Assembly (NCBI GenBank): GCA_041640595.1
Contig: JBEPZY010000001.1
Location: forward strand, 832,001-896,000
Direction: 5' to 3'
Length of the DNA stretch: 64,000 nucleotides
Origin: Gemmatales bacterium
GTDB taxonomy: Bacteria; Planctomycetota; Planctomycetia; Gemmatales; HRBIN36
Shown: piece by piece, positions 1 to 64,000 of the stretch
How positions within the stretch are numbered: position 1 is the stretch's first letter
Layout of the letters: every line of letters begins with the position of its first letter
Notes under the pieces: generated by a model
What the model was told of the DNA's origin: nothing
The model's database searches: none
Seen by the model: only the letters and a program-made list of their open reading frames with translations
Made by a program: the position numbers and the translations under genes

Positions 1-801
1 GTTCACCCGGCTGCCGGTGGGGCTGCTTACGATTTTCTGTGCCGCGCAGTGGCGGAAGTTCAGACGGGGCATGCGGATGCCATCGTAACAGCTCCGATCA
101 ACAAGGCAGCCCTCGCGGCGGCGGGGCTAACGTATCCGGGACACACCGAGATACTGGCGGAGCTGTGTGGAGTGCAACGGTTCGCCATGATGTTATTCGC
201 ATGTCGGAACCATGATCCCGCTGCACCGGGTGATGGGTTATCCAGCCGGTCAGCGAGCACCGATTGGCAAAGCGAAACCCTCAATGGCTGGGGCGTAGCA
301 CACGTCACACTTCATGTCCGGCTGCGGGATATCTTTGAACGGATTACGACACCGGCCGTACTTGAAAAAACCGAACTGCTCGGCCACCTGCTGCAAAGAC
401 TGCTGCGCCGTCCCCCACGATTGGCCGTTTGTGCTCTCAATCCGCATGCCAGCGATGGCGGATTATTCGGCGATGAAGAAGACAGAATCATTCGGCCGGC
501 GATCGAAGAAGCTCGTCGTCGCGGCTGGGAAGTAACCGGCCCCTGGCCTGCCGACACTCTGTTTCCACGAGCAGCTCGCGGAGAAGTGGACGGCATTGTA
601 GCCATGTATCACGACCAGGGCCATATTCCGTTCAAACTCCTGGCCGGATTCCGAGCCGTTAATGTTACGCTTGGCTTGCCCTTTGTGCGAACCAGCGTGG
701 CGCACGGAACGGGTTATGACATTGCCGGACGGGGCGTGGCGGATGTGACCAGTCTTATCGAAGCCACGCGCGTCGCCGCTCGGTTGGCACAAATCCGTTA
801 G
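1..801 (+). CDS. pdxA: 4-hydroxythreonine-4-phosphate dehydrogenase PdxA (5'-truncated by window edge)
   Basis: Frame is open from base 1 (VHPAAGGAAY...). PdxA motifs TAPINK, PGHTE, LNPHA, AMYHDQG and RTSVAHGT are present. Confidence 0.93.
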   Translation, partial: VHPAAGGAAYDFLCRAVAEVQTGHADAIVTAPINKAALAAAGLTYPGHTEILAELCGVQRFAMMLFACRNHDPAAPGDGLSSRSASTDWQSETLNGWGVAHVTLHVRLRDIFERITTPAVLEKTELLGHLLQRLLRRPPRLAVCALNPHASDGGLFGDEEDRIIRPAIEEARRRGWEVTGPWPADTLFPRAARGEVDGIVAMYHDQGHIPFKLLAGFRAVNVTLGLPFVRTSVAHGTGYDIAGRGVADVTSLIEATRVAARLAQIR

Positions 802-813
802 TGGAACCGCGTT

Positions 814-2202
814 TCACAAAAGGGCCGTGATCGGCTGCCCTTGCACCAGATGATACGGACGTCCCTGGGCGTCGTATATCAGCGTTTCCGGGTCCAATCC
901 AAGCAAATGGTAAATCGTGGCAAACAAGTCTTGCGGCGTAACTGGTTGGGAAGTGGGAAATGCTCCGATGCGGTCGGAAGCTCCGTACACCACTCCGCCC
1001 GGCAAGCCGCCTCCGGCCAGGACCACGCTAAAACACTGCGGCCAGTGATCGCGGCCAGCATTGCTGTTGAATCGCGGCGTGCGACCAAATTCTCCCATCA
1101 CCACGACCATCGTCTCTTGCAACAATCCTCGTGCCTCGAGGTCCTCCAGCAAAGAAGCCAGGGCCGCATCGGTGGGCGGAAACAGTTCCTTTTCGCACCA
1201 GGCCAGGTGGTCGCGATGACTGTCGTATCCCTGGCCACCCTTGCCGTTGTCGTGACGCACCCAATTAACCTGCACAAGCCGCACTCCCGCTTCAATGAGC
1301 CGACGAGCGAGCAATACTGATTGACCAAACGTATGCCGACCATAGCGATCCCGGTCTCGCTCTGGTTCCTTCGTGATATCGAAAGCTGCCTGGGCTGTGG
1401 GCGACGACAGCAAGTCGAATGCCTGCTTCAGATAGGGATCAATTGCCGACACGCTTTCCGCCTTCTCCAAGGCCTGGCTTTGCTGATTGACCACTTTCAA
1501 AATTGAGCGGCGAGTTTCCAATCGCTCCAGGTTCAGATCGTCGGGCAGCCTGAGTTCTCCGGGGCAATAATCAGGCAAGTTCGGATCCCTCTCGACCCGG
1601 TAAGGGTCATACGCTGCTCCCAGAAAACCAGCGTGCTGTCCAGGTCGCGGTGGCCCGACGGGGGAAATAAGCTCGGGTACGGTTACGTAAGCCGGCAGTC
1701 CGGCCCGTCGAGGACCCAGAAAACGGGCGAGCACCGAACCAAGGTGGGGTCTATCCTCCCGGCTGAGCGTTACCGATTGCGGAGCGGGGCGATTGATCGG
1801 GTTGCCCGTCATCATCCAGTACGATGCAGCGGGATGATTGCCCGTGGTGTGATGGACGGAGCGAATCACCACCAATTTGTCCGCCAGCTTAGCTGTACGG
1901 GGAAAATGCTCGCAAACCTGCAATCCCGGAACTCTGGTGCGGATCGGACGAAACGTGCCGCGTATTTCCTCCGGTGCCTCCGGTTTCATGTCGAAAGTGT
2001 CCAGATGCGATGGCCCGCCGGAAAGAAAAAGGACAATCACGGCTCGCGCTTTGGCAAACCGTTTCTGGGCACCCATGACCTGGTTTCGCAATAATCCCGG
2101 CAAACTCAGCCCCAAAGCGCTTGAGGCACCAATCTGCAAAACCTCCCGGCGAGACCACCCATCGCAAAAGCGTACCCCGCGCGGACTTACCAAACGCAGC
2201 AT
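814..2202 (-). CDS. DUF1501 domain-containing protein (Tat-like N-terminus)
   Basis: Motifs SRREVLQIG, LFLSGGPSHLDTFDMKP, GEFGRTP and GRDHWP. ATG at 2202 is preceded by AAGGAG. Confidence 0.9.
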   Translation of the reverse strand: MLRLVSPRGVRFCDGWSRREVLQIGASSALGLSLPGLLRNQVMGAQKRFAKARAVIVLFLSGGPSHLDTFDMKPEAPEEIRGTFRPIRTRVPGLQVCEHFPRTAKLADKLVVIRSVHHTTGNHPAASYWMMTGNPINRPAPQSVTLSREDRPHLGSVLARFLGPRRAGLPAYVTVPELISPVGPPRPGQHAGFLGAAYDPYRVERDPNLPDYCPGELRLPDDLNLERLETRRSILKVVNQQSQALEKAESVSAIDPYLKQAFDLLSSPTAQAAFDITKEPERDRDRYGRHTFGQSVLLARRLIEAGVRLVQVNWVRHDNGKGGQGYDSHRDHLAWCEKELFPPTDAALASLLEDLEARGLLQETMVVVMGEFGRTPRFNSNAGRDHWPQCFSVVLAGGGLPGGVVYGASDRIGAFPTSQPVTPQDLFATIYHLLGLDPETLIYDAQGRPYHLVQGQPITALL

Positions 2203-2222
2203 GGCAGGCTCCTTCTGGCAGG

Positions 2223-2250
2223 GGTTCGGCACTGGCTTACGTGCCGAACC
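2223..2250. promoter_or_regulatory. Perfect 10-bp inverted repeat just upstream of the DUF1501 RBS
   Basis: ggttcggcac-tggcttac-gtgccgaacc. Confidence 0.45.
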
Positions 2251-2602
2251 ACATCAAAGGCAGGGCCGATTGAAGCAAGCTAAAAAGCGGTTCGAGCAAG
2301 CATGGTCAGCTTTCGCTTCCCCTGCACATCCCTTTGCGCTCGAGGCTCCTGAAGAGTTATGCTACAGGACAACCAACTGCCAGGCAACCGGCATTTTCCA
2401 ATGCGAGAACAACCGAAGTGAAGAACTTTCTTACATTGGTCGCACGAGATTCGGCCGCGGGAAAATTGGAGACCGTAGCAAGTTTGCTGTCAGCCCAAGC
2501 AGCTAATGACCGGCGGTAGTATGGGCTGATCATTTTGGAAAACCGGCTGGCCGAGCGCGTGCCCTTTTGCTGACTATCACCGGCGCTTGCCACAGTTCTG
2601 TT

Positions 2603-4075
2603 TCACCTGTCGCTGCGCTTTCCAGCTGGGTCCGGAGGTAATTTTTGCGTAACCGCTCTGGTTAAATCGCCCAGGCTAAGGGGCCGTCGCAAAACGTGCA
2701 CCATCGGTTCGCTTTGCAATTGCTCCGCGAGATCGTTCTGAGTTTCCGACACAATGGCGTAGGCGGCAACGGACAGGTTTTTTTCGTGGGCACGACGAAT
2801 CAGCTTTTGCAAAACCTCCGCCCCTTCTTCTCCGACGCTGCCAACATCCACGATCACGCCGGCATAAGGCTGCTGCTCGAACCGTTCTAACGCCCGCTCG
2901 GGCATGGTTGACAGTAACACGCGGTAACCGAGCTTTTTCAGCTTATCGCGAATAAGCTCCTGCAGACGCTCATTCCGCTCCACGACAAAGACGGTGACCG
3001 TGGGCGTAGAGTTGCTGGCTATTTCCGCGCGATTTCCCAGGGTTTGCCCGAGCTGGGCTCGCACCTGGCGAATCTGTTCGAGCAATTGCTGGGGTGTTTG
3101 AGGACGCAGGTTCGGGTCGAGAGCCATCATGGAACGCACCAGATGCACCACCGGTAAGAAACCCTGTACTTCCTCCGGACGCAGTTGCGGAATAGCCAGA
3201 AAGCGTTCCCTGCTGCCACGAAACTGACGGTCGCGGGTCGGCTGCAATGCCGGTCGTCCGGTCAACATCTCGTACGCTATGCAGCCCAAAAAGAAGATGT
3301 CGCTTCTGGTGTCATTCGGCGGAGCGTTGGTAGCTTTTTCCAGACCCGCGTAGTCCAGGGTGCGTTCCACCTGAACGCGTTCCTCTTCGTCCAGAATACT
3401 TTCATCGAAGCGGAAAATCTGGGCCAGACCGAAATCTACGAGCTTTGCCGTACCCTGTGCGGATAACAGCACGTTGCTGGGTTTGAGGTCGCGATGGGTA
3501 ATCCCGCGCGAAAATGCATACGCAAGACCCGACGCCATATCTTCCAGTAACCGCAAAGTTTCCCCTACTTCAAAACGTTTGCGAATCGTCAGCAGGTCTC
3601 GCAAATTGCCGCCTTCAACGAATTCCATGACCATGAAATGCTGATCCGTCGCCTTATCGTGATCCACCATCAGGGTCTGGACAATGTTGGGATGCTTGAG
3701 CGACATGCCGAGACATGCCTCGCGGACGAACAGTTCCACAACATGTTTGTCCTCCGCCCAGCGGCGTCGTAAAACCTTGATGGCGACGGGTTGCCCGTTG
3801 CTGGGGTCTTCGGCACGGTAAACGCGGCCAAACGTACCCGATGCGATCTTATACTTCAGCACATAGCCGCCGAGGAAGTAACCGATCTTGTCTCCGTGCC
3901 GCAACTTCTCGATTTGGAGGGCGGTCAACAAGCCCCGCCGTTCCAGCGCGCGCAAAAGGTCTTCCGCACTACTATCGGAGGGGAGTTCGTGGAGAACTTC
4001 CTCCATCGTTGCCGGCTTTACCAAACCGAGTGTTTGGACTCGCTGGACTAGGTTGCTCAGAGTGAGTTCCTGCAT
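2603..4075 (-). CDS. Hanks-type Ser/Thr protein kinase with C-terminal receiver-like domain
   Basis: Kinase motifs IASGTFGRVY, VAIKVL, HRDLKPSN and DFG. The C-terminal VFVVE...LGYRV...VIVD...RRPLS segment resembles a REC fold. Start 4075 (ATG) chosen over 4126. Confidence 0.88.
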   Translation of the reverse strand: MQELTLSNLVQRVQTLGLVKPATMEEVLHELPSDSSAEDLLRALERRGLLTALQIEKLRHGDKIGYFLGGYVLKYKIASGTFGRVYRAEDPSNGQPVAIKVLRRRWAEDKHVVELFVREACLGMSLKHPNIVQTLMVDHDKATDQHFMVMEFVEGGNLRDLLTIRKRFEVGETLRLLEDMASGLAYAFSRGITHRDLKPSNVLLSAQGTAKLVDFGLAQIFRFDESILDEEERVQVERTLDYAGLEKATNAPPNDTRSDIFFLGCIAYEMLTGRPALQPTRDRQFRGSRERFLAIPQLRPEEVQGFLPVVHLVRSMMALDPNLRPQTPQQLLEQIRQVRAQLGQTLGNRAEIASNSTPTVTVFVVERNERLQELIRDKLKKLGYRVLLSTMPERALERFEQQPYAGVIVDVGSVGEEGAEVLQKLIRRAHEKNLSVAAYAIVSETQNDLAEQLQSEPMVHVLRRPLSLGDLTRAVTQKLPPDPAGKRSDR

Positions 4076-4322
4076 GGCTCGATGCGTCGTCAGATCGTCC
4101 GAATCCTTGGTGTTTGGAAGCTGCAATCGTTTGTCCCGGCCAGCGAGTCGTTCCCCCTCAGGATTATACCATCGCGGAACTTCTCAAGCTAGCCGACCCT
4201 TGTTTCGCCTGCCGCACTGAGTAATGTAAAAATCTGGCCAGGTTGGCCTGTTTTTGTCCAGGCGGCGTAAAAATATATAAGGCCATTTTCCTCTCTCCGG
4301 CTTCCTCGATGAGGATAAGTCC

Positions 4323-5276
4323 ATGGCGATGATCGAAGTGCGCAATTTGACAAAATACTTCGGCCAGGTGCTGGCGGTCGATCACATTACCTTCAGCGTA
4401 GATAAGGGCGAAATTGTCGGTTTCCTTGGACCCAACGGAGCAGGCAAAACGACAACGATGCGGATTCTGACCACCTATCTATCGGCCAGCAGCGGGTCGG
4501 CCAAAGTAGCTGGGTACGATGTTATGCAGCAGTCCCGCGAGGTTCGCCAGCACCTCGGCTATTTGCCGGAACAGGTGCCGCTCTACAACGAAATGCGGGT
4601 TGAGGAATACCTCCATTTCCGTGCGCGTTTGAAGCAGGTAGATCGCCGAATGCGTACCAAACGCGTCGAATATGTTTTAGAGCGATGCCGCATTTTGCCG
4701 GTGCGACGGCGTTTGATTGGCACGCTGTCACGCGGTTATCGCCAGCGTGTGGGTCTGGCTGACGCACTGGTTCACGATCCGCCCATCCTGATCCTGGACG
4801 AACCAACCTCCGGACTCGACCCCGGACAACAGCAGGAAACACTCAATTTGATTCGCGAGCTCGGTCAGGACCACACCGTGCTGCTTTCCACCCATATTTT
4901 GCCGGAAGTAGAGGAAGTGTGTCAGCGGGTGATCATCATCAACCAGGGGCGAATCGCGTTGCAGGACCGTCTGAGTTCGCTTCAGCGTGATAGCCACATT
5001 GTTCTGGAAGTCAAAGCTCCCGCCGAGGAAGCGCAGCGCCTCCTGCAAAGTATTGATGGCGTCCGCAGAGTGCATGCGGTGCCCACTGAAGATGGTGCGG
5101 ACGGCATTTGCGGCTTCCACCTCGAAACGGTGGACAACCGGGACCTGCGATTGGCGATTGCCGAACGCCTGCTCCAGCAGCGCTGGCCTATCCGCCGTCT
5201 TGACCTGCGGCGGCGGTCGCTGCGTGATTTGTTTATCCAGGTAACCGCCGGTCGCACTCAAACCTACGCCGCCTAG
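4323..5276 (+). CDS. ABC transporter ATP-binding protein (GldA-like)
   Basis: Walker A GPNGAGKTT, signature LSRGYRQRVGLA, Walker B ILDEPT, H-loop STHILPEV. Confidence 0.93.
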   Translation: MAMIEVRNLTKYFGQVLAVDHITFSVDKGEIVGFLGPNGAGKTTTMRILTTYLSASSGSAKVAGYDVMQQSREVRQHLGYLPEQVPLYNEMRVEEYLHFRARLKQVDRRMRTKRVEYVLERCRILPVRRRLIGTLSRGYRQRVGLADALVHDPPILILDEPTSGLDPGQQQETLNLIRELGQDHTVLLSTHILPEVEEVCQRVIIINQGRIALQDRLSSLQRDSHIVLEVKAPAEEAQRLLQSIDGVRRVHAVPTEDGADGICGFHLETVDNRDLRLAIAERLLQQRWPIRRLDLRRRSLRDLFIQVTAGRTQTYAA

Positions 5277-5306
5277 CTCACGGGGTATCTCTCGGAGGTG
5301 ACGCCG

Positions 5307-7289
5307 ATGCCTCAACTGGCTGCCGACAAAATTCGAAAGCAAACCGAGGAAGAACTTTTCGGCCCCTCGCGACTGCAAGAGGAAGCTCCTCACTTCGCCC
5401 GCAGCGTGGGCATCTTTGGACTGTTCGTCCTGCTAGCCAGCGCTGTTATGGCCGGTTGGAATGCCATTCGCCTGATCATCGGGGGCGAATCCAGTCAACT
5501 TCCTTTCTTCGGCCGCGGCTGGATAAACTTCTGGGTCACGGCCGGTTCTGCAATGCTCTACTTCCATGCCGCTTTTGATCGAGCCCTTGAAATCCGACGC
5601 AGTTATATGACCCTCGCCTGGCTGGCTCTGGTAAGCGGTGCTCTCGCCGGGTTTATCTGGGTCATCCACGGCTTATGGGGTACGGTAGCCGCTATCGTCG
5701 TCAGTATCCTTGCCGGTCTGATGACACTCGCCGTGACCGTTTCACCGTGGGTTGTGGCGTCCGACCAGGGGTCGGAATCGAACCAGGTTGACGGCGGAGA
5801 GCGAGTTCGAGAAACCATGAACGATTCGACCGCCGAAGCTGCCTCCCCTTCTGCCCCGCCGGTAAACTGGTTTTTCTCCCGCCTGAGCCAACTCGGCTCT
5901 TTCCTGGTTCGCTGGAACAGCCTAATCGGAACAGACGTAGCGGTAACACGAATTACCTTTGCTGCCGCTGTCCTGATAGCTCTGGCCATCATCGTCCCGG
6001 CTCTCCTGGTCGTCCGTTTCCAGTGGAGTGCACTGCCTTCAGTGAGTCTGCTCTCTATGTTGGCCGGGACAGTTTTTTTGATTACTGCCGCTAAGCACGA
6101 AAGAGAGTGGACCTGGCGGCAAGCCGCGGCATACTTGCTGGCGCTAGCGAATTTCGGAGCGACCGTAGTGTTACTGGGCTTCGTGATTCGCGATCTCGTT
6201 CAGACTAACGATCCCGGTATAGTGGCTCCCGCGGGGTTAGTGGCGGGACTGCTGGGGCTGGTATTTTTCCTGGGCCAGGTTAACCTGAGCGGCACCGATG
6301 ACGATTTGAGTTATTATGCTGCCATCGTCTGTTTGTGCCTGACAGGCGCGCTCGTAGCCCTCCTAAGCATTATTCGTAGTTCGTTGCCGCCACTATCCGT
6401 TTACTTGAGCGACACCTGGCGTCCCAGCCCGTACTTCATTCCTAACGGCTTATTATTAGTGATACTTTCAGCCTTGCAAATCATTACCGGACTGGTGACG
6501 GTGTCGAATAACCAGTTGGTAGCCATCTTTCGCCGCGAGCTATTAGCCTACTTCTACACTCCGGCAGCTTATTTAGTCCTGGCAGCTATCGCTTTGCTGG
6601 CTGCCTTTCAGTACTTGGTTTGGATGAGCATTCTGTTAGCAGGAGCTTCCGACCCGGGCTTGCGTGATGTTTTCACCGAACCGGTGATTCGCTGGTACTT
6701 CTATCAGATTCTGCCGGTTTTTGCCTTGCTGGCCATTCCCCCGTTCGTAACGATGCGATTATTTAGTGAGGAAAAGCGCACCGGTACGCTGGAAGTTTTA
6801 TTAGCCGCTCCGGTGAGCGAAACCACGGTGGTGTTGGGTAAATTTTTAGGAGCCTGGGCTTTCTTCCTGGTCGCTTGGGGGATGTGGTTTGTGTTCCCGC
6901 TGATCTTTCGTTTTCTGATGGGACAGCCATTTGACTATAACCCGATGCTTAGTTTTTATGTAGGAACCGGCTTTATGGCGTTATCGTTCATTGCCATCGG
7001 GGTATTTTTCTCGGCGCTGACGGAAAACCAGGTAATCGCGGCGGTGTTGAGTTATGCCGGCGTCTTCGCCATGTTTTTCCCACAATTGCTACACTGGATT
7101 TTCACCTCGGTCCGTGGCGGCGCAGGGGGATGGATAGCCAACGTAATTCGGGAAATAGCGATTCTTCAACAATACGATAACTTCCTCGAGGGACGTATGT
7201 ACTTGCAACATTTGCTCTATCACGTCAGCATCGCGGTGCTTTTCGTATTTCTGACGGTGAGAATCCTTGAATCGCGCAAATGGAAGTAA
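5307..7289 (+). CDS. ABC-2 permease (GldF-like) with long N-terminal multi-TM extension
   Basis: C-terminal ~250 aa contains FRRELLAYFYTP, TMRLFSEEKRTGTLEVL and SALTENQVIAA. About 400 extra, largely hydrophobic, residues at the N-terminus. GGAGG upstream; start may be 5298. Confidence 0.85.
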   Translation: MPQLAADKIRKQTEEELFGPSRLQEEAPHFARSVGIFGLFVLLASAVMAGWNAIRLIIGGESSQLPFFGRGWINFWVTAGSAMLYFHAAFDRALEIRRSYMTLAWLALVSGALAGFIWVIHGLWGTVAAIVVSILAGLMTLAVTVSPWVVASDQGSESNQVDGGERVRETMNDSTAEAASPSAPPVNWFFSRLSQLGSFLVRWNSLIGTDVAVTRITFAAAVLIALAIIVPALLVVRFQWSALPSVSLLSMLAGTVFLITAAKHEREWTWRQAAAYLLALANFGATVVLLGFVIRDLVQTNDPGIVAPAGLVAGLLGLVFFLGQVNLSGTDDDLSYYAAIVCLCLTGALVALLSIIRSSLPPLSVYLSDTWRPSPYFIPNGLLLVILSALQIITGLVTVSNNQLVAIFRRELLAYFYTPAAYLVLAAIALLAAFQYLVWMSILLAGASDPGLRDVFTEPVIRWYFYQILPVFALLAIPPFVTMRLFSEEKRTGTLEVLLAAPVSETTVVLGKFLGAWAFFLVAWGMWFVFPLIFRFLMGQPFDYNPMLSFYVGTGFMALSFIAIGVFFSALTENQVIAAVLSYAGVFAMFFPQLLHWIFTSVRGGAGGWIANVIREIAILQQYDNFLEGRMYLQHLLYHVSIAVLFVFLTVRILESRKWK

Positions 7290-7308
7290 ACAAGGAGGCA
7301 ACGATACT

Positions 7309-9498
7309 ATGTCGAGCAATGCACCCTGGATCGGTCGCCAAGAGCAACGCTGGAGGCCTGCATTGCTGTTGATGATGTTCGCCGCTGTTATAGCCCTGGT
7401 GGCGACGGTTTGGCTTGCATTCAAAATCTACCAGGCCACTGGGCAGCAGCAACCGAGGTTCCCCTATGTCCCCTGGTTGGCTTTCAGTATCGCCAGCCTT
7501 GTTATTTCTGTTGGGACGGCACTAAGCCTGTGGCTTAGTCATAAGTATGCAGAATCGGAGCAAACCCTGGCGAGTGCGGAAAAAGCGAATTTTCTCGGCT
7601 GGCTAGCCCTGGAGGCATTTGTTGTCGCAGCTGCCCTCGGATTGGCGCCAGTAATTTTGGAATACTCCCTTAGCCCAGTGGACAACTGGTTCACTCGCGT
7701 CAATCGCGGACTCCAGGCCTGGCGAGAATGGCCTACCTGGAAGCCTATCGTTTTTACCGTAGGCGGCTTGCTGGGAATGATGTTGGCATTTAGCTTCATG
7801 GTAAACGAAGCCCGCGAAAATCCCTTCGTCCGCCGACTTATCTACGGCTATAACACATTTGTCAGCGCAGTCCTGTTGCTTGGTATCTTGATTGTTGTCA
7901 ACGGCATCGCCTTTGCTTATGGAACGCGACCGTTTGACTGGACTTCTACAGGCACCTATACGGTACACGAAAGGATGCAAAATCTTCTCCGCCGGCTCGA
8001 TAAGCCCGTACATGTCTATGTGCTCATCGACCCTGAGGATAGTCTTTATCCTGAGATGCGAAATTACTTAGACCTTTGCCAGACCTATAATCGGGAAAAG
8101 TTCCGTGTTCATTATCCCTTTCTGCGCGGAACCCGTGAATTGCTGCAACAGTTATTCCAGCGTTATCGCGTGTCTTTTGATCAGGCGGGTATCCTGGTGG
8201 TGTATGACCCCGATGATCGAAATGCTTATCAATTCATTCGCCGGGACGACTTGCGTTCTGAAAGCCGATTCGGTCGCGAACCTCCTGTGTTTAAGGGAGA
8301 AAGCTCACTGGCTTCAGCTTTAGTTACGCTTATGCAAGGTCCTGAAAAACCTGCGATTTACTTTACTACCGGTGCCGGGGAAATGACGCCTGGTCACGCC
8401 GATAAAAACCGTAACTTGCTCAGGCTGAAAGATCGATTGGAACAGCAAGGTTACCGTGTAAAAGAAGTGGACTTGACCAAGCGAGATGCTTCTGGTGGTC
8501 CAGCAACAGAAGTTTTACAGGCGCTCTTAGAAGCCGAGGTGCTGATCGTTGCCGACTCACTTAGCGCACCGCCGGGATATGTTGAAATGTTGAAACTGTA
8601 CATGGGCAGTCCGGCACCACTGGGACTGCCGCAAAGTTTAGGACTGGTGAGCGCTGCCCTTCAGGGGCCCTTATTTCTGTTCGATCCCTCGGCAATGGAC
8701 TGGTTCATGATCCAGCAAGTTCGCCGTGGGAAGGGGCGTTTGATGGTGTTTACAGGTGCACATCTAGAAAATAGAGCGCCCACTGCTTGTCCACTAGAAG
8801 CGATGCTCAAAGATTATGGCGTCTCGGTAGGTCGGGATGTCGTGTTTTCGCTGGTGCGTGGGCAAATGCTCAACGCATTTGTACGCATCAATCCGCGAGC
8901 AGATGAACGCCTGCGAGCCGGTTTATCTCCCAGTCAATTAGAGACGGTATTTGCAATCCCGTTGTGCCGCAGCCTTGATTCTGGCCAGGGCGGTGACTAT
9001 GTAGTTACGCCCTTGCTTCAAACAGCCGTTCCCATTTATTTACTGCAAGACCGGCTTCTGGCCGACGATCTGGAAGAACATCTCCTGGAGCATCGGGATA
9101 GAGATCCTGAAGGCTTCAAACAACGCATCAAGAACCCGCCGCAAACCGTGGCCGTGACCGTGCGGGAGCGATCCTCCCGTGTGCCGCGGGATCCGTTTCA
9201 TGCCGGTGTAGCTGGGGAGGGAACGCCCCGACTGGTCGTTTTTGGCAGTGCCGGGCTGGCAATCCTGGCTGGCCTCGAGGACTTTCATTTCAACCTCATC
9301 GCTTCTTCATTAGCCTGGCTAAGAGATCGCCCGGAATTGATAGATGTCGGAATTCCCCCGCGCGACAAAAAATCGTTTGAGCCTGGTCCTAATTTCCAGC
9401 AATATTCCTTGCTTAGCTTTATGGTTCAGGGTCTGATGGTATTCGCGCTGGTCATAGTCAGCGGCATCGGCGTCTATTTAGTTCGCCGACATCAGTGA
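7309..9498 (+). CDS. GldG-family ABC auxiliary component
   Basis: N-terminal TMs, FDWTSTGTYTV, IYFTTGAGE, RLVVFGS and a C-terminal TM ending in RR. GGAGG RBS before ATG 7309. Confidence 0.82.
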   Translation: MSSNAPWIGRQEQRWRPALLLMMFAAVIALVATVWLAFKIYQATGQQQPRFPYVPWLAFSIASLVISVGTALSLWLSHKYAESEQTLASAEKANFLGWLALEAFVVAAALGLAPVILEYSLSPVDNWFTRVNRGLQAWREWPTWKPIVFTVGGLLGMMLAFSFMVNEARENPFVRRLIYGYNTFVSAVLLLGILIVVNGIAFAYGTRPFDWTSTGTYTVHERMQNLLRRLDKPVHVYVLIDPEDSLYPEMRNYLDLCQTYNREKFRVHYPFLRGTRELLQQLFQRYRVSFDQAGILVVYDPDDRNAYQFIRRDDLRSESRFGREPPVFKGESSLASALVTLMQGPEKPAIYFTTGAGEMTPGHADKNRNLLRLKDRLEQQGYRVKEVDLTKRDASGGPATEVLQALLEAEVLIVADSLSAPPGYVEMLKLYMGSPAPLGLPQSLGLVSAALQGPLFLFDPSAMDWFMIQQVRRGKGRLMVFTGAHLENRAPTACPLEAMLKDYGVSVGRDVVFSLVRGQMLNAFVRINPRADERLRAGLSPSQLETVFAIPLCRSLDSGQGGDYVVTPLLQTAVPIYLLQDRLLADDLEEHLLEHRDRDPEGFKQRIKNPPQTVAVTVRERSSRVPRDPFHAGVAGEGTPRLVVFGSAGLAILAGLEDFHFNLIASSLAWLRDRPELIDVGIPPRDKKSFEPGPNFQQYSLLSFMVQGLMVFALVIVSGIGVYLVRRHQ

Positions 9499-9562
9499 AA
9501 ACTTAGCCAACAATTAGTGGGAACAATTTAATAGCGGAAACCATCAGAGGGGACCTGCCACC

Positions 9563-12325
9563 ATGAATCTCAGGACAACCTGGATTCTCTTTGGCATCTT
9601 CTGCCTTGCCGTCGGGATTTTCCTGACTCTGCAATGGTGGAATGTGCCCACCCCGGAAGTGCGAGAGCAACGTGAACGCTGGCTGGTCGGAACCTGGCGA
9701 GATAAGACAAGCGATATTACCCGACTGGTCATCGAACGCACTACCGAAAGCAGCGGCAAAGAAACTTTAGAGTTCGTCAGGAAGGAAGGAAAGTGGCATC
9801 TGACCAAACCGGCCGAATATAAGACCGACCATAGTGCTGTGGACTCGCTCGTTTTCGACATCACCGGTATCGAAGCCGACTATACAATTCCCGTGCCCCG
9901 TGAGCCGGAGATGGTTGGACTGGATTCACCCCGCGCAGTTATTACCTTATATGCTGAGAAAGAAGACAAGCCTATTCATGTACGAATCGGCAAGGAAAGC
10001 GAGGGAGATACGCCCGTAGTTTATGTCAACAGTACGTTCCATAGTCGCCCTCTTGCAGTCCGCAAGACTCGCCTGGAGCGCGTGTTTGCTAAAGTTGAGA
10101 CCTTCCGCAACAAGGATTTATTACCGAAAATCAGCTTCGGTGAACGGCTGATAAGCATCAGTATTCACACGCCAGCTCGTAAGCTGGAGTTGAAAAATGA
10201 CACGACCTACAGCTGGCTCTTTGTTACTCCGCCAATCGGTTACGCCCTGGAAAACAAAGCACGAGACCTGGCTGATGCCATGGAACGGATTAAGGTGGTG
10301 AAAGAAAACGGATATATAGATGATGTTACTGAAGACAAGCTCTCCCAATGGGGTCTCAAGCCGGATCGGGCATCTTATATCCTGACGCTGGAAAAAAAGG
10401 GGAGCGGTGAAAAAGACGAAACTACTAAACATCAGCTACTGATAGGAGATATAGACTACGCTGCTAGTTCCGCACCATTTAGTCGGTGGTTGGCGGCCTT
10501 GGTGGCGGAACAGGTTGGGAACAACGTCCTGGCTAGTCTGGCTGCCTGGAATGCCCGACAGTACGAACAGGCTGAAGACCTTCGGTATTATGCTAAACTT
10601 GACACCGACAATTATGCCGTGCGCGTTTCTGGCAAAGAATTGCGTGATCTGGTACCCGCTAAGCTCGATGATTACCGCGACCGGCACCTGGTACGCTACG
10701 ACGTGAAAAAAGTGGACGCTATAACCCTGGACTATCCCGCAGGGCCAGTAAAACAAGTTCGCCTGCGGCGATGGCAGTTGCCGAAAGAGGGAGACAAGTC
10801 CGGCGATAAGACCGCGACTGCTCCGGTCGAGTGGTACCTCTACACGGATCAGCGCAGCAAGCTGGCGACGCATCCTCAGGTGGTGGCCCAATTTGTTGAG
10901 GCCCTGCATAATCTCGAGCTGCGCGATGCCACGGCATTTCTGGACGATACTACCCGTCAGCGTCGCTGGTTTGGTGACGATCCGATTGACCTAGGCCTTG
11001 ACCCGGGCAAGGAGCTTTGCACGGTTCGTATCTGGAGCGATGGTATTTTGCGCGATAAGGAGGGTAAACCTGAAGGCGAAGGTGAACCGAAACTACGGGA
11101 CGAATCTAAACCGCTGGTGAGTCTGCGTGTTGGCAGGCACGATGAAAAACGGAAAGTAACCTATATCGAGCGCCGGCTGGCTGATCAACCGCCGCTGATC
11201 CTGGCAGTACCCGATCCAGCGGAGAATGTTAGTGGCATTAGCGGACCTTTTGAGCTAAGGGAACGTTTAGCTGGCGGTTACTATTACTTCCGCGACCGTA
11301 GCCTGAAAAGCTTCGTTTCCGATTATGTGCAACGTTTGGAATACACTCGCGGGGCAACCACTTTGCTCATTGAAAAAGAAGGCGGCCAGTGGAAAATCAA
11401 AAAGCCCTTTGAAGCACCCGCCGCCAACATAGATGCTCTCTTGAGCACTTTGAAGATTATGCAGGCCGATAAACTGGTCACAGATACCGCCAGCGATCAG
11501 GACCTAACCAACCTTTATCAACTTGGCGACAAGGCCTGGATACGCATACGAGTCTGGGAACAGCCGAAGGACCAAACGAATCCTAACGAACTCGTGTATA
11601 GTATCAGCAGAGCTATTGATAAAGAAGGGCCGGAAAAAGGCCAGTACTACGCGAATTTGCATTACAAACCAGCCACGGCAGACCAACCTGAAGCAAATAA
11701 GTTTGTGTTTGTGCTTAAGCGAGAAGTGGTGCGGGAACTGGATATCGAACCACGCAGCGGCACCGTTTTTGAAGCGAATAACACACAAGCCCAGGAAATC
11801 CATCTCCGTTGGCACCGCCAAGATAAGGATGGCAAACCGCAGCATATAACCATGCAACTGGCTTATCGCTCCGACAAGGAAGGAGAACCTCCGCGCTGGC
11901 AGGTGCTAAGCTGGACGATTAATGGCCAAGAGCAGAAAAAAGATACGTTCAGGCTCGATGTCGGGAAAGTAGAAAGCCTGCTGGCGAGTCTAGGATGGAA
12001 AACTGGCGTCAGTTCGGCAACACTTCTAAGCACGGAGCGATTCCTTCAATATAGCGGCAAGCTGGCAGCGGAATACCGATTGGATCCGCAGGATACTAAG
12101 TCGCCGCCCGCTCTGGTGATTGAGGTGTTTTCTGGCGACAAGAAAATCCAACAGCAATTGATTATAGGTAACCTGTGGGAACCAAAGATCGAGGAGTTCC
12201 CAGGTCTGAAGGAAAAACGTTATTACTATGCCCGAGCCTCCTCCCTGCCGGAAGCAGTGTTTGTATTGCCCGAAACAACGTGGAGCAGTCGCGTGCAGGG
12301 GCCGGAGTTTCTGCAGGTGCCTTGA
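9563..12325 (+). CDS. Multi-DUF4340 domain protein
   Basis: MNLRTTWILFG anchor, then repeated W-x-L-x-x-P...D...GL...P...IGK modules. This is the typical last gene of GldAFG clusters. Confidence 0.78.
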   Translation: MNLRTTWILFGIFCLAVGIFLTLQWWNVPTPEVREQRERWLVGTWRDKTSDITRLVIERTTESSGKETLEFVRKEGKWHLTKPAEYKTDHSAVDSLVFDITGIEADYTIPVPREPEMVGLDSPRAVITLYAEKEDKPIHVRIGKESEGDTPVVYVNSTFHSRPLAVRKTRLERVFAKVETFRNKDLLPKISFGERLISISIHTPARKLELKNDTTYSWLFVTPPIGYALENKARDLADAMERIKVVKENGYIDDVTEDKLSQWGLKPDRASYILTLEKKGSGEKDETTKHQLLIGDIDYAASSAPFSRWLAALVAEQVGNNVLASLAAWNARQYEQAEDLRYYAKLDTDNYAVRVSGKELRDLVPAKLDDYRDRHLVRYDVKKVDAITLDYPAGPVKQVRLRRWQLPKEGDKSGDKTATAPVEWYLYTDQRSKLATHPQVVAQFVEALHNLELRDATAFLDDTTRQRRWFGDDPIDLGLDPGKELCTVRIWSDGILRDKEGKPEGEGEPKLRDESKPLVSLRVGRHDEKRKVTYIERRLADQPPLILAVPDPAENVSGISGPFELRERLAGGYYYFRDRSLKSFVSDYVQRLEYTRGATTLLIEKEGGQWKIKKPFEAPAANIDALLSTLKIMQADKLVTDTASDQDLTNLYQLGDKAWIRIRVWEQPKDQTNPNELVYSISRAIDKEGPEKGQYYANLHYKPATADQPEANKFVFVLKREVVRELDIEPRSGTVFEANNTQAQEIHLRWHRQDKDGKPQHITMQLAYRSDKEGEPPRWQVLSWTINGQEQKKDTFRLDVGKVESLLASLGWKTGVSSATLLSTERFLQYSGKLAAEYRLDPQDTKSPPALVIEVFSGDKKIQQQLIIGNLWEPKIEEFPGLKEKRYYYARASSLPEAVFVLPETTWSSRVQGPEFLQVP

Positions 12326-12340
12326 TTAGTTGCATCCGCG

Positions 12341-12395
12341 GCTTATAAGCACCAGCAGTCCCGGGAGCGCATGCAGAGCTGGTGCTCTTATAAGC
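12341..12395. repeat. Imperfect long inverted repeat between convergent genes
   Basis: gcttataagcaccagc ... gctggtgctcttataagc (16-bp stem with a 2-nt bulge). Confidence 0.6.
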
Positions 12396-12478
12396 TCTTA
12401 TAGTCGTGGGGTCTAATAGTGCAATTCCGCTAAGATCATTGGCTGTATAAGAACCTAACCTTGCGGCGACGGTAAATG

Positions 12479-13123
12479 TCAGGGCAGCTTTCGGCGCAAC
12501 TGGGTAAGCCGAGCTTGTAGCTGAGGTTGCCAGGGATCGCGCTCGAGGGAGCGCTCATACAAACTGCGGGCTCGGTCGGGGTAGGAGTAAATCTCATATA
12601 GTCGGCCACGCTCGGCTAAAGCAAAAGCATGCCGGGGATCGAGTGCAAGAGCTCTATCCAAAGCGGATTCTGCGGCCGGATAGTCGCCCTGTCGCAACAA
12701 GTACCACCCATATAGTGCCAGCGTATCCGCGGAATCGGGGCGGCTCCTTAGCCACTCACTTACAAGCTGGCGAAGCTCATCCTGACGATTCTCCTGCCAC
12801 AATAACTGTGCCAATCCACGACAGGCAGGCAATAAATGTGGGTCGAGCGACAACGCCCGGCGGTAATGCTCTTCCGCTTCGGAGAGTTTACCCTGAGCAT
12901 GAGCCAGTGCCGCCAGGTTGTAGTGGGTGTGAGGGTCGTTGGGAGCAAGAGTCAGAGCCCGTTGGAATTGTGCTTCGGCTGCGGAATAGTTGTTCTGCAA
13001 GAGATTAGCGACACCCTCGCGGTTCAGTGCAGCTACCTGTTCCTGAGCTGACGTGCCGCACCCGACTACCAGCAAGGCGATCCCTATCAGGTTTGCCCAC
13101 AGCGGCCGAAGTAGGCAGTGCAT
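12479..13123 (-). CDS. Tetratricopeptide-repeat lipoprotein
   Basis: Lipobox-like LLVVGC and multiple TPR units (A..F.RAL.L.P, Y.RAL.LDP). Confidence 0.85.
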   Translation of the reverse strand: MHCLLRPLWANLIGIALLVVGCGTSAQEQVAALNREGVANLLQNNYSAAEAQFQRALTLAPNDPHTHYNLAALAHAQGKLSEAEEHYRRALSLDPHLLPACRGLAQLLWQENRQDELRQLVSEWLRSRPDSADTLALYGWYLLRQGDYPAAESALDRALALDPRHAFALAERGRLYEIYSYPDRARSLYERSLERDPWQPQLQARLTQLRRKLP

Positions 13124-13368
13124 ACCGATTATCTCGAATCCCCGCGTCCTGGTTTATAGTTGCCCTCGTTGTGAATCACAGCCGAAGCAATCGGGGAACG
13201 ACCTGGGCGGCAAGGTTTTTTCGTTGCGTGCTGCGATGCTTTTTGCCCGGTTGCACCGAAATCGACCGGAAGCGGTCGGCCTCTCGATACGGCGAGACGA
13301 TATTGCTGCATAACAAATCGGCTTACTGTTGCCAATCCAGGTTGGGCACGGCCATCGGATAAGCGCTC

Positions 13369-13397
13369 TTGAAAACGCGAATTCGCCGGAGTAAATT
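13369..13397 (+). promoter_or_regulatory. Sigma70-like promoter
   Basis: TTGAAA-N17-TAAATT about 80 bp upstream of ATG 13476. Confidence 0.5.
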
Positions 13398-13475
13398 TAT
13401 GGGCCAGCTGCATCGTCAGCTGACCCAAGGAAGATGATGCGACCCAAGCAGTGTCCCGTACATGGAGGTACGAAC

Positions 13476-14231
13476 ATGGCTCGACACGTGCGTCCACGCA
13501 TTGGAATCAACACTGATTTTGTTCCGGGGAAATTGGAAGGTAGCGGACAACTACGGTTGCACATCGGTTATGCCGAATCGGTGTACGCCGCAGGAGGTTT
13601 GCCAATCATCATTCCGCCGGTCTTGAAAGCGGCAGACCTGGACGCCTTGCTGGATCATTTGGATGGCGTGGTGCTGGTGGGCGGTCAGGGAGACCTGGAT
13701 CCGAAACGACTGGGCTTGCCACGACACCATGCCGTTCATCCCATTCCAACCAAGCGGGAAGATGCGGATCGATTGCTCTGCAAACTCGCGGTAGAACGGC
13801 AACTGCCTGTTTTGGGCATCGCTCTGGGAATGCATCTGCTCAACGTCATCTGTGGTGGCACACTGTACCTGCATCTTCCAGAAGATCTGCCGCGCAGTTT
13901 GCCCCATCTTGATCCCACCGGTGGCGTGCATCGCCATGCTGTCAAATTACAACCGGGCAGCCGACTGGAAGTCATCTACGGCGAGGAAGAAATCCTCGTC
14001 AACAGTTACCACCACCAGGCAGTGAAGGAAGTGGCTCCGGGCTTCCGCGTGGCAGCAACTGCTCCGGACGGCGTAATCGAGGCTATCGAATCCGAATCCG
14101 AAGAATGGTGGGCCATGGGAGTTCAGTGGCATCCGCATTCGGAAACCGCCTCGAAGTTGGACTTGCAAATCTTTGAAGCGTTCGTGCAGGCCTGTGCCAA
14201 ACGCGACTCGGTACTGGCACTGGCAGCCTGA
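13476..14231 (+). CDS. Gamma-glutamyl-gamma-aminobutyrate hydrolase (peptidase C26/PuuD)-like protein lacking the catalytic Cys
   Basis: RPRIGI, AGGLPIIIP, DGVVLVGG, VNSYHHQAV, APDGVIEAIE and GVQWHP. The nucleophile site reads LGIALG. GGAGG RBS. Confidence 0.85.
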   Translation: MARHVRPRIGINTDFVPGKLEGSGQLRLHIGYAESVYAAGGLPIIIPPVLKAADLDALLDHLDGVVLVGGQGDLDPKRLGLPRHHAVHPIPTKREDADRLLCKLAVERQLPVLGIALGMHLLNVICGGTLYLHLPEDLPRSLPHLDPTGGVHRHAVKLQPGSRLEVIYGEEEILVNSYHHQAVKEVAPGFRVAATAPDGVIEAIESESEEWWAMGVQWHPHSETASKLDLQIFEAFVQACAKRDSVLALAA

Positions 14232-14382
14232 CCTTCTCTGGCATGCAGCCTCCGAAGCAAATTGCGTGGCTTGAACATCCAAACTGACCGAGCGAGCACG
14301 TCGCCGTGGTGTAAAAGCACCGGAATTAACTACGCGACTTGCACGCCCGCAGAACAGCACTGACTGGTAGGCGACGCTTTGC

Positions 14383-15600
14383 ATGATAAGCCAGCGCTAC
14401 CTGGCTGGGCTGTCCACTGAACCGTCTCACGGTGTTCTGGAAGCGGCAGCGATCTGTGTTACCGGCAGCGGGACCTCCTTGCGTGTGCAACGAATCGCAG
14501 CCGATGTACTGCCCTGCCCTGTCGCTCTTCACGGGTCTGGCATCTGGGCCACCGGGAACGTCCAGGATATTCGCTTGTGGATTTCGCTCTCGGCCACTCT
14601 TGCCCAAGCTCTTCTCGAAGCCTTGCGAAAAGCGACAGACCGATTGGGCATAAGTTGGCATGAGCTATTATGTGCCGGTTTGTTCGAGCCTTACCTGATA
14701 TTAGAACCACACGAACACGGGGCGTTTGGTTTGCAGCTGCCTTTGGCTGCATTGCTTGCTGAGTTGACGGGCATCAGCATGGCTCATGCCTTCGGTTTAC
14801 GGGATTTTGCAGCAGGCGGGCAAGGCATGCCCGTGGTGGCGACGGCGGATTGGATCCTTTTCCACTCCCCGGCGGAAGACCGCGTCGTCGTGCATCTGGG
14901 CGACATTTTCTGGATGCACTGGCTGCCGCGGAACGGTTCCTGGCAACAGATGCGTGGAGCCGTGGTCGGTCCCGGCCTGGCTTGGCTAACTGCTCTGGCG
15001 TGGGCTTTGAACTTCGGAAGGGAGTCCAGCGACCGCCTGGGGCATCTGGCTGTTCAAGGGCGAGTTCGCCACGACCTGATGGCGCGCTGGCAATCGCATC
15101 CGGCGCTATTACGGCGAAACACTCGCGGAATTAGTTTGTCGGCCTTCGGTTATGAGTGGACGCAAAGCACCGTTCAACTGGCCAGGCAACGCGGCTGGCC
15201 CGGTTTTGACATACTGTGCACGGCCCATCACTGGCTGGCAATACTTGTCGCCGACACCCTCAAGCAGCTTGTCCAGGATACCGATGCTGCTCGTGTCATT
15301 GTTACCGGACACGGGCAACGCAACGGGTTCTTATGGCGACTGCTGGAGGAAAAACTTGTCGGCCTGCCTGTGGAGCGTTCCGACGTTCATGGCGTGCCCG
15401 CCGAAGCAACTCAAGCAATACGGTCGGCCATTCTGGCTGGTCTCTTGCTCGATCAGGAACCTGCAAGCGTGCCGAGTCTTACCGGAAGCAGCGGGCCGCG
15501 AATGCTTGGCGAATGGGCTCCCGGTTCGCTCTCCAACTGGTCGCGATGTTTGCACTGGATGACCACCGGCACCGACCCGCAGATGTGGGAAGAACCCTGA
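14383..15600 (+). CDS. Anhydro-N-acetylmuramic acid kinase (AnmK)-like protein, divergent
   Basis: LLAELTGI, RDFAAGGQGMPV, GHLAVQGRV, TGHGQRNGFL and SVPSLTGSSGPRMLG follow the AnmK layout, but several catalytic motifs are degenerate. Confidence 0.75.
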   Translation: MISQRYLAGLSTEPSHGVLEAAAICVTGSGTSLRVQRIAADVLPCPVALHGSGIWATGNVQDIRLWISLSATLAQALLEALRKATDRLGISWHELLCAGLFEPYLILEPHEHGAFGLQLPLAALLAELTGISMAHAFGLRDFAAGGQGMPVVATADWILFHSPAEDRVVVHLGDIFWMHWLPRNGSWQQMRGAVVGPGLAWLTALAWALNFGRESSDRLGHLAVQGRVRHDLMARWQSHPALLRRNTRGISLSAFGYEWTQSTVQLARQRGWPGFDILCTAHHWLAILVADTLKQLVQDTDAARVIVTGHGQRNGFLWRLLEEKLVGLPVERSDVHGVPAEATQAIRSAILAGLLLDQEPASVPSLTGSSGPRMLGEWAPGSLSNWSRCLHWMTTGTDPQMWEEP

Positions 15601-15674
15601 TCTGGCCAGCAGCTACCTCCAGCCAGCCACGGGCTGAATCCTTGACATTGCTGCTACAGGATTCGGTGCAAGCA

Positions 15675-15702
15675 TTGACAGGATACGCTAGGCCGCTAGG
15701 AT
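15675..15702 (+). promoter_or_regulatory. Sigma70-like promoter of tRNA-Pro
   Basis: TTGACA-N16-TAGGAT about 25 bp before the tRNA. Confidence 0.6.
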
Positions 15703-15726
15703 TATTGTGCCGATCGAAAGCGGCTA

Positions 15727-15802
15727 CGGGGTGTAGCTCAGCTTGGTTTAGAGCGCTTGGTTCGGGACCAAGAGGTCGCCGGTTCAAATCCGGCCACCCC
15801 GA
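15727..15802 (+). tRNA. tRNA-Pro (anticodon CGG), CCA not encoded
   Basis: Acceptor stem cggggtg/caccccg, D-arm tagctcagcttggtttagagc, anticodon arm cttgg-ttcggga-ccaag, T-arm gccgg-ttcaaat-ccggc. Confidence 0.97.
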
Positions 15803-15947
15803 CTGTGTTTGTTGGACTTAACCTGGAAAACGCATCACGCACGCATCCCCGTTTTCACAAGGGGACCGCATTATAGCGGTTCATCGCCATTCGTTTGTGG
15901 CATACACCGGCGGTGGACTTTGTACGTTGCCGCCGGCACGTCGGGCT

Positions 15948-16091
15948 TTACGTTGTGGAACGAGGCGCTACTTCCTCGGATTCGCGGAAATAACCCGCAC
16001 CCTGCATCACCTGTACGATGGCATCCCCGGGCACCTCTACGCTCACGCAGACAGAAGCAAGGTCGCCAATCAACATGAGTGCATCTTGCAT
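15948..16091 (-). CDS. Putative small protein, 47 aa (MQDALMLIGDLASVCVSVEVPGDAIVQVMQGAGYFRESEEVAPRSTT)
   Basis: ATG preceded by GGAGGG. Same strand as, and downstream of, 16238..16786. Below the ORF-track size cutoff. Confidence 0.45.
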   Translation of the reverse strand: MQDALMLIGDLASVCVSVEVPGDAIVQVMQGAGYFRESEEVAPRSTT

Positions 16092-16237
16092 AGGCACACC
16101 CTCCGTTGATTAATGCACACACAAACAAGGTTGCCTAACCGACACGAGTGGAATGGCGGGTTAAAGGTGCGCGCGGCAAACGAATGTCGAAATTGACCAG
16201 CGTTAGCAGCAACCTGGCCGCTTATGCTTTCACAAAG

Positions 16238-16786
16238 TCAGTGAATGATCTGCTTCAGTGGTGCCAGTAAACCTTCGCGCTCCTGCTGTTCGAGTTCTTT
16301 GCGAACCTCGCTCAGACCGTAGGCACACAGTTCGAACATGTGGCTGAGTCGCCGCAGCACCGCCGCTTCTTCGCGATACGGTTCCTCGTCGAAGGTGCTG
16401 GCGATGTAATAAGAGCGTTTGCCCTGCTCGCAGTAGTCCACGAAGAAATCCTTGCTGTGCACAGACCGCAGCCGCTGCAGCGCTTCGGGAAACAAGCCGG
16501 TCCAGAAAAGCGTAAAGTCGCCGATATGACGATGGATTTCCCTGCGAGTGCGCCCTTCGGGAGGTAATTCCTCGGCAAGCATGACCATTTCCACTACTTC
16601 CTCGATGGGGCGTCCCGTTGGCTTGCGCAGGCGATAGACCGCGTCCATGCGAAGAAACCGCAGAAGCATTCCTGCTATGTAATCAATGACAGCGAAATCT
16701 CCCAGACCGAGCCGGGTTACAAACGCCTGCTCGGTAACGCCCGTCAAGAGCCGACGCAATGGGTGCGACGCTGGCAATTGATACAT
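16238..16786 (-). CDS. Conserved hypothetical alpha-helical protein
   Basis: RHIGDFTLFWTGLFPE and GKRSYYIAS motifs, recalled from an uncharacterised family in Planctomycetota and other phyla. Confidence 0.8.
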   Translation of the reverse strand: MYQLPASHPLRRLLTGVTEQAFVTRLGLGDFAVIDYIAGMLLRFLRMDAVYRLRKPTGRPIEEVVEMVMLAEELPPEGRTRREIHRHIGDFTLFWTGLFPEALQRLRSVHSKDFFVDYCEQGKRSYYIASTFDEEPYREEAAVLRRLSHMFELCAYGLSEVRKELEQQEREGLLAPLKQIIH

Positions 16787-17070
16787 GGCCAGGTCCCGCC
16801 AGATTCACTCTACTCCCGGTACACCACTCCCTTGTCGGAATCGTCTGTCTGGCAGGTGTCAGTTTGCTGCCACAGCCAGGAAGCAGTGACGCTGGCAAGA
16901 ACATTATTCGCAGAATCGTTAGCACCGTCAAATTTCCACATCGCATGTCAGCCAGTATTGCCGAGCCGCGATTTCTGCACCGTTGTGCTCTATTTCCGGG
17001 CCGGAACAAACGTAGGATTGTACAGGGTACAACCACGCGGATGTTCGACGCAAACACGGGGAGCGGAGCT

Positions 17071-18750
17071 ATGACGTACGAGGAACTCTGGCGTTCCTGG
17101 AATCCATGGCAGTTCATACCCGAACGGTTCAATCTTGGGGTGCACTTAACGCAGACCCAGGTGGAACGGGGGCTGGGAAACAAATGGGCGATACTCTGGG
17201 AGAACGCCCACGGAGACACCGAGCGGTTCACCTACGCCCAGCTGGATGCCCTGAGCAATCGCCTGGCCCGTTCGCTCAGCCAGCTCGGCGTTCGTCGCGG
17301 CGACCGTGTGCTATTGCGCCTTCCTAATGTGCCGGAGTTTTACATCGCCGCGCTCGCCATCGCCAAACTTGGTGCCATCTTCATCCCGACCAGCACGCAA
17401 TTCCGCCAGGAAGAAATCGCCTATCGCTTGAAGGACACTGAAGCAGTAGCCGCCATCACTACCCTGCATTTGTTGCCGGCACTGGAGGACGCAGCGGCAA
17501 GTATTCCGAGCTTGCGACACCTTATTGTCGTTGCCTACCCGGATAGGCACCAGCCGATTCCCAATCGTTACGAGGACTTCTGGCATCTGGTGGAAAGTGG
17601 CAACGAGAATTTCGTTCCGGCGGAGACACGCCACGATGACATCGCTTTCATCGCGTACACGTCGGGCACAACCGGCGAGCCGAAAGGCGTTGTTCACCTG
17701 CACCGATACGCTGTAGCTTACGAAAGCCTGGTGCGGTTCTGGCACGATTATCAGGCCGATGATGTTGTTGCCTGTCCGTCGGAACTGGGCTGGTTGTTGC
17801 CGGTGGCCAGCACTTTTTTGTACGCGCTCTCGCATGGGCTGACGGTGGTCTTATACGATCCGCTGGGCGGTCGCTTTGACGGCGAGAAATGGTTACAGTT
17901 GTTCGAGAAATATCGCATTACTAACTTCACTGCTCCGCCGACGGTGTACCGCATGCTTTTACTGGTGGCAGATCGGGCACAGCGTTATGCCCTGAGTTGC
18001 TGGCGACATGCCGTCAGTGCCGGTGAGCCCCTGGCACCTGATACGATCCAGGCGATGGAGCGCATTTACGGCGTGGTGCCGCTGGATGGTCTGGGAATGA
18101 GCGAATGTATGGTGTACTGTTTCAACATGGTTGGGCAGAAAATCAAACGGGGTAGTTGCGGACGTCCTGGTCCTGGCACGGTTATCGAATTGATGGACGA
18201 GCAAATGAAACCGGTTGGCCCGGACAGTCCAGGGGTTCTTTGCGTGCGTCGGGACACTCATCCCGGCATGATGAAGGAGTACTGGAACAAGCCAGTGCAA
18301 ACGGCGGAAGTGTTTCGCGGCGAATGGTACTGGTCGGGCGACGTGCTCGTGCGAGACGGTGACGGCTATTTCTGGTTTCAGGGGCGGGCCGACGATGTCA
18401 TCAAGGCCAGCGGTTACCGCATCTCACCGTTCGAGGTGGAGTCAGCTTTGCTGACGCACCCGGCAGTGCATGAAGCAGCTGCTGTTGCCAGTCCCGATCC
18501 GATACGCGGCAACGTTGTCAAAGCGTTCGTGGTTTTGCGTCCCGGCTATGTACCCAGCGAGGAATTGTCGGCACAGATTCAGCAACATGTACGTGGCCGC
18601 ATCGCCGCGTTCAAATGCCCCCGAAAAATTGAATTTATCGAAGCCCTGCCAAAGACCACCTCGGGCAAAATTCGGCGACAGGAGCTGCGGCGACGCGAAT
18701 TCGCCCAGGCTGGAACACAATCATCCTGCGATGAGCCTGCCTCACGGTGA
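17071..18750 (+). CDS. AMP-binding acyl-CoA synthetase (medium-chain/aromatic acid CoA ligase-like)
   Basis: YTSGTTGEPKG, SAGEPL, GRADDVIKASGYRISPFEVE and LPKTTSGKIRR. GGAG RBS before ATG 17071. Confidence 0.92.
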   Translation: MTYEELWRSWNPWQFIPERFNLGVHLTQTQVERGLGNKWAILWENAHGDTERFTYAQLDALSNRLARSLSQLGVRRGDRVLLRLPNVPEFYIAALAIAKLGAIFIPTSTQFRQEEIAYRLKDTEAVAAITTLHLLPALEDAAASIPSLRHLIVVAYPDRHQPIPNRYEDFWHLVESGNENFVPAETRHDDIAFIAYTSGTTGEPKGVVHLHRYAVAYESLVRFWHDYQADDVVACPSELGWLLPVASTFLYALSHGLTVVLYDPLGGRFDGEKWLQLFEKYRITNFTAPPTVYRMLLLVADRAQRYALSCWRHAVSAGEPLAPDTIQAMERIYGVVPLDGLGMSECMVYCFNMVGQKIKRGSCGRPGPGTVIELMDEQMKPVGPDSPGVLCVRRDTHPGMMKEYWNKPVQTAEVFRGEWYWSGDVLVRDGDGYFWFQGRADDVIKASGYRISPFEVESALLTHPAVHEAAAVASPDPIRGNVVKAFVVLRPGYVPSEELSAQIQQHVRGRIAAFKCPRKIEFIEALPKTTSGKIRRQELRRREFAQAGTQSSCDEPASR

Positions 18751-18822
18751 CCACGGTCGTGTCCTTTCGCGGCAAACACACTCAGTCGGCGCCTTGCAGC
18801 TTAGTGCCGCAACGGTTTTTCC

Positions 18823-18850
18823 TTGACCGGCCCTGATGTGGCCATAAACT
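18823..18850 (+). promoter_or_regulatory. Sigma70-like promoter
   Basis: TTGACC-N16-TAAACT upstream of the DUF1553 operon. Confidence 0.4.
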
Positions 18851-18989
18851 ATCAATTTAGGGCGACCGTGAGAAAAAGATCATTCACGGGCAAAGCCGCT
18901 GATGCGACGATAATCCTTCCAAACCTTCCCTCAGTTACTTGCCTTCCTTCACGTGTGCGGTGAACCTGCCCAAAGAGCCGGAGGAAACG

Positions 18990-21900
18990 ATGCAACGGTA
19001 CATGGCGAACGCAACGGTGTTGGCGTGTTTACTGGTCGCGACATGGGGCTGGCTCGGCTTTGAAATTGGGCCAGAATTCGCGCTGGGCGCCGATCAGTCC
19101 AAGCCTGCCAAGCCATCGGCGCCATCATCGCCCGCTGTTGCTGCCAAGCCTTCCAGCCAACCGGAAGCCAGTCGGTCCAATCGGAATGATCCGAATTTGC
19201 GTGCCGGCCTGGAATTATTCGAAAAAAGGATTCGTCCGGTATTAGTTGCGGAATGCTACCAGTGCCACTCGGCCCAGGCGGAAAAATTGCGAGGCAAGCT
19301 GCGGCTGGATTCCCGCGAGGCGATGCTCCAGGGCGGTGCATCCGGCTCCCCTGCGGTGGTTCCTGGTAAAGTCGAGGAAAGCCTGATCATCGCGGCCTTG
19401 CGGCATGACGGTATCGAGATGCCGCCGAAAAAGAAGTTGCCCCAGGATGTGGTCGCCGATTTTGAGCGCTGGATTCGCCTCGGGGCACCTATGCCAGCGG
19501 AAAGCAAACCCGGTTACGCTGGCGACGTTTCCGAAGCAGGCCGCAAGCACTGGGCTTTCCAACCGCTCCGTCGAGTGTCCGTCCCGACCGTGCGAAACTC
19601 GCAGTGGTGTCGCAATGAAGTGGACTGTTTTCTGCTGGCAGCTATGGAAGCAAAAGGAGTTCAACCCCTTGCTGATGCGGATCGTTACACTCTGCTGCGT
19701 CGGCTATATTTCGACCTGGTCGGTTTGCCGCCGACCCCAGAAGAAATCGCCAGTTTCATTAACGACACGGATGCCAACGCGGTGGAAAAGGTAGTTGATC
19801 GCCTGCTGGCCTCGCCGCATTTTGGCGAACGATGGGGTCGTCACTGGCTGGACGTTGTCCGTTACGCCGACTCCAACGGCAAGGACGAAGATTTTACCTT
19901 TTACAACGCCTGGCGTTACCGTGATTACGTAATTGCCAGTTTCAACCGCGATAAACCTTACGACCAGTTTGTGCAGGAGCAGATTGCCGGCGATTTATTA
20001 CCTGCCCGCTCACCCGAGGAACGCGACGAGTTTTTGATTGCTACTGGATTTCTGGTCATCGGGCCGAAAGTGCTCGCCGAGCGCGATAAGGCCAAGTTGC
20101 GCATGGACGTGGTGGACGAGCAATTGGACACGATTGGCAAAGCGTTTCTCGGTTTGAGCCTGGGTTGCGCACGCTGTCATGATCATAAGTTCGACCCGAT
20201 TACGACCCGCGAGTACTACGCACTGGCTGGAATTTTCACCAGCACCGTCACTCTGGAAGGCATCAAAGGCAACAATGCGGTGATTTCGGGCTGGGTAGAA
20301 CGACCCTTGGGCATAGAGGGCGAAAAACGCCTGCAGGAATACCTGGCGTTCAACAAGAAACTGGAACCATTGCGGCAGCAATTGAGTAAAGCCGAAGCTG
20401 AGCTAAAAGCTGCGGAAACCAAGACCGGTATGCGTTTGGTCGCTGGTTTGCCCGGAATCGTCGTTGATGATACCCAGGCACAGAAAGTCGGCGAATGGAA
20501 AAGTTCTACTTACGCCCAACCGTATGTCGGTCAGGGCTACGTTCACGATGACCGCAGCGGTAAGGGACAAAAACGGATCATCTACACGCCCAAACTTCCT
20601 AAAGCCGGCGAATACGAAGTGCTCATTTCCTATACCACGGGCGATAGCCGCGATACTAAGGTGCCGGTGATCATCCGGCACAGTCGCGGGGAGACGGTGG
20701 TACACGTCAACCAGCGACAGAAACCCAGCGTGGACGGCTTGTTCCAACGCCTGGGGACGTTCCATTTCGAGGCTGGGACAAGTGGCAGCGTGACTATTTC
20801 CAACGCCGGGACGACGGGTCACGTGATTGCCGACGCGGTGCTATTCCGTCCCGCAGGTGAGCTGGCTAAAGACCCGGCCATGCAGGAAATGCTCAGCGGT
20901 GTGCCCGAAGCAATTGCCCAGCAGATTCGCGCTACCCAGCAGCGGATTAGCGAACTGAAACAACAAATCGGCCAGCTGGAAGCCCAGCGGCCACCGCAGC
21001 CGGACATGTGTATGGCAGTTCGTGAAGCTGCCAAACCGGAAAATTGCCGCATTCACATTCGCGGCAGCCATCAGCATCTCGGTCCGGAAGTACCGCGTGG
21101 ATTCCCGAAAATTTTGACGCGAGGCACACCGCCGACCATTCCGCCGGACCAAAGTGGCCGTTTGCAGTTAGCCGAGTGGCTCACTACTCATGCCAGTCCA
21201 CTCCTGGCACGGGTGACGGTCAATCGCGTCTGGCAGCATTTGTTCGGCGAAGGGCTGGTGGCCAGCGTAGATAATTTCGGCACGACCGGCGAAAAACCGA
21301 CTCACCCGGAACTGCTCGATTACCTGGCCGATGATTTCATTCGTCATGGCTGGTCGGTGAAGCGGCTGATTCGCCAGCTGGTGCTTTCCCGTGCCTACCA
21401 GCTTTCCAGTCGCATACCACAACCGATTCCGCCCCAGGTGAAGCATAACTTAGCCGTGGACGCGGAAAACAACCTGCTGTGGCGAGCCAATCGCAAACGT
21501 CTAGAGGCGGAGGTGCTGCGGGATGCGATTCTCTACTTCAGCGGTCAGCTCGATCTCACGATGGGCGGCTCCACGGTCACGGAGTTTTCTGAGTGGGCGG
21601 TTGGTCCCAATGCACGCAGCAAACCGGACCTGGAAAAAATCCGCCGGCGAAGCGTGTACTTTCCTCTCATACGCAACGACCTGCCGCCACTTTTCCAGGT
21701 TTTTGACTTCGCCAACGCCGATGTTACTACCGGTCGTCGGGACATCACCAATGTTCCCCCGCAGGCACTCTTCATGCTGAACAGTCCGTTCGTATTGCAG
21801 CATGCGCAGCTCGGAGCCAAGCGGCTGTTGCAGGAAAGTAAAAGCGATCCAGAGCGCATCCAACTCGCCTATGTGAAATTGCTTGGCCGACCACCTGCCG

Positions 21901-22052
21901 ACCAGGAAATCCGTGAGAGCCTGCAATTTCTCAGGGACTATGCCAAAGAACTGGCTCCGCATTTGAAGGCGGGACAAGACCCCGAATTGGAAGCGTGGAC
22001 CGCCTTCTGCCAGGCACTCATCGGTTGCACGGAGTTTCGTTATGCCGACTAA
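18990..22052 (+). CDS. Planctomycete cytochrome c / DUF1549 / DUF1553 protein with inserted golvesin/xanthan-lyase CBD-like domain
   Basis: Signal peptide, CYQCH, HWAFQP, GERWGRHWLDVVRYADS, CARCHDHKFDP, PTHPELLD and RRSVY. GGAGG RBS. Confidence 0.92.
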   Translation: MQRYMANATVLACLLVATWGWLGFEIGPEFALGADQSKPAKPSAPSSPAVAAKPSSQPEASRSNRNDPNLRAGLELFEKRIRPVLVAECYQCHSAQAEKLRGKLRLDSREAMLQGGASGSPAVVPGKVEESLIIAALRHDGIEMPPKKKLPQDVVADFERWIRLGAPMPAESKPGYAGDVSEAGRKHWAFQPLRRVSVPTVRNSQWCRNEVDCFLLAAMEAKGVQPLADADRYTLLRRLYFDLVGLPPTPEEIASFINDTDANAVEKVVDRLLASPHFGERWGRHWLDVVRYADSNGKDEDFTFYNAWRYRDYVIASFNRDKPYDQFVQEQIAGDLLPARSPEERDEFLIATGFLVIGPKVLAERDKAKLRMDVVDEQLDTIGKAFLGLSLGCARCHDHKFDPITTREYYALAGIFTSTVTLEGIKGNNAVISGWVERPLGIEGEKRLQEYLAFNKKLEPLRQQLSKAEAELKAAETKTGMRLVAGLPGIVVDDTQAQKVGEWKSSTYAQPYVGQGYVHDDRSGKGQKRIIYTPKLPKAGEYEVLISYTTGDSRDTKVPVIIRHSRGETVVHVNQRQKPSVDGLFQRLGTFHFEAGTSGSVTISNAGTTGHVIADAVLFRPAGELAKDPAMQEMLSGVPEAIAQQIRATQQRISELKQQIGQLEAQRPPQPDMCMAVREAAKPENCRIHIRGSHQHLGPEVPRGFPKILTRGTPPTIPPDQSGRLQLAEWLTTHASPLLARVTVNRVWQHLFGEGLVASVDNFGTTGEKPTHPELLDYLADDFIRHGWSVKRLIRQLVLSRAYQLSSRIPQPIPPQVKHNLAVDAENNLLWRANRKRLEAEVLRDAILYFSGQLDLTMGGSTVTEFSEWAVGPNARSKPDLEKIRRRSVYFPLIRNDLPPLFQVFDFANADVTTGRRDITNVPPQALFMLNSPFVLQHAQLGAKRLLQESKSDPERIQLAYVKLLGRPPADQEIRESLQFLRDYAKELAPHLKAGQDPELEAWTAFCQALIGCTEFRYAD

Positions 22053-22710
22053 TCGCTCACTTGCCGCAAAAAAGTCGCCAGCACTACGCCCCGCTCGCGC
22101 ATCTTCTGATCTCGAACGCAAACGGCTCACCGTTGAACAGTATCTCAGCCTACCGGAGGATGATGAAAAAAGCGAGTTGATTGACGGGGTGCTCATCGTG
22201 TCGCCAAGCCCGGGTTTCTGGCATCAGGATGTATGCGGGGAATTGTTGTTTCTGCTCAAACGCTGGGTCCGTGCCCATGACTTGGGGCAAATCTGGTTTG
22301 ACCTGGACATGGTGCTGGACGAAAAACGCGGCATCGTGTACCGCCCCGACCTGGTGTACTTGAGCAAAACGCACCTCCACCGTCTTCGGCGGGAACGCGT
22401 CTTCGGCCCTGCCGACCTCTGCATAGAAATCATTTCCTCCAGCGATAAACCGCAGGTGCTGCTTCGCAAACACCAGGATTATGCCCGTTACGGCGTTCGC
22501 TGGTACTGGGAAATTCACCGCCGGGAGCAGGACTGGCAATTGCTGGAGTATGAGTTGGGCCAGGCACAGGAGTATGTGCTGCGGCAAGAGCTAACGGGGC
22601 AGGACTGGTTTGAGCCGGGGCTGTTTCCGGGGCTGATTTTCCGGCTTGGCCCTCTGGCAAGCGGCGAGTACAAGCAAGCGGTAAAGGGTCAGGCGAGACG
22701 GTTGTTATAA
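22042..22710 (+). CDS. Uma2-family (DUF820) PD-(D/E)xK endonuclease, copy 1
   Basis: TVEQYL.L, ELIDG.L..SPSP...HQ, RPDL, DLCIEIIS and K...YARYGV. Confidence 0.9.
   Translation: MPTNRSLAAKKSPALRPARASSDLERKRLTVEQYLSLPEDDEKSELIDGVLIVSPSPGFWHQDVCGELLFLLKRWVRAHDLGQIWFDLDMVLDEKRGIVYRPDLVYLSKTHLHRLRRERVFGPADLCIEIISSSDKPQVLLRKHQDYARYGVRWYWEIHRREQDWQLLEYELGQAQEYVLRQELTGQDWFEPGLFPGLIFRLGPLASGEYKQAVKGQARRLL
22155..22673 (+). repeat. Direct repeat copy A of the Uma2 duplication (partner 22824..23342, offset 669 bp)
   Basis: Long near-identical nucleotide stretches at a constant 669-bp offset. Confidence 0.9.
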
Positions 22711-22722
22711 TTCGGGCGGTGC

Positions 22723-23379
22723 ATGCTGGAGGGCGAAATGATGTCAGTGGCGACGGGGCAGAAACGAACGAAGCAGCAGCGACTGGTGCCTCGGTGGACG
22801 GTGGAGCAATACCTGGCCCTGTCGGAGGATGATGAGAAAAGCGAGTTGATTGACGGGGTGCTCATCGTGTCGCCAAGCCCGGGTTTCTGGCATCAGGACA
22901 TCACGCATCGGCTTCTGCACCTTCTCGAACGGTGGGTTTACGCAAACGATCTGGGGCAAATCTGGTTCGACCTGGACATGGTGCTGGACGAAAAACGCGG
23001 CATCGTGTACCGCCCCGACCTGGTGTACTTGAGCAAAACTCACCTCCACCGTCTGCGGCGGGAACGCATCTTCGGCCCTGCCGACCTGTGCGTGGAAATC
23101 ATTTCCTCCAGCGATAAACCGCAGGTGCTGCTTCGCAAACACCAGGACTACGCCCGTTACGGTGTTCGCTGGTACTGGGAAATTCACCGCTGGGAGCAGG
23201 ACTGGCAATTGCTGGAGTATGAGTTAGGGCAGGCACAGGAGTACGTGCTGCGGCAAGAGCTAACCGGGCAGGACTGGTTTGAGCCGGGGCTATTTCCGGG
23301 GCTGATTTTCGGGCTTGGCCCCCTGGCAAGAGGCGAGTACAAAAAAGCTGTCAAGGGCAAAGCGCGGCGGATAATCTGA
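22723..23379 (+). CDS. Uma2-family (DUF820) endonuclease, copy 2
   Basis: Same motifs as copy 1. Start could be 22738 or 22741. Confidence 0.9.
22824..23342 (+). repeat. Direct repeat copy B of the Uma2 duplication
   Basis: Near-identical to 22155..22673. Confidence 0.9.
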
Positions 23380-23398
23380 AATACTCTGGAGATGTGCC

Positions 23399-24787
23399 AT
23401 GACCTGGACACGCAGAGAATTACTGCAACGGGCGGCATGTGGCTTTGGTTACCTGGCTTTCGCAGGACTTGCCGCTCAGGCATCGGCCAGTGACAACCCA
23501 TTGGCCCCGAAACCACCGCATCATCCGCCGCGAGCAAAGCGGGTCATTTTCCTGTTCATGCACGGCGGCCCTTCACACGTAGATACATTCGATTACAAGC
23601 CGAAACTCCAGCAAGATGATGGCAAGGATGCCCCGGTTGATCCGAAGACCTTCAACGCTTCTGCCGGCACCAGCAGGCGGCTAATGGCCAGCCCCTGGAA
23701 GTTCCGTCAGCATGGGGAAAGCGGCCTGTGGATTTCCGAGCTGTTTCCAGAAGTGGCTCGGCACGCAGACGAGCTATGCGTCATCCGCAGCATGCACACC
23801 AACGGGCAGAGTCATGGCCAGGCAGTTCTGATGCTGCATACCGGAAGCGAGAATCTGACCCGGCCTTCGATGGGTTCGTGGATCGTGTATGGTCTGGGTA
23901 CGGAAAACAGCAGTCTGCCTGGCTTCGTGACCATTTGTCCGCCCCGTGGACATGGTGGTGCCCAGAACTACGGTAACGCTTTCCTGCCCGCCATTTATCA
24001 GGGCACCGCCATCGGTAATGCTGACACACCTGCCAGCGCTGCCCAGATTCGTTTTTTGCATCACCCTTATTTGCCGACGGATGTACAACGTCAGCAACTC
24101 AATTTCCTGCAACGGCTCAATCAGGAGCACCTTCGGCGGGCTGGCGAGGATGAACAGTTGGAAGGAGTAATCCAGTCGTATGAACTGGCCTTTCGTATGC
24201 AGCGGGTCGCACCGGAAATTCTCGACTTGTCGCGGGAGTCGGCGGCGACACGCAAACTCTACGGCATTGACGAAAAGCCGACCGACGACTTTGGTCGGCA
24301 ATGTCTGATGGCCCGTCGGCTGATCGAGGCCGGTGTCCGTTTCGTACAGGTGTCGCATAGCTTCAAGTGGGATCAGCACGGTAACCTGAAGGCTGGACAC
24401 GAACGCAACGCTAAAGAAGTGGATAAACCTATCGCTGCTTTGCTGACCGACCTGAAAGAGCGTGGCCTACTGAAAGACACCCTGGTCCTGTGGGGCGGTG
24501 AGTTTGGCCGAACGCCCATGGCTCAGGGCAAGGACGGTCGCGATCACAATCCCCAAGGGTTCACCATGTGGCTGGTAGGGGGTGGTGTCAAATCCGGTTT
24601 TGCTTACGGCAACACGGATGATTACGGACACAAGGCGGTCGAACATCCCGTGCACATGCACGACCTGCACGCGACCATCCTCTGGCTGCTCGGCCTGGAC
24701 CACGAAAAACTGACCTTCCGCTATGCCGGTCGGGACTTCCGCCTTACTGATGTCCACGGTCGGGTCGTGCACGACATTATGAGTTAG
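23399..24787 (+). CDS. DUF1501 domain-containing protein (Tat-like signal)
   Basis: [44 protein letters not shown] and [11 protein letters not shown]. Confidence 0.92.
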
Positions 24788-24964
24788 TGCACCGCTTTCC
24801 CAACGCAACCACCGCGAGCCATCGCAACGCCCCGCGAAAAAACGGTGAAACTAGACGCCAAGCCCCCAACGCTGGCTAATGAGCGTGCCGCTCCGGTTAG
24901 TTGAGAGCAACCGAATTCAATCTGACGGATGCTCTTTCGGCCAATGAGCCTGTAACCGGCGCTG

Positions 24965-26014
24965 CTAAAAGCCCAGCAGTTTCGTATTGAAAGGCGTGGT
25001 TGTTCCCACCTGGGGTTGCTGTCGCCACCGCCGATCGCCGGCGAGGTATCTATCGAGGTAGCTACTTATCCACTCCTCGGCTTTGTAGTTGGCTACGCCC
25101 GTCAGCAAACGATGACCAACAAGTTTGCTTTTGATGACGTTAGTACCGGTGCCTCGTTCTTCGTATTTTTTCCTGAGCGTTTCTGGACGAATGTATGTCA
25201 AGGTTCGGCTCCAGGCGGACTGACTGCGTTTATCCTCGACGCTTACGTTATTGGCCATAGGCGTGTCTCTGAGGTCCGGCACTTTGCTGAACCAAACGCC
25301 AAGGCGAGTTCCCAGAGGCAAAGAATTCAAGGTATCGCGGTAGCTGTAGAAGATGAAGGCAACCAGGTCTTTACCCTGCGGCTCGCTGGTTGGCAAATTG
25401 GGATCCTTGCGGCGCTGCAGATCAACGTATTCCGCGTAAGCCCAGGCAAGTGCCAAAATAGCAGTCTCTTCGCAGGCGACGATCACTGTGCTGGCCGAGT
25501 TGCAATCACCGCCATTATTGGCCAGGTTCAGCCAATCCTTGGCGGCAATCAAATCGTTGCCCATGCTGAGAAAATGCTGTATCTGAGTAAACTGCTTGGC
25601 ATCCACAGTCGAGGGTGGGTTGGCGCGATTGACGGGCAAATTGATGGTATCCCAGAACTTCGGCTCCACCTGGATGCTTTCGCCGTAACCACGAAAGTCA
25701 AAGGTGAGCACCGCGTATCCTTTTTCCTGCAAGGCCTCGATGAAAGCTGGCGGGAAGTTCTTGCGGCTGAGGGTGTCTTTGGTGTCAGACCGTCCCACCG
25801 CGTGCAATAGCATGATTACCGGCCCATTACGTCCTTTGGGGGAAGGATAAAAGTCCCCCACCAATTTCACGCCATCCGGAGTTGTCGCATTGAATTTCTG
25901 TTTTTCCGGAAGTTTTTTATCCTGGGCCGGAACACTATCCTGGCGGAGTCCAAGCAGGGCTAAAGCAATTGCGAGGGCCAACCCTGATCCCAGCAGTTTT
26001 GCAGACCGCACCAT
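24965..26014 (-). CDS. Secreted alpha/beta-hydrolase-fold protein, atypical nucleophile elbow
   Basis: Signal peptide, TPDGVKLVGDFYP, VIMLLH and GYAVLTFDFRGYGES. No GxSxG motif. Confidence 0.75.
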   Translation of the reverse strand: MVRSAKLLGSGLALAIALALLGLRQDSVPAQDKKLPEKQKFNATTPDGVKLVGDFYPSPKGRNGPVIMLLHAVGRSDTKDTLSRKNFPPAFIEALQEKGYAVLTFDFRGYGESIQVEPKFWDTINLPVNRANPPSTVDAKQFTQIQHFLSMGNDLIAAKDWLNLANNGGDCNSASTVIVACEETAILALAWAYAEYVDLQRRKDPNLPTSEPQGKDLVAFIFYSYRDTLNSLPLGTRLGVWFSKVPDLRDTPMANNVSVEDKRSQSAWSRTLTYIRPETLRKKYEERGTGTNVIKSKLVGHRLLTGVANYKAEEWISSYLDRYLAGDRRWRQQPQVGTTTPFNTKLLGF

Positions 26015-26515
26015 CACGCACCCCACTTTCTTTTCCAGGGTTAGTTGCTGTTGCCATCCTCGAAGCAATCTTGCTGAATCTATAACGCCCGGTCGTCTCA
26101 ACCTTGCTCCTGTTTCTCATGGTAGTTGCTGCCATAAACCCAGTCAAGACGCACACGAGAAGGGCGCAGCCTTCGTCAGATGTTCGCAATTAGTGCCGCC
26201 GATACTGACATCGCAGGACTTCATCGGTCGGCCATCCTGCGCGCAATGACGGCTCCGAGCAAGCCAAATCTCGCGCCCGATCCCCGTCATCGTGCCATAG
26301 TCGGCCATCTATTACCCAAAGAGGGTCTAGCTCCGAAAATCCAATGCTGCCCTACGAAACGGTGGTTCCCTGTAGCCACCTGCCTTACCCCAAACTTGAT
26401 TTCAGGACGAAAAGCATGAGGTTGACCGAGAAGCAGAGCCAGGGTATAGTGGCGGCTGTCATCTTGTGGGCAGATAAACACGGGAAAGCGAATCCCAGGG
26501 GTGGATAGTTAGACA

Positions 26516-28642
26516 ATGAATTCGGGTCGAGCCAGGCTGCTGAGCACAGGCAAACCACTGCTAGCATGGCTGTGCGACCCTGTTGCAGTAAAGCCCCGTT
26601 ATCTCCTGGCTTGCCTCGCAATGATTACGGTTGCCGCGGGTGCGTTTATCTTGTGGCCACAACGCTGGTTTTCATTGTGGGTTGCAGAGCCTCGGGCTGC
26701 TGCGCAGCAGCCGAGTTCAGCCAACCCTGTTGTCGGAGCTGATGTAGCGCGACTGACGGAGCTTCTCTACAACCGAGCTGACCCCATCCAGCAAAGCCAG
26801 GCAGCCATTCTGCTCCTTCAACTCGATAGCCCGGAAAGCCGTGAAGTCGTGCGGCAGGGATTGCGGCGATGGGACCGGGCAGATGTCTTCCAGGCGCTGG
26901 CTGGTGCTCTTCGGCTACGACGCGATCCGCAATACATCCCGCTTCTATTGCGGGCCCTCAGCTCCGAGCAGGCAGCCATCAGGCAATCAGCTATAGATGC
27001 ACTCGCCCGAATGGATTATCGGCTGGTGGTGAGACCTTTAGTGGCGATAGCGGAAGACGCGACGGCCAGCATGACCGCACGTCAAGCTGCCACCACGGCA
27101 CTGGCACGCACACAACAACGGGCCGCTATTGCTCCGCTCTTGAGTTTGCTGAGCTCCGAAGCCCCGCCGGTGCGTGAAGCGGCAGCTGCTGCACTGGAGG
27201 AGTTGACCGGCTTGAATTACGGGCTGGATGTCAACCGCTGGCAGCAGTGGTGGCAACAGCACAAGGACGTTACCGATGAAGAATGGCTGGCGGCCCGCAA
27301 TGCCGCTCTGTCTGATCAGGTGCGGCGACTAAATGCCGAGCTGAGTCGAGCAGAAGCCTACATTGTCCAGCTTCACCAGCAAATTTACAGCAAGACGCCG
27401 CTGGCAGACCGTCTCAATCACTTCCAAACCCTGGTGCAAAGCGACTATCCAGCAGTGCGTGTGCAGGCGATTGTCTGGATGGTCGAATCGTTACCGGAAC
27501 TGGATTCCGCCCAGCAAAAGCAGATTACCCGTTTATTGCTCCAGCTAACCGAAGATGGCGTGGAAACCGTGCAACGGCAGGCGGTACTGGCTCTGGAAAA
27601 GCGGCTCGAGGATCCTCAGGTACTCGGGCGGTTGCTCACGATCCTCGAGCAGGGGAGCGTATCGGTGCGGGCAGCGGCGGCGCGGAGCCTGGGACGATTG
27701 CCCAGCTCGTTACAGCAACCCGAGCGGATGGCCCCGATTTTAGCGGCGTTGCAAAAAGCTCTCAAAGACCCATCCCTCACCGTAGTTGCAGAAGCTACTG
27801 AGAGCATCGGCGCTACGGGTGCTCCCCAGGCAGCACTCATTCTCGCGGAACTGCTCCGCCATCCTTCGGAAGGTGTTCGCCAAGCAGCAGCGCGAGCGTT
27901 AGAGCCGATCGCCGATGAGCGGGTACTACCAGATTTGCTCCAGGCCCTGGGCGACAGTGCTGCCAGCGTTCGTTTTCATGTGGTCGGTGCGCTGGGCCGG
28001 ATCGGCGTGCTGGGAAATGACCAGCGAAAAGCGGAGATCGCAAAGCGATTGCAAAGCCTTATGCTGCAGGATGGCGATCCAGGCGTGCGCAGCCGTGCGG
28101 CCGGAATTATGGGAGAACTGGGCACCCCTGCCGACTTAGTGTTTCTGTGGCAGCGCTGTCAGGCTACCGAAGACGAACGCGTCAAGCTCAAGGCCTGGTC
28201 AGCGATGCTCGATATTCTCGCCCGCAGCGGCAATCCTGATCTGGTGGCTCAATGGGATCAACTTCTGGCCCATCAGCGCGAAACAGCTCGCCGCATCGAA
28301 ATGCTTACCGAAATTCGCAGCCGCTGGCAGAAGACTGAAAGTCTGCGGCCCCATCTTGACTCGATTCAGGCGTTGCTGGTGCAGGCCTACTTGGCGCAGC
28401 GACGCTGGCAAGCGGCTGGCCCACTGGCCCTGGAACTGGCTCGCCGGGCTCCTAATGACAACGAGTTGCGCCGCCGCTTACGCTGGCTGCTTGCCGCCGG
28501 CTATCTCGCACTCGAAGACAAAAAACCAGAAGAAACACTGGCCTGGATACGTGATGCGGAAGACCTGTTACCTCGGGCCGGTGATATTGCCTTTGAGTTT
28601 GCCGTGCTCAGGCAAAAAGCGGCTCAGGTCGAAAAGCCCTGA
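26516..28642 (+). CDS. HEAT-repeat protein with N-terminal membrane anchor
   Basis: Repeated VR..AA.AL..L units with L..AL.D spacers. Hydrophobic segment at about aa 29-46. Confidence 0.85.
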   Translation: MNSGRARLLSTGKPLLAWLCDPVAVKPRYLLACLAMITVAAGAFILWPQRWFSLWVAEPRAAAQQPSSANPVVGADVARLTELLYNRADPIQQSQAAILLLQLDSPESREVVRQGLRRWDRADVFQALAGALRLRRDPQYIPLLLRALSSEQAAIRQSAIDALARMDYRLVVRPLVAIAEDATASMTARQAATTALARTQQRAAIAPLLSLLSSEAPPVREAAAAALEELTGLNYGLDVNRWQQWWQQHKDVTDEEWLAARNAALSDQVRRLNAELSRAEAYIVQLHQQIYSKTPLADRLNHFQTLVQSDYPAVRVQAIVWMVESLPELDSAQQKQITRLLLQLTEDGVETVQRQAVLALEKRLEDPQVLGRLLTILEQGSVSVRAAAARSLGRLPSSLQQPERMAPILAALQKALKDPSLTVVAEATESIGATGAPQAALILAELLRHPSEGVRQAAARALEPIADERVLPDLLQALGDSAASVRFHVVGALGRIGVLGNDQRKAEIAKRLQSLMLQDGDPGVRSRAAGIMGELGTPADLVFLWQRCQATEDERVKLKAWSAMLDILARSGNPDLVAQWDQLLAHQRETARRIEMLTEIRSRWQKTESLRPHLDSIQALLVQAYLAQRRWQAAGPLALELARRAPNDNELRRRLRWLLAAGYLALEDKKPEETLAWIRDAEDLLPRAGDIAFEFAVLRQKAAQVEKP

Positions 28643-28850
28643 TCCAACCACAACGCTTGATTCGCTTCCACCCAATTTGCGTTGCAGCTAAGCAGAACCC
28701 GTCCCGGCCAGTGCAATTGTGATTCGTGACCTTGCATTTTTTCTTCTTACACAACACCTCACGCGTTCTCGCCGACCCTAACAAGCGCCATGAATAACGC
28801 CGGTCGGCTGACCGGTGGCCATCGGGTGATCCTGCCGATCATTGGGCCAG

Positions 28851-30167
<1,317 letters not shown>

Positions 30168-30378
30168 CTACTTCGCTGTGCGGCTGATTGACTCCTGCAA
30201 AGTGCGACCTTGTAAAGCTGCCATTATAGCGAACCGGCCAACCTTTTCACAAATGTCCGCTCGGCTTCAACAGGTCAACCACTGGCAACACGCCGACTCA
30301 CGCTCTTGAGTAAGTGATCGGCATAAATGGTTACACCGGCAAAGTGGACGTAGTACAGCCTGAGACGGTGCCCTGCCA

Positions 30379-31593
30379 TCACCACGGGGGATCGATGGCC
30401 AGCACTTGCACCGCTTGCCCAGGAACGAAGCGATTTTCTCCCGCCGGCAAACGCAATAATGCATTGGCACGGGTCAATGCTCGCAGGTCGGCCGATCCCA
30501 GCCACGGTACCGCTTGCACACGCCAGGCACCTTCGTCGAACCACAGCTTGGCCGGATGATACGTAGGTCGGTCCGTGCGATAATAAAACTCCGCAGCGAA
30601 AGTGGCCTGGAGGTAAACCAAATGTGGTTCGCTTTTGCCGAGCATCACCCGCAGAGCTGGCCGAACAAAAAGCTCGAAGCCGACGAAGCTGCTTACCGGG
30701 TTGCCCGGTAATCCGAAGACCAGCTTGTCGTTGTACACCCCGAAAAGTAACGGCTTGCCCGGCTTCAGCGATACCTTATGAAACAACAGCTGCACGCCTT
30801 CTTCCTGGAGCAGTTGCGGAACCAGATCAAGAGGGCCGACGGATACACCGCCGCTCAGCACGAGCACATCGCACTTCAATCCCTCGCGCACGAGTGGTCG
30901 GAGACTATCGAGAGTATCTCGGGCAATACCCAGATAGCGCGGCAACGCATGATTCCGGGCCACCAGTGCCGCCAACATGGCTGCGTTAGAGTTCCGTATC
31001 TGACCGGGACCAGGCGTCATTCCAGGCTCGACCAGTTCGTCTCCGGTGGGCAAAATCGCAACTACTGGCTGGCGGTACACGGGCACGGCTGTTTTTCCGA
31101 CGCTGGCCAGCACGCCGATCTCCGCAGGGCGAATCACGGTTCCGGCCAACAGGATCAGCTCGCCCCGCCGCATCTCCGCTCCCTGCGGTAGCACATTCTC
31201 GCCAGCGCGAGGTTGGCGCAGCAGGCGTATGCGATCTGCACCGGCAGGTTCCACCTGTTCCTGCATAACGACAGCATCCGCACCCGCCGGAAGCATAGCG
31301 CCAGTGGTTACGCGGGCTGCTTCGCCGATGGCCAGTGGTTGCGACGGCGTTGCCCCGGCCATGATTTCCATCACCACCCGGCGCTCAGACGTGTCATCCT
31401 GGCAGCGTACGGCAAATCCGTCCACGAGCGACTTGGCAAAGGGGGGACTATCGCGGTCAGCGTAAACGTCTTCCGCCAGCACCAAACCCAGCAGTGCACT
31501 GGTCAACGAGGCAACCTGCGGCGGCAACCGATGCGCCTGCGACAATACCTTTGCCAGAGCGCTTTCCACCGAATGCGGTTCATCTCGGAGCAT
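30379..31593 (-). CDS. moeA: Molybdopterin molybdotransferase MoeA
   Basis: DGFAV, TGAMLPAGADAVV, TGDEL, SGGVSVG, KPGKP and GLPGNPVS. Confidence 0.95.
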   Translation of the reverse strand: MLRDEPHSVESALAKVLSQAHRLPPQVASLTSALLGLVLAEDVYADRDSPPFAKSLVDGFAVRCQDDTSERRVVMEIMAGATPSQPLAIGEAARVTTGAMLPAGADAVVMQEQVEPAGADRIRLLRQPRAGENVLPQGAEMRRGELILLAGTVIRPAEIGVLASVGKTAVPVYRQPVVAILPTGDELVEPGMTPGPGQIRNSNAAMLAALVARNHALPRYLGIARDTLDSLRPLVREGLKCDVLVLSGGVSVGPLDLVPQLLQEEGVQLLFHKVSLKPGKPLLFGVYNDKLVFGLPGNPVSSFVGFELFVRPALRVMLGKSEPHLVYLQATFAAEFYYRTDRPTYHPAKLWFDEGAWRVQAVPWLGSADLRALTRANALLRLPAGENRFVPGQAVQVLAIDPPW

Positions 31594-31660
31594 AGTTTTC
31601 TTCAGCCAGTCCTGGCACGGCAGATTTTGTCAGTCTGATGGTAGCCAGGGAAGCACCGAC

Positions 31661-32236
<576 letters not shown>

Positions 32237-32314
32237 AGCGACACCTTTTGACACCGTTCAGGAAGATAAGTCCGTATCCCCAAAGGAAGTATAGGAGTAC
32301 CTGGGATAATAAGG

Positions 32315-33607
32315 TCAATCGGGCCTGGTGTCGCGTTGTGTCGAAGCTGGTTTGCTGAAACAGAACAGATGCTTGCGTCCGCGAATGAAAATGCGACCAT
32401 CAGCGATAGCCGGGGTCGCAAATACTTGTTCACTGACGCTGCCACGACCGAGCAATTGAAATTGCGGTGCTGCGGCGAAAACAAACACCTCTCCTTCTTC
32501 ACTAACCGCATAAATCCGCTCACCAGCTAATACCGGCGAGGCCGAAAAGCTGCCGCCTCCTTCCAGCCGTTCCATCCAGACGCGCTCGCCAGTAGCAGAC
32601 CGGACACACCCTGCAATTCCCGAATCATTTACGAAATATAAATGCTCGCCATGCGCCAGAATGGTCGGCACATAAGGCAGGAAACGCTTATTTTCCCAGA
32701 CCAGATGGGATTCCGGCACTCGACCGCGGTCACCCGGACGGATGGCCACTGCATGTCGGGCACCGCCACCGTCACCACTCGTGGCGATGATCAGCCCGTT
32801 CGCATAAATCGGCGAAGCCACCGTTCGCAGCGGCATGCCATCGAACCGCCACTCCCAGTGCCAGATTTCCTTACCGTTAGCGGGGTCGTAGGCCGTGATC
32901 CCTGCCGTACTGGCTACGATCAGCTCCGGGGCATGTTGCGGTCGTTCCAGAATAAAGGGAGTAGAGTAGCAGGCACGGAATGGCTGGCGTTGCGTTTGCC
33001 AGAGCAGTTTACCCGTCCGTGCATCGTAAGCCACAATTACCGAGGTGCCATCCTGGTCGTTGGCTACGATGACTTTGCCGTCATAAACAATGGGAGAATG
33101 ACCGGCTCCGTGTTGACTGGTGTACGTTCCCAGGTTTTGCTCCCAGACGGTTTTGCCGGTGAAATCGCAGGCTACCAAAATGTAATTTTCGCCGGTCCAC
33201 AAAAGCGCGTAAACCCGTTCGCCATCAGTGGCCGGGGTGTTGGAGGCAAACGTGTTCTTGCGATGTTTGGGAGCGGCTTTGCCTTTCCATTGTCGCTGCC
33301 ATAACACCTGTCCTGTCTCTGTCCGTATGCAGAGCAAGTACCGTTGTTGCCCATCCGTGCTCGACGATTGTACAAACAGGTAACTGCCCCAGATGACGGG
33401 TGAGGAGTTCCCTTCGCCGGGCAGAGCGACTTTCCAGGCGGCATCATCAGGTCCCTTCCACTGAATCGGCAAGTTCGTGTCCGGAGCGGTACCCTGACCG
33501 TTGGGGCCGCGGAAACGCGGCCAGTGTGCGGCCTGGACGAGTGTACTCGCCAGTATTGCGCTCACGGCCAAATAGACAAGCTGACAGCGCTGGCTCCGAA
33601 TCATCAT
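32315..33607 (-). CDS. PQQ-binding-like beta-propeller protein (planctomycete BamB-like family)
   Basis: Signal peptide, WPRFRGPNGQG, GNSSPVI, repeated TG...W blades and ATPAI. Confidence 0.9.
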   Translation of the reverse strand: MMIRSQRCQLVYLAVSAILASTLVQAAHWPRFRGPNGQGTAPDTNLPIQWKGPDDAAWKVALPGEGNSSPVIWGSYLFVQSSSTDGQQRYLLCIRTETGQVLWQRQWKGKAAPKHRKNTFASNTPATDGERVYALLWTGENYILVACDFTGKTVWEQNLGTYTSQHGAGHSPIVYDGKVIVANDQDGTSVIVAYDARTGKLLWQTQRQPFRACYSTPFILERPQHAPELIVASTAGITAYDPANGKEIWHWEWRFDGMPLRTVASPIYANGLIIATSGDGGGARHAVAIRPGDRGRVPESHLVWENKRFLPYVPTILAHGEHLYFVNDSGIAGCVRSATGERVWMERLEGGGSFSASPVLAGERIYAVSEEGEVFVFAAAPQFQLLGRGSVSEQVFATPAIADGRIFIRGRKHLFCFSKPASTQRDTRPD

Positions 33608-33922
33608 TTTGCTTCTCCACTAGCTGCAGGTGGGACTGAGCAGGCAGGAAGGCGGGGTTCACCGCTCGACGGCATTGTACCACTCCGCCCAGCGGTTGCC
33701 AGTACCCGTTATAAGCGAGACAGCCATCACCGGTTTTCGATTCTGCCCCGTGGACAACTCGACGAATCTTGTCCTGGTGATTATCGTAACGCTCAGCGGC
33801 ATTTGCTATCGTGAGCCAGCGGCTCCGCTTTACTGACGCAGCCGATGCACGTGAAGCCGCACGCTGAAGCTCACATGGCACACGTGGCCTGATGCCAAGC
33901 CAGCTCAGATGGGGGGCAATCC

Positions 33923-34813
33923 GTGAAAACTCTCCGTGGCATTATCCCGCCGGTAGCTACTCCGATGCAGGACAACGAAGACCTGGATTTGCCGCGATTG
34001 CGCTGGTTCCTGGACTACCTGATTGAAAATGGTGTGCATGGTGTGTTCGTGTTGGGGACGAATAGCGAGTTTTATGCACTGAGCGAAGATGAAAAACAGG
34101 CTGTCATGGCCACGGCTGTCCAGCACGTGCGTGGTCGAGTGCCCGTCGTCGCAGGAGTTGGGGCAGAAACCACCCGAGAAGTTTTACGTCTGGTGCGCCT
34201 GGCCGAACGCGAACAGGTGGACGCTTTATCCATCATTACGCCCTATTTTATCAGCCCCAATCAGCAGGAGATTTACCAGCATTATCGTCGTATCGCCGAA
34301 AGCACTTCTTTGCCCATTATGCTGTACAACAATCCAGCGACCTGCAACGGTTTGCGAATCGAACCGGATACCCTGGCACGCCTGGCCGAATTACCCAACG
34401 TGATTGGCGTGAAGGATTCTAGCGGGGATTTGCAGAACACAATGGAATACCTGAGGATGGCACCGGCACGATTTGCGGTGCTGCAGGGGCGCGACACCCT
34501 GATCTACTCCAGTCTCGACCTGGGCTGCAAGGGTGCCGTCCCGGCATCGGCCAATGTAGCGCCACGTTTGTGTGCCGAAATTTACGATACTTTTACGCGA
34601 GGAGACCGAGAAGCGAGCAAACAAGCCCAGTGGCGACTGAATCCGGTACGGTTGAGTCTTGGCCTGGCCACTGCCCCTGGCGGAGTCAAAGCCGCTCTTA
34701 TGCTTCTGGGAAAACCTATTGGCCCGTGCCGTTCTCCCGTTACTTTCCCCAGCGGCGAAAAGTTGGAACAGATGCGGCGGATTCTTGTGAGTGCCGGGTT
34801 ATTGTCCGAATAG
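33923..34813 (+). CDS. Dihydrodipicolinate synthase-family aldolase
   Basis: GIIPPVATP, LGTNSEF, RVPVVAG, ITPYF, LYNNP and GVKDSSGD (Schiff-base Lys). Confidence 0.9.
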   Translation: MKTLRGIIPPVATPMQDNEDLDLPRLRWFLDYLIENGVHGVFVLGTNSEFYALSEDEKQAVMATAVQHVRGRVPVVAGVGAETTREVLRLVRLAEREQVDALSIITPYFISPNQQEIYQHYRRIAESTSLPIMLYNNPATCNGLRIEPDTLARLAELPNVIGVKDSSGDLQNTMEYLRMAPARFAVLQGRDTLIYSSLDLGCKGAVPASANVAPRLCAEIYDTFTRGDREASKQAQWRLNPVRLSLGLATAPGGVKAALMLLGKPIGPCRSPVTFPSGEKLEQMRRILVSAGLLSE

Positions 34814-34864
34814 CGGTCAGCCAAAAGCGGGCACAATACGTTACCGTTTGACTCTTCCTGCGTG

Positions 34865-35944
34865 CTACTGGTTGGGCTTGCGGACAATTTTCAGGATGCG
34901 GTGGTTGGAAGAATCGCAGATGTAAATTTCGCCGGTTTCCGGGTGGACGGTTACTCCGTGGGGGCGATTGAGCTCCACCTGCTTCGGGTCTCCCCCGAGT
35001 CCTGATGCACCGCGTTTGCCACACCCGGCCACAAGTGTGACCTGTTCCCTGCGAGGATCGTAACGCACGATCCTGTGGTTCTCAGTATCCGCGATGAGAA
35101 TGCTGTCGTCCCGGTCCACGCACAGATGTTTGGGACCGTTGAAGCCGGCCTGCAGTGCTGGGCCCAGAGCGGCGCCTGGCTTTCCCGTCCCGGCGACGGT
35201 GCGGATAGTGCCGTCTGGCAGCACGACCCGCAAGGCATGCCCTCCACGTTCCAGAATCCAGATACGTCCTGCGCGATCCGCAACGGCCGCCCGCGGATCG
35301 ACAAGGGGTTGCTGGACTGCGGGTTGTCCGTCCTGGGGAACGCCTCGCTGACCGTTTCCGGCAATCGTGCGAATCTTGCCGGTGCTCAGATCAATTTCCC
35401 GAATGCGGCGATTGCCCAGGTCGGTAACAATCAACCGCTTGCCGGCCGGATCGAGGGCAACGCAATACATCTGGTTGAACTGTGCCTGACTGGCTGGGCC
35501 ACCATCACCTGAAAATCCAGCTTGACCGTTCCCGGCAAGCGTGGCCACTGTCTGCTTCTTCGGATCGTAAACACGAATGCAGTGATTGAATGTATCAGCG
35601 ATATAAATGGTGCCATCCGGAGCGATGGCCAGATTATGCGGGCCACGAAACAAAGCCTCGTGAGCTGGAATTACGCCGCTTTCGAAACCGGATTTGCCTT
35701 CCCTACCGGCCAGAGTGGTCACCCTGCCCTGGCTATCTATCATCCGCAAACGGTGTCCCGGTTCCATTTCCACAAAGTATGCGTTTCCTCCATGAAATTC
35801 GATGCCGAAGGGTTCGATCAGCTTAGCCTGCTTCGCAGGGCTACCGTCTCCACCAGTGCCTCCGCCTGCCACAAGGACGATTTCATCCGCCCAGATAGTG
35901 CAAACCGATACAAAGAACCCACAGGCCACAATTATCCTGCGCAC
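34865..35944 (-). CDS. NHL-repeat beta-propeller protein, secreted
   Basis: Repeated IADT.NH.IR and AG.G..GFSGDGGPA units. GTG start with AAGGAGG RBS. Confidence 0.87.
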   Translation of the reverse strand: MRRIIVACGFFVSVCTIWADEIVLVAGGGTGGDGSPAKQAKLIEPFGIEFHGGNAYFVEMEPGHRLRMIDSQGRVTTLAGREGKSGFESGVIPAHEALFRGPHNLAIAPDGTIYIADTFNHCIRVYDPKKQTVATLAGNGQAGFSGDGGPASQAQFNQMYCVALDPAGKRLIVTDLGNRRIREIDLSTGKIRTIAGNGQRGVPQDGQPAVQQPLVDPRAAVADRAGRIWILERGGHALRVVLPDGTIRTVAGTGKPGAALGPALQAGFNGPKHLCVDRDDSILIADTENHRIVRYDPRREQVTLVAGCGKRGASGLGGDPKQVELNRPHGVTVHPETGEIYICDSSNHRILKIVRKPNQ

Positions 35945-36065
35945 GGTTTCCTCCTTCAGCTGGTCAGCCACTCCACTCGCCGTGGGGCAAATTGTCGCCG
36001 GTAGTCGAGGCGATTGACCTTCGGATGCCACTTTGTAAGCGGCAGGCTTCATCATAGCAACCCAC

Positions 36066-36093
36066 TTGCCAAAGGACTATTAGGTAGTATGAT
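36066..36093 (+). promoter_or_regulatory. Sigma70-like promoter of hppA
   Basis: TTGCCA-N16-TATGAT. Confidence 0.5.
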
Positions 36094-36174
36094 GGAACAT
36101 CCATCCGCCCACTGGCTAGCAACTCGGTCGGCTGTGTGGCAGGTTGATAATCAATCTCGGAGGGGATTCCGACG

Positions 36175-38814
36175 ATGGTAAAAGCTCTAGCAAAGGGACG
36201 GACGCTTTTTTCTCAACGCTGGCTCTGGCTGATGGTGGCGTTCACGGCTATCGGCCTGATGGGGAGCTTTTCTGAACACAGCGAAACCAAGTGGCAACCT
36301 TTCGGCTTTTTGACCGACCCCGAATATAGCACGATGGAACGCATTGCCCTGATTGCCAACGTAGTTATCGCGCTGGCTGGTTTGGGCTATGCGCTCATGC
36401 TGGTCAACGAAGTTTACAGTGCCCCGACCGGTACGACGCGGATGCAGGAAATTGCACGCGCTATCCGTGAAGGGGCAGATGCTTATTTGTTCCGGCAGTT
36501 CCGCACTATTCTGCCGCTGATCGTTGTGATCACGGCGTTGCTCATTATTACCAAATGGCCGTTCGACAAAACTCCTGGTACTGCGGATTATGTCGAGCAA
36601 CTACACATCGCTTTCGGCAGGGGCATCGCCTTCCTGATGGGTTCGTTGTTTTCGTGGACGGTCGGATTCGTCGGTATGCGTCTGGCTACCGCGGGCAATT
36701 TACGGGTGGCAGCTGCCGCTCGGGAAAGTTTCGGCAAAGCGTTGCAGATCGGTTATCGTACCGGAACAATTACCGGCATGCTCACGGACGGGCTGGGACT
36801 TTTGGGCGGCTCGCTGATCTTCCTCTACTTCGGAGAGAAGGCCTACGAGGCCCTGCTCGGTTTCGGTTTTGGCGGAACGTTGCTGGCCCTGTTCATGCGT
36901 GTCGGTGGAGGAATCTATACCAAGGCCGCGGATGTCGGAGCCGATCTGGTTGGCAAAATTGAAAAAGACATCCCCGAAGACGACCCGCGTAATGCTGCCA
37001 CGATTGCCGATAATGTGGGCGACAACGTGGGCGATTGCGCCGGTATGGCCGCCGACATTTTCGAGAGCTACGAAGTCACCATCGTTGCCGCCATGATTCT
37101 TGGTTACGCCAGTTTCGGTCATAAAGGCGTCATTTTCCCGCTGCTGGTGCGGGCCATAGGTGTCTTGGGCAGCATCATCAGCACTTACATGGTTCGGGCT
37201 GGGGACAAAGGCGATGTGCAAGCCGCCATGCGTGCTGTCAATCGGGGTTTCTGGCTCGGTTCCCTGATAAGCATTGCCGGGTTCCTGTTGCTGGGATTCT
37301 TTTATCTGCGTTTCGATCCCAGCTATCCTCATTGGGAGCGCATTCGTGAATACGAACAGAATCTGCCGGTCTGGGTGACGCTGGGAATCGCTGATCCGCA
37401 AACGGGCGTTCTGGACATGCGGCCGGCGTGGACGTGTTTGGTAGGCATTTTGCTTGCGATCGCCCTGAACTTTTGCACCGAGTACTGGACAGGAACGGAA
37501 TATGCACCGGTGAAGTCCCTGGCTAAAGCTTGCCGAACCGGGCACGCTACCAACATCATCCAGGGATTCGCGGTCGGTTATGAAAGCTCGGTGTGGGCGA
37601 TTATCATTATCGCGGCAGCCATTCTGGCGTCGGTGCTGGTGTACGCAGGAACCAACCCGATTTTCGTCGCGTTTGGCGTGGCCATGTGCGGAATCGGTAT
37701 GCTCACCTTGACCGGAAACACCATCAGCATGGATGTCTTCGGTCCGGTAGCAGACAACGCGAACGGTATCGGTGAAATGGGTTACAACCGAGACGAACAG
37801 GGACGGCCACTGCCGCCCAATCACCCCGATTACATGCCGCCGGAACAATACAAGCGTGCCCGCCAGATACTTGCCGACCTGGATGCGGTCGGCAACACGA
37901 CCAAGGCGATTACGAAGGGGATCGCCATTGGCTCGGCAGTGATCGCGGCGGTTTCCTTGTTCGCCAGTTTCATCGCGGTTATGGCCAAGGGAAGCGAAGA
38001 ACAAATCAACCAGCTGACCATGCAGGAATTTTACGACGGAGCCGCGAAGCTGACTGTCGCCGACCCGTATGTGTTCATCGGCTTGCTGATTGGTGGTGCG
38101 GTACCGTTTTTGTTCAGCAGCATGACGATCCGCGCGGTTGGCCGGGCAGCCTACCTGATCGTGCAGGAGTGTCGGCTCCAGTTCAAAGACCCCGATATCT
38201 GGGCCGGCACCAAAAAGCCGGATTATGGACGTGTAGTGGACATTTGCACGGCGACTGCGCAAAAGGAACTCGTCGGCCCGGGGTTACTGGCTATCTGTAC
38301 CCCTATCCTGGTCGGTTTTGTCCTGGGGCCAGTGGCTCTGGGAGGTTTCCTCGCTGGCATGATTCTGGCTGGTCAACTGCTAGCCGTGTTCATGGCCAAT
38401 GCAGGCGGTGCCTGGGACAATGCTAAGAAGACGATCGAAGACCAGCCTCGTACGCGTCTTACCGGCAAAGGCTCAGAGGCCCACAAGGCCAGTGTCACAG
38501 GTGATACGGTAGGCGACCCGTTGAAGGATACCGCTGGCCCGGCCATTAACCCGCTCATCAAAGTCATGAACATGGTGAGCTTACTCACGCTGCCTCTGGC
38601 GATTGCTTATAACGTGCGAACCAGCGATAAGCCGCACATAGGACTTCTGGTGAGCTTGGTGGCGGCACTGGCGATTGCCTGGGCCTGGTGGCAATCCAAA
38701 CGTGAAACAGCACAGATGCGGCAGATGGATGAAGAATTCACTCGCGCGTTAGAAGCCGATCTGGCCGCAGCCGAAAATGCTCAGCCGGAACCGGTATCCC
38801 AGATGTCGCATTAG
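36175..38814 (+). CDS. hppA: Membrane-bound ion-translocating pyrophosphatase (K+-independent type)
   Basis: GGIYTKAADVGADLVGKIE, IPEDDPRN, DNVGDNVGD, GNTTKA, GGAWDNAKK and GDTVGDPLKD. Confidence 0.95.
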   Translation: MVKALAKGRTLFSQRWLWLMVAFTAIGLMGSFSEHSETKWQPFGFLTDPEYSTMERIALIANVVIALAGLGYALMLVNEVYSAPTGTTRMQEIARAIREGADAYLFRQFRTILPLIVVITALLIITKWPFDKTPGTADYVEQLHIAFGRGIAFLMGSLFSWTVGFVGMRLATAGNLRVAAAARESFGKALQIGYRTGTITGMLTDGLGLLGGSLIFLYFGEKAYEALLGFGFGGTLLALFMRVGGGIYTKAADVGADLVGKIEKDIPEDDPRNAATIADNVGDNVGDCAGMAADIFESYEVTIVAAMILGYASFGHKGVIFPLLVRAIGVLGSIISTYMVRAGDKGDVQAAMRAVNRGFWLGSLISIAGFLLLGFFYLRFDPSYPHWERIREYEQNLPVWVTLGIADPQTGVLDMRPAWTCLVGILLAIALNFCTEYWTGTEYAPVKSLAKACRTGHATNIIQGFAVGYESSVWAIIIIAAAILASVLVYAGTNPIFVAFGVAMCGIGMLTLTGNTISMDVFGPVADNANGIGEMGYNRDEQGRPLPPNHPDYMPPEQYKRARQILADLDAVGNTTKAITKGIAIGSAVIAAVSLFASFIAVMAKGSEEQINQLTMQEFYDGAAKLTVADPYVFIGLLIGGAVPFLFSSMTIRAVGRAAYLIVQECRLQFKDPDIWAGTKKPDYGRVVDICTATAQKELVGPGLLAICTPILVGFVLGPVALGGFLAGMILAGQLLAVFMANAGGAWDNAKKTIEDQPRTRLTGKGSEAHKASVTGDTVGDPLKDTAGPAINPLIKVMNMVSLLTLPLAIAYNVRTSDKPHIGLLVSLVAALAIAWAWWQSKRETAQMRQMDEEFTRALEADLAAAENAQPEPVSQMSH

Positions 38815-39059
38815 CCCGGTCGGTCTTGTGGATTGTCTCGGCTATCAAGCATTCCATCGCACTCTTGTTGGAATGTTGCTTCGGAGTGGCGCCTCCTTGA
38901 AGAGGATCGCGGGAATGCAACCCTGGCTTCCCAACGTCTTGGCCCTTCCTTAGGAAGACTTGCGCAGCTGCACACTTGACAATGGCGTTCCACCCGCCAC
39001 AATGTTCTGGTGAGGAGGTGGATGGAATCCAAAATCCCGCGGTACAGGAGGGTGCCAAG

Positions 39060-39311
39060 ATGGTTGGAGCGAGCGTCGCGGCTGTCGGGAGTGTGAGGGA
39101 GGCTCTCTTGCGAACCGGTCTGGCATCGTTGCGCGACCTGCAAGTCGAAGAAGGCGCGGAAACGGTAATTGTTACTGGCAAGGTGCCGACTTTTTACTGT
39201 AAACAAGTCGCCCAGGAAACGGTAGTTTCTGCGGCCGGGCCCCGACGGGTGGTCATCCGCATTTCCGTAGCGCCAAGCGGAAGTGCAAGCAGCGCCCTCA
39301 ACGAACCATAA
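39060..39311 (+). CDS. Small single-BON-domain protein
   Basis: LRDLQV...VIVTGKVPTFYCKQVAQE matches the planctomycete BON pattern. AGGAGG RBS. Confidence 0.75.
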   Translation: MVGASVAAVGSVREALLRTGLASLRDLQVEEGAETVIVTGKVPTFYCKQVAQETVVSAAGPRRVVIRISVAPSGSASSALNEP

Positions 39312-40290
39312 CCGGTTGGCCGGTCCTTGCAGATTCTCGCAACGCATCGAGTACCTGCATAATTTGAACGGCTTTCTCTGGGGTAGGTTCGGACGAGCGC
39401 TTTTCCAGAACCGCGAGCGAAAAGTTGTCCAGCATGGCTGCGATCTGATTGACGCCGCTAATGGCCACCTCCTGCTGCCGGCCATCTGCACGTTCAATGA
39501 CAAAGGTCGCCGGGTCCGATGGCAACCACATTTCGCGTACCCAGATTCGGCCCTCGGTTCCGACAATTTCCAGCCATTGCCGAAACGGCAACTTGAAACT
39601 GCAATCGAAAATAGCTGCCTTGCCCTGACCAAAATCCAGAACGCCCTGCATTGCCACATCCACCCCGTACATAAACTGAGCCGTGGCGAAGACGCGTTCT
39701 GGCAATCGCCCAAAAACCCACAGGGCACCGTAAACCGGATAACAACCGACGTCCATAGCGCATCCCCCAGCCAGCTCCGGTTGCAGGCGGATGTTGGTCG
39801 GTTCGAGTGGCAGCAGAAACGAAAAAGAACCACGTACCAGCTCAACCTCTCCGATCACGCCGCGATCTATTTCCTCCCGCAACCGACTGGTGCGCGGGTG
39901 ATGCGGCCAGAAAAAGCCGTCCATCAAGGCCACACCTTTTCGTCGGCACACCGCCACCATTTGCCGGGCTTCTTCGGCATTAGAGGCGATTGGCTTCTCG
40001 CACAGCACATGCTTTCCCGCTTCCGCGGCACGCATCGTCCAGGAAGCGTGCAAACTGTTGGGTAGCGGAATGTACACCGCATCAATATCCTTGTCTTCCA
40101 GCAGTGCCTCGTAGCTGGGGTAAAATCGGGGAATGCCATATCGGGCTGCCGCCTGTTCTGCCTTCTCCGAGGAACGACTGGCTATGGCCAGCAGTTCTGC
40201 GTACCTGGCTTGAGCAAAAGCCGGAATGACCCGTTCGTTTATCTTCGCCACTCCCAGAATTCCCCAGCGAATCTTGCGTGCCATGCTCAT
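39298..40290 (-). CDS. Gfo/Idh/MocA-family oxidoreductase
   Basis: IRWGILG, DAVYIPLPN..H, AGKHVLCEKP and GGCAMDVGCY. Confidence 0.92.
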   Translation of the reverse strand: MSMARKIRWGILGVAKINERVIPAFAQARYAELLAIASRSSEKAEQAAARYGIPRFYPSYEALLEDKDIDAVYIPLPNSLHASWTMRAAEAGKHVLCEKPIASNAEEARQMVAVCRRKGVALMDGFFWPHHPRTSRLREEIDRGVIGEVELVRGSFSFLLPLEPTNIRLQPELAGGCAMDVGCYPVYGALWVFGRLPERVFATAQFMYGVDVAMQGVLDFGQGKAAIFDCSFKLPFRQWLEIVGTEGRIWVREMWLPSDPATFVIERADGRQQEVAISGVNQIAAMLDNFSLAVLEKRSSEPTPEKAVQIMQVLDALRESARTGQPVMVR

Positions 40291-40361
40291 CGTCATCCTC
40301 CGCAGGAGCGTGTTTGACTGAACAATACAATACGCTTCAGCATCAGAATGGCGAGTCAGTC

Positions 40362-41573
40362 ATGCCGGAAGACAGCATACGCTTACTGGGACCCTGGGAA
40401 TGGCAACCTCTGGCCCGTACCGCACTGCGAGCCGACGGCCAGGCGGAAACCCTTCCCGGCGAATTACCACTACCACGACGAATCTGGATTCCGATTCGAT
40501 CGGCCGATGCCGAAATTACTCATTTTCGGGGGCGTGTCCTGTACCGCCGTTATTTCCACTGGGTGAGCAAACTGGATTACTGGGAGCGGATATGGATTTA
40601 TTTCGAGTCGGCGGATTATTTCGCGCGCGTTCGGCTCAACGATGTGCTGCTGGGGGAGCATGAAGGCGCCCTGGATCCGTTCACGTTTCCCATCACAGCG
40701 TTATTGCAAAAACGCAACTGTCTGGAAGTCGAACTCGAGGTACCGGACACCCCCATCGCGCTTCAGCATGCCAAATGGATGCTCCGTGAGACCCCGGCTT
40801 GTATGAACGGCCCGGCTATTCTTGGCGAAGTAAGGCTGGAGGTATTCCATCCGGTTCGTTTTGGGGAAGTTTCGGTGTGGACAGAATGGTCACCCGCACG
40901 GGCTCTGCTGCACGTACAAGGCCAAATCCTTGCCGAGGCTGCAAGCGACTGTGAGCTGTACGTCGTTTACGACAATCACACGTTGCATTATCAGCGATTG
41001 ACCGTGAATGCCGGTCAGACTCCTTTTTCCATCGAGGTGCCCTGCCCGCGAATTTACGTGTGGGACATTCAGGAAGGCCAACCGGCCGCGCGACATTATG
41101 TGCAACTGGAACTGGCTGACCGTTCCGTTCTCCTGGACGCTCGCTGTTGTTACGTAGGCTTTCGCTCTTGCAGTTGGGAAGAAACTCGGCAGGCTATCCG
41201 CCTCAATAAGCATCTGTTGCCGGTGGGCACTGCCCTGCCGATCGTGGATATTCAGACCCCGGTTGCTGAAGGGAAACCATTTGAGTCGGCCGACGAAATT
41301 GGGCAGCCCGTTTTGTGCCGTTTGCCATTGCGCGGCGGATATGCTACCGAGCACGCGTTCATCCAACGGGCCCAGCAGCAGGTGTGCCGACTGGTGCAGT
41401 TGCTACAACATCATCCGTCTATTCTGGGCTGGGTGGTGCATACCGAGCCACAATTGCACGATGCCCCGCTGGACACCGCGTTGGCGGGAGCTATCCGCCA
41501 GCTTGACCCGAAACGGCCTATCTTTATCCAGCTGAACGCGGAGTCACCAGAGCTCATCCACGTAGGAGCGTGA
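40362..41573 (+). CDS. Glycoside hydrolase family 2-like protein (sugar-binding + Ig domains, shortened barrel)
   Basis: FESADYFARVRLN..LLGEHEG..DPF, VGFRS and L..HPSILGW..HTEP. Only about 400 aa. Confidence 0.7.
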   Translation: MPEDSIRLLGPWEWQPLARTALRADGQAETLPGELPLPRRIWIPIRSADAEITHFRGRVLYRRYFHWVSKLDYWERIWIYFESADYFARVRLNDVLLGEHEGALDPFTFPITALLQKRNCLEVELEVPDTPIALQHAKWMLRETPACMNGPAILGEVRLEVFHPVRFGEVSVWTEWSPARALLHVQGQILAEAASDCELYVVYDNHTLHYQRLTVNAGQTPFSIEVPCPRIYVWDIQEGQPAARHYVQLELADRSVLLDARCCYVGFRSCSWEETRQAIRLNKHLLPVGTALPIVDIQTPVAEGKPFESADEIGQPVLCRLPLRGGYATEHAFIQRAQQQVCRLVQLLQHHPSILGWVVHTEPQLHDAPLDTALAGAIRQLDPKRPIFIQLNAESPELIHVGA

Positions 41574-41668
41574 ACCGATCACGTGCAGGTCATTTTGCCG
41601 CCCGTGTCCAAAAGGCCTGACATGCTGGCTGGCGCCTCAGTGAAGTTCGCGCTCGGAACTCGGCTGAG

Positions 41669-43042
41669 CTAGAGCGTTTTCAGGTACTCGATAATGGCAA
41701 AGCGCTCGGCATCGGTCAGCTGGTCGCCGTAAGTGTGCCCGGTGTTGCTGCGACCGGGCTGGGACGTGTCGTAAACTTTGCGGCGTTCCAGAGCAGGAAC
41801 TTCAGGCCCAGGTGCACGGTCCAGCTCACGAAATTTCCAGCCCAATCGAACCGGATCGTAATCCTCGACATTCGTGCGAAAACTGCGTGTGAAGATTTTT
41901 GGCCGGGCCTTGCTGTTCAAAACGTGGTACACTGTTGGCACCGAACCATTGTGAAAATACGGCGCAGTGGCCCAGACACCATCCAGAGGCGGAGCCTGGT
42001 ATCCAATCTCGTCGCGGAGAATCATGGGTTGACCCGATGCGTCGCGCTCCCGGCCAAACCAGCTACGAACGTAGTGGCGTTTGGCGGCGTCGGGGATGCC
42101 TTTTGCACGCAAGGGATCCGTGCCGATTTCCTCTAAAGGAATCACCCGGTTTGGGTACACGCCTCGCGGCCCATAAGTTCCGTGACAGCGTGCGCAGTGC
42201 TTCTCGAAAAGGGCTTGCCCCTTGGCTGCCAACGCACGATCAATCTCAAAAGGATACCTGGGTGGCTCCAGGCTGAGGATAAAGGCCTGAATATCCGCGA
42301 AGGTGCTTTCGAGTGATTGGATATATTCCGGCCCGTTGAGTGGGTTGAGTACGAACTGCATCAAAGACCGGACGGAGCGCGCGTCGGTGCTGCCGGTGTG
42401 GTACATGGTTTTCTTCTTTTTCAGCAGCCACCAGGCAGGCGCATCTTCGCACATGCTCGGCGTGATGGGAAAATCCTGAGGCGGGACAATCCGCAATTCC
42501 TCATCGCGGAAACGGAGCAGATACACGGCCATGCTGGCTCCTTCTGTAGTGCCACGCACCTGCGTAAACGGAAAGGGTACGATACGCCGAATTCCCTCGG
42601 CCGCGAAGAGTTCCTCGTAAAGGGCCTGCATGTCCAGCGAAGCATTCCCCAGGCCGATGATGCTTTGCCCGAACAGCGAACTGGCATGACACAGCAAACA
42701 ATCGTTGGTAATCCCACGCCCCAGTAACCCGCGAGTGTAGCGCAAGCCCATGGGCAAGCCATCGTTCGGATAAGGAGCGGGATGCAGACCGTATCGTTCG
42801 CGGAACAGCGCCTCGAAATTGGCTGGTTTTTCTTTCAGACCCCAGATTTTCCACACGTTTTGGTAAGCCTGCTCGGACCAGGCAACCGGCAAATAAGCTC
42901 GCTCCAGTAGCGCTGCTCGGCCACGCTGGGGATCACCTCGTCGTTCGTCGCCAGCCAAGACGCTGGCTTCATAAACCAGCCCCCCCGCTACACACACAGC
43001 AGCATTTACGGCAATTATCCATCGTTTACCGACCATCTCCAT
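41669..43042 (-). CDS. Di-heme c-type cytochrome, RoxA (rubber oxygenase)-like
   Basis: CLLCH and [37 protein letters not shown] and SNTGH. N-terminal signal-like segment. Confidence 0.82.
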
Positions 43043-43201
43043 CGCTGCTTACCCTCTGCCATTGCCCAGAACCGGACTCGTTGCCCACAGCAGTCGTTTA
43101 TTTTACCGACTGCCAGGTACGGGGCGATTCTATGTGCAAATTCGCGGCAGGTTGCAATAATAATCAAAATGACTCAGGAACCGGAAAAGTGCGGTTGCTC
43201 C

Positions 43202-44758
43202 ATGCATGCTCCCGACCTGGCCACTTTCAGTGAACTGGCGCGGCAGTACACGCTGGTACCGGTGTATCGCCAGCTTCTGGGTGATACTCTCACGCCAGTT
43301 ACGGCATTCCAACGGCTTGGAAAAAGCGCCTGGTCGTTCCTGTTTGAAAGCGTAGTGGGTGGCGAGCGCGTGGGGAGGTACAGTTTTGTTGGCGGTGAAC
43401 CATTCCTGCATTTTCAAGCCTGGGACCGCCGCGTTCGCATCGAAACAGCGGGCACCGTCTGCGAACAAGAGCATCCCGACCCCCTGCGTTTGCTGGAAGA
43501 ATACGTACACCGCTACCGGGCACCGCACCTGCCTGGATTGCCCCGCTTCTGTGGCGGTGCGGTAGGATATGCGGCCTACGATGCGGTGCGTTATACGGAA
43601 CGTCTGCCCCATCCGCCTGCTGACGATCGCGGTCTGCCGGATCTTTGCTTCGCCTTCTACGACCGCATGGTCATCTTCGACCACATTAACAAAACCCTGG
43701 CCGTGGTGGCATTAGCTCATGTGGACCGCCAGCGACTCCAGGAGTGTTACCGTGACGCCTGCCGGCGAGTGGACGAATTAGTGGAGCAACTGCGCAGGCG
43801 CACCGAGGAGCCACCCCTGGCAGACATTCAGCTGAACGACGTTGCACACGCAGGTGTCGCGGTGGGGGCGAACCTTACGCCGCTGGCAATCCTGGAAAAA
43901 TCGGGGCGGCGTATCGAGTCCAATTTCACACGCGACCAATTCTGCGCTGCCGTTCGTCGCTGCCAGGAGTACATCCGTGCCGGCGATGTGTTTCAGGTGG
44001 TGATCAGCCAACGCTTGCAAACTCAGACGCAGGCAGATCCATTCGACCTGTATCGCATCCTGCGGGTGGTCAACCCCAGTCCGTTTATGTTCTATCTGCG
44101 ATGCGGTGAACTGACGCTCGTAGGAAGCAGCCCCGAGATCATGGTGCGCGTGGAGGGGGACAAAATTACCATTCGCCCCCTGGCTGGTACACGCCGACGT
44201 GGTCGCACGGAAGAAGAGGATAAACGCCTGGCCGAAGAATTACTCGCCGATCCCAAAGAGCGAGCTGAGCACATCATGCTCGTGGATTTGGGCCGCAACG
44301 ATGTGGGACGCGTAGCCATTCCCGGCACGGTGGAATTGAGTGACTTGATGGTGGTAGAGCGTTACAGCCATGTGATGCATATCACCTCGAACGTGAGCGG
44401 GCGATTGCAGCCGGGCAAAACTGCCTTCGATGCGTTGCGAGCGTGCTTGCCTGCCGGAACGGTCAGCGGTGCCCCGAAAGTGCGTGCGATGGAGATCATT
44501 GACGAACTCGAGCCGCATCGTCGCGGACCCTACGCCGGAGCAGTCGGTTACATAGATTTCAGCGGTAATATGGACACGTGCATTGCCCTGCGCACCATGG
44601 TCATCCTCGGTCAAACCGTATATATCCAGGCTGGGGCTGGCATTGTGTATGACAGCGTCCCCGAGCGTGAGTATGAGGAGACACTCAATAAGGCTCTGGC
44701 ATTGCTCCGCACCATTGAGCTGGCTGAGCGGCAGTTGTCGCGGCAGCAAGTGAGGTAG
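43202..44758 (+). CDS. trpE: Anthranilate synthase component I
   Basis: [43 protein letters not shown] and [11 protein letters not shown]. Start may be 43169. Confidence 0.95.
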
Positions 44759-44763
44759 CCTTT

Positions 44764-46188
44764 ATGCAGTCGGGCACAGTTTGGTGGTGGTCGGGGCTGG
44801 TGTGTACGCTGCTGGTGCGCCTCGCGTGGCTGGCAACGTTACAAATACCGCAACCTCTGGACAAGCTCGGCCATTCTCTGTTCCACCAGACTCTATCCGC
44901 TTCCGCTGATGGCCAGCCAACCACTGACGAAACCCTGCCAACCAATAGTGCCCCAGGCGAACAGCAGCTAGCCTCACTGCCGTTGGGGAGCCGCTATGTG
45001 ATTTATCCGGTGGTGCGGAACATTTGTGCCAGCGGCAAGGAACTGGGAGTGCCGTGGTACTGGGTGCTGGGCGGACTCCAGGCGTTATTCCAAAGCGCTG
45101 CGATCGGGGGATTGGCCGTGGTAACCTGGCGAGTTTTTGGCAATCGGCTTCTCGTCACGCTGACGGTGCTGGTCGCGGCCATGTATCCGCCTGGTTTATT
45201 GCATCTGGTTTCGCTGAGCGACCTGCCGCTGACGAGCTGCCTGGTAACCAACTGGCTGGCCCTGACGCTGATCAGTGCTGCAACAGGCGGGGTGTTGGCC
45301 TCTGCACTGGTCGGACTCCTTGGAGGGTGCCTGATGGTCATGCGGCCGGGTTGGGGTCTAGCGGTCGTGCTGGTTACTGTTTGGCACCTGTGGCAGCTGC
45401 GACGAGTCCGGTACGGCTGGCTGGCCAGTCTGGTGGTCGTACTTGCGCTGGCCAATGTTTGCGGCACGTGGTTTGTCCGGCACTGGCTGCAAACCGGCGA
45501 ACCAGTCCCGTTCGCTACCGGCCTCTGGCAATCCGTCGCCGATGGCTTTCCGCACAACCTGAGAAGCAGCGAGGACAAAACAGTCCAGGACTGGCGTGAA
45601 CTGGCGCACCGGACGCTACGCATCTGGCGACAGCATCCCCGTTCGTGGCTGCAATACCGGCTCATGGTGTGGGGCGCTGTTCTGGTCGGAGAGCCTGCCT
45701 ACGATTTTGGCTGGCCAGCCACAGGGTCTTCCGCGGTTGCTCCCGACCCTCGCCTTGTTCAAAGCAGTGAGCAAACGCCCGAACTGTTCCCGCACCGAAT
45801 ACCGACGCCCCGCCCGTCCGAGGTGCCGATTAGCGAAATCCCGATCCCAGCGTGGATACGACCGGCTTTCGTGAGCGGTCTATTGCCCGCCACGCGCTGG
45901 CTGTTCTGGCTGGGCGTCCTTTTGGGGTGGCGGTGGTCCTTTGCACATCCCGAGAGACAGTGGCCGCTGAGTGCCATTCTGGGCTCGGTGTTGCTTGTTT
46001 ATGGCCTTGGCCCGTTTGCATCGCTTCACTGGGGCCTGGCTGCGGTCGAACCGATATTGCTGCTCTACGCTCTCGTCGCATTCACCGCTTTCATTCCAGG
46101 GGCCTGGCCCAAGACCGTTGCCAGCAGTTCGTCCGACATGGATAACGGTGATGAATCGCCGACAGGCTCGCCCGCAGAGCAAAGTTAG
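44764..46188 (+). CDS. Multi-TM membrane protein, GT39/ArnT-like glycosyltransferase fold
   Basis: Many TM helices. LQALF, AAMYP, GC..VMRP and W.VRH...G segments resemble the PMT_2 family. Starts 5 bp after the trpE stop. Confidence 0.55.
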   Translation: MQSGTVWWWSGLVCTLLVRLAWLATLQIPQPLDKLGHSLFHQTLSASADGQPTTDETLPTNSAPGEQQLASLPLGSRYVIYPVVRNICASGKELGVPWYWVLGGLQALFQSAAIGGLAVVTWRVFGNRLLVTLTVLVAAMYPPGLLHLVSLSDLPLTSCLVTNWLALTLISAATGGVLASALVGLLGGCLMVMRPGWGLAVVLVTVWHLWQLRRVRYGWLASLVVVLALANVCGTWFVRHWLQTGEPVPFATGLWQSVADGFPHNLRSSEDKTVQDWRELAHRTLRIWRQHPRSWLQYRLMVWGAVLVGEPAYDFGWPATGSSAVAPDPRLVQSSEQTPELFPHRIPTPRPSEVPISEIPIPAWIRPAFVSGLLPATRWLFWLGVLLGWRWSFAHPERQWPLSAILGSVLLVYGLGPFASLHWGLAAVEPILLLYALVAFTAFIPGAWPKTVASSSSDMDNGDESPTGSPAEQS

Positions 46189-46350
46189 CGTGGTCGCACT
46201 GTTCAAAAATCGATACACGATAACGGGTGGCTACCGTTGCGTAAATCGCGGAAAGCCTCACGCCTACGGGCTCAACCATTTCCATGTTTGTGCAAAAACC
46301 AACGGCATTCACGAGCACACGCCCAATTCCTTGCGAGACTACCGAAACGC

Positions 46351-47256
46351 TCAGGGTTCCTGGCCGGGCATTACGAAGTAGAAGTCGCTGTCACCATCAC
46401 TGAGTCGGCGTAGCTGCATGGTACGAAGAATTTTTGCCATCTCCCGCACGTAGTATGCCTGTACGGCCCGTTGTGGATCGCTGGATTCGGCCAGGCTAAG
46501 CCACAACGCACGGTGTCGGTAAGCCTGTGAGCGTGCCTGGGCAATCTTCTCCCGCTGCTGATTCTGAGCCTGAGTGATGACCAGATTGGCCTCCTGCAAG
46601 GCCCGCGAACGAGCTAACTCCGCTTCCATGTGAGTCGTTTCCTGCAACCGTGCCGCCTGCGACATCGCTACTGTCGTGGCCTGGAAATCCTCAGCGACTT
46701 CTTCCGGTGGTTGTGGCGTGGCCAGCGTTACTGCCTCGATCACCACGCCCAGGCGATAGGATTTTAGATACTGCGAAACGCGCTGATGAATTTCCGGTTC
46801 CAGATGGCGGGCACGGTTAAGCAGAATTTCCTGGATCGGTTGCCGGGCAAACACATGGGCAAGTGCTGCTTCTCCGGCCCGGCTAATCAGAGGCACCAGG
46901 CGATCCTGATGCAACACATAATCGGGAACACGGTCCGGGTCGGGGCGGAAGAATATCGTAGCCTGGACGTTAACCAGATTATCGTCTCCGGTAAGTAACT
47001 GGCCGGGTGGAGCCACTTCCAGCACACGCTCCTCTCCAGCTTCAAAGCCGACACGGATTTGCTGTTGTTGCAGCGGTACGAAAGTAACCCGATCGAATCC
47101 CCAGGGTAAACCAAAATGCAAGCCGGGGCCGCAAACCCGGTACACTTTCCCGAACCGCTGAACCAGCGCCAGCTCGCCAGCGTTCACCTGGAAAATTCCC
47201 GTGGCCAGATACGCTAGCCCTGCCAGTGTTATGCATCCCAGTGCCAGACGCTGCAT
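46351..47256 (-). CDS. HflK-like SPFH/band-7 protein
   Basis: N-terminal TM, LVQRFG, PGLHFGLPWG, LLTGDDNLVNV, PPEEVAEDF and an Ala/Gln coiled coil. Confidence 0.85.
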   Translation of the reverse strand: MQRLALGCITLAGLAYLATGIFQVNAGELALVQRFGKVYRVCGPGLHFGLPWGFDRVTFVPLQQQQIRVGFEAGEERVLEVAPPGQLLTGDDNLVNVQATIFFRPDPDRVPDYVLHQDRLVPLISRAGEAALAHVFARQPIQEILLNRARHLEPEIHQRVSQYLKSYRLGVVIEAVTLATPQPPEEVAEDFQATTVAMSQAARLQETTHMEAELARSRALQEANLVITQAQNQQREKIAQARSQAYRHRALWLSLAESSDPQRAVQAYYVREMAKILRTMQLRRLSDGDSDFYFVMPGQEP

Positions 47257-47335
47257 GTTTCCCAGCTCCTTGTTGCCAAGGCGTTTTTATTGCTCGCCAG
47301 TTGCGGTTGAGCAGTAGCCCGCTGTGCCATTGTGG

Positions 47336-48445
47336 CTAGCGATTTGGGCTGCTGTTGTTCGGCTTGACCACCGACCGGTGTTCTTTATCGCTGGCCAGGT
47401 TCGGCAAGTCACGTAGCCACTTCAACAACGGGTGATCCAGCGACAGAATCATCTGCGTGCGACCATCGCCGAGCCATTCGCGGTAAAAGTCGAGGTACAG
47501 GAGCAACTCGTAGGCTAGCGGTGCTTCACGATAAACAGCGTTGAGAATACGGTTGGCTTCGCTCTGGGCCTCGCTTTCCAGAGCGCGCTTCCGGGTCTCG
47601 GCCTCGGTGCGAATCTTGCTGACCTCCTTGAGACTGGCGGCGCGAATTTCCTGAGCCTTTTCCTCACCCTGATTGCGAAAGCGCTGAGCCAGGCGTCGCT
47701 GCTGTTCGGCAATCTGCTCAAAAATCTGCTTCCGCACTTGCACCGGGTGATTGAAACGCCGTAGCTGCGCGTCCACGATTTCGATCCCATGCTGCAATGC
47801 CCGTTGCCTCAGGCTAAGCTTTTCCGGATCACCCGGCTCGCGTTCGTAAGGCCTGTCGAGCAAGTTACGCAGCATTTCTGCGACGGTACGCTGACGGGGG
47901 TCGGTGTTGACAAGGTCGCTATAGCTCAATTCGGCCATTTCCACCTTAAGCCGGCTGATTAGCTGATTGCGAAGCCAGGCCTGGGCCCGGTCGAGTGTTC
48001 CGAAACTGCGGAGAAATGCGTTGACGGGATCGCGCCGGTAACTTTCCACGGCATCGGTATCCCGCGAGGCGATTCGCCATACCAGGTACACATCGAAGGT
48101 CAGCCGTAACGGCGTTTCCCGCTGGACCTCGGGAACACGGTCATCAGCCGAGACGAACTGTGTATCACCGGGGCTGGACATGCCGGTGTGGCCACCGGTA
48201 CGAATGAGCAATTCTTGCGTGGGAATATCGAGCACCTGAATGCGGCGATCCATGCGCAGGATGCTCTCAATCGGCCAGGGCCATTTCCAGTGCAGTCCGG
48301 CTTCTACCTCGCCGTCGAACGTCGCGCGGTGCTCGCCGAAGCGGGTAACATACACCACCTCTCCCAGGTCCACAAAAATAATCGCACTGTAAACACACCA
48401 GGCAGCCACGCCCAGAATGAGCAATCCCCACAAGAAGCGACGCAT
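47336..48445 (-). CDS. HflC-like SPFH/band-7 protein
   Basis: N-terminal TM, VTRFG, AGLHWKWPWP, GIEIVD, RLAQRFRNQGEEKA.EIRA and A..ILN.VY. AGGAG RBS. Confidence 0.85.
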   Translation of the reverse strand: MRRFLWGLLILGVAAWCVYSAIIFVDLGEVVYVTRFGEHRATFDGEVEAGLHWKWPWPIESILRMDRRIQVLDIPTQELLIRTGGHTGMSSPGDTQFVSADDRVPEVQRETPLRLTFDVYLVWRIASRDTDAVESYRRDPVNAFLRSFGTLDRAQAWLRNQLISRLKVEMAELSYSDLVNTDPRQRTVAEMLRNLLDRPYEREPGDPEKLSLRQRALQHGIEIVDAQLRRFNHPVQVRKQIFEQIAEQQRRLAQRFRNQGEEKAQEIRAASLKEVSKIRTEAETRKRALESEAQSEANRILNAVYREAPLAYELLLYLDFYREWLGDGRTQMILSLDHPLLKWLRDLPNLASDKEHRSVVKPNNSSPNR

Positions 48446-48589
48446 CGCTAGCACTCCTGGCTAATCGGACAAATAGTTGTCAGATTCGAGCCGAGGCACG
48501 ATTGTCCCGTGCCTTTATCACTCCGCCTCGCAGCGACAGCGAAGAAAAATGTTCCGCCGACGGAAAACGAGGCGGTTGCATTCGTGGCA

Positions 48590-51500
48590 TCATTTTTCCT
48601 CTTGAATAGGCCGACGCGGTGGGAAAGTTTCGCCCGGCACGACAATGCGTGGCCGAAAAGCATCTGGCAACACATGCAGACGTCCCTTGAGTTGCGGATC
48701 ACGAATCAGGCGCGGTTTGCCAGCCAGTGCCTGACCCACCAGTTCGAGTGTCCACCGCAGCCGCGTCAAGGCCCAATCAGTCTCAGCGTGATTGTGATTA
48801 TGGTTGCTGGCCCAATGGAGATTGACAGCCAAATTGAGTGGCTGCGTGCCATCTGCAACAGGCCAGGTCGGCCAATTCAATTGATGCACGCTGGGCCGAC
48901 GTAGCGAATTCTCCAGCTCCCGAATGGCCTGAGCTTCAGCTCTGGCACGAGCAACGGTCTGGAAATGATCGGCTTCCGCCTGGGCTACGATTTTGCTCGC
49001 CTCCACCCGGGCCGAAGAAATGGCTGCTGCCGCTTCGCGGTTGGCCTCGATGATGCGGCGGTTGCGTTCCAACAGTGCCCGCGTGACGTCGTAATAGGCA
49101 TCCACAATTTCCGGCGGCGGATGCAAATCCTGCACCGCCACGGTTTCCAGCGTTATCCCCAGCTGCAGGTGGCTGATACGGGAATGCAATCGCTGGAATG
49201 CTTCCTGCTGCAACTTTTCCCGTGCGGTCAACAACAGGCTCAGAAAATCGCTACCAGCCACCACTTCTCGCAAGGCAGTCTCGGCCTCGGCACGGAGCAC
49301 GGCTTCCGGGTCTGCCACCGCGAAATAATACTGGTGCGGCTCGGATATGCGATACTGAACCACGGCCTGAAGCTCGACCAGAACGCGATCCCCCGTGATC
49401 ATCAACCCTTCTTCCCGATCGGAACCCGGACCATCTCCGTGCGGACTGCTCCAGGTCATTGGCGCTGTGCCGCCTATGGCCATGCGCATGCCTATCGGGA
49501 CAATGCGGACACGCTGAGGCTGCACGCGCAAAATTCGTTCCCATGGCCAGGGCCAGCGTAGATGCAGGCCCGGTGATAAAGGCGTTTCCAACACCCGACC
49601 GCAGCGGTTGACCAGGCCAATTTCATCCGGGCCGATCACCACTAGGCACGTGCTCCAGTAAAGTACCACCAAAGCTATCAGGCCGGAGATAGCCAGAGCG
49701 CGGCGGTGATGCTCCGCCCAATGCATGGCTTCGTGCCAGCTGAGTCGTTCCAGCCAGCGATCCATCGCCTGAGAAGTTTCCCGCAGCCATTGCCACCATC
49801 GCCAGTGTTGGACTCGTTCAAACCACAACAGCCGCATGGCGTTGAGCAATACCGCAACCGAGCCAATCTGGTGATAAATAGCAGCCCAGAGAGGCGCTCG
49901 ATGCCGGGCCGTCTCTGACCAGGCTGGCATGAGCCACGCGGTCAGGACAATCCCTACAGCGTTTACTCCAAACGCAAACCACAGGATGTTCTGCCGGATG
50001 ATCCGCTCCGTCTGTCGGGCCAGGCGGACCAGCAAGGGCAGAGGCTTGAGCGGATCGCCCATCAGCACAATATCGCCCACTTCCGCGGCAACGTCGGAAC
50101 CAATGCTCCCCAGCGCGATTCCAACGTCGGCACGAGCCAGTGCTGGTGCATCGTTGATCCCGTCACCGACCATGGCGACACGCCAGCCGCGCTGTCTCCA
50201 GCTATCGAGCCATTCGGCTTTCTGGGCCGGTAACAGCTCTGCCACCACTTCCGTGATACCAACCTGCTCAGCCACTCGCACGGCGGCTGCTTGCCTGTCA
50301 CCTGTGAGCAAGGCGATCGGCTCCAGCCCAAGCTCTCGCAATTGCCGGACTACCACCGGAGCTTCGGCACGTATCACGTCGCTGGCTCCCAGCACACCAA
50401 CCACGCGCCCATCCACCGCACAGACCAGAACTGTCCCACCTTCCTGGTCGAGAACCGCAATAGCTTGTTCGACTTCCGGCCCGAACGAAATCCCCTGGGC
50501 AAGCAGAAAACGCTGATTTCCGACGAGCACGACCCTGCCCGCAATGCGAGCGCTGACACCGGCTCCCGGATGAGCCTGGAAGTCTTCGACCGATGGTAAT
50601 TCCAGTTGCCGCTGACGAGCTGCCGCCACTATCGCCTGGGCAAGCGGATGCTCGCTACGCTGTTCCGCGGCAGCTGCCCATAAAAGCACGTCGTCGGCGC
50701 TCATGTCGGCAACCAGTGGAATAACTCGCTGCAATTGCAGACGCCCCTGCGTCAACGTGCCGGTCTTGTCAAAAGCAATCGCCTGCACCTGAGCCAGGCG
50801 TTCCAGGGCCGCCCCACCTTTGACCAGAACACCAGTTCCGGCCAGGCGACCCAGGGCCGCGATGATCGCCGCTGGTGTTGCCAGAATCAACGCGCATGGA
50901 CAAGCGACTACCAGCACCGAAAGCGCTGGATACACCGCTTCGTATGCTCCTACGCGACCTCCGCCGTACCACCACCAGCCTGCCAGAAACGTAAGCAGCG
51001 ACAGCGTCAGAACCACGGGGAGAAAATAGCGAGCCAGTCGGTCTGCCGTGCGTTCCAGCGGTGCTTTTTCCCGCAGCGCCTGGGCAGTCAGTTCCAGCAC
51101 CCGCGCCAGTACGGTATGTTCCGCCGCACGACGCACCTCGACTACCAGGGCGCCATGTTGATTCAGAGTGCCGGCGAAGACCTCGTCCCCCGGCCCTTTA
51201 TCCACGGGAACGCTCTCGCCCGTAAGCGTGCTTTGATCCACCGCCGAGCGACCTTCGACGACGATGCCGTCCACGGGGACACGTTTGCCTGGCCGTACCA
51301 GCACCCGCTCGCCTACCCGCACATCTTCGACCCGCACACGTTCTTCCCGGCCATCCCGCAACACCAGGCACATGGTGGGACAAATTTCAGCTAACCGTTG
51401 CAGGGCGTATTGCGTTCGCTGGAACGTGATAGCCTCCAGGCATTCGCCCACCAGTCCGATGAACACCACTTCTGCCGCAACCAGAGGTTGATTAATCAGA

Positions 51501-51817
51501 ATTGCCGCTACTACCGCCAAAGCCAGAGCCAGATCAGCACCGAACCGCCCCGCCATTAAACTTTCCAACGCACTGTAAAGAATTCTTGCCCCACCGAAAA
51601 CGGCTGCCACCAGTGCCCAATCGAAATGGCGACCGAGGATGGTTAAGCCGCTCGGCAAGCGTGGTAACGCAATATTCCACCAGCTGCTCAACCATCCAGC
51701 CAATTCCGGCCAGATCGCCAGCGCTAATAGCGCCCCAATCAGCGCCGTGAACAGGTAGAGTCCGGCGTGGCTTTCACGCCGAAACATGCTGTCCAGGTAG
51801 GAAATCTCCCGGTGCAT
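48590..51817 (-). CDS. P1B-type heavy-metal ATPase fused to a C-terminal HflK-like SPFH domain
   Basis: TGES, ACPC, DKTGTLT, SEHPL and GDGINDAPAL, then a TM plus PGLHLRWPWP, MITGD..LV and QDLHPP..VDAY. Start 51817 or GTG 51829. Confidence 0.92.
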   Translation of the reverse strand: MHREISYLDSMFRRESHAGLYLFTALIGALLALAIWPELAGWLSSWWNIALPRLPSGLTILGRHFDWALVAAVFGGARILYSALESLMAGRFGADLALALAVVAAILINQPLVAAEVVFIGLVGECLEAITFQRTQYALQRLAEICPTMCLVLRDGREERVRVEDVRVGERVLVRPGKRVPVDGIVVEGRSAVDQSTLTGESVPVDKGPGDEVFAGTLNQHGALVVEVRRAAEHTVLARVLELTAQALREKAPLERTADRLARYFLPVVLTLSLLTFLAGWWWYGGGRVGAYEAVYPALSVLVVACPCALILATPAAIIAALGRLAGTGVLVKGGAALERLAQVQAIAFDKTGTLTQGRLQLQRVIPLVADMSADDVLLWAAAAEQRSEHPLAQAIVAAARQRQLELPSVEDFQAHPGAGVSARIAGRVVLVGNQRFLLAQGISFGPEVEQAIAVLDQEGGTVLVCAVDGRVVGVLGASDVIRAEAPVVVRQLRELGLEPIALLTGDRQAAAVRVAEQVGITEVVAELLPAQKAEWLDSWRQRGWRVAMVGDGINDAPALARADVGIALGSIGSDVAAEVGDIVLMGDPLKPLPLLVRLARQTERIIRQNILWFAFGVNAVGIVLTAWLMPAWSETARHRAPLWAAIYHQIGSVAVLLNAMRLLWFERVQHWRWWQWLRETSQAMDRWLERLSWHEAMHWAEHHRRALAISGLIALVVLYWSTCLVVIGPDEIGLVNRCGRVLETPLSPGLHLRWPWPWERILRVQPQRVRIVPIGMRMAIGGTAPMTWSSPHGDGPGSDREEGLMITGDRVLVELQAVVQYRISEPHQYYFAVADPEAVLRAEAETALREVVAGSDFLSLLLTAREKLQQEAFQRLHSRISHLQLGITLETVAVQDLHPPPEIVDAYYDVTRALLERNRRIIEANREAAAAISSARVEASKIVAQAEADHFQTVARARAEAQAIRELENSLRRPSVHQLNWPTWPVADGTQPLNLAVNLHWASNHNHNHAETDWALTRLRWTLELVGQALAGKPRLIRDPQLKGRLHVLPDAFRPRIVVPGETFPPRRPIQEEK

Positions 51818-51990
51818 CGCTGCGGTCACCTCCTCCAGTGATATTTCATTTTAGTTTGACCATTCTTTGTTTGCCGCTCCGGCAGCCCGGAATACATGTG
51901 CAAAGCGGCCAACCCTGGCGGTTTATCCCCGCCCCACGATCGATCCTGGTGTTGTCCTTACGAGAAACCGCGCCACATAGGGGTACTGAG

Positions 51991-52018
51991 GAAAACTTTT
52001 TTGGCTGGCGTTCGTCTT
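51991..52018 (+). promoter_or_regulatory. ECF-sigma-like promoter upstream of the DUF4139 gene
   Basis: GAAAAC-N16-CGTCT with a T-tract after the -35 element. Confidence 0.5.
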
Positions 52019-52088
52019 ACCAATGGGTCAAGCAGAATATCCACGGCGAGGTGGATTCGAAGCCTTTTCAACAAAGGGAGGTACACAC

Positions 52089-54278
52089 ATGCGAGTACGG
52101 GGTAAACTCCTGCTTTTAGGCGTCCTGGCCAGTGCCGGGCTGGGAACTTTTGGTGCCTGGCTATGGCACGGACATCGGGAACAAGCCCATGCTCAACAGG
52201 CTGCAACGGCTACACCAGCGGTTCAGCTGAAAGAACCTGCGGTTCCTTTGCCGCTCACGCGCGTAACTTTGTTCAGTGCCGGTGTCGGTCACTTTATACG
52301 TGAAGGTGAAGTCGAAGGCACGGTTCGCGCGGACTTCAATTTCCGCCCCGAACACATCAACGACGTGCTGAAAAGTCTCGTCGCCAACGATCTCGGCGGC
52401 GGAACCGTCTCCACGGTCACCTACGACAGTCAGGACCCGGTCGAAAAGACCCTGCGTAGCTTCGCCATCAACCTCCACGGCAATCCGAGCCTGGCACAAA
52501 TTCTCATCCAGGCCCGTGGCGAACGCGTCGAAGTAGTCTTGCAACAGACGGCCATTACCCAGCCGGGAACCCTTACCGGCTCCATTCTCGGTGTGGAAAA
52601 ACAGAAACAACCCGCTGGCAACACTAGCATAGATGTAGATGTCCTGAACCTGTGGTGTGCGGAGGGCGTGCGTTCGATTAAGTTGGCCGACATTCAGCGC
52701 ATCCGTTTCCTGAATCCCAACATTGAATCGGAGTTTCGCCGGGCCCTCGAGACTCTCGCCTATGCTCACGACACGCAAAAGAAGACCGTGTCCGTCATCT
52801 TCAGTGGCGAGGGAAAACGGCCGGTGCGCGTGAGTTATCTCCAGGAAAATCCCATCTGGAAGATGAGTTATCGGCTTGTGCTCCATAAGGAAGGCAAACC
52901 GTATTTGCAGGGCTGGGCGATTGTCGAAAATCAAACCGATGAAGATTGGCAAGGCGTGCGCGTGGGTCTGGTGAGCGGTCGGCCCATCTCGTTCATCATG
53001 GATTTGTACCAGCCCCTTTATGTGCCCCGCCCGGTTGTGGACCTGGAGCTATTGGCGAACCTGCGGCCGGTAACTTATACTGGGGCAATGCAATTGATGG
53101 AACAGGGGGGCCTTGGAGCAGCGTTGCCACCGGGAGCTCCGCAGGGGGGCTTGCAGTCAGCCAATCGCGAAAAACAAGCAGGTCACGCCGCCGTAGCCGA
53201 TGCGGCCAAACGTGACCGAGGCGAAGCGAACGAACTCGAACTCCGGCGAGCTGCTGCCGCGCGACAGTTCGGCCAGAACCTGGCTCGCGGCATCGAATCG
53301 GTGGCTTCCGCTCAAGACCTGGGCGATTTCTTCGAGTATAGCATCGAACATCCTGTCACGCTCCCGCGGCAAAAGTCGGCTTTGCTGCCGGTCATCACTC
53401 AGCGAGTCGAAGGCCGACGGGTTAGCATCTACAACGAACGCCATCTGGCTAAACATCCCCTCCTGGGCTTCTATTTGAAGAACACCACCGGTTTGCATCT
53501 ACTTCAAGGCCCGATCACGGTGTTTGATGATTCGACTTACGCCGGTGAGGCCAAGATCGGCGACATTCAACGCGGCGAGGAACGCTTGCTCAGCTACGCC
53601 GTTGATTTAGGCACGGAAGTCGAGCCTCAGGCTAAACGTCAACCGGATCGGCTGGTGGCCGTGCGTGTGCAGCGCGGTGTCCTATATGCCACGAACAAAG
53701 TACGCGAAGAAAAGACCTATGTCATTCGCAATCGTTCCGAACAGGATCGCGTAGTCCTGATAGAACATCCCTATCGCGGTCCCGATTTCAAACTCATCGC
53801 CCCGGAGAAACCGCTCGAGCGTGCTCGCGATGTTTATCGCTTTGAAGTAACGGTGCCTAAAGGCGAAACCAAGAAGCTGGAAGTCATCGAGGAACGCGAT
53901 GTTGTGAGCACGGTGGCACTAAGCAACGCGGACGACCAGACTATCCGCATTTTCCTGCAAAGCCCGATCACCAGCCAGAAAGTCAAGGATGCCCTGAGTG
54001 AAATCGTGCAAAGGAAGCACCGTCTGGCCCAGTTGCAGCAGGAACTGACGCAAACACAGGCCGAGCTAAAGATACTGGTGGACGATCAGGCACGCCTGCG
54101 AGCCAACATGCAGGCTCTGCCGCCTAGCAGCGAAACTTACAAACGCTACCTGAAAAAACTCGATGAGCAGGAACCCTTGATTGATAAGTATCAGGAACGT
54201 ATCAAGGCCCTGCAACAGGATATCTTGAAACAGCGGCAGGCCCTGGACAATTACCTGGTCAATCTCAATCTCGATTAG
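52089..54278 (+). CDS. DUF4139-type protein with signal/anchor and C-terminal coiled coil
   Basis: VTLFSAGVGHF, INDVLKSL, P.WK.SYRL, LQGWAIVEN, LVSGRPISF and RLLSYAVDLG. GGGAGG RBS. Confidence 0.8.
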   Translation: MRVRGKLLLLGVLASAGLGTFGAWLWHGHREQAHAQQAATATPAVQLKEPAVPLPLTRVTLFSAGVGHFIREGEVEGTVRADFNFRPEHINDVLKSLVANDLGGGTVSTVTYDSQDPVEKTLRSFAINLHGNPSLAQILIQARGERVEVVLQQTAITQPGTLTGSILGVEKQKQPAGNTSIDVDVLNLWCAEGVRSIKLADIQRIRFLNPNIESEFRRALETLAYAHDTQKKTVSVIFSGEGKRPVRVSYLQENPIWKMSYRLVLHKEGKPYLQGWAIVENQTDEDWQGVRVGLVSGRPISFIMDLYQPLYVPRPVVDLELLANLRPVTYTGAMQLMEQGGLGAALPPGAPQGGLQSANREKQAGHAAVADAAKRDRGEANELELRRAAAARQFGQNLARGIESVASAQDLGDFFEYSIEHPVTLPRQKSALLPVITQRVEGRRVSIYNERHLAKHPLLGFYLKNTTGLHLLQGPITVFDDSTYAGEAKIGDIQRGEERLLSYAVDLGTEVEPQAKRQPDRLVAVRVQRGVLYATNKVREEKTYVIRNRSEQDRVVLIEHPYRGPDFKLIAPEKPLERARDVYRFEVTVPKGETKKLEVIEERDVVSTVALSNADDQTIRIFLQSPITSQKVKDALSEIVQRKHRLAQLQQELTQTQAELKILVDDQARLRANMQALPPSSETYKRYLKKLDEQEPLIDKYQERIKALQQDILKQRQALDNYLVNLNLD

Positions 54279-54339
54279 GCTCCCACTTGCCAGCTAAATC
54301 CAAAGAAGCGGGAGCGTTCCAAGGTATGCCTTTGGTCAC

Positions 54340-54370
54340 GCGGGCGGGTATCCCCCGCCCGCATTCTTTG
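54340..54370 (+). terminator. Probable intrinsic terminator after the DUF4139 gene
   Basis: Stem gcgggcggg/cccgcccgc, loop tatcc, weak tail attctttg. Confidence 0.55.
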
Positions 54371-54905
54371 CGCGAACGTGCTAATTCGCTCCTACCGGCA
54401 GAGTTTGCCCAACCGGAATCTACACCGTTGGGGACTAAGGTCGCCCGTTTGCAACAATCAGCCTGAATCACAAAGGGCAAGCAGGAAACGCCAATAACCT
54501 CATGCTCCGAATCCAGTGCATTGCGGTTGCCAGGTGGAGCGAGGTAATCCACTAATGTGAGCGACTGAACCACGGACAAAAAGGTCGCAAACCATGTCGA
54601 GCCGAGGCGATCCACGGCTAATTTGGCGTGCCATCGGCAAACGAATCGAATATGCGTTCGCATGAAAACGGAGGTGAACGATAGCTTATCTGGTAGGCCA
54701 ACCTGGCGGTTCTTCGTCGGCGAATGGCAAGGTTTTTCTGGCAGCGGTCTTCTTCGCTCGTTCATTTCAATCATTCCATTACGGTTACCACGACAGTCTC
54801 GCGGTACACACTTGACGCAACCTCTCGATTCACTGACCCGCGGCTGGCGATACTATAAATCAAAGATTGCCACCGAGCGCCCCTTGCGGTCAACGGGGAG
54901 TGAAT

Positions 54906-55868
54906 GTGAATTTGCGGATTCGACCATTCCGTAACACCGATCCGCCCGCGCTGGTGCGGCTGTGGAATGTGGCCCTGACTGGTCGCGGGGCTGCTATTCT
55001 CCCCAACGTCAATTGTCTGGAATTGGCGGTGCTCGCACGACCTTACTTCGAATCCAAAGGTTTGCTCCTTGCCGAATGTGACGGTCAGATCGTCGGGTTT
55101 GTTCATGCTGGTTTTGGTCCGGACTCCACAGGTCAGCGAATCAGTTACGAGCGTGGCGTGATTTGTGTGCTCGCGGTTCATCCGGAATGGCGACGCCAAG
55201 GAGTTGGAACGCAGCTGCTTCGTCAGGCTGAGACATACCTTCGCCAGCATGAAGCGCGAGAGATTTATTTCGGCTGCCACAGACCCTTGTGCCCGTTTTA
55301 CTGGGGACTTTACGGCGGTAGTGAACCTTCAGGAGTCCTGGAATCCGATGCCCTTGCCAAACCTTTTCTTCAGCGGCATGGTTATGCGGTGCAGGCCACA
55401 CACATCGTGTACCAAAGAATCCTCGACGGCACCCCCTGGAGAATAAGCCCGCAAGCTGCTGTCTGGAAAGCGAAATGTGAACTTGAAGTCATCCCACGTC
55501 CGGTTCACACAAACTGGTTCGAGGCCTGCGTTACCTCGCCGCTGGAAATGTTTCGTCTTCAGGCCCTACTGGAAGGTCGCACCGTTGCTCAGGTGGACAT
55601 GTGGGAAATGGAACTGTTCGGCTGGCGATGGAAGCAACCTTCGGTTGGGCTATTGGATTTGCAAGTTGCCGCAGAGTTCAAAGGCCAGGGGCTCGAATTC
55701 TTCTTGCTGGCTTCCAGCTTACAATGGTTAGAGGAACAATACTACACCCTGGTCGAAATGCATGTACCTGAATCCGACCAGGAATTGCGGAAAAACCTCC
55801 GCGATTTGGGATTCGAAATGGTAGATCGCGGCCTGGTCTATCGGCTGGACCGACCGGGCGCCAGCTAA
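54906..55868 (+). CDS. Tandem-GNAT acetyltransferase
   Basis: IRPFRN.D, IVGFVHAGFG and LAVHPEWRRQGVGTQL, plus a second degenerate motif V..EFKGQGL. Confidence 0.85.
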   Translation: MNLRIRPFRNTDPPALVRLWNVALTGRGAAILPNVNCLELAVLARPYFESKGLLLAECDGQIVGFVHAGFGPDSTGQRISYERGVICVLAVHPEWRRQGVGTQLLRQAETYLRQHEAREIYFGCHRPLCPFYWGLYGGSEPSGVLESDALAKPFLQRHGYAVQATHIVYQRILDGTPWRISPQAAVWKAKCELEVIPRPVHTNWFEACVTSPLEMFRLQALLEGRTVAQVDMWEMELFGWRWKQPSVGLLDLQVAAEFKGQGLEFFLLASSLQWLEEQYYTLVEMHVPESDQELRKNLRDLGFEMVDRGLVYRLDRPGAS

Positions 55869-55969
55869 AAACAGCAAGAGCGCACGCCCCAGCGTGACCG
55901 GTCGGCACGGCCAGATGCCAGACGCGAAAGCCAGCCGGTTTTCTCAAAGCCATCGGCGATGAGGTAACA

Positions 55970-57232
55970 ATGCCAGAAAAAAAAGGACACCATCCAGGCG
56001 AATTTTGCACTGTCGAGGAAGCTCTCGAGGAGCTTCGCTCGGGAAAGATGATTGTGCTGGTGGACGATGAATTTCGAGAAAACGAGGGCGACCTTGTTCT
56101 GGCCGCCGAGAAGGTTACGCCCGAAGCGATCAATTTCATGCTGCGTGAAGCCCGAGGCCTGCTCTGTCTGGCCATGTCCGCGGAAATCTGCGACCGGCTG
56201 GAGCTTGGCCTGCAGGTCCCGCTGAGTAACCCGATGGGGACTGCCTTCACCGTTTCTTTCGACGCCCGCCGGGGCATCACCACTGGCACTTCCGCCTACG
56301 ACCGTGCCCACACCATCCGCGTGGCCATTGACCCCCGTGCCCAGCCAGGCGACCTGGTACGTCCCGGGCATGTCCACGGTCTCCGGGCTCATCCTGGCGG
56401 TGTCCTGGTGCGAGCCGGACATACCGAGGGCAGCGTGGATTTATGCCGGCTAGCCGGTTTACGAGAAGCGGCCGTCATTTGCGAAATCCTCCGCCCCGAT
56501 GGCCACATGGCCCGGCTCCCTGAACTCCGCGAATTCTGTCGGCAGCACGATCTGAAAATGTGCACCATCGAGGAAATCATCAAATACCGTCGGCAACGTG
56601 AAAAACTGGTCCGACGCGAACTCGCTTTGACCCTGCCGACCGAATTCGGCGAATTCCGGCTCTTCGCTTACACGTCGGTAGTGGATCCCGAACCGCATCT
56701 GGCCCTCTGCCTGGGAGGAATTGGCGACGATAGCGGCGGTGTTGTTCCCGTGCAGGAAGAACCGGTGCTGGTGCGGATTCACTCCCAGTGCCTGACCGGC
56801 GATATTTTCCGCAGCCGTCTTTGTGATTGCGGTGCTCAGCTGCACCAGGCCCTAAGGCAAATTGCTGAGGCTGGCAAAGGGTGCCTGCTATACATGCGCC
56901 AGGAAGGCCGCGGGATTGGACTGCTCCCCAAGTTGCACGCCTATCGGTTGCAGCAAGAAAAACACCTGGACACCGTCGAAGCCAACCGCGAACTTGGTTA
57001 CGCGGCCGATCTGCGGCATTACGGCATCGGCGCACAGATTTTGTACGACCTCGGTATTCGGCAGATTCGCTTGCTAACCAATAATCCGAAAAAAGTCGTC
57101 GGGCTGGACGGTTACGGCCTCAAGATCGTAGAGCGAGTTCCCATCCTGGTGCCGCCTACCGAACAAAATCGCGGATACCTTCAGGCTAAGAAAACTAAGC
57201 TCGGCCATCTGCTCGACGAAATCCTCCGCTGA
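55970..57232 (+). CDS. ribBA: Bifunctional DHBP synthase / GTP cyclohydrolase II
   Basis: DDEFRENEGD, RAGHTEG, RIHSQCLTGD, CDCG, QEGRGIGL and LLTNNP. Confidence 0.96.
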   Translation: MPEKKGHHPGEFCTVEEALEELRSGKMIVLVDDEFRENEGDLVLAAEKVTPEAINFMLREARGLLCLAMSAEICDRLELGLQVPLSNPMGTAFTVSFDARRGITTGTSAYDRAHTIRVAIDPRAQPGDLVRPGHVHGLRAHPGGVLVRAGHTEGSVDLCRLAGLREAAVICEILRPDGHMARLPELREFCRQHDLKMCTIEEIIKYRRQREKLVRRELALTLPTEFGEFRLFAYTSVVDPEPHLALCLGGIGDDSGGVVPVQEEPVLVRIHSQCLTGDIFRSRLCDCGAQLHQALRQIAEAGKGCLLYMRQEGRGIGLLPKLHAYRLQQEKHLDTVEANRELGYAADLRHYGIGAQILYDLGIRQIRLLTNNPKKVVGLDGYGLKIVERVPILVPPTEQNRGYLQAKKTKLGHLLDEILR

Positions 57233-57342
57233 CAGCTGCGCCTCGGTAAGCGTTCGCGGTTTCTGGAAACCTAACATGTTTGGGAAACGTCTGGCCTATT
57301 TCCTACAATGCCTCCCAAAGGGAATTGCTGGAGACTTATCTT

Positions 57343-60300
57343 ATGGACAAGCCATTCGTCCATTTGCACTGCCATAGCCACTATAGTTTGCTCGATGGCG
57401 CTAGCCGGATTCCAGAACTGGTCGCCCGGGTCCGCGATCTGGGAATGCCGGCTATTGCCCTTACCGACCACGGCAATCTCTACGGAGCCATCGAGTTCTA
57501 CCAGCATTGCGTCGCTAATGGCATCAAACCCATTATCGGTTACGAAGCTTACGTGGCACCGGGTAGCCGACACGACCACGACACGCGCGGCATGAGTGAA
57601 GCGGCGTATCATCTGACCTTGCTGGCCTATAACGAGCAAGGCTTTCGCAATCTTATTCGGCTTTCTTCACTGGCTTTCCTGGAAGGCTTTTACTATCGCC
57701 CGCGTATAGATAAAGAACTCCTTGAACGCTATAATCAAGGCTTGATTTGTCTGAGCGGATGTGCTTCCAGCGAATTTAGCACCTTGATTTTACAAGATCG
57801 CTTAGAGGAAGCAATTGAACTGGCACGCTGGTTTGCTAATCTATTTGGCCCTGACCGTTTTTACGTCGAAATCCAGAATAACGGTTTGGACATCCAGCGG
57901 CGGTGCTTAGAAGGTGCCGTGTATGTAGCAGAGCGGCTCGGCCTACCGCTCGTTGCAACGGCGGACGCCCACTATCTTACTCAAGCAGATGCCGAGGCCC
58001 ACGATATTCTTTTGTGTATCAATACCGGCAAACAACGCCACGAAGCTAATCGGCTTCGCTATGGGAGTGACCTGTTCTATGTTCGGGCACCGAACGAAAT
58101 GTATGAGGCCTTTCCTGATTTCCCGGATGCCGTGGCTCGCAGCAAGGAAATTGCTGACCGCTGCAACTTAGAGCTTGATTTCAAGAAACGCCACTATCCC
58201 GTTTTTCAACCACCCCCCGGCCTAACGCCCGAACAATATTTGCGTCAACTTTGCGAAGAGGGTTTGAAACTACGCTACGGTAATCCGCCGCCTTCAGAAG
58301 CTCGCAACCGTTTAGAACATGAACTGGAAATTATCTGTCGCTTAGGTTTTGCCGGTTATTTTCTTATCGTTCACGATTTCGTCCGCTTTGCCCGTGAGCA
58401 AGGTATTCCCTATGGTGCCCGAGGCTCAGCATGCGGGTCCCTTGTCAGCTATGTGCTGCAACTTAGTCACGTGGATCCGCTGGAGTACGATTTACTGTTT
58501 GAGCGTTTCCTAGACCCGAAACGTACCGAGGCACCTGACATAGATATTGACTTTTGTCAACTCCGCCGCGAGGAAGTGCTTGACTATGTTCGACAACGTT
58601 ATGGCCAGGAAAGCGTGGCTCAGATAGGCACGTTTGGAACACTTGCAGCGCGCGCTGCGGTTCGGGATGTCGGTCGCGCTCTCGGACTACCCCGTGCTCG
58701 CATTGACCAAATCGCTCGACTCATTCCCCGCACTCCCGGTGTCACCCTCGCTGAAGCACTGGAAACTAATTTCGATTTGCGCCACGAATACGAAACCGAT
58801 CCACAAATTCGTGAATGTATAAATATCGCCCTGAAACTGGAAGGCACGAATCGGACAGTTAGCACACACGCCGCCGGTGTGGTTATTGCTAACGGACCCT
58901 TGATTGACTATGTACCCGTTCAGCGCGTTGTTCCGCAACGCGCGGACTCGGGTGAGGACAGTGAATGGGATGAAGACAGCCAAAAAAACCGGCCGGCGGT
59001 GCGCGAAGGCGTCGTTACTACTCAGTGGACGATGGAAGATTTAGAAAAAGTTGGCATGCTGAAAATGGATTTCCTGGGCCTGCGCACCTTGACTCTACTC
59101 GACCAGGCCGTTCGTCTAATCAAGCAACACCATCAGATTGATATAGACCTGCATCGGCTTCCGCTGGACGATGCTAAAACTTATCAGATGCTACAACGCG
59201 GTGAATCCGTCGGTGTGTTCCAATTCGAGGGAGAAGGTATTCGCAACTTGCTGCAACGTCTCAAGCCAGATAATATCCGCGACCTTATCGCCTGCAATGC
59301 TCTTTACCGTCCTGGCCCTCTCGGTGGTGGTATGGTAGATGCTTATGTTAACCGCAAGCACGGTCTTGAAAAGCCAATCTATCAACACCCAGTTATGGAA
59401 GAAATTCTCGCGGAAACTTATGGCATCATGGTGTATCAAGAGCAGGTAATGCGCATCTTGAACAAACTGGGCGGCATTGATCTTTCCAGTGCCTATGCCT
59501 GCATCAAGGCGATCAGTAAGAAAAAACACGACGTTATAGCGCAGCGCAGGGAAGAATTCGTGGCCGGGGCGATAGCTCGAGGTGTTGACCCTCGTACTGC
59601 CGAGGAGATTTTCGACCAGATTGTTCACTTCGGTGGTTATGGATTCAATAAATCGCACGCCGCCGCATACGCACTCGTGGCTTATCAGACGGCCTACCTG
59701 AAGGCTCACTTCCCAACCGAATTTATGGCCGCGTTGTTAACCAGCGAAATCGGTAAGTCCGAAAAACTCGCCCAATACGTGGCTCATGCGCGCCAGATAA
59801 ACGTAGCGATCTTGCCACCCGATGTCAATCGGAGTGACGTAGAGTTTAGCGTGGAAAATGGCAAGGTTCGTTATGCTCTCGCAGCACTCAGAGGTGTGGG
59901 TTACAGTGCTGCTCGAGCTATTGTTGACGAAAGGAAACAGCGCGGGCCCTATCTAGACCTTTACGACTTATGCAGCCGCGTCGATCCGCGTATAGTCACC
60001 CGAAGCACGCTGGAAACGCTTATTAATGCCGGTGCCTTAGATGAGTTTGGCAAGCGACCTGCGCTATTAGCAGCACTTCCCGAAGCATTAGGTGCCGGGG
60101 CACGATTGCAAGAAGATCGCAAGATGGGTCAGCGCAGTTTTCTGGACAGCCTGGATACTAACGTTACTAATGTTCCTACCCGGCGGGTGCTCTCTCACGT
60201 GCAAGACTGGTCCTACGAAGAACGACTACGCCGGGAAAAAGAGGCGTTCGGATTCTATTTTTCAGTCCACCCGCTTGCGGGATGGATGGATCGCATTCGC

Positions 60301-60906
60301 TCACTGGCTCCAGCCACTATCAAGCAAGTGCTTGATCGGGCTGCGACTACGGATCCTTCACACGAAGTACTCCTGGGCGGAATGATTAGCGACGTCAGAA
60401 TCACACATGCTCGCAAAAGCCGGTCCGGCAATACCAAGATGGCCCGTTTCACCCTTAGTGACCTAGAGCAGAGCATCGAATGCCTGATTTTTCCTGACGA
60501 TTACCTTCGTTGCCAGGAATACATTGTTGAGGAAGCCGTCGTGTTTATACGAGGTACTTTAGATCGTACACGGGAATCGCCGGTGCTGATTGTAACCAAG
60601 GTACTCACCTATGAACAACTCGCGCGAGAAAGTACTCGAGCGGTCCTATTGAGATTATCACTTAGCCAACATTCACCGTATCTAATTGAAGAAATTCAGA
60701 ACATTCTGCAACGGAGTCCTGGCCGATGCCCAGTTTATATAGAAATCCGCGATCGATTAAATCGGCGTGCTTTGTTTGCCCTGGATAAGTCCCTGAGCGT
60801 GGATGTTCCCACCCTCGATTGCGAAGCTTTAGAACAACTGCTCGGCAAGGATGGCGTGTATTTCCAGCGGACTAATGGCCTGACGCAGGCGGGCCTTGTA
60901 CGATAG
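57343..60906 (+). CDS. dnaE: DNA polymerase III alpha subunit
   Basis: PHP motif HLHCHSHYSLLDG, then TDHGN, RGSACGSLV, PDIDIDF, KMDFLGL, GVFQFE, GYGFNKSH and an OB fold. Confidence 0.97.
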   Translation: MDKPFVHLHCHSHYSLLDGASRIPELVARVRDLGMPAIALTDHGNLYGAIEFYQHCVANGIKPIIGYEAYVAPGSRHDHDTRGMSEAAYHLTLLAYNEQGFRNLIRLSSLAFLEGFYYRPRIDKELLERYNQGLICLSGCASSEFSTLILQDRLEEAIELARWFANLFGPDRFYVEIQNNGLDIQRRCLEGAVYVAERLGLPLVATADAHYLTQADAEAHDILLCINTGKQRHEANRLRYGSDLFYVRAPNEMYEAFPDFPDAVARSKEIADRCNLELDFKKRHYPVFQPPPGLTPEQYLRQLCEEGLKLRYGNPPPSEARNRLEHELEIICRLGFAGYFLIVHDFVRFAREQGIPYGARGSACGSLVSYVLQLSHVDPLEYDLLFERFLDPKRTEAPDIDIDFCQLRREEVLDYVRQRYGQESVAQIGTFGTLAARAAVRDVGRALGLPRARIDQIARLIPRTPGVTLAEALETNFDLRHEYETDPQIRECINIALKLEGTNRTVSTHAAGVVIANGPLIDYVPVQRVVPQRADSGEDSEWDEDSQKNRPAVREGVVTTQWTMEDLEKVGMLKMDFLGLRTLTLLDQAVRLIKQHHQIDIDLHRLPLDDAKTYQMLQRGESVGVFQFEGEGIRNLLQRLKPDNIRDLIACNALYRPGPLGGGMVDAYVNRKHGLEKPIYQHPVMEEILAETYGIMVYQEQVMRILNKLGGIDLSSAYACIKAISKKKHDVIAQRREEFVAGAIARGVDPRTAEEIFDQIVHFGGYGFNKSHAAAYALVAYQTAYLKAHFPTEFMAALLTSEIGKSEKLAQYVAHARQINVAILPPDVNRSDVEFSVENGKVRYALAALRGVGYSAARAIVDERKQRGPYLDLYDLCSRVDPRIVTRSTLETLINAGALDEFGKRPALLAALPEALGAGARLQEDRKMGQRSFLDSLDTNVTNVPTRRVLSHVQDWSYEERLRREKEAFGFYFSVHPLAGWMDRIRSLAPATIKQVLDRAATTDPSHEVLLGGMISDVRITHARKSRSGNTKMARFTLSDLEQSIECLIFPDDYLRCQEYIVEEAVVFIRGTLDRTRESPVLIVTKVLTYEQLARESTRAVLLRLSLSQHSPYLIEEIQNILQRSPGRCPVYIEIRDRLNRRALFALDKSLSVDVPTLDCEALEQLLGKDGVYFQRTNGLTQAGLVR

Positions 60907-60938
60907 CCTGGTGCCCCAGGATTTATCAGGAGATAAAT

Positions 60939-61805
60939 ATGCGACTGGTAACTATGCAAACGTCGCAGGGATTGCGAGCCGGTTTATTGACAAACGGAAA
61001 ATATCTGGACATTTGTGCAACGCGACCGGATTTACCGCCGTCCGTTAGACAGCTGCTGGAAATGGGCGAGAGAGCACTCCTGGAATTGCGACAACTCCCG
61101 ACTTTGCCGAATGCGTTCTATTACGAGCCTGATCAAGTACGCTTGGCGGCACCAATCCCTGACCCGCCCAAGGTTATCTGTATAGGTCTAAACTATCGCG
61201 ATCATGCCGCAGAGAGTGGCGCACCTATTCCCGCCGAACCGGTACTCTTCAGCAAGTTTAGCAGTGCGATCATCGGCCCGGAAGAGCCTATCCGCCTGCC
61301 CCGCGTCAGCCATGAGGTAGATTATGAGGCGGAGCTAGTCGTAGTCATTGGTAAACGTGGGCGGTACATCGCGGAAGACCAGGCTCGGAATTACGTGGCC
61401 GGTTATACGATAGGGCATGACGTCTCTGCTCGGGATTGGCAGTTGCGCAAACCGGGCGGACAATGGCTAGCCGGTAAGACTTTCGATACGTTTGCTCCTA
61501 TCGGCCCTGCTCTGGTAACCGCTGACGAGATTCGTGATCCTCACCGGCTGAGTATTGAGTTGCGTCTCAACGGCCAAGTCATGCAGCGAAGCAATACCGA
61601 GCAGATGATTTTCACTGTGGATAAATTAGTCGCCTACATTTCCCAGGTGGTCACTCTACAACCCGGCGACCTCATTTTCACGGGCACGCCTCCGGGAGTC
61701 GGTTTTGCCAGAAAACCACCTGTCTTTCTCAAGCCCGGAGATATAGTGGAAATCGAAATTGAGAACTTAGGCATTCTTCGCAACCCCGTCACTGCTGAAG
61801 ATTGA
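60939..61805 (+). CDS. Fumarylacetoacetate hydrolase-family protein
   Basis: KVICIGLNYRDH, DYEAEL, DVSARD.Q, GKTFDTF and TGTP.GVG. Confidence 0.93.
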   Translation: MRLVTMQTSQGLRAGLLTNGKYLDICATRPDLPPSVRQLLEMGERALLELRQLPTLPNAFYYEPDQVRLAAPIPDPPKVICIGLNYRDHAAESGAPIPAEPVLFSKFSSAIIGPEEPIRLPRVSHEVDYEAELVVVIGKRGRYIAEDQARNYVAGYTIGHDVSARDWQLRKPGGQWLAGKTFDTFAPIGPALVTADEIRDPHRLSIELRLNGQVMQRSNTEQMIFTVDKLVAYISQVVTLQPGDLIFTGTPPGVGFARKPPVFLKPGDIVEIEIENLGILRNPVTAED

Positions 61806-61915
61806 TTGGGAACATGGCTCAATGATCCTGGAATGAGAATACGTAAATCCGCAAATGTTTATGAAATTTGCTTGATATTGCCAGCACTTAGGAGGCTGAT
61901 TGCGGAGGATTTCAC

Positions 61916-62941
61916 ATGGTGAAGATTGGGATTGTGGGCATCGGTTTCATGGGGATGATTCATTACCTGGCTGCACAGCGTTTGCAAAATGCTCAGGTCG
62001 CGGCCATCGTTAGCCGTGATCCTAAGAAAAGAGCTGGCGATTGGCGCGGCATTCGTGGCAATTTTGGACCGCCAGGTCAACTTATGGATTTGCGCGGAAT
62101 CAAGGCCTATACTACGTTGAGTGAACTATTAGCCGATCCGGAAATTGAGTTGGTGGATATTTGTTTACCGACACACCTTCATGCCCAAGCTAGCATAGAG
62201 GCACTAAAGTCCGGCAAGCATGTTATCGTAGAAAAGCCCATCGCCTTGAGTTTAGAGGATGCCGATCGTATGCTTGACGTTTGCCGGCAATCTGGCAAGT
62301 TCCTCATGGTAGCCCAGGTATTGCCTTTTGTGCCGGAATTTCATTATGCCTTGCAGTTGGCGCGATCAGGGCAAGCCGGCAAGCTGCTCGGCGGACATAT
62401 AGAGCGTATTATTAGTAAACCAGACTGGTCTGCAGAAATTGCCGATCCTGCAAAGACAGGCGGGCCGGCTATTGATTTGCACATCCATGACACCCATTAC
62501 ATTCTGCTGATGGCGGGCTTGCCGAGTGCTGTTTATGCTCGTGGCGTAGTAGAAAACGGAACAGTGGTGCACCTTACTTCGCAATATGTATATGACCGCG
62601 AAGGGCCCTCCTGTTTGAGCTGTTCGAGTGGTGCCTTGTGCCAGAAGGGACGGGAGTTTACGCACGGTTTCGAGCTTTATTTTGAAAAAGCCACGACTAG
62701 TTATCGGCTCGGTTCTCCCCTTACGGTGTACTGGGCGGACGGTCGCACGGAACAGCCGGCCTTGAGTGATGGCGGCGACCCTACAGCAGCATTTACCGCT
62801 GAATTGCAGGCAGCAGTGAACGCGGTAAGGACTGGTCACGAAGCTCCGGAGCTTAGTGGTCAGCAGGCGCGGGACGCGTTGATGATCTGCTATCGCGAAA
62901 TCGAGTCTGTTTTATCGAACAAAATCGTTGCCGTGCCTTGA
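61916..62941 (+). CDS. Gfo/Idh/MocA-family oxidoreductase
   Basis: IGIVGIGFMG, VDICLPT..H, GKHVIVEKP and GGPAIDLHIHD. Confidence 0.92.
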   Translation: MVKIGIVGIGFMGMIHYLAAQRLQNAQVAAIVSRDPKKRAGDWRGIRGNFGPPGQLMDLRGIKAYTTLSELLADPEIELVDICLPTHLHAQASIEALKSGKHVIVEKPIALSLEDADRMLDVCRQSGKFLMVAQVLPFVPEFHYALQLARSGQAGKLLGGHIERIISKPDWSAEIADPAKTGGPAIDLHIHDTHYILLMAGLPSAVYARGVVENGTVVHLTSQYVYDREGPSCLSCSSGALCQKGREFTHGFELYFEKATTSYRLGSPLTVYWADGRTEQPALSDGGDPTAAFTAELQAAVNAVRTGHEAPELSGQQARDALMICYREIESVLSNKIVAVP

Positions 62942-63143
62942 ATTGGCTCTGTTGTGCGGGCATAAAAGTCATTTGGCTAATTGATTGTCAGGCCATTGAA
63001 GCGGTTCGCTAAATCTAAGCCGCCGCCAGAAACGGTAGCTCCGTTTGCTTTTTTTGCGAGAGTAATTTATGTTTTCAGGAGAGAAATTGCGCAAAGCCCA
63101 ACGCGCTAAGGCGAGCGAACTTTGTAACTCCAAGACTGGCCTG

Positions 63144-64000
63144 ATGGACAAGGTAGCGCCGAATATGAGTGCCACTTTAGCTGTCGCCACGAACGAAAGT
63201 GTGCCGCTTGCCAATTACGATGACCTGTTGTGGAAATTCCGCGCGGTGTTCTGGGAAGCCGATCCGGTCACCTGGAAGTTTTATTATGTGAGCGAATATG
63301 CAGAGTTGCTGTTCGGTTATCCCCGGCGGCGCTGGCTGGAGGAAAAGGATTTTTGGGTTCGGGTTTTGCATCCGGAAGACCGAGAATACGCGGTGCATTA
63401 TTGCCGAGAGGCAACCAGCCAGGGTTGCGATCACTGCTTTGATTATCGTATTGTGGCTGCCGATGGCCGGGCCGTCTGGGTGCGGGACATTGTTCGCGTG
63501 GAATGCGACGGCTTCAGCAAGGTCCCAAGGCGTCTCTATGGCCTGTTTATTGACATTACCGAGCAAAAAGAACTGGAATTGCAACATCAGCGCGAACGGC
63601 TGAAACTTGAGTGCATTCTGGATCAGTTTCCCGGCGTCGTTTGGACAACAAATACGGAGTTACGCTTCACCTCCTCGCGGGGCAGATACTTAGCGAAGCT
63701 ACATTTGCAACCAGACCAGGTGGTTGGGCACACGCTATATGAGTACTTTGCCACCGCTGACGATGATTTTTTTCCAATTGCGATGCACCAGCGAGCGCTG
63801 AAGGGAGAAACCGTCTCGCACGACTTTTCCTGGCAAGGCCGCCTTTATCACGTTGTTTTACAACCGGAGCGAGAACGGGAGCAGATCGTGGGAGTATTAG
63901 GGTTCGCCCTGGACATAACCGAGCAGCATGCCGAAAGCCGGATGCTACGCGAAAAAATATCCGGGGAAAAACGGTTAACGATTCTCGTCAAGTGCTGCGA
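63144..64000 (+). CDS. PAS-domain sensor protein (3'-truncated by window edge)
   Basis: Own translation, absent from the ORF track: ...FYYVSEYAELLFGY...FWVRVLHPEDRE...YRIVAADGRAVWVRD...DITEQK, then a second PAS ending LDITEQ. Open to the window end. In-frame ATGs at 63069, 63144 and 63165. Confidence 0.88.
   Translation, partial: MDKVAPNMSATLAVATNESVPLANYDDLLWKFRAVFWEADPVTWKFYYVSEYAELLFGYPRRRWLEEKDFWVRVLHPEDREYAVHYCREATSQGCDHCFDYRIVAADGRAVWVRDIVRVECDGFSKVPRRLYGLFIDITEQKELELQHQRERLKLECILDQFPGVVWTTNTELRFTSSRGRYLAKLHLQPDQVVGHTLYEYFATADDDFFPIAMHQRALKGETVSHDFSWQGRLYHVVLQPEREREQIVGVLGFALDITEQHAESRMLREKISGEKRLTILVKCC

What the first reader, a model, noticed from the sequence alone, without database searches (positions are those of the whole stretch)
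46351..51817. Metal-pumping P1B ATPase covalently fused to an HflK-like SPFH domain, in an operon with HflC- and HflK-like partners
Seen: one ~1075-aa ORF has a complete P1B ATPase (TGES, CPC, DKTGT, SEHP, GDGIND), then a His-rich linker (WHEAMHWAEHH), an extra TM and a full SPFH domain (~49700-48590). Two further SPFH genes follow on the same strand, and no ftsH is in the window. Established: HflK/HflC hetero-oligomerise into a large membrane cage around FtsH. Inference: here three SPFH subunits may build a cage or microdomain with the pump tethered inside it, coupling metal transport to membrane compartmentation or quality control. I recall similar unfused clusters elsewhere but know of no functional characterisation.
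Basis: partly seen in the sequence, partly recalled or inferred. Interest (0 to 1): 0.75.

Follow-up and report, generated by a model that had tools for sequence, protein, structure and literature searches.

The report
Metal pump fused to HflK scaffold
A hot-spring planctomycete encodes a complete heavy-metal pump joined in one protein to an HflK-type membrane-scaffold subunit, next to two partner scaffold genes; this conserved design likely builds a scaffold ring around a zinc/copper-type transporter and would give a direct handle on what such scaffolds do for their clients.

Summary
Window 48590-51817 (- strand) is one open 1075-aa gene: a complete P1B ATPase, a 38-aa His/Trp-rich cytoplasmic linker, a ninth membrane helix and an HflK-type SPFH domain. 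An HflC-like and a short HflK-like gene follow. Independent assemblies bridge the junction, and the fusion is kept across the order.

First, in other Planctomycetota the same first gene of the same three-gene module carries a CDF transporter or an SO_0444-family Cu/Zn efflux permease instead of the ATPase. Second, the pump belongs to a distinct P1B group (TM4 CPC, TM6 His) that sits directly behind an unfused SPFH trio in Verrucomicrobiales and in 9 of 9 Pseudomonadaceae genomes that have it. That layout matches the published Zur-bound, zinc-starvation-induced PA2439-PA2434 (HmtA) locus. Third, a W-x3-H loop marks the SPFH subunits tied to the ATPase or to CDF.

ftsH is never adjacent.

Best reading: an HflK/C-like ring dedicated to a Zn/Cu-type transporter; the assembly, the metal and the direction are inferred.

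This scan had already noted the same design on other DNA. I found no paper that describes the fusion.

The parts
48590..51817 (-). Fusion gene, 1075 aa from ATG 51817 (the open frame begins at GTG 51829); stop codon at 48590-48592
49820..51817 (-). P1B-type ATPase part (residues 5-670). Model helices: MA 22-51, MB 71-92, M1-M2 98-148, M3 257-287, M4 292-330, M5 596-633, M6 645-669. No HMA domain.
   Evidence: Pfam and NCBIfam; AF2 model with mean pLDDT 76; PDB hits CopA 3rfu 382 bits, sCoaT 7qbz 366 bits, ZntA 4umv 299 bits
50894..50902 (-). TM4 CPC motif (C310-P311-C312)
   Evidence: invariant in 25 of 25 fusion proteins; coordinates checked
50756..50770 (-). DKTGT phosphorylation motif (D354-T358)
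   Evidence: invariant
49859..49873 (-). TM6 motif HQIGS (H653-S657). The His stands where CopA has its Met and where sCoaT has the His of HEGST.
   Evidence: H653, Q654 and S657 invariant; alignments to 3rfu and 7qbz; the same His is in the unfused SPFH-linked ATPases
49706..49819 (-). Cytoplasmic linker of 38 aa, rich in Trp and His (ends in WHEAMHWAEHH); two short helices in the model
   Evidence: the His residues are conserved only in the closer relatives
49634..49705 (-). Ninth membrane helix, equivalent to the N-terminal anchor of HflK
   Evidence: hydropathy peak 714-732; model helix 709-726
48902..49645 (-). HflK-type SPFH domain plus long coiled-coil helix (residues 729-976), predicted to be periplasmic
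   Evidence: Band_7 3e-23; E. coli HflK is the best PDB sequence hit, 6e-15; best fold hits are HflK chains 9cz2_XA 1e-18 and 7vhq_E 7e-18
49439..49453 (-). W793-x3-H797 loop (WSSPH) in an insert of the SPFH domain; low model confidence
   Evidence: present in 13/13 ATPase-fused, 4/4 CDF-fused and 8/9 long HflK-like subunits of unfused clusters; absent from 0/5 SO_0444-fused and 0/55 other SPFH rows
48593..48901 (-). C-terminal tail with an NHNHNH stretch (within 48785-48844); low confidence; His-rich only in the nearest relatives
47336..48445 (-). HflC-like gene (369 aa from ATG 48445), with one N-terminal membrane helix
   Evidence: Band_7 1e-15; TIGR01932 84 bits, below the cut-off of 134; falls in the HflC-type half of the tree, split support 100*
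46351..47256 (-). Short HflK-like gene (301 aa), with one N-terminal membrane helix
   Evidence: Band_7 1e-25; TIGR01933 106 bits, below the cut-off of 159; groups with the third genes of other trios

Best explanation
The 1075-aa protein is a complete P1B-type heavy-metal ATPase joined, through a short cytoplasmic linker and a ninth membrane helix, to a periplasmic HflK-type SPFH domain. It likely assembles with the HflC-like and short HflK-like proteins encoded just downstream into an HflK/C-like ring or dome that holds the pump.

Shown: the domain order, intact catalytic motifs, a topology compatible with HflK, conservation of the fusion, and its linkage to the two partner genes.

Inferred:
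(a) The three SPFH proteins form one hetero-oligomer in which HflC-like subunits alternate with long (pump-bearing) and short HflK-like subunits. The short ones would then set how many pumps a ring carries.
(b) The client of this scaffold is the transporter, not FtsH.
(c) The substrate is a Zn2+/Cu-type ion and not the Cu+ of CopA. TM6 has His where CopA has Met. The transporters that replace the ATPase in other lineages are CDF and SO_0444-family Cu/Zn efflux proteins. The unfused Pseudomonas counterpart is zinc-regulated.
(d) Transport runs from the cytoplasm to the periplasmic face under the SPFH domains. I favour this at about 55:45 over import, because CDF and SO_0444 proteins are efflux families. 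The ring would then confine or hand on the metal, with the membrane-near W-x3-H loop as a candidate contact or metal site.
For: Architecture.

Junction: independent assemblies bridge it and there are no indels in the coding region.

Conservation:
- 27 of 27 database hits to the SPFH part among proteins of 593-1889 aa carry Hydrolase plus Band_7, at 99-31% identity. Source names include Gemmatales, Isosphaeraceae and Acidobacteria.
- 59 of 60 relatives match the SPFH part, 54 of them in open frames of at least 1016 aa.
- 53 of 60 relatives match the whole protein at E<=1e-150. In 36 a single stop-free match reaches residue 961 or beyond.

Partners: HflC-like and HflK-like genes follow the fusion in 3/3 genomes of the same genus and in 6/6 fetched genomes of the same family. 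Over all fetched fusion loci the figure is 11 of 17.

Module with swapped transporters: in the same first-gene position, 4 proteins carry Cation_efflux and 5 carry ArsP_1. The ArsP_1 type scores above the cut-off of NF033936, 'SO_0444 family Cu/Zn efflux transporter', in 3/3 tested. Among the best 150 cluster representatives for the first-gene SPFH profile, 58 are ATPase-fused, 27 CDF-fused, 11 ArsP_1-fused, 13 carry an unassigned polytopic N-domain and 41 carry none. Pfam confirmed 27/27, 11/11 and 13/13 of those tested.

Linkage without fusion: a P1B ATPase with the same CPC / TM6-His signature follows an SPFH trio in one planctomycete, in one Verrucomicrobiales MAG and in 9 of 9 Pseudomonadaceae genomes that have such an ATPase. 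SPFH matches were found beside only 1 of 80 loci retrieved with the ATPase alignment (L080, TM6-His type). Only one other of the 80 is of that type (L108), and its contig ends at the ATPase.

Tree: ATPase-fused SPFH domains group with the long HflK-like subunits of the unfused ATPase clusters (support 91), apart from canonical HflK (92).

Motif: W-x3-H.

Papers, passages read: PA2435 and PA2437-2439 rise 5.6- to 14.4-fold under zinc depletion (PMC4542158). Zur binds the PA2439 promoter (PMC8531726). The proteins rise under zinc depletion (PMC11761036). PA2437/38/39 = PA14_33110/33080/33070 = PaFlo7/6/5 (PMC9431628; PMC13086221).

Modelled pair, fused SPFH part with HflC-like: weak support. Score 0.56, best of 3 controls 0.00. 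The mark was reached by 116 of 157 solved complexes and 2 of 215 mismatched pairs, but at 0.60 or under by only 18 of those 157 and by both mismatches that passed. Runs agree in at least 82% of contacts and the partner's pLDDT is at least 71. E. coli HflK/C is solved, so the pass may reflect likeness only.
Against: - No experiment on any fused form was found.
- The complex prediction is only a weak pass and may come from memory of HflK/C.
- In 6 of 17 fetched fusion loci the partners are not adjacent. In G419 and G440 an HflC-like/HflK-like pair lies far away and could equally be an ordinary HflK/C pair.
- This genome has no other SPFH gene, so the trio may also serve FtsH.
- Tree support for separating the fused SPFH from canonical HflK is 91-92, not starred, and the backbone is unresolved.
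- Metal and direction are inferred from motifs and from neighbouring families. The one studied relative, HmtA, is reported as an importer, from overexpression data that a review calls in need of confirmation (PMC10393844).
- hmtA mRNA itself was not zinc-repressed in one study (PMC8531726).
- The SO_0444-fused SPFH domains lack the W-x3-H loop.
- A weak hairpin lies between gene 1 and gene 2, although terminator-like sites are no more frequent here than in shuffles.
- The Pseudomonadaceae genomes I read are unnamed handles, so their identity with PA2434-2439 rests on gene order and on the papers' descriptions.
Confidence: 0.55

Rival explanations
1. The three SPFH proteins are simply this organism's HflK/HflC, the modulators of FtsH. 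The pump is fused to HflK so that it sits beside FtsH for quality control or regulated proteolysis. In that reading metal transport is coupled to proteolysis, not to a dedicated transporter scaffold.
For: They are the only Band_7 genes in a genome that is 95% complete, and that genome has one FtsH. E. coli HflK is the best hit by sequence and by fold. The middle gene falls in the HflC half of the tree at 100*. Some CDF-fused SPFH parts pass NCBI's HflK cut-off (189 and 162 against 159.4).
Against: All three window proteins score below NCBI's HflK and HflC cut-offs. ftsH lies next to none of 34 sources with the fusion or trio. Related complete genomes hold 6-9 SPFH genes. P. aeruginosa has HflK/HflC in addition to the trio (PMC13086221), so elsewhere the trio is an extra system. 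The linkage that holds across three phyla is to a metal transporter.
Confidence: 0.2
2. The pump is a zinc/copper importer like the reported HmtA. The SPFH ring would gather scarce periplasmic metal, or stabilise the pump, during zinc starvation.
For: It has the same TM4 CPC and TM6 His signature as the ATPases that follow SPFH trios in Pseudomonadaceae. HmtA overexpression gives Zn and Cu hypersensitivity and accumulation (Lewinson 2009, as cited in PMC10393844 and PMC8456098; the original paper is not held). The P. aeruginosa locus is induced by zinc depletion and binds Zur.
Against: In other lineages the same scaffold position is filled by CDF and SO_0444-family proteins, both named efflux families. 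The importer claim is described as needing confirmation (PMC10393844). No zinc regulation could be read from the window: upstream regions of four genomes of the genus share no motif.
Confidence: 0.2
3. The SPFH part acts only in cis, as a regulatory or lipid-sensing appendage of a single pump. No multi-subunit ring forms, and the two downstream genes are an unrelated HflK/C pair.
For: In 6 of 17 fetched fusion loci the fusion gene stands alone. SPFH proteins are known to modulate channels. The PDB holds a stomatin-aquaporin 1 entry, 9zd2; I saw its title only.
Against: The long coiled-coil helix that builds SPFH cages is kept (residues 906-976). The trio order long HflK-like, HflC-like, short HflK-like recurs with four different N-terminal domains and in three phyla. 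All solved SPFH family members among the fold hits are large oligomers (titles).
Confidence: 0.05

Closest known systems
Pseudomonas aeruginosa PA2439-PA2434 locus: SPFH proteins PaFlo5/6/7 (PA2439, PA2438, PA2437) followed by the P1B ATPase HmtA (PA2435)
   Same: Three SPFH genes in the order long HflK-like, HflC-like, short HflK-like are tied to a P1B ATPase without an HMA domain. In the nine Pseudomonadaceae genomes I read, that ATPase has TM4 CPC and a TM6 His. Their long HflK-like subunit carries the same W-x3-H loop and groups with the fused SPFH domains.
   Different: There the pump is a separate gene behind the trio, and the long HflK-like protein carries an unassigned polytopic N-domain instead. 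Here the pump is that N-domain. The Pseudomonad pumps have His-rich N-termini (10 His in the first 60 residues of one), against 2 in the window's. Identity to the window's ATPase is only about 34%. Zinc regulation is documented there and unknown here. The papers I read treat the SPFH genes as presumed FtsH modulators, or study them without mentioning hmtA.
Escherichia coli HflK/HflC-FtsH complex (PDB 7vhp, 7vhq, 7wi3, 9cz2, 9paw; PMC12048511, abstract seen)
   Same: An HflK-type fold with an N-terminal membrane anchor, a periplasmic SPFH domain and a long coiled coil, with an HflC-type partner gene next to it.
   Different: The anchor is preceded by a whole transporter instead of a short cytoplasmic tail. 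A third, short HflK-like subunit exists. Scores are below NCBI's HflK/HflC cut-offs. ftsH is not linked. The SPFH domain has an extra loop with W-x3-H that is absent from canonical HflK.
P1B-ATPases of known structure: Cu+ CopA (3rfu) and the P1B-4 pump sCoaT (7qbz)
   Same: All catalytic motifs and the eight-helix core are present, with similar overall scores (382 and 366 bits).
   Different: Compared with CopA, the TM5 YN becomes VN and the TM6 Met becomes His. Compared with sCoaT, TM4 is CPC and not SPC, and TM6 is HQIGS in the register of HEGST. The genome has a separate canonical CopA with HMA, YN and MxxSS.
Eukaryotic stomatin with channel or transporter clients (PDB 9zd2, aquaporin 1 bound to stomatin; title seen only)
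   Same: An SPFH oligomer whose client is a membrane transport protein and not a protease.
   Different: That association is non-covalent, homo-oligomeric and on the cytoplasmic face. Here the client is fused to a subunit, the scaffold has three subunit types and the domain faces the periplasm.

Membership tests
P1B-type (heavy-metal) P-type ATPase | Catalytic motifs DKTGT, TGES, HP in the N-domain and GDGxNDxP | tested here: met
   All present and checked at their coordinates. They are invariant in 25 of 25 fusion proteins.
P1B-type (heavy-metal) P-type ATPase | CPx motif in TM4 and an eight-helix membrane domain with MA and MB | tested here: met
   CPC at residues 310-312. Eight helices precede the linker in the AF2 model, which is a prediction.
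P1B-type (heavy-metal) P-type ATPase | Curated family score (NCBIfam TIGR01525) | tested here: met
   587 bits against a cut-off of 346
P1B-type (heavy-metal) P-type ATPase | N-terminal HMA metal-binding domain (common, but not universal in the family) | tested here: not met
   No HMA family among the Pfam hits. The N-terminus is short and goes straight into helix MA.
P1B-1 Cu+ pumps (CopA type) | TM5 YN and TM6 MxxSS | tested here: not met
   Aligned to 3rfu, YN becomes VN and the Met becomes His. The genome's other P1B ATPase and most of the ATPases retrieved whose TM6 could be parsed do show MxxSS.
P1B-4 pumps (sCoaT type) | TM4 SPC and TM6 HEGxT | tested here: inconclusive
   The TM6 His is kept in the same register, but Glu becomes Gln. 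TM4 is CPC, not SPC.
SPFH-linked P1B group (the kind of HmtA of P. aeruginosa) | TM4 CPC with a TM6 His, no HMA domain, and genetic linkage to an SPFH trio | tested here: met
   The signature is shared with the ATPases behind SPFH trios in 9 Pseudomonadaceae genomes, 1 Verrucomicrobiales MAG and 1 planctomycete. Here the linkage is a fusion.
SPFH-linked P1B group (the kind of HmtA of P. aeruginosa) | Orthology to PA2435 itself, and zinc (Zur) regulation | not testable with these tools
   The genomes read are unnamed handles. No conserved upstream motif was found in the genus. The regulation data are from papers on P. aeruginosa only.
HflK (FtsH protease activity modulator, TIGR01933) | Curated family score | tested here: not met
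   The fused domain scores 137.9 bits and the short HflK-like protein 105.7 bits, against a cut-off of 159.4.
HflK (FtsH protease activity modulator, TIGR01933) | Fold and topology: membrane anchor, periplasmic SPFH domain, coiled coil | tested here: met
   The best fold matches are E. coli HflK chains, E 1e-18. The model shows the anchor, the SPFH domain and a 70-residue helix.
HflK (FtsH protease activity modulator, TIGR01933) | Binds and modulates FtsH | not testable with these tools
   Context only: ftsH is on another contig and is absent from 34 of 34 sources with the fusion or trio.
HflK (FtsH protease activity modulator, TIGR01933) | Groups with canonical HflK in a tree | tested here: inconclusive
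   Canonical HflK (5 planctomycete rows plus 1 Pseudomonas row) forms its own group at support 92, and the fused domains a different one at 91. Neither is starred and the backbone is open.
HflC (TIGR01932), for the middle gene | Curated family score and tree position | tested here: inconclusive
   84.1 bits against a cut-off of 134.4, yet it lies inside the HflC-type half of the tree, whose split has support 100*.

The most novel reading that the evidence does not exclude
The long HflK-like, HflC-like and short HflK-like proteins build a periplasm-facing dome over Zn/Cu transporters. The dome encloses a small periplasmic chamber into which the tethered pump delivers metal, or from which it draws metal. 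The W-x3-H loops line the membrane-near rim as metal or hand-off sites. This would be a scaffold-enclosed metal-handling compartment that evolution has equipped at least three times with unrelated transporters: P1B ATPase, CDF and the SO_0444 family.
Probability: 0.2. Interest if true: 0.9.

Novelty: new variant of a known kind. Interest (0 to 1): 0.72.

Why it matters
What SPFH rings and cages (HflK/C, prohibitin, stomatin, flotillin) do for the proteins they enclose is an open question, even though many structures have appeared recently.

Here the client is named by the gene itself. A transporter is fused to one ring subunit, the same position is filled by three unrelated Zn/Cu-type transporter families, and the unfused form is part of the zinc-starvation response of P. 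aeruginosa.

That makes the question testable with three genes: stoichiometry, whether the pump sits inside or outside the ring, and the effect of the ring on transport.

It also bears on two smaller puzzles. One is the odd 'importer' HmtA. The other is why P. aeruginosa raises three 'FtsH modulators' when zinc is scarce. The present data suggest these belong to the pump and not to FtsH.

Tried and rejected
- Regulatory motif: the upstream regions of the four genomes of the genus do not align to any shared element. The consensus scan found no promoter-like site, and its 8 terminator-like sites are no more than the shuffles give (mean 5.6, sd 2.4). One is a weak 5-bp hairpin at 48552-48565 between genes 1 and 2. 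No regulator could be inferred.
- Plasmids: tblastn of the fusion against PLSDB gave at least 5000 P1B hits, but in 0 records does one place cover 80% or more of the query.
- The search for related loci with the ATPase alignment was flooded by generic P1B pumps. Of the 80 loci kept, only L080 and L108 are of the His type. I reached Pseudomonadaceae instead through the handle of one of those loci.
- The unassigned N-domain of the long HflK-like proteins: hhalign against the CDF and ArsP_1 parts gave probabilities of 0.8% and 0.1%. The Atlas's structural neighbour is a CDF cluster at TM 0.49, which the tool marks as under its bar. This stays a lead only.
- My first regex count of W-x3-H failed on most rows. 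I replaced it with column counts on an alignment.
- Lewinson et al. 2009 (PMC2651836) is not held. I cite it only through other papers' passages.
- Expression: contigs from two RNA libraries lie on the genes. X13 covers 47709-49864 across the gene 1/gene 2 gap, and X16 gives eight short pieces. The tool warns that such contigs show neither transcription nor a single transcript, so I claim no operon from them.
- Misassembly or a frameshift at the junction: rejected.
- A Cu+ CopA reading of the pump: rejected on the TM5 and TM6 residues.

Full report
**What is in the window.**
On the - strand, 48590-51829 is one open frame of 1079 codons. The likely start is ATG 51817, which gives 1075 aa. It has a GGAGGAGG 11 nt upstream, and the N-terminus MHREIS is conserved in relatives. 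Residue numbers below count from the GTG.

Pfam finds E1-E2_ATPase (151-330), Hydrolase (349-568) and Band_7 (731-933). NCBIfam's heavy-metal P-type ATPase model scores 587 bits against a cut-off of 346. TGES, CPC, DKTGT, SEHP and GDGIND are all present at checked coordinates, and they are invariant in an alignment of 25 full-length fusion proteins. No HMA domain is found.

An AlphaFold2 model (mean pLDDT 76) shows these elements in order:
- eight membrane helices of a P1B pump;
- two short linker helices (677-707);
- a ninth membrane helix (709-726);
- an SPFH domain (729-903);
- a 70-residue helix (906-976).

With eight pump helices the C-terminus of the pump is cytoplasmic. The ninth helix therefore puts the SPFH domain in the periplasm, which is the topology of HflK. 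This last step is inference from the known P1B and HflK topologies.

A separate model of the C-terminal 396 residues (pLDDT 79) matches E. coli HflK chains best (9cz2_XA at E 1e-18, 7vhq_E at 7e-18). Stomatin, HflC, erlin and prohibitin follow. By sequence the best solved relative is also HflK, at 6e-15.

Two more Band_7 genes follow on the same strand after gaps of about 145 and 80 nt. The first is HflC-like (47336-48445) and the second is a short HflK-like gene (46351-47256). Each has one N-terminal membrane helix. All three SPFH parts score below NCBI's HflK and HflC cut-offs.

**The junction is real.**
Near-identical DNA occurs in hot-spring and microbial-mat metagenome runs. Leaving out two possible source samples, 13 rows from 9 studies hold at least half of the sampled words. 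I laid four runs.
- Contigs of two DNA runs cross the ATPase-SPFH junction without gaps: 48984-52000 and 48912-49864.
- All indels seen lie between genes.

In 60 related genomes, 59 match the SPFH part, and in 54 the match lies in an open frame of at least 1016 aa. With the whole protein as query, 53 of 60 match at E<=1e-150.
- In 36, one stop-free match runs from residue 1 to residue 961 or beyond.
- In 5, the match stops at residue 779-780.
- In 10, it stops near residue 540, at a lineage-specific insert. In 9 of these 10, one search found the SPFH part in an open frame of the same length.
- One genome has the gene split over two contigs (G409), and in another the match covers only residues 374-964 (G407).
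- Seven gave no match at that cut-off. One of them has the ATPase part in three frames.

A search of the large protein collection with the SPFH part alone, restricted to proteins of 593-1889 aa, returned 27 proteins. All carry Hydrolase plus Band_7 and 25 also carry E1-E2_ATPase. Identity runs from 99% down to 31%. Source names include bacterium HR36, Gemmatales, Isosphaeraceae and Acidobacteria.

**The surroundings.**
The genome is 4.45 Mb and 95% complete. It holds only these three SPFH genes and one FtsH, which is on another contig. It has two P1B ATPases. The other one is a canonical Cu+ CopA with an HMA domain, TM5 YN and TM6 MxxSS. The flanking genes suggest no shared function: a weak DUF4139 match, anthranilate synthase, and one gene without a family.

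The HflC-like and HflK-like genes follow the fusion in 3 of 3 genomes of the same genus and in 6 of 6 fetched genomes of the same family. Over all fetched loci that hold the fusion, the figure is 11 of 17. In the other 6 the fusion stands alone. In two complete genomes of that kind, an HflC-like/HflK-like pair lies elsewhere. A tblastn search with the own FtsH found nothing in the window or in 33 fetched loci.

**A wider module.**
Searching 400 genomes of the phylum with the fused SPFH part gave many matches in long frames, often with a second SPFH gene 2 kb downstream. I sent 13 such long first-gene proteins, and one unfused ATPase, to Pfam. The first gene of the same three-gene order carries one of three things:
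- a CDF domain (4 proteins);
- an ArsP_1 permease (5 proteins);
- an N-terminal region of about 290-470 aa without a Pfam match (4 proteins).

The ArsP_1-type domains score above the cut-off of NCBIfam NF033936, 'SO_0444 family Cu/Zn efflux transporter', in 3 of 3 tested.

A profile of 25 first-gene SPFH parts was run over 1.84 billion cluster representatives. It gave 4263 hits at E<=1e-30. The best 150 break down as follows:

| N-terminal part | Representatives |
|---|---|
| P1B ATPase (26 of them full-length) | 58 |
| CDF | 27 |
| ArsP_1 | 11 |
| unassigned N-domain | 13 |
| none (39 of them under 450 aa) | 41 |

Pfam confirmed 27 of 27, 11 of 11 and 13 of 13 of the tested labels.

**The pump is a distinct P1B group that travels with the trio.**
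Overall it resembles Cu+ CopA (382 bits) and the P1B-4 pump sCoaT (366 bits) about equally, and ZntA less (299 bits). In TM5-TM6, however, CopA's YN is VN and CopA's Met is His653. The TM6 motif HQIGS lies in the register of sCoaT's HEGST, while TM4 is CPC and not SPC.

An unfused ATPase with TM4 (S/A)CPC and a TM6 His directly follows an SPFH trio in three settings:
- in one planctomycete;
- in a Verrucomicrobiales MAG;
- in Pseudomonadaceae, where 9 of 121 sampled genomes have such an ATPase (41-42% identity to the planctomycete one), and all 9 show long HflK-like, HflC-like, short HflK-like, then the ATPase.

As a rough control, I examined the 80 loci that the ATPase alignment retrieved from species genomes. 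Only L080, of the His type, has SPFH matches in its flanks. The only other His-type locus (L108) starts at a contig end. Most of the rest whose TM6 could be parsed show the CopA motif MxxSS.

The Pseudomonad and Verrucomicrobial pumps have His-rich N-termini, and so do distant fused members. The window's pump does not.

**Tree and a marker loop.**
In a tree of 86 SPFH rows, the HflC-type and HflK-type halves split at 100*.
- The 13 ATPase-fused domains group with the 8 long HflK-like subunits of trios whose first gene has the unassigned N-domain (support 91). In six of those eight (the four Pseudomonads, the Verrucomicrobiales MAG and one planctomycete) an ATPase gene was seen behind the trio.
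- Canonical HflK, including a Pseudomonas HflK, forms another group (92).
- The third-gene HflK-like proteins form two further groups.
- The SO_0444-fused domains form one clade (100*) and the CDF-fused domains form two.
- The backbone is unresolved.

A loop inserted in the SPFH domain carries W-x3-H (W793 to H797). It is present in 13/13 ATPase-fused, 4/4 CDF-fused and 8/9 long HflK-like rows. It is present in none of 5 SO_0444-fused, 6 canonical HflK, 5 canonical HflC, 26 middle and 18 third-gene rows. The rows are related to one another, so these counts show a class marker, not independent events. The loop has low confidence in both models.

**What is published.**
I checked the papers myself, reading passages.
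- PMC4542158, Table 2: PA2434, PA2435 (HmtA), PA2437, PA2438 and PA2439 rise 5.6- to 14.4-fold in a znuA mutant. A weak Zur box is reported.
- PMC8531726: Zur shifts the PA2439 promoter when zinc is present, but hmtA mRNA itself stayed low.
- PMC11761036: the proteins rise under zinc depletion. The authors take PA2438 and PA2439 for HflC and HflK, partners of FtsH.
- PMC9431628 gives the locus-tag equivalence. That makes these genes the PaFlo5-7 of PMC13086221, where the triple deletion has mild phenotypes and the words ATPase and hmtA never occur.
- HmtA is called an importer of Zn and Cu, from overexpression data that a review says need confirmation. The original paper is not held.

My searches for the fusion itself found nothing relevant:
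- SPFH + P-type ATPase + fusion;
- HflK / heavy metal / P1B;
- SPFH + prokaryotic + domain architecture + transporter;
- Band 7 + cation diffusion facilitator;
- HflK + HflC + P-type ATPase + zinc.

The 2009 survey of prokaryotic SPFH proteins contains none of the words ATPase, fused, cation or transporter.

**Mechanism.**
I read the three proteins as one HflK/C-like hetero-oligomer whose client is the transporter.

The modelled pair of the fused SPFH part with the HflC-like protein passed only weakly. The score was 0.56 and the best of 3 controls 0.00. The mark was reached by 116 of 157 solved complexes and 2 of 215 mismatches, but at 0.60 or under by only 18 of those 157 and by both mismatches that passed. 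Runs agree in at least 82% of contacts, and the partner's pLDDT is at least 71. Because E. coli HflK/C is solved, the pass may only reflect likeness.

The constant presence of both a long and a short HflK-like subunit suggests that the short one dilutes the transporter-bearing one in the ring. This is inference.

The metal theme (TM6 His, CDF, SO_0444 Cu/Zn efflux, zinc regulation in Pseudomonas) points to Zn/Cu-type ions. I favour efflux into the space under the SPFH domains because two of the three fused families are efflux families. Import, as reported for HmtA, remains a live rival.

Because this genome has no other SPFH gene, a second role with FtsH cannot be excluded.

**Verdict.**
The fused architecture is annotated in databases and was noted several times by this scan on other DNA. 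I found no description of it in the literature searched. I class it as a new variant of a known kind: an SPFH scaffold with a client, where the client is fused and is a metal transporter.

Noticed in passing
whole genome G000 (window = C1:832001-896000): The three genes of this cluster are the only Band_7/SPFH matches in a genome that is 95% complete. That genome has a single FtsH, on contig C9. Related complete genomes hold 6-9 SPFH genes.
   Followed up: partly
L055 (G404:C15:318800-331700), 6946-8973: In one genome of the same family, the ATPase part of the fusion gene matches in three pieces in different frames, while the SPFH part and both partner genes look intact. This is a possible pseudogene or a sequencing error.
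   Followed up: no
L062:5875-7653, L149:4285-6423, L153:8969-10852 and similar: The long HflK-like proteins of unfused clusters carry an N-terminal polytopic domain of 290-390 aa (5-7 hydrophobic segments) with no Pfam family. hhalign finds no relation to CDF or ArsP_1. The Atlas's structural neighbour is a CDF cluster at TM 0.49, below that tool's bar.
   Followed up: partly
alignment A1, columns 610-650 (proteins P0018, P0020, P0022); relatives G419, G421, G423, G429, G431, G440, G441, G454: One lineage of fusion proteins has an insert of up to about 45 residues just before GDGINDAP in the P-domain. The insert breaks whole-protein matches near residue 540.
   Followed up: no
window 48552-48565 (- strand): A weak 5-bp hairpin followed by a T-run lies in the 145-nt gap between the fusion gene and the HflC-like gene. 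Such sites are no more frequent here than in shuffled sequence.
   Followed up: no
L005:1474-3765 (G000:C1, about 215 kb from the cluster): The genome's second P1B ATPase is a textbook Cu+ CopA with an HMA domain (MHCASCV), TM5 YN and TM6 AMAFSS.
   Followed up: yes
window 52023-54278 (+ strand): The gene transcribed divergently from the fusion gene encodes 751 aa with only a sub-threshold DUF4139 match (27 bits against a cut-off of 31.8). I did not check whether it is conserved next to the fusion.
   Followed up: no
L021:1231-2985, L015:1330-3186: The CDF parts of the CDF-SPFH fusions find the magnetosome CDFs MamB and MamM, and MntE and FieF, as nearest named NCBIfam models, all far below cut-off. 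Their SPFH parts pass NCBI's HflK cut-off, unlike the window's.
   Followed up: no
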